A stretch of DNA of 64,000 nt from an uncultured Clostridiaceae bacterium (lineage in GTDB: Bacteria > Bacillota > Clostridia > TANB77 > CAG-508), in the NCBI GenBank assembly GCA_949902805.1, contig CATLDI010000001.1:1369-65368 (forward strand). The letters are read 5' to 3'. This document shows positions 1-64,000 of this stretch, piece by piece (position 1 is the stretch's first letter; each line of letters begins with the position of its first letter). Below the pieces are notes generated by a model. It worked only from the letters and a program-made list of their open reading frames with translations, was not told where the DNA came from and did not search any database. A program made the translations under genes and the position numbers.

Positions 1-81
1 CTTGGCTTACTTCTTCTGCATAGGTTAGAGTTGGAAATAATAGAAATATAATTAGAGCAAATATTAGAATTATTTTTTTCA
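1..81 (-). CDS. spoIIIAE: Stage III sporulation protein AE, N-terminal end (partial, runs off window); signal-peptide-like MKKIILIFALIIFLLFPTLTYAEE
   Basis: ATG at 81 on minus strand with AGGAG RBS; position after spoIIIAD in conserved operon order; only 27 aa visible. Confidence 0.4.
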
Positions 82-271
82 TTTGTAGACTCCTTTTTTT
101 GGAAGTTAGAAGTCATAAATCATATGTCGGAGGTCGGATTTTTAGGTAATTTCTTTGAAGCATGAATTGCCGAAGGTAGCGCTTCCTTATAATTATTCTA
201 AAGCATACCTTTTAGCTTCTAATTTTCAAATTTCTGTTTTCCGACTTCTGACTTCTGTCTTCCGACCTCTG

Positions 272-654
272 TCACGGTAACACCTTAATTATCGTCTCTA
301 ATAACCCCGATATAATTGGAATAGACATAGAAACAATAACTACTTTTCCACCCATATCCATTTTATTAGCAATTGCGGTTTCTCCTGAGTCCTTACATAT
401 ACTTACTGCAAATTCTGTCAAAAATGCTATTCCTGTTATTTTTATAAGCAATGTTAAAAACTGATTATTTATAGCAGTTTTATTAGCAAGGTTAGTTAAA
501 AGTTCTACTACCCCAGATATTCTGCTAAGTATAAGTCCAAGTATTAAGGCTCCTGCAATAAGTGATACATATATAACAAATTCTGGCTTATATTGTTTTA
601 AAATTATTATTATAATTAAAGCAATTAAGCCGTATTCCTATGATTTTTATAATG
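272..654 (-). CDS. spoIIIAD: Stage III sporulation protein AD; reading frame interrupted at an in-frame CGG (plus-strand 630-632) and restored by +1 shift
   Basis: MDIIKIIGI then CGG; skipping C gives GLIALIIIIILKQYKPEF...ICKDSGETAIANKMDMGGKVVIVSMSIPII, matching the SpoIIIAD family; absent from ORF track because of the shift. Confidence 0.7.
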
Positions 655-839
655 TCCATTTTGCCCCTCTTTCATTATGTATTTTTAAATATTGTTGTGT
701 AGGGGCGATTATCAATCGTCCGCTCTTCAAAGAATTTGCCCTGATTTTGCATATTGATTTTAGCAATTTCGTTGGAGCTCTGGGCGATTAATAATCACCC
801 CTACATAATATTTTTATTTTTAAATAATTTATATGTTAT

Positions 840-1034
840 TTACAACCCAAATATTGTTCTTACTGTGTCAAACAATGTGCTTATTTCTTTTATTACCATT
901 GTTAGTACTATTACTAAACCTGCTAAGGTTGTCATCATTGCTTGGTCTTCGCGACCTGCTCTTACTAACACTTGGTGTAGTACAGCAACTAGTATTCCTA
1001 TTGCTGCTATTTTGAATAATAAGTTTATATCCAT
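840..1034 (-). CDS. spoIIIAC: Stage III sporulation protein AC (64 aa membrane protein)
   Basis: size, two TM segments, position between spoIIIAB and spoIIIAD. Confidence 0.7.
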   Translation of the reverse strand: MDINLLFKIAAIGILVAVLHQVLVRAGREDQAMMTTLAGLVIVLTMVIKEISTLFDTVRTIFGL

Positions 1035-1051
1035 ATACGTATACCTCTCTT

Positions 1052-1561
1052 CTATATCAATATTATTACTACAGCTAGTCCTATTGTTACCCCTAATGTT
1101 TTATACATTTTTACGTATTTTTGCTTTTCTTCTTCAGCGAGTTCTATTTGTGTGTCTAAAAAATTCTCTACTAGTTCTACCTCATTTACTTGTCCTTCTA
1201 TATCTACTTTTCCTAGTAGATTACTTAAATTTTTCAGTACTTCTATATCTTCTTTCGTCATATTTGTATTTGATTCTTCTAATGCTTCTTCCCACGCTTT
1301 TCCTACGTTCCCAGTATTCATTTTTTCGCATACATTTTTGAAAATGTTTGATATATTTGGCTTTGTTTTTTGTGATATTTCTTTAAATGTTTGTGGAATT
1401 GGCTCATATGTAAATTTTATTTTTGTACTAAACATGTTTAGTGCATTTTTCATTTCTTTTAAATCTTTTACTCTGTTTAAATATTTTTTTGAAATTAGTA
1501 TTCCTATATATGTTGTCGAGGATAAAATTAATATTAATGTTAAATATTTTATTATTTGCAT
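1052..1561 (-). CDS. spoIIIAB: Stage III sporulation protein AB
   Basis: 169 aa, N-terminal TM then coiled-coil region typical of SpoIIIAB; operon context. Confidence 0.75.
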   Translation of the reverse strand: MQIIKYLTLILILSSTTYIGILISKKYLNRVKDLKEMKNALNMFSTKIKFTYEPIPQTFKEISQKTKPNISNIFKNVCEKMNTGNVGKAWEEALEESNTNMTKEDIEVLKNLSNLLGKVDIEGQVNEVELVENFLDTQIELAEEEKQKYVKMYKTLGVTIGLAVVIILI

Positions 1562-1686
1562 ATTCTTACCTTGTCCTTTTTGTTTTGATTTTTATATTTT
1601 CTATATTAATTATATTCAGGTAAATTTTGTTTTAGAACAAAAAAGAATGGAAAAATTATTTTCCATTCTTTTTAAAATTTTTATAA

Positions 1687-1875
1687 CTATAAATAAAAGT
1701 GTCCATAGCTCATACATAATAAGCCAATAATTATCTCAATTATTAACAAAAGAATTGAAGTAATGAGCTTTCCATTTATTGCTGCGCCAAATAATGCTAA
1801 TGCAAGTACTATAAGCACTATTCCTAATATGATCATTGCTATTGCTTTCTTCTTACATTCTTTGTTTTCAGTCAT
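1687..1875 (-). CDS. small hydrophobic membrane protein, unknown function
   Basis: 62 aa ORF with two TM helices lying between spoIIIAA and spoIIIAB. Confidence 0.35.
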   Translation of the reverse strand: MTENKECKKKAIAMIILGIVLIVLALALFGAAINGKLITSILLLIIEIIIGLLCMSYGHFYL

Positions 1876-2168
1876 TTTATTTCCTCTTACTATCTAATTC
1901 TTTAATTTAGGATAAAAGTTTATAAAGCTACCGATATTAATTGCAATTCCTATACAGGTTGCAGCATATGCTATTGTTCCAGCTATCCAAGCTTGCATAG
2001 CAAGAAATATAGCTGTACAAACCAGTCCAATACCAGCAATAGCATTTGTATTATCAGCCCTATTACATGCTTTTTTATTGTATCCCGTGACTTATTAATA
2101 ATTAGCATAATTTGTCTCCTTTCAAAAACAACTTGTTTAAGTTTACATATTGTATTATACATTACTTT

Positions 2169-3141
2169 CTAAAAATTGTAAATACTTTCATCTGGCTTTA
2201 TTTGTACATATAATTTTTCTTCTTTATTTAGTCCATATATTTTCTCTACTCCACATTTTTCTTTCTTATCACTTAAGAATATTATCCTTTCAAAGCAGTA
2301 ATTTTCTATTAATTTATTTAATGCTGGATTTAGTTTTATCTCTTCTATAGAGCTTCCGTGTGCTGTGAATATTCCTTTTATTCCACAGCATATTCCGTAT
2401 CTTATCGCTTCTACATCTTCCATGTTTCCTATTTCGTCTGCTACTATTACTTTTGGGCTCATTGAGCGAATTAGCATTGTCATTCCTAAGTGCTTTGTTA
2501 TACCATCTAATATGTCTGTTCTTATTCCTACGTCGTTTTGTGGAATTCCTCTATACATTGCGGCTATTTCTCCTCTTTCGTCTACTACTCCTACATTTAT
2601 TCCTTTAAAGCGTAAGCTTTCTATTCCATTACTAATTCTTCTTATCAAATCTCTTAATAATGTAGTTTTTCCTACTCCTGGTGGAGATACTATTAGTGTA
2701 CTATATATGTTATTTTCTTCAGAATTTATTACATATTTTATTATTTTATCACTTGCTCCTAGTATCTGTTTTGCAATTCTGAAATTTAAACTTGATATGT
2801 ATGATATATTAAGTACTTTGCCATCTTTTATAACTGTATTTCCTGTAATTCCTACTCTATGCCCTCCTTTTATAGTAATATAGCCGGTTTACTATTTGAT
2901 TTTGATAACTGTATATAGAATTATCACATATTTGTTGCAGTATTTCTAATATTTCTTCTGATGTTACATTATATTCAATTATTATCTCTGCTTGTCCTAA
3001 TTTCATTATTATTGCTCTATTTACTCTTAAACGTATTTCTTCTAAATAGTTTAGGTTTATATTGTTTTTTACAAAATATTCGTCTATTTTTCTTACAACA
3101 TTATTAGGAAAGCATCTTAAAATATTATTTATATTTATCAT
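2169..3141 (-). CDS. spoIIIAA: Stage III sporulation protein AA (ATPase, Walker A GVGKTT); frame interrupted at in-frame CGG near 2884-2887 and restored by +1 shift
   Basis: N-part ...QNQIVN then CGG; +1 frame continues GYITIKGGHRVGITG...STLIVSPPGVGKTTLLRDLIRRISNG...; ORF track shows two pieces in different frames. Confidence 0.8.
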
Positions 3142-3246
3142 AATATTAATATTATATGCTTTTTTTATGTTGTTTAGAACTAAATTTCTAAATTAGTGGC
3201 AATCTGCAATGGAGACGTTTAGTAAAATAAGAGGAACAACTAATAA

Positions 3247-3298
3247 GTGTCCAAAAGGGACAGATTACCCATTTGTAACCGTCCCCAATGGACACTTA
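3247..3298. repeat. GC-rich hairpin element AGTGTCCAAAAGGGAC...GTCCCCAATGGACACT at 3' end of ATPase gene
   Basis: inverted repeat; near-identical core GTCCAAAAGGGACAGATTACCC recurs at 16821-16855. Confidence 0.6.
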
Positions 3299-6106
3299 GT
3301 TGTTGCCGTTTAGTTTTAGTAGTTTCATTATTTCTACTACTAGAAGCGGGGTAAATATTAGTAGTATTATTTCAATTATATTCCCTATTGGAAGAATTGG
3401 TATGCTGAATATGTGTCGAAGTGCTGGTACTATTAATATTATTATCATTAGTATGGCTGATACTCCTACTGCTAATAGTAATTTTTTGTTATTTGTAATT
3501 TTTGTTTTAAATATTGATTGTTTATTATTCCTAATATTAAATACATGCACTAGTTCTGATAGTGCTAAAACTGTGAATGCCATTGCCTGGCCTATTTCTA
3601 CTTTAGTTTCTTCTTTTGATACATATGTTCCGCCATCTGTAAGTATTTCATTTAAGTTTTCTATTTCTTTTGCTGAAATAATTTCGTTGTTATATTTTAT
3701 CATGGTTGGAAGTTTTTCTTCTGGGGTTGCTAAACCTATAATAAATGCTGCTAGTGTAATTAAGCCTATCATAATGCCTTGATATATAACTCTCCAGCTC
3801 ATGCCTTTTGTGAATATTCCTTTTTTGCTGTCTAATGGGGCCCTGTTCATTATATCTTCTTCTGCTGGGTCAAATGCTAATGCTAGTGCTGGTAGCGAGT
3901 CTGTTACTAGGTTTATCCATAATATGTGAATTGGTAAAAGTACTTCTATTAATTTTATATCTATTCCAAATGTTTTTCCAAGCCATGGGGTTATTAGTAT
4001 TGCTATAAATAGTACTACTATTTCGCCTACATTACTTGATAATAAAAATTGTATTGCTTTTAATATATTGTCATATATTCTTCTTCCTTCTTCTACTGCT
4101 GATACTACAGTTGCGAAATTGTCGTCTGTTAAAATGACATCGGCTGCCTCTTTTGCAACATCTGTTCCTACTTTTCCCATAGCACAACCTATATCTGCTG
4201 TTTTTAGTGCTGGTGCATCATTTACCCCATCTCCTGTCATTGCAACTATTTCTCCATTTTTTTGCAATGCTTTTACAATTCTTACTTTATGCTCAGGGCT
4301 TACTCTTGCATATACACTGTAATGTTTTACATTTTTTTCTAATTCTTCTTGGCTCATTTTTTCAAGTTCGCTACCTGTTATTGCTTCATCATCATTTTCT
4401 AATATTCCTAGCTTTTTAGCTATTGCTATTGCTGTAATTTTATGGTCTCCTGTAATCATTACTGTTTTTATTCCTGCTGTTTTACATTTTTCTACTGCTT
4501 GTTTTGCTTCTTCTCTTGGTGGGTCTATCATTCCTACCATTCCTACATATATTAAGTCTTGTTCTATGTTTTTCATTTCTTCTTTTGAAGGCATATGGTC
4601 TAATTCTTTATATCCAAAAGCAAGTACCCTTAATGCTTCTTTTGCCATTTCTTCATTTCTATTTTCAATAGCCTTCTTATAGTCTTCTAAATCATTTTTT
4701 ATAGTTCTATTTATAATATAAGAATTACATATTTTTAGTAGTTCATCAACTCCACCTTTTGTATATACTAAATATTTCTCTCCTATTTTATGAACAGTAG
4801 TCATTAATTTTCTTTGTGAGTCAAAAGGAATTTCCTCTACTCTTGGGTTTTGTTCGTATAGAGATGGCTCAAAATTTAAGTTAAATCCCATATCTACTAG
4901 TGCTGTTTCTGTTGGATCTCCTGATAATGAGTTGCTTGAATCGATTTTAGTGTCATTACAAAGCATAGAAATATGAATTAATCTTTCTAACTCACTAATT
5001 TCATCTATGTTTGTTTCTTCTTTTGTTAATGTTTCTAAATCCATTAGTTCATTATCTACAAATATTTTTTGTACTGTCATTTTATTTTGAGTTAAAGTTC
5101 CTGTTTTGTCAGAACAAATTACTGTACTACTACCTAATGTTTCTACTGCTGGAAGTTTTTTTATTATTGCATTTTTACTAACCATTCTTTGTACACCAAT
5201 TGCTAAAACAATAGTAGATACTGCAACTAATCCTTCTGGTATTGCGGCTACTGCTAAACTAACAGCTGTCATAAACATATCTATAGCATTTTTTCCATAT
5301 AAAATTCCTATTAAAAATATAACTATACATATAATTAAAGCTACTATTCCTAATGTTTTACCTAATTTGTTTAATTTATTTTGAAGAGGAGTTTCACTAT
5401 CTATTGTTTCATTTATAATACCTGCAATTTTCCCTACTTCTGTATTCATACCAGTTTCTATTACTATTCCTCTTCCTCTTCCATAAGTAATTAAGCTAGA
5501 AGAAAATAATATGTTAGCTCTATCTCCAATTCCCACCTCAGTTTCTTCTATTACATTTATATTTTTGTCAACTGGTACAGATTCGCCTGTTAATGAGGAT
5601 TCTTGTGCTTTTAAATTGATGGCTTCTACTATTCTTAAATCAGCTGGTACATAATCTCCTGTTTCTAGTATTACTATATCTCCTGGTACTAATTCTTTAG
5701 AAGGAACTACTTGTATGCTTCCATTTCGTATTACTTTTGCTACATGGTTACTTAATTTTTGCAAGGCCTCTAATGATTTTTCTGCTTTGCTTTCTTGTAC
5801 TACACCTATAATAGCATTTACAATAACTACTATTAAAATAATAATTGTATCTGTTATTCCTTCTCCTTCTACTATTCCAATTGCTCCTGATACTATTGCA
5901 GCTATGATTAGTACAATAATCATGAAATCTTTAAATTGTTCTAAGAATTTCATAAGTATACTTTTTTTCTTTTTACTTTCTAGTTCATTTGTTCCGAAAT
6001 TTTCTCTTGATTTTTTTATTTGTTCTTCATCTAGCCCTTTGTTTAAATCTACTTCAAAAGTTTTGCAAACTTCTTCAATTGTTTTATTAAACCATTTTTT
6101 ATCCAA
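3296..6106 (-). CDS. P-type calcium-transporting ATPase (type IIA, PacL/YloB-like)
   Basis: 936 aa, DKTGTLT phosphorylation motif, [11 protein letters not shown], 10 TM topology. Confidence 0.9.
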
Positions 6107-6426
6107 TAAAATCCTCTCCTTTTTTATTATTATATACCAAAAAAAGACTTTTAAAGAATTTTTTACACTTTCATGTCTTATTCCTTAAAAGTCTTGCTTA
6201 CCTTAAAGGTTACTAACCATGCATTTTATGCCGAGATGTTGATTAGTAGTTTATAAGCTACTCCCTTTTAATTTTTCTTTGTTATATATTTGTATCATAT
6301 TTTACATGTTTTGTAAATATGCATTTATTTTTTTCTAATTCTTTTTCATTTTAACTTATTATATCATACTTACTTTTATATAAAAAACTTCAGAAATGTG
6401 GTGCTAAGCTAGTTTTAATATATTTA

Positions 6427-6996
6427 TTATCTATATGGATAATATGTCCCAAATACTTGTTGTGCCCTGTTCGTATATCTTATAATATCACCTTTTTTTA
6501 CTTGAAATATTGGTGTACATGGATTTTGCCATATAACATTAGCACAATTATAAAAAACAAGTCTTTCATTAATATATAACGCATCGTTTACATCACTCAC
6601 TCCTGCAGTATAATTAAACCTTAGTTGAATATATCCATCATTTTCTGCTGTATAAGTCTTATTAGTAAATGTTATTTCTTGTCCATTTGCATAATCTGGT
6701 GTTGCTTCTGCTATTTTATTTTTTATTAAAGTATTTAAGTCTTTCATTGATATTGTTACTTTTGCATCATCACTTGTAGCAAGCATAATTTCGCCATATG
6801 CGTCTTCTATTTCATTTTTTTCTTCTTCCTCAGCTCTTTTGTATTCATTTCTTGCTATTTTTGCTCTTGTAAATATTCCATTATCTTTTATAGTTAGACT
6901 TATTGCTACTCCCGCTAATATTATCATTACTATTATTGTTATTACTAATGCTATTAATGTTATTGCTTTTTGTTCTTTTGTTTTTAACATTTCCAT
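6427..6996 (-). CDS. pilin-like protein with non-canonical prepilin-type N-terminal segment (KAITLIALVITIIVMIILAGVAI); paralog of 54375-55172
   Basis: N-terminal basic stretch + hydrophobic helix resembling class III signal/pseudopilin but lacking canonical G-F-T-L-I-E. Confidence 0.45.
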   Translation of the reverse strand: MEMLKTKEQKAITLIALVITIIVMIILAGVAISLTIKDNGIFTRAKIARNEYKRAEEEEKNEIEDAYGEIMLATSDDAKVTISMKDLNTLIKNKIAEATPDYANGQEITFTNKTYTAENDGYIQLRFNYTAGVSDVNDALYINERLVFYNCANVIWQNPCTPIFQVKKGDIIRYTNRAQQVFGTYYPYR

Positions 6997-7137
6997 TTTC
7001 CTTTCTTTTGCTATTTTGTACTTTTTAATTTAATTTTATGTACACAAACTTATATATTTATATTTTGCTAATAACCAATTTTTCTGTCAATATATTCTTA
7101 GCATTTTTCCATGTATTTTTTGATTGTGATTTTAAAC

Positions 7138-7193
7138 GGGAAAGGGCTTAATTCGGTAAATTCTCTCTAGTATTCCTTACTGGTTAAGCCCCT
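7138..7193. repeat. MITE/REP-like imperfect palindrome AAGGGCTTAATTCGGTAA...TTACTGGTTAAGCCCCT (family copy 1 of 3)
   Basis: related copies at 28601-28648 and 61459-61512, all intergenic. Confidence 0.6.
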
Positions 7194-7226
7194 ACAGTTT
7201 TAGCTTGAAATAATGTACTTTTCAAT

Positions 7227-9791
7227 TTATTTTTCTATCCATTTAACCAAATTCAGGTTTTCTGAATCTAATATCATTTCATGTTTTGGCATTACTCTGA
7301 AGGTATAGCCGTAGTTTCCGCCGGTTGTTAATTCTATTTGTGCTTCATATTTGTATTTTCTTTCTTCTCCATTTTCTTCTACCATTTGCATTGGAATTAC
7401 TGATATTTTTTCTACCATGCCATTTTCTTTTATTTTTCCATAATATACTTGTGCTTCTATATTTTCTACTTTTATGTTTGGTAAGGTTATTTCACATGCT
7501 ACTTTTATAATGTCTCCTGCATCTACTGAAACATTGTTTAAGTTATTTTGTTCTTTTATTATAATATTGTTCCAGTTTCTGTTAGTTTCTCTTTTCCATT
7601 CATTAAATTCACCAACTAAACTTAGGTCTGTATAGTAATTATTATATAGTTTTACAAGTGGCATATATAATTTTTGTGTATAGTCTACAAGCATTCTTGA
7701 AGTACTATAGTTTCCTCCTGTGCTTTTTATAGAATTTTTCATTAGTTCTATCCATTTTTTAGATATTCCTTTGGAATTTTGTTCATAATATGCTGGTATT
7801 ATTTTATTTTCTAATATGTTATATATGCTACTACTGTCTTCATTGTCTTGTATTTCATAATTGTCATATTCTTTATTTGTTCCTATTGCCCATCCATTTT
7901 TTTGGTTATATCCTTCTGCCCACCATCCATCTAATATACTAAAGTTTACAACACCATTTACAGATGCTTTTTCTCCACTTGTTCCTGAGGCTTCCATTGG
8001 TCTTCTTGGTGTATTTAACCATACATCTACACCGCTTATTAAATAGCTTGACATTTCCATATTGTAATTTTCTAGTAAGAATATTTTTCCTTTGAATTGT
8101 GGTTTCATTGATATTTCGTGTATGTATTTTATTAGGTCTTGTCCTTCTTTATCCTTTGGATGAGCTTTTCCTGCTATGAATATTTGTACTGGTTTTTTCT
8201 CATCGTTTAATATTTGTGTAATTCTTTCTAAATCTCTAAATAATAATGTTGCTCTTTTATATGTTGCAAACCTTCTTGCAAAACCTATTGTTAGTGCATT
8301 TGGATTTAATTTTGAAGTTATTTCATTTATTTGTTCATATGGGTATCCACATCTGCGTAACCTTGTTGTTATATTTTCTTTTGCTGTTTCCATTAATTTT
8401 TGTTTTCTTACAAAATGTTCTTTCCATAGTTTTTCATCTGGTATAGAATCTATTCTTTCCCAAGTTTCATTTTTGTGAATATTATCTTGCCAGTATGGCA
8501 TTAGGTATTCATTATATAGTTCTTTTAAATTTGGTGCAAGCCAGCTACATGTATGTATTCCATTTGTTACATATGTTATTGGAGATTCGTCTGGTGAAAT
8601 TTCTGGCCAAACTTCTGCGAATAACTCTCTTGATACTGCTCCATGTAATTTACTTACTCCATTTTTCTTTCCTGTTACTTTTAGTGCTAGCACTCCCATA
8701 TTAAAGCCTGAATTTTGTTCTGGGTTTGGTTTCATTCCCATTTGCATAAATTCTTCTTTTGATATTCCAAATCTGTCCCAATAGTCCTTAAAATATTTTT
8801 CTACTAAATCCACTGGGAATATGTCGTTACCTGCTGGTACAGGTGTATGTGTTGTAAATACTGTTTTTGATGAAACTATATCTTTTGCCATTTCGAAAGA
8901 TACTTGTTTTTCTTTTATAATATTTTTTATTAATTCTAATATTAAGAATGAAGAATGCCCTTCGTTCATGTGATATACTGTTGGGTTTAAACCAAGTGTT
9001 TTTAATAAGCGTACTCCACCCATTCCAAGAACTATTTCTTGAGCTATTCTCATTTCTTGGTCTCCACCATAAAGTGTAGTTGTTATATTTCTATATTCTT
9101 CATTATTTTCTTCTATATCTGAATCCATTAAATATAGTTTTATTCTTCCTACATTAATTTTCCATACTTTTAAATATAATCTTCTTTTGGGTAGTTTAAC
9201 ATATATTATTAAATCTTTTCCTTCTTCATCTTTTACAGCTGTAATTGGTAAAGTGTCAACCTCTATACTTTTATATTCTGTTTCTTGTTCTCCATATCCA
9301 TTTATTTTTTGGTTGAAATATCCATTTTTATATAACAGACCTACTGCAACTAATGGCAAACCTAAATCACTTGCTGACTTTAAATGGTCTCCTGATAATA
9401 TTCCAAGACCTCCAGAATATATTGGAAGTATTTGGTCTAAGCCATATTCTGCTGAAAAATATGCTATTAAATCTTTATCATTGTTTGGATAATTTTTTGA
9501 GTACCAAGTATTTTTGCTATTTATATAATTTTCAAAATCCTCTGCTATTTTATCATATTCTTTTAAAAAACTATTATCTCTTGCTACTTCTTCTAACTTT
9601 TCTTGTGATACTAGTCTTAAAAATTTTATTGGATTCTTTCCTATGGTGTCCCATAAATCCATATCTATTTTCTTAAACAGTCTTAAAAATTCTGTATTCC
9701 ATGACCACCATAAATTATTTGCTATTTCTCCTAATTTTTCTATTCTTTTTGGCAATTGTGGGTTTACTGTTATCTTGTTAAATATGTACAT
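7227..9791 (-). CDS. glgP: alpha-glucan (glycogen/maltodextrin) phosphorylase, GT35
   Basis: 854 aa; EASGTSGEKASVNG pyridoxal-phosphate lysine motif region. Confidence 0.85.
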   Translation of the reverse strand: MYIFNKITVNPQLPKRIEKLGEIANNLWWSWNTEFLRLFKKIDMDLWDTIGKNPIKFLRLVSQEKLEEVARDNSFLKEYDKIAEDFENYINSKNTWYSKNYPNNDKDLIAYFSAEYGLDQILPIYSGGLGILSGDHLKSASDLGLPLVAVGLLYKNGYFNQKINGYGEQETEYKSIEVDTLPITAVKDEEGKDLIIYVKLPKRRLYLKVWKINVGRIKLYLMDSDIEENNEEYRNITTTLYGGDQEMRIAQEIVLGMGGVRLLKTLGLNPTVYHMNEGHSSFLILELIKNIIKEKQVSFEMAKDIVSSKTVFTTHTPVPAGNDIFPVDLVEKYFKDYWDRFGISKEEFMQMGMKPNPEQNSGFNMGVLALKVTGKKNGVSKLHGAVSRELFAEVWPEISPDESPITYVTNGIHTCSWLAPNLKELYNEYLMPYWQDNIHKNETWERIDSIPDEKLWKEHFVRKQKLMETAKENITTRLRRCGYPYEQINEITSKLNPNALTIGFARRFATYKRATLLFRDLERITQILNDEKKPVQIFIAGKAHPKDKEGQDLIKYIHEISMKPQFKGKIFLLENYNMEMSSYLISGVDVWLNTPRRPMEASGTSGEKASVNGVVNFSILDGWWAEGYNQKNGWAIGTNKEYDNYEIQDNEDSSSIYNILENKIIPAYYEQNSKGISKKWIELMKNSIKSTGGNYSTSRMLVDYTQKLYMPLVKLYNNYYTDLSLVGEFNEWKRETNRNWNNIIIKEQNNLNNVSVDAGDIIKVACEITLPNIKVENIEAQVYYGKIKENGMVEKISVIPMQMVEENGEERKYKYEAQIELTTGGNYGYTFRVMPKHEMILDSENLNLVKWIEK

Positions 9792-9891
9792 ATTTTAATT
9801 TTTCCTCCTTTGTATTTTGAAAATCTTTTGTTCAATTTTCTCATAAATTCATATATATTATCTATTAACTTTTTATATTTGTCAAACCTTT

Positions 9892-11202
9892 TTATAAAAT
9901 TTCTTTTTTGCTATACTCTTCAGGTTTTAAGCCTACTGTATACCTCATTTTATCTAGTGCAATTGTAACTAATATTGTGCTTATAGATCCTATTATAATT
10001 AGTGTTGTATCTATTGGTAAAATATTTATTATACTTGAAGCTCCAAATACTAATATTGATACTATTAAATTTTCTATTAGGTTATTAGCTGTTGCAATTT
10101 TTACCCTTTTTTCTCCATTAGTAAAATTATTTAAGTATCTTTTTATTAATACATAGTATGGTCCTTTTGCTATATATTGAATTGCAAATAGTGCAAAAAC
10201 TATTGGAAATATTATTTTTATATTTATATCAAACATTAGAAATATTCCCAGTAATAAGCATGATATTGCAGTTGGGAAAGCTAAAACTGTAAGTGTCGAA
10301 TTTCTAAATCTTTTATGGATTTTATCCTGATTTTTTGTAGCTATTCCAGATATTATTCCTAATATTGCAAATATTAGTCCAAAGTATTGTTCTGGCATTC
10401 CTATTTCTAATAATACTGTATTCCTTAAATTTTGCATAATTTTTATCATAGATATCATTAAACAATTAAATATCAATAAACTTACTAATCTTTTAGAGCG
10501 GAATATATTTCTAAATGAATATTTTAAGTTTCTAAATTGTTCTGATATTCTAACTTCTTGCTGTTTTACTTGTATTTCTTCAAATTTTGTAGAAATAATT
10601 GCAATCCATAGTAATACCAAGAAACTTAATATCATTGGTATATATGGATTTACTACAAATAGAAATCCCGCTATTATAGCTGATATTGCTTCTATATAGT
10701 AATGTCTAGCAGTTGCTTTTCCATCTATTTTTGCAAATGTACTTCCTCTTTTTTCTCCATGTTCTATTGAATCATATAGCATATCTGTTTCACAAGTTGC
10801 TTTTATTGTATAACCTAAGGCACATAAAAATTGAGATACTAATAATATATTAAAATTTGGAGCAAATATTATAAACAGCATATGAATTGCTAATATTATA
10901 CTTGCAAATACTATACTTTTTCTTTTACCTATTTTTTGTATTATTATTGTTGAAGGTATTTGAACAACCGACTTAAACAATATATAAAAAGCATCAAATT
11001 GTAATATTTGAGCTGCAGTTAAACCTTTTTCTATGCTCAAAAATAAGTAAATTATTGCATAATAAAATAATAAGTCAAACGAAAAAACTCTATAAGATTT
11101 ATACAGTTCTATATTTTTTTGCTTTTTATACTTAAGCATTTTATCTTCTACTACTTGATTTGCACTTTTTTCTAAAACTACATTTTCCATATATTTCTCC
11201 AT
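9892..11202 (-). CDS. MFS transporter
   Basis: 436 aa, 12 predicted TM segments, MFS-like loops. Confidence 0.7.
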   Translation of the reverse strand: MEKYMENVVLEKSANQVVEDKMLKYKKQKNIELYKSYRVFSFDLLFYYAIIYLFLSIEKGLTAAQILQFDAFYILFKSVVQIPSTIIIQKIGKRKSIVFASIILAIHMLFIIFAPNFNILLVSQFLCALGYTIKATCETDMLYDSIEHGEKRGSTFAKIDGKATARHYYIEAISAIIAGFLFVVNPYIPMILSFLVLLWIAIISTKFEEIQVKQQEVRISEQFRNLKYSFRNIFRSKRLVSLLIFNCLMISMIKIMQNLRNTVLLEIGMPEQYFGLIFAILGIISGIATKNQDKIHKRFRNSTLTVLAFPTAISCLLLGIFLMFDINIKIIFPIVFALFAIQYIAKGPYYVLIKRYLNNFTNGEKRVKIATANNLIENLIVSILVFGASSIINILPIDTTLIIIGSISTILVTIALDKMRYTVGLKPEEYSKKEIL

Positions 11203-11456
11203 TTATTTTTTCTTATTTCTTATTTGAATTGTACTATAACATTGCAAAATTGACAAGTAATTTTTTGCTTTAAAAATGTAAAAAATGCTAAATAACAATT
11301 TATAGAGTAACTTTATGTGTTTATATATATTAAAATCAAAATTGAAGCCCGACAGCCCTTTGAGGAGGAGGAATACCTGTAAGCTTGGAGGGTTCGATTT
11401 TTATTTTAATATATATAAATGCATAAGGTGGCTTATTTTAATAATAAATATTAGTG

Positions 11457-20960: not shown

Positions 20961-22199
20961 TTAGTTTGTTTTCTTTCCTATATATGAGTTTTTCTTGCCT
21001 CTTTTTACTATTATATATGTTCCTTCTATAAACATATTTTCATCTATAACTTGATTTACGTCTGTTATTTTTTCTCCGTTTACTGATATTGCTCCGTTTC
21101 CTATAAATTCTCTTGCTTCTCTTTTGCTTGATGCTGCTCCTATGTTTACAGCTAAATCTGCTATTGTTTGATTTGCTTCTACCTCTTTTATTTGTTCGTT
21201 TCCGAATAGGTCTTCTATGTCTTTTTTGGTTAGGTCATTATATTTATTGTTAAATAGATGGTCTGCTAAGTTTACTGCTCTTTCATATTCTTCTTTCCCG
21301 TGTAAGAATGTTATTATTTCTCTTGCTAGTGCTTTGTGGGCTTCTCTGTATTCTGGGTGCTCGTTATTTTTTCTTTCATATTCTTCTATTTCTTCTTTTG
21401 ATAGGAAGGTGTATATTTTTAGGTAATCTATTACCATTGAGTCTTCTACATTTGTGAAGAATTGGTATAGTTTATAGCTTGATGTTTTTTCTTTGTCTAG
21501 CCATAGGGCGTTTCCTTCGCTTTTTCCAAATTTCTTTCCTTGTGAGTCTGTTACTAATGGCATTGTGAAACCGTATACTTCGTCTCCTGTTGATTTTCTA
21601 ATTAAGTCTATCCCTGCTGTTATATTTCCCCATTGGTCTGAACCTGCACATTGTAAGTTCACATTTTTGTGTTCGTGTAGGTATTTAAAATCTAGGGCTT
21701 GTAATATCATGTATGAAAATTCTGTGTAGGTTATCCCTGAGTCTAGTCTTCTTCTTATTATGTCTTTGTCTAACATGTAATTTACATTAAAGTATTTTCC
21801 ATAGTCTCTTAAAAAGTCTATTACATTTATGTCTTTATACCAGTCGTTGTTATTTACTACTTCGAAGCCAAATATTTTTTCTACTTGGGCTTTTAGTTTT
21901 TCAAAGTTTGCGTTTACTTCTTTCTTGGTTGCCATTGCTCTTTCTGTTGTTGGTCGTGGGTCTCCTATCATTCCTGTTCCACCACCTACTAATAGTATTG
22001 GTGTGTGTCCTGCATCTTTTAGTCTTTTTGAAATTAGGAAGCTTGATAAGTGCCCTACATGTAAGCTATCTGCTGTTGGGTCTGTTCCTATATAAAATGT
22101 TAAACCTCCATTATTTAATTTTTCTTCTAAATCTGGACTAGAAATGTCTTTAATTAGTCCTCTCCATTTTAATTCTTCTACTAGTGTCATTGTTTTCAT
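20961..22199 (-). CDS. tyrS: tyrosine--tRNA ligase (likely start MKTMTLVEEL; ORF-track start at 22286 is upstream in T-box leader)
   Basis: HVGHL (HIGH) and KFGKS (KMSKS) motifs, S4 domain C-terminus. Confidence 0.9.
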   Translation of the reverse strand: MKTMTLVEELKWRGLIKDISSPDLEEKLNNGGLTFYIGTDPTADSLHVGHLSSFLISKRLKDAGHTPILLVGGGTGMIGDPRPTTERAMATKKEVNANFEKLKAQVEKIFGFEVVNNNDWYKDINVIDFLRDYGKYFNVNYMLDKDIIRRRLDSGITYTEFSYMILQALDFKYLHEHKNVNLQCAGSDQWGNITAGIDLIRKSTGDEVYGFTMPLVTDSQGKKFGKSEGNALWLDKEKTSSYKLYQFFTNVEDSMVIDYLKIYTFLSKEEIEEYERKNNEHPEYREAHKALAREIITFLHGKEEYERAVNLADHLFNNKYNDLTKKDIEDLFGNEQIKEVEANQTIADLAVNIGAASSKREAREFIGNGAISVNGEKITDVNQVIDENMFIEGTYIIVKRGKKNSYIGKKTN

Positions 22200-22520
22200 T
22201 CCTTTCTTATATTTTAATTTTATCCTACTTTTAACAAAAGAGCCAAATCTCCTTATATTAAAGGACGATTTGACTCGTGGTACCACCTTTATTTATATAA
22301 ATTTTGTTTATACCTTATTATAAGCTGTTCGTAGCTTGTACGTTAATTACTGTAAGAATTGTATTTCATAATTTTATATTCTGATAGTTTTCAGCAAACC
22401 ACTACCTCTCTTTATTTGTTGTAACTATAAAATTATTACTTGTTTTCTTTTTAAAATGCAATTAAATTAAACTGTATTTATTATACTATATTGTTTTTGT
22501 GTTTGCAAGTATAAATTTGA
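22200..22520 (-). promoter_or_regulatory. T-box riboswitch leader for tyrS
   Basis: minus-strand AAAGGTGGTACCACGAG (T-box consensus GGTGGTACCGCG) at about 22274-22290, AGAGAG stem I element, UAC-containing specifier region. Confidence 0.7.
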
Positions 22521-22523
22521 ATT

Positions 22524-23186
22524 TTAGTCGTTCGTCAAATCTCCATTCACACTTACTGGTATGCTCTCACCTAAATAAGTAGGTTTTGATTTTAATATAC
22601 ATTTTATAAAGTCTTTATCTCTTGCTAGTATTTCTCTTATCTCTCTTGATGTTTGTCCATAATATTGTGTTTTTATTGCTGGTACGCCATATGTTTCTAT
22701 TCCTAGTTTGTTTCCTATATATACTGCTCTATATAAGTGATATTCTTGTGTTACTACCGTTAGTTTTTCTACTTTGAATATATACCCTGCTCTATATAAA
22801 CTTTCATAGGTTGAGAAGCCTGCATGGTCCATAAATATGCTTTCACTTGGTATTTCATTTTCTATTAAGTATTTTTTCATAGCATTTACTTCGTCATATT
22901 CTTCTCTTCCATGGTCTCCTGATACTATTATCTTTTCTGATATACCTTGTTTATATAGTTCTACTGCTTTATCTAGTCTATCTTTTAACATTAAACTTAA
23001 AGAGCCATCTTCCATTACTTGGCAGCCTAATACTAATATTGCATCTGACTCCTTTGCATTTTTTACTTCTTGTATAATGTTTCTACTTGCAACTGATTTT
23101 ACATATTGGTTTATTCCAAATACTACTATTATTCCTAGTATTATTATTGTAACTATTGCTATTATTATTTTTCTTATTTTTTTCAT
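22524..23186 (-). CDS. SanA/YdcF (DUF218) family membrane-anchored protein
   Basis: ILVLGCQV..DGSLS...DRLD.A..LYKQG...IIVSGDHG...EV.AMKKYL. Confidence 0.7.
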   Translation of the reverse strand: MKKIRKIIIAIVTIIILGIIVVFGINQYVKSVASRNIIQEVKNAKESDAILVLGCQVMEDGSLSLMLKDRLDKAVELYKQGISEKIIVSGDHGREEYDEVNAMKKYLIENEIPSESIFMDHAGFSTYESLYRAGYIFKVEKLTVVTQEYHLYRAVYIGNKLGIETYGVPAIKTQYYGQTSREIREILARDKDFIKCILKSKPTYLGESIPVSVNGDLTND

Positions 23187-23353
23187 ATATTTTTCTCCTT
23201 AAGTTTTATTTAATTATATCATATATTTTTAAGTATAAAAGTAATTTTTTAAACATATTTACATATTTAATAATTTTACTTTATATACATTTAAATATAG
23301 AAAGGCTGAATGTTTTAGCATTCAGTCTTTCTATATTTTACTATTATATTAAC

Positions 23354-25372
23354 TTATAATTTTGTTTTTTCTGTGACAACTTCACACACTAAATCTGCTG
23401 TTTTTTCTACTCCTAATGTAGCTGTATTTATGCATATATCGTAGTTTGAATGGTTATTCCATTCTTTCTCTGTGTAGTATTTGTAGTGATTTGCTCTTAG
23501 TTTATCTATTCTACTTATTTCTTTTTGTGCTTTTTCTGTATCAAGGTGGTAAAATTCAGTTGCTCTTTTTATTTTGTCTTCCATATTGCTATATATAAAT
23601 ACTTTTATTACATTTTTTCTGTCCTTTAAAGTAAAGTCTGCACATCTTCCTATTATTACACAAGATTCTTTGCTTGCTAATTCTTTTATTAGCTCAGCTT
23701 CTTTTAAGAATAGTTCGTCACTATTGTTTAAACCAAAATAGTATCCGTTATTTAAGTTAGCAAGTAATTCTTTCTTTTGCTCATTGCTTTCTATGTATTC
23801 TTCTGATAGTCCAGTTTTTTCTGCTAATTTTGTTATTATTTCTTTGTCATAGAATTTTATTCCTAGTTTATCTGCAATTAGTCTTCCTACATATCTTCCT
23901 CCTGAGCCGTATTCTCTTGATATTGTTATTACCATATGTTTATCTAGTTTGTTATCTTCTGATGTGTTATCTTCTAAAGCTTCACTTTTTATTTTTGCTT
24001 TCCCAAGATTTTTTATTTCAATTATAAGTAATAATCCTGCTATTATGAAGGCTAAACCATCTGCAAATGGTCCTGAATATAGGAAACCTTTTATTCCAAA
24101 TAATTCTCCAAGTACCACCATTGCTGGTATTAAGAATAGTATCTGTCTTGATAATGAAAGTATTGCACTTTTTGCACTTTTTCCTATTGCTTGGAAGAAT
24201 ATTCCTGCTGGAATTTGTATTCCATTACATATACATAGCATTAAATATGTTCTAAATGATATACATGCAAATTCCATGTATAGTTCATCTCCACTACCAA
24301 ATATAGCAATTAATTTATCTGGTATTGTTTGGAATAGTATAAATGCTATTGTACTAATTACTACACTTGTTCCTAATACTATTTTTAAAGTTTGTTTTAC
24401 TCTATCCATTTTTCCTGCGCCATAGTTATAACCTAGTATTGGTTGTGAACCTGCTGCAATTCCTATTACTATACTATTTAATATTTGGCTTATTTTCATA
24501 ACAATTCCTAATACAGTAATTGGTATTTCTGAACCAAATTTTGAATCCTGCCCATATTTTCCAAGTAAATTATTTTCAACTGCTATTACTAATACTATAC
24601 TTATTTGAGTAATAAAACTACTTATTCCTAAAGCTGATACTTTTTGTATTACCTTTAATTTTAGTTTAAATTCTTCTTTTCCTATTTTTATAGATTTGAA
24701 TTTTTTAATATACATTATATTCATTGTAAATGTTACTATTTGACTTATAACAGTTGCTATTGCTGCACCTTCTACTCCCATTTTAAATACAAATATGAAT
24801 ATTGGGTCTAATATAATATTTAATATGGCACCTAACACCATTGATGTCATTGCATATTTTGGGTTTCCATCTGCTCTTATTATAGAGTTTAGAGTTGTTC
24901 CTACCATCATAAATGGCAAGCCTATTGCTATTATAAAGCCATAGCCTAAAGCATAATCTCTTAAAGCTTCTGTACATCCAAATAAATTAAGTAATTGTGG
25001 TAAAAATATTAATATTATAGCGCACAAAATTATTGCTGTTATTATAGATATTGCAATACCATTTCCAACACCTTTACTTGCTTCTTTTTCTTTCTTTTCT
25101 CCTAGTCTTAAGCTTAAATATGCTGAACTTCCATCTCCAAACATTAATGAAAAAGATAAGCATACCATAGTTAATGGGAAAACTATATTAGTTGCTCCAT
25201 TTCCTAAATATCCAACTCCCCAACCAATAAATATTTGGTCTACTATGTTGTATAAAGAGTTTACTAATAAAGATATGATACATGGAACAGAAAATTTTCT
25301 AATTAATTTTCCTATTTTTTCTTTTCCTAAAATGTTTTCTTCTTTTTCCAATTTGATCTTCTCCTTTCTCAT
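23354..25372 (-). CDS. MATE-family efflux transporter fused in frame to a C-terminal cytidylate-kinase-like (Cytidylate_kin2) domain
   Basis: about 450 aa 12-TM MATE domain, then MVITISREYGSGGRYVG... nucleotide-kinase-like P-loop domain without intervening stop. Confidence 0.7.
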   Translation of the reverse strand: MRKEKIKLEKEENILGKEKIGKLIRKFSVPCIISLLVNSLYNIVDQIFIGWGVGYLGNGATNIVFPLTMVCLSFSLMFGDGSSAYLSLRLGEKKEKEASKGVGNGIAISIITAIILCAIILIFLPQLLNLFGCTEALRDYALGYGFIIAIGLPFMMVGTTLNSIIRADGNPKYAMTSMVLGAILNIILDPIFIFVFKMGVEGAAIATVISQIVTFTMNIMYIKKFKSIKIGKEEFKLKLKVIQKVSALGISSFITQISIVLVIAVENNLLGKYGQDSKFGSEIPITVLGIVMKISQILNSIVIGIAAGSQPILGYNYGAGKMDRVKQTLKIVLGTSVVISTIAFILFQTIPDKLIAIFGSGDELYMEFACISFRTYLMLCICNGIQIPAGIFFQAIGKSAKSAILSLSRQILFLIPAMVVLGELFGIKGFLYSGPFADGLAFIIAGLLLIIEIKNLGKAKIKSEALEDNTSEDNKLDKHMVITISREYGSGGRYVGRLIADKLGIKFYDKEIITKLAEKTGLSEEYIESNEQKKELLANLNNGYYFGLNNSDELFLKEAELIKELASKESCVIIGRCADFTLKDRKNVIKVFIYSNMEDKIKRATEFYHLDTEKAQKEISRIDKLRANHYKYYTEKEWNNHSNYDICINTATLGVEKTADLVCEVVTEKTKL

Positions 25373-25707
25373 GCGAAGCGTGTACTATTCACTCTTCACT
25401 ATTCACTTAAAAATCAGAAATCAAATTTAGAGTGATTTCTTTGTAGAATAATAATTATTCCGACATCCGACTTCTGACATCCAATTGACACAAAAATACA
25501 ACACAAAATAAAATGCGTTGTTCGTTAATCATTATTTTAAAATAATGTTTGTTTCCATTTGCCACCTTTCTATTATATCATATTTTTTTGTTTTGTCAAA
25601 GAGTTTTTTAGGCAAATTTGTAGACTTTTACATAATACTATGGTATAATCATTCAAGTTTTACAGTAACTATAAATTCTTATCTTATGATTATAAAGAGG
25701 AAAATTT

Positions 25708-26322
25708 ATGAGTATTAAAGTTAAAGGGATACCTATTCAGAATGAGGAATTAAGCTATGACAAAGAAATACCTTTTTCTTATTTAACTGCTAAAGGTCAG
25801 GAAAGAATGTTTTTAGATAACAAAGAGCTTTTTATTTGTGAAGCGTTTGATTCTAAATATGCTACTGTTAGACAACTGGCTCGTGAAAATATGTCAGACT
25901 GCTCTTCAGTAACATTAAATGAAGTGCTTAAATTTCTTTTTATAGGACGTACTGTTGTTAACTGTGATTTAATTCTGGAAATACTTGCTATTCCTAATTT
26001 GGTATTAGATGATAGTATTAGAGTATCTCTTTCAACTTCCGATTACTGGCCGTTAAGACAATGGGTAGCCCATGATGCAAATACACCATTAGATTTATTG
26101 TATGAGATGCTTATTCCGGCAGTAAATTCTGTTTTCTGGTATAGTGATTTTATTATTCTTGATGCCCTTGTTAGTAATACTAATTTTGAAATGTCTGAAT
26201 CATTAAAGTATGTAATATATTCCATTTATGAAAAAGCTGAAAAATCTCCATCTCTTTTAAACAAGGATTCTGAGCTTTCAAAAACTATATCAGATATCAA
26301 AGAAATATTAAGTAAATACTAA
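25708..26322 (+). CDS. alpha-helical repeat (HEAT/LRV-like) protein, unknown function
   Basis: 204 aa; repeated ..VRQLA.. motifs. Confidence 0.45.
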   Translation: MSIKVKGIPIQNEELSYDKEIPFSYLTAKGQERMFLDNKELFICEAFDSKYATVRQLARENMSDCSSVTLNEVLKFLFIGRTVVNCDLILEILAIPNLVLDDSIRVSLSTSDYWPLRQWVAHDANTPLDLLYEMLIPAVNSVFWYSDFIILDALVSNTNFEMSESLKYVIYSIYEKAEKSPSLLNKDSELSKTISDIKEILSKY

Positions 26323-26438
26323 TGTTTACAAAAAGTAGAGAAACTTAAATTAAAAGTTCCTCTACTTTTTGTTTTACTTTCTAAATTTTGGATACACTAA
26401 TAATATTAAATAAAGTTGTGAAAGGAATGTGATTTTAT

Positions 26439-26873
26439 ATGGAAAATCAAAATTTGAATATTTTAGATGAGGTTAATAAAGGTGCTACTATGGGAATGGA
26501 TGCTATTTCTTTTGTTTCTGATAAGGTAACAGATGATACCTTTAAAGACGTTTTAGATGTTGAGTACAATAAATACAAAAAAATATCTAATAGAGTTAAT
26601 GATATATACTCAAATTATAGTAATAAAGAGCCACACGAAACAAATGTTATGAACAAAGCTATGACTTGGTATGGAGTTCAAATGAAAACTATGACAGATG
26701 ATACTACTTCTAAACTATCTGAATTATTAATGCAAGGAACTAATATGGGAATTATTGAAGGTAGAAGACTTCTTAATCAAAACCCTAATGCTGCTAAAAA
26801 TGTAAAAGATGTTTTAAATGATTTTGTTGTCATGCAAGAAGATAGTGTTGAAACTTTAAAAAAATATTTATAA
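26439..26873 (+). CDS. hypothetical protein (helical, possibly spore-coat/four-helix-bundle-like)
   Basis: 144 aa ORF with RBS; followed by strong terminator. Confidence 0.45.
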   Translation: MENQNLNILDEVNKGATMGMDAISFVSDKVTDDTFKDVLDVEYNKYKKISNRVNDIYSNYSNKEPHETNVMNKAMTWYGVQMKTMTDDTTSKLSELLMQGTNMGIIEGRRLLNQNPNAAKNVKDVLNDFVVMQEDSVETLKKYL

Positions 26874-26907
26874 TGGTGACAAGGAAAGATTTCCCTAAAA
26901 TAAAAAT

Positions 26908-26940
26908 GGCAAGTCGTAATTATGACTTGCCATTTTTATT
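26908..26940. terminator. bidirectional rho-independent terminator GGCAAGTCGTAATTATGACTTGCC + T-run
   Basis: perfect 8-bp stem followed by TTTTTATT. Confidence 0.75.
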
Positions 26941-26960
26941 TTTAATGTGAAGATAATCTT

Positions 26961-27647
26961 TTAGATAAAGATAATCTTTCTGTCACCTCCTAAAAGGTAC
27001 TCCCAGTCCTCTTTGTTCCTTCCTTTTTTGCCGGCTGCTATGCCTCTAACTTTGCCTTCTGCAGCAACTACCTGAATGTAGCGATTGTTTTCTACCTGAG
27101 CCATATCAAATATTCCATAAAGTTTTGTAGGTTCTCCTGTGCTGGAGTATGCCTGCAACATCTTTATTCTGCCGCCATCTTCTCCCGTTAGGTCGATTTC
27201 CTTCTTGTCGATATTTTCGCGTTTCACAATACCCATTTTGCCTCCCAGGTCCTGTTTAGCACATATATATCGAACTTTTTCTCTCAGCTGAACAGCCTTC
27301 TTTATGGTCCCATTTGTTACTGCGTTTTTGGCAGAAACTTCACCGGTGAATACATACTGGTCTTCGCTACCCTGTAACTTGGTATATACAGGAAGTTTTT
27401 CCTTTTCGTACACTGCCGGGTCATAGTATTCGCATACCTTATATTCCTTTGTAGGATCATATTTGTTTGGTATTGCGACTACTCTGCATCCAATGCCTGC
27501 TTTTTTCAAAGCATCCGCATATTCTACTTTTACATACGGTAATTTCCGGTCAATTGGATTTCCACCTTTTGCTGTTAAGATGTAATCTTTGCCATCATAA
27601 AAGTAGCATTTCGGTAAGCGAGCTTTTTCTGTTGCTTTAATTTTCAT
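26961..27647 (-). CDS. hypothetical protein in a compositionally foreign (much higher GC) segment
   Basis: 228 aa ORF, AGGAGG RBS, GC about 45% vs about 27% background; contains an in-frame CGG (27546-27548) read through as a sense codon. Confidence 0.5.
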   Translation of the reverse strand: MKIKATEKARLPKCYFYDGKDYILTAKGGNPIDRKLPYVKVEYADALKKAGIGCRVVAIPNKYDPTKEYKVCEYYDPAVYEKEKLPVYTKLQGSEDQYVFTGEVSAKNAVTNGTIKKAVQLREKVRYICAKQDLGGKMGIVKRENIDKKEIDLTGEDGGRIKMLQAYSSTGEPTKLYGIFDMAQVENNRYIQVVAAEGKVRGIAAGKKGRNKEDWEYLLGGDRKIIFI

Positions 27648-27822
27648 AGTGTTTCCTCCTTTTGAAAGGTGTTAAAAGTGTTTAATTGTTTCAATATTTA
27701 TATTTTACCACATTATGTTAATATTTGCAACTGTTTTTAAAAAATTTTTATTTTTCTTGAAGTTTTTATATTTTATTATTATAATATATATGCTTTAAAT
27801 ATACACAGAGGGAGTTTTTTGT

Positions 27823-28176
27823 ATGGAACATTGGAGTGTTGAAGATTATAAAAATTTTACAGATGGTAAAAAGAAAAAAAGTAAATATAGAGCTAATAAG
27901 GTTTCTGTTGATGGTCATACTTTTGATAGTCAGAAAGAGGCTGATTATTATTGTGAGCTTAAATTAAAATTACAGGCAAAAGAAATAAATGGCTTTTGTT
28001 TGCAACCTACTTTTATATTAGCGCCTAGTTTAAAATATAAAGCTGACTTTATTGTTTTTAATAAAGATGGCTCTACTGAAGTTATTGATGTTAAAGGTTT
28101 TAAAACTAAGGAATATATTGCTAAAAAGAAAGTTTTTGAAGATAAATTCAATTTGAAAATAACTGAAATAATGTAA
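27823..28176 (+). CDS. DUF1064-like (phage-associated, restriction-endonuclease-fold) protein
   Basis: 117 aa; ...YRANKVSVDGHTFDSQKEADYYCEL...YKADFIVFNKDGSTEVIDVKG; own TTGAAG-17-TATAAT promoter. Confidence 0.55.
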   Translation: MEHWSVEDYKNFTDGKKKKSKYRANKVSVDGHTFDSQKEADYYCELKLKLQAKEINGFCLQPTFILAPSLKYKADFIVFNKDGSTEVIDVKGFKTKEYIAKKKVFEDKFNLKITEIM

Positions 28177-28180
28177 GCTG

Positions 28181-28304
28181 TCAATAGGGACGGAGCTTTT
28201 TGACACTAATGTTGTCAATGGGGACACTCTTTTTAATTTTTCTAAAAAAGGTCTGTCCCTGTTGACACAAAAGTTGTCAAAAAGCTCCGTCCCTATTGAC
28301 AATT
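28181..28304. repeat. complex nested palindrome: 28-nt inverted repeats TGTCAATAGGGACGGAGCTTTTTGACA flanking inner GGGGACAC/GTCCCTG inverted repeats
   Basis: 28-nt arm is identical to 54167-54194. Confidence 0.7.
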
Positions 28305-28570
28305 TACATTTCGAATATGTTCGCTTTTAATATTATTTTTGTTATTTTACTTTTTTCGCTTAATGGTATTTCCCATACACTTCCTATTATAGATTTTCCT
28401 TTTATATACTCTTTTGTTGCTTTTCCTATAGCCTTATTTAAGCTTCTTTGCAAGTCTACTTTATTAGTATATATTGATAATATCTTTTCATTATATAGTA
28501 CGTTTATTGTTGTTTCTGTTTCTGATTTATTTGGTTCTTTGTATAACTTTTTTGTTTCTTCTTTTTTCAT
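28304..28570 (-). CDS. hypothetical protein
   Basis: 88 aa ORF. Confidence 0.35.
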   Translation of the reverse strand: MKKEETKKLYKEPNKSETETTINVLYNEKILSIYTNKVDLQRSLNKAIGKATKEYIKGKSIIGSVWEIPLSEKSKITKIILKANIFEM

Positions 28571-28600
28571 TTTTACATCCTTCTAAATATAATAATCAAA

Positions 28601-28648
28601 AAGGGCATAATTCGGTATTTTATTATATATATTACCGATTAGGCCCTT
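28601..28648. repeat. MITE/REP-like palindrome AAGGGCATAATTCGGTA...TACCGATTAGGCCCTT (family copy 2)
   Basis: see 7138-7193. Confidence 0.6.
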
Positions 28649-28721
28649 ATAATTCAATTATAGTATGTAATATTTTATTAAACTAATTTTCTAGCTTTGC
28701 TTATTTTTATACTATAATTGT

Positions 28722-29045
28722 TTATTCTTCATTTGTTTCTATTTCTTCTATCTCTTCAGTTATATTTTCTACTGGTTGTACACTTGCTGGTGTACTACCA
28801 AATGAAAATACTTTCTTTGCTGCTTTTTGCTTTTCTTCGAATTTTTTATAGAATTCTTCTTTTGCTTCATTTAGTGTTTCTTCCATTGCGTTAAACATTT
28901 CTTCTATATCTTGTTTTGTAAAATCATAACTATTGCTTCTTGCCATTGGCTCTAATATTTGAATATCGTGTAATACGTTATTTACTCTCTTTCCTGCATA
29001 TTCCATGAACTTGTTTCTTTTTTCTTCATTTACTTCTCTCTCCAT
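28722..29045 (-). CDS. hypothetical acidic protein
   Basis: 107 aa ORF. Confidence 0.4.
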   Translation of the reverse strand: MEREVNEEKRNKFMEYAGKRVNNVLHDIQILEPMARSNSYDFTKQDIEEMFNAMEETLNEAKEEFYKKFEEKQKAAKKVFSFGSTPASVQPVENITEEIEEIETNEE

Positions 29046-29123
29046 TTTGTTTCTCTCCTTATTTTATTGTATTTTTTCTTCTTTTATAAAATATCACAAC
29101 TTTTTTCAAAATTCAAATGTTTT

Positions 29124-30033
29124 TTAAATTTCTTTTCGAATTTTTGCAATAAAAAATCCTTCATATTTTTTAGTAGGCATAACACAAAGTGTTCCTTCTA
29201 TTTTTGTTGGTAATAGTGGCAGTTCTTCTTTTCCTTCAAATTCAATAGGTATTATTTTAGTATTATTTTCCTTCAATATTTTATTTACTATTTCTTCATT
29301 CTCATTCCAAAGTATTGAACAGGTCGAATAAACCATTTCGTGACCTGGCTTTAGTATCTTTATTGCTTTTTTTAGAAGTTGTAACTGTGATGTGTTAGAT
29401 TTTTCTATTAGTTTTTTTGTAAATGTTTTTTCTAGGTTAGAATCATTTATATTTATAGTTCCACTTCCGTGAACATGGTGCATCTAATAGAATTTGGTCA
29501 AATGAGAAGAAGTCGTTTATTCTTCTACTATCTGTTTGCATTGTGTATACTGAGGTTGCTCCTTGTTTTTCTATATTGTATTTTAGTCTTTCTAGCCTTA
29601 TAGTGTTCATTTCACAAGCTGTTATGTGAGCATTGTTTTGAGTTAACGCTGCAAGCTGTGTGGTTTTTCCTCCTGGTGCTGCTGCCATATCTAATATGTC
29701 ATAGTTTTCCTTTGGATTTAATATGATTGGTGGTAACATTGATGATAAGCTTTGTAGATATATTTCCCCATTTTTATACATTTCTGTATTTTCTATTTCT
29801 TTTTCGTTTGCATTATTTATTATAAAAGCTTCTTTGCTCCAAGGTACTTTTTCAAATTCAATATTTCTTTTAGTTAATTCTTCTTCTATTTCTATAACAG
29901 TTGTTTTTAATGTATTTACTCTAAATGTGAGTGGCCTTCTTAGAGCATATCCTTCTATTATTTCTTGTGACAGTTTTTCTCCATATTGCTCTTTTAACAT
30001 TTCTTCTAAAAATTCTGGTAATTTGTTTTCCAT
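29124..30033 (-). CDS. NOL1/NOP2/Sun-family RNA m5C methyltransferase; frame interrupted at in-frame CGG (29467-29469) inside the DAPCSGSG motif and restored by +1 shift
   Basis: ...LLDAPCS then CGG; skipping C gives GSGTININ..., the canonical SAM-MTase motif; ORF track splits the gene in two. Confidence 0.8.
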
Positions 30034-30153
30034 TATATTTTTCTCCTTTTTTATTAGAGCTTATTATTTTCCTACTTTCTAGCATTCATATTTCAATTCA
30101 TTTTTAGTATATGTCAAAAGAGCTTGAAAATCAAGCTCTTTTAAGTATTATTT

Positions 30154-30951
30154 TTATCCTAATGCTACATCTAGTACCATCATTAGTACAAAGCCTCCAA
30201 TTAGTCCAAATGTTGCTAAATTTTTGTTGTCTTTTACTGATTCTGGTAGTAATTCTCTTGCAACTACTATTATCATTGCTCCTGCTGCAAATGCTAGTAA
30301 AAATGGTAACATACTTCTTATATATAACACAAGTACTGCTCCAATTACTGCAGATATTGGTTCAACTAATGCAGATGCCTGACCTATCATAAAGCTTTTA
30401 AACCTTGAATATCCTTCACTTCTAAGTGGAAGGGATACTGCTGCGCCTTCTGGGAAATTTTGAATGCCTATACCTACTGCTAACATAATAGCTCCTATTA
30501 ATGCCATTCCTGGTACACCACTTGCAATTCCTCCAAATGCTACACCTATTGCCATACCTTCTGGTATATTGTGTATTGTTATTGCTGATATTAGAAGTAT
30601 ACTTCTTTTTAGTGATGAATCACTTCTTAAATTTCCTTTACTTTTTAATACTTTGTCTAAAAATCTGTCAGATAGTAATACAAATAGTCCTCCAACAATA
30701 AATCCTATTGCTGGTAGCAACCATTCTATGTATCCTAGTTCTGCTGATAATTCAATAGATGGAGCTATTAGCGACCAAAAAGCTGCTGCAATCATTACAC
30801 CTGCACTAAAGCCTAATATTGTATCTAATACTTTTTTATTTATTTCTTTAAAAAAATATACTACAAGTGCTCCAAGTGCTGTTACTCCCCATGTAAATGT
30901 TGCTGCAATTAATGCTTGAATTACTGGGCTTAAATTTTCATACCAATTCAA
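30154..30951 (-). CDS. ZIP-family divalent metal transporter (ZupT-like)
   Basis: 265 aa, 8 TM, His-rich conserved helices. Confidence 0.8.
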   Translation of the reverse strand: MNWYENLSPVIQALIAATFTWGVTALGALVVYFFKEINKKVLDTILGFSAGVMIAAAFWSLIAPSIELSAELGYIEWLLPAIGFIVGGLFVLLSDRFLDKVLKSKGNLRSDSSLKRSILLISAITIHNIPEGMAIGVAFGGIASGVPGMALIGAIMLAVGIGIQNFPEGAAVSLPLRSEGYSRFKSFMIGQASALVEPISAVIGAVLVLYIRSMLPFLLAFAAGAMIIVVARELLPESVKDNKNLATFGLIGGFVLMMVLDVALG

Positions 30952-31032
30952 TTTTTCTCACCTCACATTACATAATATGTAATGTGTTTATATTATGCTA
31001 CTAGGTAAGTATATAATTTAGGCTTTATTTTT

Positions 31033-31860
31033 CTATTTTTTGTAGTTTAATAATTTATTTAATTCTGCTCCTAAAAATATTGTATAGAAACATGCATATG
31101 TCCACATCATTACAAGTATAAGTGTTGTTAAACTTCCATATGTTATTGAAAATCCTTTAAATACGTCTAAATAAATAGAAAATATAAATGAGATAATATT
31201 AAGTACTATCGCTCCAAATATTGCTCCATATATTTGACTTTTCAAATTCACTTTATGTTTTGGTATAAATTTATATATAATTAAGAACACTATGAAAGTT
31301 ATAAATATAAAACCTATTTCTGTAATAATGGCAGATATTCCTGTAAATTTTGCAAATAGCCCAAAGTATTCTTGTATTATTGAAATAAAACTGTTTCCAA
31401 ACACTAATATTGCAAGGCCTGCCGTTATTAATACTATAAATATTATTGTTTGGAATATTGCTTTAAGTCTTAATATAAAGTCGTTTTCCTTTTTTTCTCC
31501 TTCTATTATATATATTTCTCGTATTCCTTTTGTTAATGCATATAATCCTTTTCCTGCTGACCATAATATAAATATAATTGATATTGAAATTGTTCCTATT
31601 GATTTTGAGTATACTTCTTGTACTATTCCTAATATTAACTCATTCATACTGTTTGGTATCACTTTTGAAATAGCTTCAAATAAGTCTTGCTGAGTTATGC
31701 TTGTATATTGTATTAATGTTATTAATATTATTGCAAATGGTATAAATGATAATATTGTATAGTACGCACATTGTGCTGAATATTCGCTAACATGATCTTT
31801 ACTCATTTGCGTAAGCAGATTATTTACATTTTTATAAATTTTTTTTACAAATTCTCTCAT
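31033..31860 (-). CDS. YihY/BrkB-family membrane protein
   Basis: 275 aa, SAQCAYYTILSFIPF signature. Confidence 0.7.
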   Translation of the reverse strand: MREFVKKIYKNVNNLLTQMSKDHVSEYSAQCAYYTILSFIPFAIILITLIQYTSITQQDLFEAISKVIPNSMNELILGIVQEVYSKSIGTISISIIFILWSAGKGLYALTKGIREIYIIEGEKKENDFILRLKAIFQTIIFIVLITAGLAILVFGNSFISIIQEYFGLFAKFTGISAIITEIGFIFITFIVFLIIYKFIPKHKVNLKSQIYGAIFGAIVLNIISFIFSIYLDVFKGFSITYGSLTTLILVMMWTYACFYTIFLGAELNKLLNYKK

Positions 31861-31914
31861 TTAATTTCCTCTTATATATTATATTCTCCATATTGTCATA
31901 TATAAATACACGTT

Positions 31915-32109
31915 TTATATAATATCTGATTTTTTTGGCATTATAATTGCTGCTATTATATATGCTATTATTCCGCTTCCTGCACATGCTGTAAATAGTA
32001 TCCATGCTAACCTAACTAAAGTGGGGTCTATATCAAAATATTCTGCTATTCCTCCACATACTCCATCTAACTTTTTACCTTGTTCTATTTTATATAGTCT
32101 TTTTTTCAT
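31915..32109 (-). CDS. PspC-domain protein
   Basis: LYKIEQGKKLDGVCGGIAEYFDIDPTLVRLAWIL. Confidence 0.7.
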   Translation of the reverse strand: MKKRLYKIEQGKKLDGVCGGIAEYFDIDPTLVRLAWILFTACAGSGIIAYIIAAIIMPKKSDII

Positions 32110-32288
32110 TTAATTTCCCCCATATTCTTGTTTTGCTCTTCTGGTTTCTTTGTCTCTTTTTCAAATTTTTCTTGTGCCTCTTTTATAAATATTTTACTTC
32201 TTCCACAGTTTGGGTTATTTAATGGGCAATGGTTATAGCAACCTCTACAGGTTAATTTTGATAAATATTCTCGAAATTTTTCGTCCAT
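32106..32288 (-). CDS. small Cys-rich (zinc-ribbon-like) protein, 4-nt overlap with PspC gene
   Basis: CRGCYNHCPLNNPNC. Confidence 0.4.
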   Translation of the reverse strand: MDEKFREYLSKLTCRGCYNHCPLNNPNCGRSKIFIKEAQEKFEKETKKPEEQNKNMGEIK

Positions 32289-32358
32289 TTTCCGTTTCCT
32301 TCCATCTTATATATTTATTATTAATTTTGTATTTTGTAAGTATTTAAAACAATTTATT

Positions 32359-32973
32359 TTAATGCCTTTTAAAATATTCTTTTCCTACCTTACATATAGG
32401 GCACTGAAAATTTTCTGGTAACTCTTCTCCATAGTATATATAACCACATACTGAACATATCCACGCTGTTTTTCCTTTTTCAGTAGTAACTTTTAATAGT
32501 TCTTCTTTATGTTCTTGATAATAACCATAACTCATTGGTTCTTTCTCTTCAAAGACATCTGCTTCTATCATTTTTCCTATGAATAGTGTATGTGTATCAT
32601 TTTCTATACTATCTATTATTTCACATACCATATATCCTATCGAATCATTTATAACATCTATTTCTTCTATTTTTGTTGTTTCTATATTTTCAAATTTGTT
32701 TATTTCTCTGGATGTGTTGAACCCGAAGGTTTTAATTATTTCTGGTTTTACGTCTTTACTTAGTACTGATATAGCAAATTTATTGTGTTTTTTTAATAGT
32801 TCATTAGTGTAATTGCTTTTCATTACAGCTACTGATATTAATGGCTCATCTCCTGCACTTACTTGTGATACTGCATCTACTATACAACCTCCTTCTTTTG
32901 TTGTTAGTACATACATCCCTTGTGTTATTTTTCTTGTTATTTTTATATTTTTCAAGTCTATTTTCCTTTCCAT
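32359..32973 (-). CDS. flavin-reductase-like domain fused to C-terminal rubredoxin (high-molecular-weight rubredoxin, Hrb-like)
   Basis: N-terminal FMN-binding split-barrel-like; C-terminal CSVCGYIY....CPICKVGK. Confidence 0.7.
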   Translation of the reverse strand: MERKIDLKNIKITRKITQGMYVLTTKEGGCIVDAVSQVSAGDEPLISVAVMKSNYTNELLKKHNKFAISVLSKDVKPEIIKTFGFNTSREINKFENIETTKIEEIDVINDSIGYMVCEIIDSIENDTHTLFIGKMIEADVFEEKEPMSYGYYQEHKEELLKVTTEKGKTAWICSVCGYIYYGEELPENFQCPICKVGKEYFKRH

Positions 32974-33003
32974 TTCTATACTTATTTTGTCTTTATATTA
33001 GCA

Positions 33004-33050
33004 TAAAAGCAAATAATTAGCAAGGCTAACTATTTGCTTTTATGTTTTTT
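33004..33050. terminator. terminator hairpin GCAAATAATTAGCAAGGCTAACTATTTGC + T-run; diverged paralog of hairpins at 42527 and 46176 with compensatory stem changes
   Basis: stem preserved by paired substitutions relative to the other two copies. Confidence 0.65.
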
Positions 33051-33082
33051 TGTTGAATAGGTAAAATTTGTTTACTTTTTTG

Positions 33083-33763
33083 TTAATTTATTGCTATATC
33101 TTTAACATTAGTGTTTTGCTTTTTATATATTTTAAACATTTTGTCATTTATCATATTTATTATTTTAGCATAAATGTATAGCTTAAAACTATCTATATTT
33201 GACAATTTCTTTTTGGGTTTGTATTTTACTTTGTGCTCAGCGGTTGCCCAAAAGTCCATTAGTTGTGTTCTTATTTGTATTTCTACTTTTATATGTATTA
33301 TTTCTTCTTTTATTTTTACTGGCATTTCTACTATTATATGATAAGCTGAATAGCCACTCTTTTTTGCCTTTTTTATATAGTCTTTTTCTTTTAATATTTT
33401 TATGTCTTTTTGATTGGCTATAATATTTCTTATTTTATAAATATCTTCTTTATAGTTGCATACAATTCTTACTCCAGCAATATCATTAATGTTCTGAATC
33501 ATATTTTCATAATTAATTTCTATTTTCTTCTTTCTCATTTTTCCAGCTATGCTTTCTGGGCTTTTTATTCTTGATGTAATATTAGTTATTACCTCATATT
33601 TGTAATGTTCATTTAATAATTGTTCTAAATGTGTAAATTTTTCTACTGTGTCATTTAATGCTTTTTTATATATTAGCATAATTATTTCAAATTCATTATA
33701 TTCTTTTTTTATTAGTTCATTATTTTCTACCAATTCATTTTCACTTTTTAATATACTTTCCAT
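33083..33763 (-). CDS. small alarmone synthetase (RelA/SpoT-domain GTP pyrophosphokinase, RelQ/RelP-like)
   Basis: 226 aa; DIAGVRIVCNY....KKSGYSAYHIIV. Confidence 0.75.
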   Translation of the reverse strand: MESILKSENELVENNELIKKEYNEFEIIMLIYKKALNDTVEKFTHLEQLLNEHYKYEVITNITSRIKSPESIAGKMRKKKIEINYENMIQNINDIAGVRIVCNYKEDIYKIRNIIANQKDIKILKEKDYIKKAKKSGYSAYHIIVEMPVKIKEEIIHIKVEIQIRTQLMDFWATAEHKVKYKPKKKLSNIDSFKLYIYAKIINMINDKMFKIYKKQNTNVKDIAIN

Positions 33764-33843
33764 TCTATACCTCCTTAATTAGGTTATATGGATTATATAT
33801 TACCTTTGTTAAACATATATTAACGTTTTGTGACTTTTTTGTG

Positions 33844-34270
33844 TTATCTATTTTTTAAAATCATTCCTTTTCCTAGTCCCGCTTCTTCTCTAGTTTGAAA
33901 ACCTAATTTTTTATAAAATCCTTCTTTTCCGAATGGAAGCTCCTACATATACTCTTACACTCGAATTATTCTTTTTTACTTCTTCAATCTTTAATAATAA
34001 CTTTTCAATTATCATTGTTCCAATTCCATTAGATTGATATTTTGGAAGAACCATTATGTCTTGTATATATAAGAAACATATTTCATCTCCAATAATTCTA
34101 CCAAAACCTGCTATATTATTGCCATCATATACAGAAATAGAATAAAATGTATTACTTAATGAAATTTCTGAAATTTTTTCATCATAAGCTCCCCATCCCA
34201 CTTCATTGTATAAGTATTGAAATTCTTTAACATTTTTTATATTTTCTTTAAATTCTAACATCTTCATCAT
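33844..34270 (-). CDS. GNAT N-acetyltransferase; in-frame CGG at 33929-33931 followed by +1 continuation (annotated ORF ends 33911)
   Basis: ...VRVYVGASI then CGG; skipping C gives GKEGFYKKLGFQTREEAGLGKGMILKNR*, a typical GNAT C-terminus. Confidence 0.6.
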
Positions 34271-34402
34271 TCCTTTAAAATTATTTACCTTTTTATATCA
34301 TAAAGATATATAATTAGCAAGTTACAATTCATTCGAACAACCAGTCACTTATTTGACACTTAATATTTAATATGATATTCTCCATATTAAGATTATATAA
34401 AG

Positions 34403-35089
34403 GTGTTGATTTATTTGAGAAGAACAAAGTTGAATGATAGAGTTTTACCTTCTTATACAAAAGGTGAAGAAATTTTTAATATGGTTACTCATATTGTGGG
34501 TGGTGCTTTAGGTGTTATTGCTCTTATTATGGTTCCTATTTTTGCAGGTGTGCACCATAATGTTTATGGTATTGTTAGTGGTATTATTTTTGGGATTTCT
34601 ATGATTTTACTTTATTGTATGTCTAGTATATACCACGGTCTTAGTCCTAAACTTAAGGCTAAAAAAGTTTTCCAGATTTTAGACCATTGTTCTATTTTTA
34701 TTTTAATAGCTGGTTCTTATACCCCTTTTTGTTTATGCACATTAAGAGAATATAACCCTATAACTGGATACTCTATTCTTGTTGTTATTTGGACTTCTGC
34801 TATATTAGGTATTATTTTTAATTCTATTGATATTAAAAAGTATAAAGTACTTTCAATGATTTGTTACTTATTAATGGGTTGGTGTATTATTGTTAAAATA
34901 AATATTTTACCTAATTTATTAACTATTCCTGGTTTTGTACTTCTACTTCTTGGTGGTATTATTTATACAATTGGGGCTGTACTATATGGAGTTGGAAAAA
35001 AACATAAGTATATTCATTCTGTTTTCCATATATTTATATTTTTAGGAAATTTATTGCATTTTCTTTGTATATTGTTCTATGTTGTTTAA
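34403..35089 (+). CDS. hemolysin III / PAQR-family membrane protein
   Basis: 228 aa, 7 TM, HxxxH-type motifs. Confidence 0.8.
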   Translation: MLIYLRRTKLNDRVLPSYTKGEEIFNMVTHIVGGALGVIALIMVPIFAGVHHNVYGIVSGIIFGISMILLYCMSSIYHGLSPKLKAKKVFQILDHCSIFILIAGSYTPFCLCTLREYNPITGYSILVVIWTSAILGIIFNSIDIKKYKVLSMICYLLMGWCIIVKINILPNLLTIPGFVLLLLGGIIYTIGAVLYGVGKKHKYIHSVFHIFIFLGNLLHFLCILFYVV

Positions 35090-35145
35090 TTATTATCAAA
35101 ATGAGGTGGTCTTATAATTTTAAGACCACCTCTACTATTTCTAAT

Positions 35146-35943
35146 TTATTTTCCTACATTTATATTCCCACAATCACACTCTATTTTTAATACTACTTCT
35201 GAGTTTCTATTGTTTCCACTTATATTTGATTTTCCTAAATCTACTTTTGCATCTATATAAATGTCGTTAGTTTCATTTATATTTGCATTTCCTAAATCTA
35301 CTTTTATTTTTGAGTTTTCGTTTATGAAAAGTTTTTCGATTTCTATGTTTCCTGAATCTACTTCTATGTCACATTTATTTAATATTTCTTCTATTTCTAC
35401 CCCACCTAAGTCGCATTTTATATTTGCATTTTTTATTTTGCCGACTTCTACATTTCCTGCATCACAATCTACATTTAGTGTTGCTTTTTCTAAATTCTCT
35501 ATTTCGCAATTTCCCATATTATTTTTTATTTTTATTGTGCCTTCGTAATTTGTTGGAATATATACTATAATATCATTTTTGATATTTCCAAAATTAAAAA
35601 ACATGAATTTATTTTTCTTTGTATAATCTACTGTTAATTTGCTTTGGCTTAAAGTAACTTCTACGTCTGATTTTTCCTCTCCATAAGCAATTACTGTAAT
35701 GTTATTATCTGTGGCTTCTTTAAAGGTAATATCTCCTGCGTCTTGTTTTATTTCTATATTTTCTATTTTTTCTATACTAAATGTTTTATCATATATTACC
35801 TCGTTACTTTTAGAGCCAAAATTTATTATTCTATTTCTTCCTCCACATAAACTTACTACTAAGAACATTACTAAAGCAAATATTAGTAATGAAAGTAATA
35901 TTATTAAAAATATAATTGGTGCTTTATTGTTCATCTTCTTCAT
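35146..35943 (-). CDS. DUF4097-family (putative adhesin, beta-helix repeat) membrane-anchored protein
   Basis: repeated VD.GN.EV units after N-terminal TM. Confidence 0.6.
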   Translation of the reverse strand: MKKMNNKAPIIFLIILLSLLIFALVMFLVVSLCGGRNRIINFGSKSNEVIYDKTFSIEKIENIEIKQDAGDITFKEATDNNITVIAYGEEKSDVEVTLSQSKLTVDYTKKNKFMFFNFGNIKNDIIVYIPTNYEGTIKIKNNMGNCEIENLEKATLNVDCDAGNVEVGKIKNANIKCDLGGVEIEEILNKCDIEVDSGNIEIEKLFINENSKIKVDLGNANINETNDIYIDAKVDLGKSNISGNNRNSEVVLKIECDCGNINVGK

Positions 35944-36583
35944 CTCCTTTTAGCATAAATATTAGTTTTATAACTTGACATATTAGCCCATTAATTATAA
36001 ATATTACCCATGTTACATGCCATGCCATTGTTGTAAAGCTTATAATAAAGTATATTGCCACACAAATTGAGCCTATAATACCATTTATTTGTTTTATTAT
36101 TTTTTCTTCTTTCTTTTCTTCCTTTGTTTTTTCAAATTTTGGCATTGACATGTAGTTTTTTATTATTCTAGCTGTTGCCCATCCTATTAATATTAAGAAT
36201 ATTGAGCTTGCTATTATTGGATTTACATGTTTTACTGGAACTAATATCATTATTAAAGCTACTGCTAAAATATATATAAAAACAGAACCACTTACTACTT
36301 TTGCTGATTTTTCTTTTGCTTCTTGTTTTGTAAGCACTTTTTCTTTCTTTTCTTCTTGTTCCTCATTCTTTTCCTGTTTTTCTTCTTTTTTACCTGTTAA
36401 CAGTTCTTCTACTCCTATTTCGAATAATTCACATATTGGAACTATTTTGTCAAAATCTGGTGTGCTTTGGTTTGTTTCCCATTTTGAAACAGTTTGTCTG
36501 GTTACATTTAATTTTTCTGCCACCTCATCTTGTGTTAAGCTTTTTGTTTTTCTTAATTCAAATAATCTTTCTCCTAAATTCAT
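35924..36583 (-). CDS. XRE-family HTH regulator with C-terminal membrane domain
   Basis: MNLGERLFELRKTKSLTQDEVAEKLNVTRQTVSKWE then TM helices; overlaps downstream DUF4097 gene. Confidence 0.7.
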   Translation of the reverse strand: MNLGERLFELRKTKSLTQDEVAEKLNVTRQTVSKWETNQSTPDFDKIVPICELFEIGVEELLTGKKEEKQEKNEEQEEKKEKVLTKQEAKEKSAKVVSGSVFIYILAVALIMILVPVKHVNPIIASSIFLILIGWATARIIKNYMSMPKFEKTKEEKKEEKIIKQINGIIGSICVAIYFIISFTTMAWHVTWVIFIINGLICQVIKLIFMLKGDEEDEQ

Positions 36584-36807
36584 TCTTCTTTCCCCTTTCT
36601 ATGTTTCAAATTATATATTTTTTCTTAGTTGCTTTCCATCAATTTAAGTTGGAAATTTGTCAACTGATTTTAACATTATAGTGTTTCCAAGTGTTTTGAG
36701 GTTTTTATTTTACGTTTAATTTTAAATTTTCTTTTATCATATTATCCTATTTTATTATAGCATTTTCTTACTTAATTTTTATATTCTAAAGATTTTTCTT
36801 CTAATAA

Positions 36808-37273
36808 TTAAAAATTGCAAGTAATTGTTTTTAAAAAATTATTTTTATTATTTGTAACTACCTTATACATTTTATTCGCTCTTATATATATTTCTTTTTT
36901 ATTTGAATTAATATATCTATATTCTGATGATATTAATTTTTTGTACTTTACATCTTTTTCAGAATATTTCAAAAGATGTATTACATTTATTTCTTTCGGA
37001 ACTGGTAGCATTGCTGAAAATTTAATAATTGCTAATGGGGTATTTTTTCTATCATATATAAATAAAAAGCTAGGATTATTTTTATATTTTTTATAATGCT
37101 CTTTATATGAGTACAATGGCACCAAAATATTCGTAATTTTCTATTTTTAATACTACTCCTAAATATAGTCTACTATGCTCTGTTTCATCTTTATTGTAGC
37201 TTATATGTTTTTCATACTTACTTAAATATTTAATATAATTTTCATCAATAGTATAAAATAATAGTTCTTCCAT
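36808..37273 (-). CDS. ToxN/AbiQ-family type III toxin endoribonuclease; single extra G (about 37122-37123) splits the frame
   Basis: MEELLFYTIDENYIKYLSKYE...YLGVVLKIENYEYF / VPLYSYKEHYKKYKNNPSF...; compares with AbiQ MKKYYIIDNEYIDYLRKFE...YIGILFEIENKTYYVPLTSVKNHW. Confidence 0.65.
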
Positions 37274-37305
37274 TTATTTCCTCTTTCTATTTTTTAATGC
37301 AAAAA

Positions 37306-37330
37306 GGGAGTACACTTTTTAATGTACCCC
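37306..37330 (-). terminator. rho-independent terminator between toxI-like repeats and toxN
   Basis: minus strand GGGGGTACATTAAAAAGTGTACTCCC + TTTTTGC, the canonical type III TA arrangement. Confidence 0.65.
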
Positions 37331-37334
37331 CAAT

Positions 37335-37440
37335 AATTTAGAACAGCTCATTTATAAGGCTTGAGCTTTACCTAATTTCATAACGTTCTTTTTTAGGTTA
37401 GAACTTCCTATTAGTAATCACAATAGATTACTCTTCTAGT
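37335..37440 (-). ncRNA. candidate ToxI-like antitoxin RNA: 2-3 degenerate 36-39-nt repeats beginning AGG and ending AAATT
   Basis: AGGAAGTTCTAACCTAAAAAAGAACGTTATGAAATT / AGGTAAAGCTCAAGCCTTATAAATGAGCTGTTCTAAATT; each with internal stem; upstream sigma-A promoter. Confidence 0.4.
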
Positions 37441-37446
37441 ATATTT

Positions 37447-37476
37447 ATTATAATACTATTTTATTCATTATGTCAA
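37447..37476 (-). promoter_or_regulatory. sigma-A-type promoter TTGACA-17-TTATAAT driving the toxIN locus
   Basis: consensus -35 and -10 with 17-bp spacer. Confidence 0.6.
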
Positions 37477-37584
37477 TACAAAGTTTAATTTTTTGCAATT
37501 TTCTTTTTTTATTTTTTTATTTAATAAGAGCCTAGTACAGAAAACTGGATGCACAATGTGCACCCAGTTTTTTAGGTAGAATTT

Positions 37585-39369
37585 TTAATTATTATTCTGA
37601 TATTCCTGTAACATCTTTGCCTTTTCTTCGTCTGAAAGGCTGTTCCAAGTATCTTCAGTCACATCAGGATTTACTTCGATTATTTGGTTTACATCTGCAT
37701 CGTATGCTGAAGTTCCTTTATCGAGTTCATTTCTTTTTTCCTGTGCTTCTGAAACTGGTGTTGCAAATTGGATGTTGTCAAAGGTTATGATGTCTACTGT
37801 ACCGTTTTTGTCGTCCACATAGGTAATTTGTACTGTGTCGCCATCACGAGTTACTGCAAGTTCTTCTGAAACCATGTATGATGCTGTGAAGATTTTTCCT
37901 TCTTCTCCTTCTACTACTAAGTAGTAATAAGTTGAACCATCTTCTACTACATTTGATATACGCTGAACTTTGCCTTCATATGTGTATCCATATGCTTCAT
38001 CGGAGGCTACTACTTGTGTGCTACTGTTTCTTGCAACAGATTGTATATATGCTCTGCTTGCTTCTGCTAAGCTAGCACCTTTGGCTGCTATACTATAATT
38101 TTCAACATTTACAAATGCAAATGCCTTTAAAAGTCCCTCTTCATCTTTTAGTCCATGGGCGTAGGTAGCTATCCCATTAATATTGATTGGAAATGGCTCT
38201 GTAGACTTATAACCAAAATCAGATACTAAGCCTTCTGCCGATTTCATTGCAGCATTTTCTGTTGCACCACTTATATGGCATATTTGAGCATGTTTGTTGC
38301 GAGTGTTTACCATGATAAAACCTGAACAAGACTCGTCTGTTCCTACACTTGTCATGCCTGTGAAATAGTAACAATCACCATTTACATAGACGGTTAAGGT
38401 TAGGTCTGTTTTTTTAGTCATTTCTGTATTGCCAAACATTGTATTCCAGAAACCATGTATCAGTTCTCCCCAATTGTCGATTTGGTCTTCAATGAACGAC
38501 TTTGGCTGAATGATATCTACCCATTCTGGCGTATCTTCTATTGAATACCAATTTGTTTCGCCAGTTTGTGCATCTACAATTACAACTCCTGTTGCTTCTT
38601 CAGCACTAAAAATTGTATGATTTTCAAAAGTAGTTACTACCCAGTATGGTCTTCCAGAATCATCAATTTCAAACGTATATTCTGTTAAACCTACATTTCT
38701 AAAACCTTCGTTTCGCATATGCCGTTTTAAGTCTTTGCTAAAATATGCTGACTCCTGATAACGAATGTTAATCTTTTCGCCATCTAATTCTGTTACAAAG
38801 TTCACTTTGTTGGGATTTGAAGCAGATACAGTAATGTATCCCGGTGTAGCTCTATTTTTGTTCCATTTCCAAAAGCTTGTATGCTCAAGAGGTACAACAA
38901 ACATAATCTCACCATTTACCTCCTGAATTGCAGCATCTCCTAATTTTATTCTGGAGCCTAAAGCAATATCTTCGCCGATTTTCTTATCAGCCTGCTTATT
39001 GGCTAATGCTTCATCTACAATTGGAATTTGTGAAGTATCAATTTGTTTAATCATTTCATTAAACTCTACTTCTTCTACTTCTCCAATTTGTTGCTGCTTT
39101 GTCATAGCGTTAAACGCTCTACTTCCTGCAATTCCTCCTAATCCAAGAACTACAATTACAATTACAACACCTACAACTTCTATTATTGCTGCAACTCCAA
39201 AATCTGAAACCCACATAGCAATATTTGCTATTAATGTAACTAGGCATATGCCGATGAATAAAAAGCCGCTTGCATATGCTATTGATAATGGTGGAAGCCA
39301 TAACAGATACAGTACCCACATTATTACTACTGAAAGAACACTTACAACTAACTTACCTACTTTTTCCAT
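37585..39369 (-). CDS. large membrane-anchored extracellular protein, unknown function; composition somewhat GC-richer than neighbours
   Basis: 594 aa; N-terminal TM segments; in-frame CGG at about 38731 read as sense. Confidence 0.45.
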   Translation of the reverse strand: MEKVGKLVVSVLSVVIMWVLYLLWLPPLSIAYASGFLFIGICLVTLIANIAMWVSDFGVAAIIEVVGVVIVIVVLGLGGIAGSRAFNAMTKQQQIGEVEEVEFNEMIKQIDTSQIPIVDEALANKQADKKIGEDIALGSRIKLGDAAIQEVNGEIMFVVPLEHTSFWKWNKNRATPGYITVSASNPNKVNFVTELDGEKINIRYQESAYFSKDLKRHMRNEGFRNVGLTEYTFEIDDSGRPYWVVTTFENHTIFSAEEATGVVIVDAQTGETNWYSIEDTPEWVDIIQPKSFIEDQIDNWGELIHGFWNTMFGNTEMTKKTDLTLTVYVNGDCYYFTGMTSVGTDESCSGFIMVNTRNKHAQICHISGATENAAMKSAEGLVSDFGYKSTEPFPININGIATYAHGLKDEEGLLKAFAFVNVENYSIAAKGASLAEASRAYIQSVARNSSTQVVASDEAYGYTYEGKVQRISNVVEDGSTYYYLVVEGEEGKIFTASYMVSEELAVTRDGDTVQITYVDDKNGTVDIITFDNIQFATPVSEAQEKRNELDKGTSAYDADVNQIIEVNPDVTEDTWNSLSDEEKAKMLQEYQNNN

Positions 39370-39651
39370 GCTAAAATCCTCCTACGTTGTTTGCTTGGTT
39401 TTTAGTTACTTGTGAAATTCTATCCTCCTTTTTTATTTTACTTAAAATAAATTTTTTAAACATGTTACTTTAAAAGTATAGCATATTTTATGGAGACTTG
39501 CAATAGGTTATTGACTTTTTCAGCTTTTTTGCGGTTGTACTCAAAAATCTCTATTTTGTTGCAATTATTTACTTGACATTTTACATAATAGATGATATCC
39601 TCATATCGTCACTTTATAAATAATCTTTTTAAAATTTTAAGGAGGTATACT

Positions 39652-40764
39652 ATGAAACAGATTCATTCTTTTGTGCTTACAGGTGGACCTTGTGGTGGAA
39701 AAACTTCTGGCTTATCTATTATTGAGCAGGAACTTGGCAATCGGGGGTATTACGTTTTAGTTGTTCCTGAAACAGCAACTGAACTTATTCCTACTGGTAT
39801 TAGGCCTTTTGGAAATTCTTTAAATAACTTTGATTTTCAGCATGTTCTTTTAGAAAAACAATTATTTAAGGAAAAACTTTATAAAGATACAGCTAATCGC
39901 TATATTCCATCAAATAACATTGTCATTCTACATGACCGTGGAATTATTGATAATAAAACTTATATGACACCTGGCGAATTTCAAACACTTCTCTATCAAT
40001 TCGATATGAATGAAGTATTAGCAAGGGATAGATATGATGCTGTGTTTCACCTTGTAACTGCTGCTAATGGTGCAGAAGAGTTTTATACTTTAGCTAATAA
40101 TGTTTCTAGAACAGAAACACCTGAACAAGCAAGAGAATTAGACAGAAAAGGTATTGCAAATTGGACTGGTCACCCACATTTGCGAGTCATTGATAATTCA
40201 ACTGATTTTAAGAAAAAGATGTCACGACTTATGAATGAAATTTATTCATCTCTTGGTGTTCCTGTTCCTATTGAAGTTGAACGTAAATACTTAGTTTTTC
40301 GGCCTGATTTAGATATTCTTTCTAAATATGTTGACATTACAACAGTAGATATTGTTCAATCATATCTTACTTCTGACAATGGTAAAGAACGCAGAATTAG
40401 GCAACGTGGACAGGATGGTAATTTTTCTTATTACATTACTGAAAAGCAGGAAACTTTTGGTATTGAACGTCCTGAAGTTGAAAGAAAAATTTCTGAGAAG
40501 GAATATCTTTGTTATCTTTCACAGATTGACCCTTCTCTCAAACCTATTGTAAAGAAACGTGTTTGCTTTGTTTACAAAGCTCAATATTTTGAACTTGACT
40601 TTTTCAATTTTTCTACTGATTATGCTTTAATGGAAATTGAGCTAACTGATAAAAACAGCCTTGTAAACTTACCAAGTTTCATTAATGTTTTAGGTGAAGT
40701 TACTGACAACCCTAAATATAGGAATCATGCACTTGCTAAAACTCAGGCATTTCCTTCTTGCTAA
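39652..40764 (+). CDS. P-loop nucleotide-kinase-like ATPase fused to CYTH (triphosphate tunnel metalloenzyme) domain
   Basis: LTGGPCGGKTSG Walker A; C-terminal ERKYLV...EIEL CYTH signatures; AGGAGG RBS before ATG 39652; two in-frame CGG (39742, 40300). Confidence 0.65.
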   Translation: MKQIHSFVLTGGPCGGKTSGLSIIEQELGNRGYYVLVVPETATELIPTGIRPFGNSLNNFDFQHVLLEKQLFKEKLYKDTANRYIPSNNIVILHDRGIIDNKTYMTPGEFQTLLYQFDMNEVLARDRYDAVFHLVTAANGAEEFYTLANNVSRTETPEQARELDRKGIANWTGHPHLRVIDNSTDFKKKMSRLMNEIYSSLGVPVPIEVERKYLVFRPDLDILSKYVDITTVDIVQSYLTSDNGKERRIRQRGQDGNFSYYITEKQETFGIERPEVERKISEKEYLCYLSQIDPSLKPIVKKRVCFVYKAQYFELDFFNFSTDYALMEIELTDKNSLVNLPSFINVLGEVTDNPKYRNHALAKTQAFPSC

Positions 40765-40851
40765 TTTAACTGTTTCGTATTTTATTTATACAAAAACCCA
40801 AAAGAATGTACTACATCTTTTGGGTTTAATATTCAATAAGTTTTTTTAATT

Positions 40852-40989
40852 TTATTCTTCTACTTTTACAAACATATCTTTTCCAACCCCACATAATGGG
40901 CATACCCAGTCTTCTGGTAGGTCTTCGAATTTTACTTTTTCTATTTCTTCATCGTATATATATCCGCATACAGTACATTCATATTTCAT
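40852..40989 (-). CDS. rubredoxin (45 aa)
   Basis: [15 protein letters not shown]....[14 protein letters not shown]; below ORF-track size cutoff. Confidence 0.8.
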
Positions 40990-41010
40990 ATTTTTCACCT
41001 CCTTAAATAT

Positions 41011-42171
41011 TTATAATATATTTTGTGCAAGTTCTTTCATTTGCTCTTCGTTTTCTTGGCTCATTGTTGTTTTTATATGAACTATTGGCTCTATTATTGT
41101 TATATCTTTCATTTGCTCTAATAGTTCTTTCATATTTTTGGCAGCAGCTGGTGCCCATGAGCCGTTTTCTATAATTGCTACTGTTCTATTTTGATAGTTC
41201 TTATGTTTTAAATGTCTTAGGAATTTTTCCATGTATGGGAACAAGCCTGCGTCATATGTTGGACATGCTAGTATCATTTTGTCGTATCTGAAAGCGTCTT
41301 CTATTACTTCTGCCATGTCTTCTCTTGCTAAGTCTGATGTTATTACCTTCTTGGCTCCCGCTTCTATTAAAATTTCTTCTAGCCTTTCTACTGCTTTTTT
41401 TGTATTTCCATGTATTGAGTTATATGCTATTAATATTCCTTCATCTTCTGGTTTATAACTACTCCATATATCATATTTATTAATATAGTAGCTTAGGTTT
41501 TCTTTTAGTATTGGTCCATGTAGTGGGCATATTGTTTGTATTTCTAAATTTGCTAGCTTTTTTAGTAATGCTTGTACTTGCATGCCATATTTTCCTACTA
41601 TGTTAAAGTAGTATCTTCTCGCTTCACATGTCCAGTCTTCTTTTACATCTAGGCTTCCAAATTTTCCGAAGGCATCGGCTGTAAATAGTATTTTTTCTGT
41701 TTCTTCATATGTTACTATTACTTCTGGCCAGTGTACCATTGGTGCCATATAGAATTTTAGAGTGTGTTTCCCTATGTTTAGCGTATCTCCTTCTTTTACT
41801 ATAACTTGCCTATCACTTAAGTCTATTTCGAAAAATTGTGGTAGCATTTTGAAGGTTAATGCATTTCCTACTATTTTCATATTTGGATATTTTTCTGCTA
41901 ATCTCTTTATGCTTGATGAATGGTCTGGCTCTAGGTGTGATACTACTAAGTAATCTATTTGTTTGCCATTTAGTTCTTTTTCTAGGTTGTTCCACCATTC
42001 TTCTTGCTTTCTTTTATCTATAGTGTCCATAACTACTATTTTTTCATCTTTTATTATATATGAGTTGTATGATATTCCATTTGGTATTATATATTGACTT
42101 TCGAATAAGTCTAAGTCTTTATCATTTACACCAATGTATTTTATGGAATCTGTTACTTTGTGTTTTTCCAT
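41011..42171 (-). CDS. flavodiiron protein (FprA-type O2/NO reductase: metallo-beta-lactamase-like + flavodoxin-like domains)
   Basis: 386 aa; HLEPDHS di-iron motif, C-terminal flavodoxin fold. Confidence 0.8.
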   Translation of the reverse strand: MEKHKVTDSIKYIGVNDKDLDLFESQYIIPNGISYNSYIIKDEKIVVMDTIDKRKQEEWWNNLEKELNGKQIDYLVVSHLEPDHSSSIKRLAEKYPNMKIVGNALTFKMLPQFFEIDLSDRQVIVKEGDTLNIGKHTLKFYMAPMVHWPEVIVTYEETEKILFTADAFGKFGSLDVKEDWTCEARRYYFNIVGKYGMQVQALLKKLANLEIQTICPLHGPILKENLSYYINKYDIWSSYKPEDEGILIAYNSIHGNTKKAVERLEEILIEAGAKKVITSDLAREDMAEVIEDAFRYDKMILACPTYDAGLFPYMEKFLRHLKHKNYQNRTVAIIENGSWAPAAAKNMKELLEQMKDITIIEPIVHIKTTMSQENEEQMKELAQNIL

Positions 42172-42260
42172 TCTTTGCCTCCATTTTTCTTTGTTAGTTA
42201 TATCTTATATTGTTATTATTATCAATATAAAGCTATGCATACTTACTTTTTATTTATATA

Positions 42261-42446
42261 TTATAATACTAACGCTTTCTTTGGGCAGAAATTTGAGCAT
42301 TTGCCACATTTTATACATTTGTTATGGTCTATTTCAGGTGCTTCAAAGTCTTTTTGTGTTAATGCACCTACTGGGCAAACTTGTACTGCTGGACATTTAT
42401 GATTTTGTGGGCAGTTTTCTACTATTATTTTTAATCTTTTTTCCAT
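42261..42446 (-). CDS. 2[4Fe-4S] ferredoxin
   Basis: two CxxCxxCxxxCP clusters in 61 aa. Confidence 0.7.
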   Translation of the reverse strand: MEKRLKIIVENCPQNHKCPAVQVCPVGALTQKDFEAPEIDHNKCIKCGKCSNFCPKKALVL

Positions 42447-42526
42447 ATATTTTTTCTCCTATATATTACTATTTTATTTACTTTAATTTATATTTAATTT
42501 CCTTACTAATTATCTTATTACTTTAA

Positions 42527-42575
42527 CATGTTATCATAAAAACAGATAATTAGCAATGCTAACTATCTGTTTTAT
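42527..42575. terminator. terminator hairpin AAACAGATAATTAGCAATGCTAACTATCTGTTT + T-run (repeat copy)
   Basis: near-identical to 46176-46220. Confidence 0.65.
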
Positions 42576-42584
42576 ATATTTTTT

Positions 42585-42850
42585 CTCGCATACCTAAATT
42601 TTCATATTTTTGTATAGTTCCTTCTTTAAAAATTTCCCCTACGAATTGCCATGTGTGCCCATTGTCTTTTGATTCGTATTTTGCCCTTGTTAGTCCATGG
42701 TTGTATCCACCTTCGTATCCTCCTGAGGCTAATACTGTTAGAGTTCCGTCACTTTCTTCGGTTGGTAAGTAGAAATAGTTGTAGGAGTTTTGCCATAAAA
42801 TAAAATTGATTGACTTATAGCCATTATCAGGCTTCCTATAATTTCCATAT
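42585..42850 (-). pseudogene. gene fragment (C-terminal ...TLTVLASGGYEGGYNHGLTRAKYESKDNGHTWQFVGEIFKE), frameshifted
   Basis: paralogous fragment at 44350-44590. Confidence 0.4.
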
Positions 42851-42853
42851 TAC

Positions 42854-43078
42854 TTATTCTCCTTTTCCTTTTTTATAATCTAATATATCTCCTGGTTTGC
42901 ATTCTAAAACTTCGCATATCTTTTCTAATGTTGAAAATCGTACTGCTTTTGCTTTGTTTGTTTTTAGTATTGAAAGATTTGCAGGAGTAATTCCAACTTT
43001 TTCGGCTAGCTCCCCTGATGACATTTTTCTTTTGGCTAGCATTACGTCTATATTAACTATTATTGGCATGCTTTTCAT
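42854..43078 (-). CDS. XRE-family HTH regulator (paralog of 20126-20332)
   Basis: ...MLAKRKMSSGELAEKVGITPANLSILKTNK... Confidence 0.8.
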   Translation of the reverse strand: MKSMPIIVNIDVMLAKRKMSSGELAEKVGITPANLSILKTNKAKAVRFSTLEKICEVLECKPGDILDYKKGKGE

Positions 43079-43088
43079 TCCCCTTATT

Positions 43089-43535
43089 CTATACTGTTAA
43101 ATCATTTTCTTCTTTATATGCACTCGCTTTTTTGTATATTTCGTTTAGTATTTTTATTCCTATTCCTAAAAATATGAATGCTATAGAAAATGTAAGTAAT
43201 AGTATAGTACATAAAAATGTAACTAATATATTATAGGTTACATTTTTTATATAATACATTAAAGTAACCATTATAATAAAATATAATATTCCTATTATAA
43301 TTGATGAAATAGATATTTTGTTTAAGGAATTACTGTTGGTATTACAAAACAGTTTATTTTGCTTTAAATTCTTAAATATTTTAATGAAGTTTGAAATTAT
43401 ATATAGTGCGACTATTCCAGTTAGTACTAATATTCCTAATGTTACTGTAAGTGATATTGGCTGTAATATATTAGTTATATTTTGCCTTGAAAATTCTAAT
43501 ATCGTTACAACTGTAAATATGCCTAAAGATATCAA
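43089..43535 (-). CDS. DUF2975-family membrane protein (paralog of 20345-20875)
   Basis: shared C-terminal GIKILNEIYKKASAYKEENDLTV. Confidence 0.65.
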   Translation of the reverse strand: MISLGIFTVVTILEFSRQNITNILQPISLTVTLGILVLTGIVALYIISNFIKIFKNLKQNKLFCNTNSNSLNKISISSIIIGILYFIIMVTLMYYIKNVTYNILVTFLCTILLLTFSIAFIFLGIGIKILNEIYKKASAYKEENDLTV

Positions 43536-43712
43536 ATCTATTAATGCTATTATAACTAATATTACTTCTAAAGCATGTTCTACTTTGGATGATAAACTTT
43601 TTTTCCCCTAATATTTTCATAGTATTTTCCCCCTTTATTGTGGTTTAGTATATATTGTTTATTTTTGTTCGTCAATACTTTTTTATTGTTTTTCGATATT
43701 TTCAAAATTTTA

Positions 43713-43748
43713 AAAAGAGATTTTAATTATCTTAAAATCTCTTTTTTA
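43713..43748. terminator. bidirectional terminator AAAAGAGATTTTAA..TTAAAATCTCTTTT
   Basis: 12-bp stem flanked by A- and T-runs. Confidence 0.7.
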
Positions 43749-43751
43749 GTC

Positions 43752-43810
43752 CAAGGTCTGTCCCCAGCGTTCCGATTTCGGAACGGAAAGGACCGTCCCT
43801 AGCGTTCCTA
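43752..43810. repeat. GC-rich element GGTCTGTCCCCAGCGTTCCGATTTCGGAACGGAAAGGACCGTCCCTAGCGTTCC (copy A)
   Basis: contains perfect palindrome CGTTCCGA..TCGGAACG and GGACnGTCC half-sites; copies at 44602-44660 and 49756-49812. Confidence 0.7.
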
Positions 43811-43868
43811 ATGTTCTCAATACGCAAATAAAGCGAGGATTGTTCCCCGCCTTATTGTGTAAAGCTAA

Positions 43869-44228
43869 CTACTCAAGTTCTTCTATTATGTATCTTTCAT
43901 ATCTCAGTTCCATATCCATTGCCATATTAAAAATACGTCCTGCTGTTTTAGATTTTCGCCTTTCTTTATAAATTGCTTTTGTTAATGTTTTTAATTCATA
44001 AATATATTTAGTTACATATACTGCAATTTTTATCTTATTATTTGTCGTAGGCCAACCACCAAAAGTTGGTAGTACTAATTTGTTACCTACTACATATATT
44101 TCTGAAAGATATTTTTTTAGATTTTCAATGTCATCATTGGTACCATTGTTCTTAATTTCTTCGTTAAGAATTTCAAGCATTTTTTTGCTCTCATATACCA
44201 AAAGACTAAACATTTCTTCTGCTTTCAT
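43869..44228 (-). CDS. hypothetical protein
   Basis: about 120 aa ORF with GAGGAGG RBS; GC hairpin TCGGAGGGAAATCCTCCG just upstream. Confidence 0.4.
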   Translation of the reverse strand: MKAEEMFSLLVYESKKMLEILNEEIKNNGTNDDIENLKKYLSEIYVVGNKLVLPTFGGWPTTNNKIKIAVYVTKYIYELKTLTKAIYKERRKSKTAGRIFNMAMDMELRYERYIIEELE

Positions 44229-44349
44229 TGTATTTTCCTCCTCTTCATTATGCACGGAGGATTTCCCTCCGATTTTTTTAGTATCTTTGGGAACAAAACT
44301 TTTCTATGAACTAATAATAATATATTTTACATAAAATGTCAAGTATTCT

Positions 44350-44590
44350 TTTCATATCAATTCTTTTCATATCAATTCTTTTCATACTTTCTTCTTTAAA
44401 AATTTCTCCTACAAATTGCCATATATGCCCATTGTCTTTTGTTTCGTATTTTGCTCGTGTCCTCCCACTGTTGTATCCACCTTCATATCCTCCTGAGTCT
44501 AGTACTGTTAGTGTTCTGTCGCTGTTTTTAGTTGGTAAGTAAAAAATAGTCGTAGCAATTTTCCCACTCTTCTCCTGAGTTTGATAGAAT
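44350..44590 (-). pseudogene. gene fragment paralogous to 42585-42850 (...TLTVLDSGGYEGGYNSGRTRAKYETKDNGHIWQFVGEIFKEE)
   Basis: no start; ends in MKRIDMKRID tandem duplication. Confidence 0.4.
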
Positions 44591-44601
44591 CTCTTTTTTA
44601 G

Positions 44602-44660
44602 TCCAAGGTCTGTCCCCAGCGTTCCAATTTCGGAACGGAAAAGACCGTCCCTAGCGTGCC
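44602..44660. repeat. GGACnGTCC-family element (copy B)
   Basis: see 43752-43810. Confidence 0.7.
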
Positions 44661-46138
44661 TTTTCTAAGTTTATTACTTTTGTAGCTACATTTTTTACAA
44701 AAGTTTCGTCATGTTCTACAAATATAATTGTAGGTTTATATTTTAATATTGCTTCTTCTATTTGTATTCTTGTTAAAATGTCTATATAGTTTAGTGGTTC
44801 GTCCCATATATATAGGTTTGCAGGTTCTGAGATGCTTTTTGCTATTAGTACTTTTTTCTTTTGTCCTTCGCTCATTTTTCTTATATCGGTTTCAAATTCT
44901 AAGTTTGAGAAACCCATTTTTGATAGCATTGCTTTAAATATGCTTTCATCTACTTTGTTATTCTTTGCAAATTCTTTTAGCGTGCCTTTTAGGTTTTCTG
45001 TGCTTTGTGATACATATGATATTTTTATATCATTTACTTTTTTTAAGTTTCCTTCATATTTTATTTCATTTTCCATTATTAATTTTAATAAGCTTGATTT
45101 TCCTACTCCATTTTTTCCTGTTATTGCTATTCTATCTTCGTTTTCTATTTCAAATGATACTTTACTAAATATGGCTTTATCATCATATTTTATTTGTAAG
45201 TTGTCTGCTATTATTAGTGGGCTTTTTCTAGTTTCTAATGGTGTTATTTTTAAGCTATCGGCTCTGTCTACATTATGTAATAAGTTAGATTTTTGCTCAA
45301 TTGATTTTTCTATTCTTTTTTCTATTGCTTTAGATTTTTTCATCATTTTTGCTGACTGATGACCTATGTAGCCTCTATCTACAAATTCGCTAGATTTATT
45401 ATTATATTTAGTTTTTTCTATTTTGTCAGACCATTTTACTGTATTTTTTGAGGCTGTTTCTAACCTATTTATATCTTTTATTAATTTTTCGTTTTGAGTT
45501 TTTTCAAAATTATCTTGTGCCTCTTTGTTTTCTTTCCATGATGTAAAGTTTCCTTTTTGTATTTGTATGTTTGTATTATTTATAGAAATAATATGGTCTA
45601 CTACTTTATCTAAAAAGTTCCTATCGTGTGATACTAATATAAAGCCTTTTTTCTTGTTTAAATATTCTACTAAGTTTTCTTTTGTTTCAGTATCTAAATG
45701 ATTTGTAGGTTCATCTATAAGTAAGAAATTATTACCTTTTAAGAATAAACTTATTAAAAGTATTTTTACTTGCTCTCCACCACTTAATATATTGAAATTT
45801 CTATAAAGAATTTCGGCATTTGTGTTTAGCAGATTTAATTCTTTAATAATTTCCCAATCTTCTGCATTTGGCGCAATTTCATGGACGACTTCTATTGCCA
45901 TTTTTTCTTTGTTTTCTATTTCAAAAGGGAAATAATCAAATTCTACATTTTTTGATATCGTTCCTTTATATTCGTATTTGCTTAATAGTAGCTTTAAAAA
46001 GGTAGTTTTGCCTTTGCCATTTCTACCTATTAGACCAAGCTTCCAGTCTGTGTCTATATTAAATGATACATTCTCAAATACATTTTTTATACTTCCTTCA
46101 TATCCGAAAGTTAAATTATTTACATTTATTAAAGACAT
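44651..46138 (-). CDS. ABC-F family ATPase (two ABC domains, no TMD; ribosome-associated/possible antibiotic-resistance type)
   Basis: 495 aa; two Walker A (GRNGKGKTT, GKNGVGKSS) and two signature motifs. Confidence 0.85.
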   Translation of the reverse strand: MSLINVNNLTFGYEGSIKNVFENVSFNIDTDWKLGLIGRNGKGKTTFLKLLLSKYEYKGTISKNVEFDYFPFEIENKEKMAIEVVHEIAPNAEDWEIIKELNLLNTNAEILYRNFNILSGGEQVKILLISLFLKGNNFLLIDEPTNHLDTETKENLVEYLNKKKGFILVSHDRNFLDKVVDHIISINNTNIQIQKGNFTSWKENKEAQDNFEKTQNEKLIKDINRLETASKNTVKWSDKIEKTKYNNKSSEFVDRGYIGHQSAKMMKKSKAIEKRIEKSIEQKSNLLHNVDRADSLKITPLETRKSPLIIADNLQIKYDDKAIFSKVSFEIENEDRIAITGKNGVGKSSLLKLIMENEIKYEGNLKKVNDIKISYVSQSTENLKGTLKEFAKNNKVDESIFKAMLSKMGFSNLEFETDIRKMSEGQKKKVLIAKSISEPANLYIWDEPLNYIDILTRIQIEEAILKYKPTIIFVEHDETFVKNVATKVINLEKAR

Positions 46139-46175
46139 GTTTTTTCTCCTTTAAATTTTATTATAACTCATACTA

Positions 46176-46220
46176 TCATAAAAGCAGATAATTAGCAATG
46201 CTAACTATCTGCTTTGGGAG
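46176..46220. terminator. terminator hairpin AAAGCAGATAATTAGCAATGCTAACTATCTGCTTT (repeat copy)
   Basis: see 42527. Confidence 0.65.
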
Positions 46221-46233
46221 ATGGTTATGTTTT

Positions 46234-46575
46234 TTACTTTATTCTTTTTCTAATATATTCTTCCAATAAATCAACACTTCGTACTACACCTAATTTAGCT
46301 GTATCTATGCATAAATCGTAGTTATCTCTATCACCCCAACTTTGAGTTGTGAAGTGTTTATAGTATTCTGCTCTTTGTTTGTCTACTTGTTTAATTTTGT
46401 TTTTAGCTGTGTTTGCGTCTAAATTTTCAAATTTTATTTTTCTATTTATTTTAAATTCCATATCAGATGAATATATAAATAGTTTTATTACATTTGGCTT
46501 ATCTTTTAATATGTAGTCAGAACATTTAGAAAAAATACCCATATTCACTATTGTTAATAATAAATATGGGTACAT
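46234..46575 (-). pseudogene. C-terminal fragment of a cytidylate-kinase-like protein (paralog of the domain fused to the MATE gene)
   Basis: ...NYDLCIDTAKLGVVRSVDLLEEY matches ...NYDICINTATLGVEKTADLVCEV of 23354-25372. Confidence 0.5.
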
Positions 46576-46601
46576 TCGTTTAATTGTACGAATTTTTAGG
46601 A

Positions 46602-46847
46602 TTAGCCTACAAATTTGAATCCGCTGTTTTCAAATAGCTTTCCGGCAGGAGTTCTATCACATTCGCCATTGTCAAATCTTATGAAATAGACTGCACGCTT
46701 ATGTTCAGGTTCCAAGCCCCAGCCTACAATTTCAGCCACATCTCCACTCCGAAAAGAATTGACGCCGTCATATTTAATTTTTCTTCCGATATAGTCTCTA
46801 CGAACGCCTTCCATTTCAGCTACTGCTTCTCTCATTCCTGTTGTCAT
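46602..46847 (-). CDS. hypothetical small protein in GC-rich (foreign) segment
   Basis: 81 aa; GC about 45%; in-frame CGG at 46749-46751. Confidence 0.4.
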   Translation of the reverse strand: MTTGMREAVAEMEGVRRDYIGRKIKYDGVNSFRSGDVAEIVGWGLEPEHKRAVYFIRFDNGECDRTPAGKLFENSGFKFVG

Positions 46848-46955
46848 ATTTAATCCTCCTATTAATTCTCAATCAATGAGTGATACAACATCATTATATC
46901 ATATTTTACATAATCTGTCAACTTTCTAACGTTGTAATTTTCCTTCATTTTCTAG

Positions 46956-47878
46956 TTAAGAATTTCTTATTTTATAACATACATTCTCTACTTTATACCC
47001 CCTTTCTTTTATTTCTCCCCTCTTTCCATTTTTCGTATTTCTTTCATAAATTATTTTATATTCTGTTTCTTCTCTATTTTGTTCAAACCATTTTGTTATT
47101 CTATTTACTGCTGTTGGTTTATAATATATTTGATAATATTGGTTACCTTTTGAGATATCTGGTACAATTGCTATTTCGTCATCTTCAAAATAATGTTTAT
47201 ATGATATTTTCATACCTAATGTTCTTGCAATTGCTCCTATGAAATTGCTATGAGGTAAATTATTTTCTGAATAAATTTGTAGTTGCTCTGCTATGTCTGA
47301 AGCTAAGCAGTAATCTTTTTGAATTATAACATCTATTTTCTCTTTTATTTTTTTATTTCTTCTTCATTTTCTTTTGATATTTTATTTGCTTCTTCTGATA
47401 AATTTTCTACTAATGTAAGTCTTTTTTCATTTTCTTCTATTTGATTTAGTGCTAAACGCATTACATCAAATATATTTTGAGGTGTTTCTATTATACTCCT
47501 ATATCTTTTTTCTGTTTCTATAAAATACATTCTAATCTTTCTTCCTATTTCATTGTTTTCTATCATGCATAATTCTTTACTTGTATCAATTGTTAAATAA
47601 TACTCTTTCATAGTTTTATTTCCATATTTTTCTGCTTTCGTAATTTTACGAAAGCAAATATAATCAATATTTTCTATAAATTTATATTTTATTAATCTTT
47701 CCTTTATCCAATCTGCAAATTTTGTTTTCGTTTCTTTCCCTCTTAAAGCATAAAATAATTCTCTTGCATTAATCAATTTTTCTCCTTTCTCATTTTCATA
47801 AATATGCACAATTTCTCCTTCAATTAGTTTTAAATCTTCCTCCATACAAAGGTTTTGTAATATAGTCATCTGCACCAT
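46956..47878 (-). pseudogene. phage antirepressor (ORF6N/Bro-N-type N-domain + KilA-C-like C-domain), split by stops/frameshift
   Basis: EIVHIYENEKGEKLINARELFYAL...FADWIKERL (ORF6N); downstream piece ...DYCLASDIAEQLQIYSENNLPHSNFIGAIAR... Confidence 0.45.
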
Positions 47879-48155
47879 TCTCTAAGCCATTTAGTTTATC
47901 ATATATTTCTGATTTCGCTGTTAACATTATAATAGGAGTTTGATTTTTTTCTTTTCTTAATTCTTTTAATATTTCAAACCCATTTTTACTAGTTAGCATA
48001 ACATCTAGTAAAATTAAATCATAAACATTTGTTAAGGCTTTATTTTCTCCTTCTTCTCCATCTGTTTCTATTTATACTGTAAGATTTTCGTTTTTTAATG
48101 TTTCTGCAATTGCATCTGCTAGACTGTATTCATCTTCTATTATTAATATTTTCAT
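47872..48155 (-). pseudogene. OmpR-family response-regulator receiver domain, truncated after DDYITKP and carrying an internal TAA; interrupted by the antirepressor insertion
   Basis: MKILIIEDEYSLADAIAETLKNENLTV*IETDGEEG...LLDVMLTSKNGFEILKELR...IIMLTAKSE...ADDYITKP. Confidence 0.55.
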
Positions 48156-48198
48156 TCTATAACCTTCTTGTTTATTATATGTTTTAAAGATTGAAATT

Positions 48199-48849
48199 TT
48201 ATTGAATAGAATCTTTTATTTTTACACCTAACAAATACATCAAATCTAATGACTGAAATTGATTAATTGTTGCTCCTTTTATATCTTCTATTAATACTGC
48301 TATTCCTTCAATTATGCTATCTGAAAGATCTATTCCTTTTAAGCTAGTTTTAAAGAATTGTGCTCCTGTCAAGTCCGCTTCTTTTAATATTATATTTTTT
48401 ATTTCATTTTCATTAAAACAGCTATTTCTTATCATTGTATTTCTAAATAGAATATTTTTCATGCTTGACATTGATAAATTTGTATAATTCATATTTGTAT
48501 CTATAAAACTTATGTCATATAGTCCACTTTCAATAAAGTTACAACCTGTTAATTTGCAATTGTTAAATTCACATCTTATAAAACTACAATTGTCAAAAGA
48601 AGTGTTTGAAAAATTGCAATTATTAAATTGTATATCTATAAAAGTATTTTTTTCTAAATTACTATTAATAATATCTGTATTGTTTATTATTGCTTTTTTT
48701 ATTGTTATATCAGTAAGTTCTATTTTTTCTTTTTTATAGTCTTCAATAATAATGTTTTCTAATTCATCTTCTTTTTCTATTTCTTCTAATAAATTTTCTA
48801 TTCGAGTTAAGCTTTCAAATAGTAGCTTCTGTGGTTTTAATATGTTCAT
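48199..48849 (-). CDS. pentapeptide-repeat protein
   Basis: tandem A(D/N)LxF pentapeptides (NCNFSNTSFDNCSFIRCEFNNCKLTGCNF). Confidence 0.75.
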   Translation of the reverse strand: MNILKPQKLLFESLTRIENLLEEIEKEDELENIIIEDYKKEKIELTDITIKKAIINNTDIINSNLEKNTFIDIQFNNCNFSNTSFDNCSFIRCEFNNCKLTGCNFIESGLYDISFIDTNMNYTNLSMSSMKNILFRNTMIRNSCFNENEIKNIILKEADLTGAQFFKTSLKGIDLSDSIIEGIAVLIEDIKGATINQFQSLDLMYLLGVKIKDSIQ

Positions 48850-48868
48850 TATTTTTTCAACCTATCTC

Positions 48869-49315
48869 CTAATTTTCCCTTTCTATAGTTTTTACAAATG
48901 CTTTATCTCTATTTTCATCATAACCTAGTCTTCTATATAATTCATGTGCACCTTTTCTATGAAAACCGCTAAATAGCCATATCCTTTTTGTTTCTTCTCT
49001 CAATGCTATTTCTTCTGCTTTATTCATTAATTTGGCTGCTATTCCTAATCTTCTATATTCTTCCTTTACTGCTAAATCCCATATTGTTGCATCTTTTCCT
49101 GATGGTAATGTTAATATATGTATTGTTACTGTGCCTACTAAATTATCTTTTATATAGTACCCTAATATATGAACATCTTTATTTTCTTTTGCTTCTTTAT
49201 AAAAAGTTTTCACTTTTTCATAATCTGTTGTATTATTAAATACCTCTTGTTGTATTTGTTGTAATCTTTCAAGGTCTCTTTCTTCTATTTTATCTACTAT
49301 GTTATCTCTTTCCAT
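48869..49315 (-). CDS. GNAT N-acetyltransferase
   Basis: 148 aa, RRLGIAAKLM acetyl-CoA motif. Confidence 0.75.
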   Translation of the reverse strand: MERDNIVDKIEERDLERLQQIQQEVFNNTTDYEKVKTFYKEAKENKDVHILGYYIKDNLVGTVTIHILTLPSGKDATIWDLAVKEEYRRLGIAAKLMNKAEEIALREETKRIWLFSGFHRKGAHELYRRLGYDENRDKAFVKTIEREN

Positions 49316-49755
49316 ATTTTTTCCTATTCATTTTTTCTTTATATAATTTTTAGTAATAATATCATAACGAACAAAAAAATCATAGACTTATATGGTATAA
49401 AATCTATGATTTTTTGTTTTTTTATAAATCATTTTATTATTATATTGAATTTGTTAGTGTTGTTATAATATTTAAATGTACTGCCATTTCTTCTAATTCT
49501 GAGTTTTGTATTTCGTTTGTACTTTGACTTTTATATTCTTTTTTTATATTGTCTTGTTCTTTCATTTCTTCATATTTTTCCTTTAACTGTTCTATTCTTT
49601 CTCTACTACAATATTCTTCCTTATGCCATTCGTAAACTAGAATACCTCTCCTATAATATTTAACTAATAATACACCTTTCTCTCCTTTTATATAAAAGTT
49701 ATCCCCTGTATTTATCCCAAGGTCTCCTATATTTTCGGCTGTATTGTAAAAATCT

Positions 49756-49812
49756 CTTGTTTTCCAAGGACCGTCCCCAACGTTCCGATTTCGGAACGGA
49801 AAGGTCCGTCCC
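49756..49812. repeat. GGACnGTCC-family element (copy C): GGACCGTCCCCAACGTTCCGATTTCGGAACGGAAAGGTCCGTCCC
   Basis: two GGAC(C/G)GTCC palindromes flanking CGTTCCGA..TCGGAACG. Confidence 0.7.

Positions 49813-64000: not shown

Follow-up and report, generated by a model that had tools for sequence, protein, structure and literature searches.

Does the minus-strand segment between positions 37476 and 36772 of an uncultured clostridial contig encode a working type III toxin-antitoxin system, or the remains of one? The segment lies in the window, which is the whole 64-kb stretch of DNA analysed here (G+C content, 28%), and it contains, in order, a promoter, a 5' stem-loop, two ToxI-like units, a terminator, a ribosome-binding site and an ORF of the ToxN family. 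A first-pass annotation had proposed a ToxN/AbiQ-like type III locus on this strand, with the order promoter, repeat RNA, terminator and toxin, and both the identity and the order are borne out, the identity by matches to Pfam, PADLOC and PDB entries. Its further suggestion of a candidate abortive-infection module does not hold, because the frameshift in the toxin gene is fixed, two more damaging changes are present, and the toxins of the nearest relatives were lost independently. The locus is very probably a chromosomal toxIN cassette of the ToxN/AbiQ family whose toxin gene has decayed to a pseudogene and whose promoter, antitoxin units and terminator are intact in sequence. Because the lesions prevent the synthesis of full-length ToxN, the locus cannot act as a toxin-antitoxin or abortive-infection system. 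Systems of this kind are already well known in gut Clostridia, and the window holds a decayed member.

The toxin gene is present as two minus-strand ORFs in different frames, one of 56 aa (37273-37103) and one of 105 aa in the +1 frame (37125-36808). Dropping one G from the GG at 37123-37122 joins them into a stitched protein of 154 aa, which matches the Pfam family ToxN_toxin (PF13958) over its full length with 131 bits (E = 4e-38; the cut-off is 25 bits) and the PADLOC AbiQ model with 118 bits. The HMM search that had been proposed as a check is thus positive. The stitched protein also matches four solved chains, the best being ToxN_Bt (4ATO, E = 1e-18), followed by ToxN_Ec (7D8O), ToxN_Pa (2XD0) and AbiQ (4GLK). 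At E <= 1 the protein matches no Pfam family other than ToxN_toxin, and CptN and TenpN are thereby excluded as identities. NCBIfam contains no match for the stitched toxin.

The active-site residues of ToxN are K33, T52, S53 and K55 (PMC8860590). The window encodes R35, Y54, S55 and K57 at these positions, but R35, S55 and K57 are split between different fragments. Arginine at the first position is also found in E. coli clusters 4 and 5 (PMC8860590). The Thr52 position is Tyr throughout the gut-Clostridia subfamily and Leu in AbiQ, so it is variable within the family and does not represent a lesion.

The full ancestral toxN frame occupies 36772-37273 of the minus strand, from an ATG at 37273-37271 to the ancestral stop at 36774-36772, and corresponds to a protein of 166 aa. 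The 154-aa ORF described earlier is therefore correct as a stitched frame and incorrect as a full length, since it ends at a premature stop. Three lesions are found in the ORF. An extra G had been reported at about 37122 as breaking the toxin frame, and the GG at this site (37122-37123) is confirmed as a +1 insertion in codon 51, just 5' of the PLYSYK active-site motif, at a site where homologues carry one G only. In the HSRPY motif, codon 36 (37166-37168) has changed from CCA to CTA (P36L), at a position that is Pro in 18 of 18 aligned homologues. Finally, codon 155 (36808-36810) has changed from AAA to TAA (K155*), with loss of the conserved C-terminal LLEEK segment. Homologues read CNFKLLEEKS and extend about 12 residues beyond this stop, and all four solved ToxN/AbiQ chains contain a CxF-x-LLEEK motif. 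Beyond the TAA, the old frame of the window still reads LLEEKSLEYKN*. The window branch carries 7-9 nonsynonymous and 5-6 synonymous changes, compared with 15 and 18 on the deeper branch, which suggests mild relaxation. Because the ratio is just mildly relaxed, inactivation may be recent and is probably not ancient.

The leader begins with a promoter made up of a -35 box TTGACA (37471-37476) and a -10 box TATAAT (37447-37452), which together match the consensus at 12 of 12 positions and are kept in all related loci. No other 12-of-12 match occurs in the region, and matches of the 9-of-12 type are as frequent as in shuffled sequence. The sigma-A promoter that had been placed at 37447-37476 is accordingly retained, with the correction that its spacer is 18 nt and not 17 nt. 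The consensus match implies that the leader is probably transcribed from this promoter.

The 5' stem-loop of the leader RNA (AGUAAUC-loop-GAUUACU, 37413-37432) is seen in the minimum-free-energy fold. Two of the 7 bp of its helix show compensatory changes (alignment A3, RNAalifold), and the stem-loop probably acts as a 5' stabiliser. An intrinsic terminator occupies the interval between the array and the toxin gene (37301-37331) and consists of GGGGGUACA...UGUACUCCC and a U-run. A rho-independent terminator had been annotated at 37306-37330; it is confirmed as an 11-bp G+C-rich stem whose hairpin spans 37331-37306, with the T-run after it. Two such sites are found in the region, compared with 0.2 expected, and the terminator is kept in relatives, with one compensatory pair (alignment A3). 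The toxN ribosome-binding site, AGAGGA (37279-37284), is read from the sequence and corresponds to GAGG in relatives. The window leader folds with a z-score of -4.15 relative to shuffled sequence and forms four hairpins, namely the 5' stem-loop, one in each unit, and the terminator. Applied to whole leaders, RNAalifold joined AGG in one unit to CCU in the following unit; this pairing is an artefact that arises from the repeats, and the whole-leader result was used solely for the 5' hairpin and the terminator.

The candidate antitoxin consists of two units. Unit 1 (36 nt, 37374-37409) has the form AGG-AA-GUUCU-AA-CCU-AAAAA-AGAAC-GUUAUGAAAUU and belongs to the degenerate first unit type; its S2 stem, GUUCU/AGAAC, pairs, and an orthologue is present in about 45 loci. 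Unit 2 (39 nt, 37335-37373), with the form AGG-UAA-AGCUCA-AG-CCU-UAUAAA-UGAGCU-GUUCUAAAUU, is the sole full unit remaining, whereas relatives have two. The unit 2 pattern occurs once in the window, compared with 0 expected chance matches, and a search of the 64-kb window for a further ToxI unit elsewhere found none. The first-pass annotation had counted two to three degenerate repeats of 36-39 nt, each with an internal stem. Two units of 36 and 39 nt stand, and their S2 stems are supported by pairing and by compensatory changes; the supposed third is the separate 5' stem-loop (37432-37413). Conservation of the repeats in relatives, which had been suggested as a check, is found, because the units are orthologous to those of about 45 loci.

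The two units are about 67% identical to each other. In the window, Tandem Repeats Finder does not report the array, and finds A/T-rich micro-repeats upstream of the promoter only, so the array would not be recognised as ToxI by the usual operational definition. The same program does report the three-unit array of the relative L003. Taken alone, the two units of the window are weak evidence; they are validated by three-unit homologous loci and by covariation.

Covariation was scored on 51 distinct units (alignment A1) for an H-type pseudoknot, ((((..[[[[[[.)))).......]]]]]]. Standard pairs are present in 93.4% of alignment cells, compared with 82.6% in shuffles and 31-52% in slid controls. The covariation score of the whole structure is 0.344, which none of 500 shuffles reaches (0.181), and slid controls score at most 0.138. 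Helix S2 is 92% paired and shows two-sided changes at four of its six pairs (UA/AU, UA/CG, CG/UA and AU/UA), and this helix is demonstrated. Few events lie behind the covariation, which comes from four stem variants across paralogous unit types. Helix S1, AGG(U)/(G)CCU, is 96% paired and is plausible, but its changes are one-sided only, so covariation does not prove the pseudoknot itself. Covariance analysis of the repeats and comparison with known RNA families had also been proposed as checks. The S2 covariation agrees with the proposal, and a match to an Rfam family does not materialize: no antitoxin RNA family was returned for the window locus at E <= 10 or for five relatives at E <= 1, the matches in these scans being chance terminator-like ones and one tRNA.

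In alignment A1, the units are joined by (G/A/U/C)AAAUU followed by AGG. ToxN_Ec cleaves within GAAAU (PMC8860590), and by analogy, cleavage would occur in the A-rich tail at the junction of units. The layout of GG, S2 5' strand, CC, A/U loop, S2 3' strand and A-rich tail also occurs upstream of distant ToxN genes (L015-L019 and L065-L066), whose products are 31-35% identical and whose arrays are near-perfect.

A search of 5.8 billion proteins yielded 176 homologues of the window toxin. The 120 that were listed are 67-86% identical to it, and nearly all are 164-184 aa long. Genome and metagenome scans provided about 50 alignable loci, mostly from bins labelled uncultured Clostridium, Clostridia or Clostridiaceae. 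Homology to the window at the nucleotide level begins at about 37478-37498, just upstream of the -35 box, and ends at 36752-36779, at the ancestral stop. These bounds define a conserved unit that is a promoter-to-stop cassette of about 720 bp, found at 14 genome-derived loci and about 35 metagenome-derived loci. The genomic contexts of the cassette differ; at L070, for example, it is flanked by ABC-transporter genes and a TGT gene.

Together, these relatives form a gut-Clostridia ToxN subfamily (P0001-P0120; L001-L014, L020-L062 and L070), with 67-86% protein identity to the window and a cassette that aligns at 76-93% nucleotide identity between the -35 box and the stop codon. In most relatives the same 5' stem-loop precedes three units and the toxin, at 165-173 aa, is intact; the window differs in having two units and in that its toxin is dead. 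The S2 stems of the relatives are GUUCU/AGAAC in the degenerate unit 1, AGUUCA/UGAACU in unit 2 and UGCUUA/UAAGCA in unit 3.

Toxins are intact at about 40 of the 50 loci of the subfamily, and those of the closest relatives of the window are each dead by a different lesion. L013, which is 93% identical to the window, has an 11-bp deletion in the toxin gene. In L014 the gene has an ATA start, an insertion of about 113 bp and further damage, and in L020 unrelated sequence replaces everything after codon 31. Elsewhere, L059 has a 1-nt deletion that is 2-3 nt away from the insertion in the window, L058 also has a 1-nt deletion, and L012 has a truncated ORF with a 1-nt deletion and, like the window, Leu at the Pro36 position. 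L060 and L061 look broken, and these may be assembly errors because the indels sit in homopolymers. Toxin inactivation is therefore recurrent and independent, with at least seven different lesions across relatives, and this repeated loss is relevant to the decay of toxin-antitoxin and abortive-infection cassettes and to the question whether antitoxins outlive their toxins.

Among solved structures, the best match is to ToxN_Bt (4ATO) of the ToxIN system of Bacillus thuringiensis pAW63 and B. mycoides pBWB402, with 71 bits for the window protein and 91 bits for the intact homologue P0001. The order of the locus is the same, and the ToxI_Bt-type array of pBWB402 (34 nt x 3.1) has the unit topology of the window, GG, S2 5' strand, CC, loop, S2 3' strand and A-rich tail, with an S2 stem that covaries between copies. 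The differences are that ToxI_Bt has 34-nt units in 2.9-3.1 copies whereas the units of the window subfamily are 36-40 nt, that its junction is an A5 run in place of (G/U)AAAUU followed by AGG, that its active-site triplet is TS..K in place of YSYK, and that its toxin is at most 38% identical to the window protein. The pAW63 and pBWB402 systems are plasmid-borne, whereas the window locus is chromosomal and its toxin gene is a pseudogene.

AbiQ/antiQ of Lactococcus lactis pSRQ900 (4GLK) belongs to the same Pfam and PADLOC family. AbiQ shares with the window subfamily an xSYK active-site motif and a CDFKLLE.K tail, and the antiQ array is also short, at 2.8 units. The AbiQ protein is distant in sequence (48-60 bits), and it is a proven plasmid-borne Abi system, whereas the window locus is unable to make toxin. 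The ToxIN systems of Pectobacterium atrosepticum pECA1039 and E. coli 680 (2XDB and 7D8O) are of the same family and have a 36-nt unit that, like those of the window, begins with AGG and has a junction containing GAAAU, which is the sequence cleaved by ToxN_Ec of E. coli 680 (PMC8860590). In ToxIN of the P. atrosepticum type, the terminator sets the ratio of toxin to antitoxin (PMC3401426), and the terminator of the window cassette may by analogy have had this role. These ToxN proteins match the window protein with 49-53 bits only, their Lys33 is Arg in the window, and their arrays are composed of near-identical repeats (5.5 units in P. atrosepticum), in contrast to the two diverged units of the window.

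What is known of the family suggests how the cassette most likely works in relatives that are intact. The consensus promoter would direct transcription of the 5' stem-loop and then of three ToxI-like units, as expected for the family. Each unit could fold as an H-type pseudoknot composed of AGG, the S2 5' strand, CCU, an A/U loop, the S2 3' strand and an A-rich tail. Because of the terminator, only a fraction of transcripts would reach toxN by read-through. ToxN would presumably cut the array at the A-rich junctions, GAAAU or UAAAU followed by UAGG, and the processed units would keep ToxN inactive until the supply of RNA fails, for example during phage infection. In the window, the +1 frameshift at codon 51, P36L and the stop at codon 155 leave no full-length ToxN, and the output would be at most a terminated RNA of about 130 nt with one degenerate and one full ToxI unit.

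It is possible, though we consider it unlikely, that this RNA is an orphan antitoxin kept by selection, with the promoter and ToxI units serving as a functional small RNA against ToxN from phages or plasmids or from a paralogue in the genome. All leader elements are intact in sequence upstream of an ORF with three lesions, and the window and L013 are separated by 3 differences in 203 leader sites (1.5%) and 23 in 451 ORF sites (5.1%; Fisher p = 0.03), with 7.1% difference in the neighbouring flavoprotein gene. However, each lesion is confined to its own lineage, which means that an intact toxin protected the leader until recently, and this protection alone can explain its conservation. A general claim that leaders are under stronger constraint than their surroundings fits the comparison of the window with L013 and fails elsewhere: between L014 and L020, both of which have dead toxins, the leader is 5.6% different and the flanks 3-6%, and between L013 and L014 the module is 87% identical and the flanks 91-93%. 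Units are also decaying in other dead loci, as in L058, which has a broken stem and a lost unit, and L012, which has a deletion in a stem. A search of the 64-kb window did not reveal a second toxN.

A related proposal is that, in this gut-Clostridia subfamily, the loss of one ToxI unit precedes and promotes the repeated, independent loss of the toxin, after which an orphan, still-expressed ToxI RNA may persist as immunity against an incoming cognate ToxN; this, too, we regard as a tentative idea that is probably wrong. One full unit is missing from the window, L013 and L014, whereas L020 and L070 of the same clade have three. The window and L013 share the contraction and differ in their toxin lesions, so the contraction came first. 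Toxins are dead in four of the five loci with two-unit arrays (the window, L013, L014 and L058, with L044 intact), compared with about 3-5 of 30 loci with three units, a small and phylogenetically structured sample for which Fisher p = 0.004-0.01 is uncorrected for phylogeny. Because neutralisation of AbiQ needs at least 1.8 units (PMC5086642), a link between array contraction and toxin loss is conceivable.

Decay of the toxin gene also has to be weighed against a live abortive-infection system in which the extra G is an error of sequencing or assembly, or is overcome through programmed +1 frameshifting or slippage during transcription. No damage is seen in the promoter, the array, the terminator or the ribosome-binding site, and the two ORF halves jointly span the whole ToxN domain. 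Nevertheless, this is very improbable. The exact 56-aa frameshift product is recorded on eight contigs, and the six that were retrieved, each from a different sequencing run, share the same gene neighbours and are identical to the window across the cassette (a 741-nt stretch was compared), with the exception of four bases in L022 that lie upstream of the -35 box, on the border of this stretch. The first-pass annotation had left a choice between inactivation and sequencing error, and the identical frameshift in six runs rules out the latter; toxN of the window is a true pseudogene. Among the matches listed from the search of 5.8 billion proteins, no intact version is more than 86% identical, homologues have a single G, and no relative has this frameshift form. 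A bypass at UAU UUU GGU GCC would have no long homopolymer, slow A-site codon or potential for re-pairing, and P36L and K155* would persist after any correction of the frame. Programmed frameshifting is rejected on these grounds, and sister lineages carry unrelated inactivating lesions. Least credible of all, to the point of being negligible, is reassembly of an active nuclease from the 56-aa N-terminal and about 104-aa C-terminal products: both pieces are predicted by gene callers and match the ToxN Pfam family, but the internal TTG or GTG start has no Shine-Dalgarno sequence, the break falls within the strand that bears the active-site motif, P36L and the missing LLEEK tail would remain, and the arrangement is absent in relatives.

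As a decayed toxIN cassette, the locus adds little to general biology, since catalogues of ToxIN loci have included many Clostridia from 2012 onwards (PMC3401426) and the copy in the window is broken. It does provide an example for annotation of a type III locus that is missed or mis-called by standard criteria, because Tandem Repeats Finder is blind to the array, Rfam has no match, and the toxin appears as two separate "ToxN" ORFs. The relatives are a new dataset, namely a well-populated gut-Clostridia ToxN subfamily with position-specific types of antitoxin unit and compensatory changes in their stems. Such diverged units, with their stem compensation, constitute a natural dataset for the rules of recognition between ToxI and ToxN.

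The genes near the cassette encode an HTH_3 membrane protein, a toastrack DUF4097 protein, HlyIII, a small alarmone synthetase of the RelA/SpoT type, a flavin reductase-rubredoxin, a metallo-beta-lactamase/flavodoxin flavoprotein, a DUF2975 protein and an ABC ATPase. In ten neighbouring genes, Pfam and PADLOC found nothing beyond housekeeping or generic domains, and NCBIfam gave no match for the two neighbouring ORFs scanned with it (594 aa and 390 aa). No integrase, phage gene or plasmid gene is found among the neighbours scanned. The locus had been described as lying next to other accessory genes, which is not upheld, because the neighbours give only generic PADLOC domain matches. A defence-island context is rejected as well, the neighbours being ordinary chromosomal genes with generic PADLOC and Pfam domains only. 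Among plasmids and phages, the best relatives of the toxin reach no more than 38% identity. In L013, L014 and L020 the cassette adjoins the flavoprotein gene, and in the window an extra 3.3 kb lies between them.

The ToxI-like repeat units of the related toxIN loci (L001-L062; alignment A1, of 51 distinct units) are position-specific, with a main stem, S2, that differs between units 1, 2 and 3, and these unit types are kept orthologously from locus to locus. Classical ToxI arrays consist of near-identical repeats, whereas in the ToxN subfamily of the window each position has its own unit type. Unit 3 of another related locus, L070, contains a U-G intermediate that links the UA and CG states. 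Two-unit arrays, such as that of the window, go with inactivated toxins: toxN is inactivated in four of the five loci with two units (the window, L013, L014 and L058, with L044 intact), versus about 3-5 of 30 with three (Fisher p = 0.004-0.01, by a calculation that ignores phylogeny).

The extra G that breaks the window's toxN frame (37122-37123) has a close counterpart in the related locus L059, whose toxN carries an independent 1-nucleotide deletion at nucleotide 154 (locus coordinate about 2154). The two indels are 2-3 nucleotides apart, and both fall within UAUUUUGUGCC, just 5' of the active-site motif. L059 lies on a 255-kb contig with a coverage of 24, and a single mismatch separates it from the L045 allele, which is intact. 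The neighboring indels may represent a mutational hotspot or a coincidence. The Pro-to-Leu change at codon 36, in the HSRPY motif, occurs independently in two dead toxin genes, namely those of the window (37166-37168) and L012.

Comparison of loci revealed a 3.3-kb segment (37495-40830) that is present in the window and missing in its sister loci L013, L014 and L020, in which a homologue of the flavoprotein gene found at 41011-42171 in the window immediately adjoins the toxIN cassette. The segment is either an insertion in the window's species or a deletion in the sister lineages. It contains a minus-strand gene (37585-39369) for a 594-amino-acid predicted membrane protein, which has no match in Pfam, NCBIfam or PADLOC, and a plus-strand gene (39592-40764) encoding an AAA_28 and CYTH protein.

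Between the 594-amino-acid gene and the toxIN promoter is a strong palindrome (37535-37577) with T-runs flanking both sides (AAAAAACUGGGUGCACAUUGUGCAUCCAGUUUUCU). This palindrome, which was the source of the region's only Rfam matches, all at chance level, probably acts as a bidirectional terminator, insulating the toxIN cassette.

A gene for a small RelA/SpoT-domain alarmone synthetase (33083-33763) is located 3 kb from the cassette. Its product scores 94 bits against the PADLOC candidate model PDC-S33, a match that probably reflects the shared domain only.
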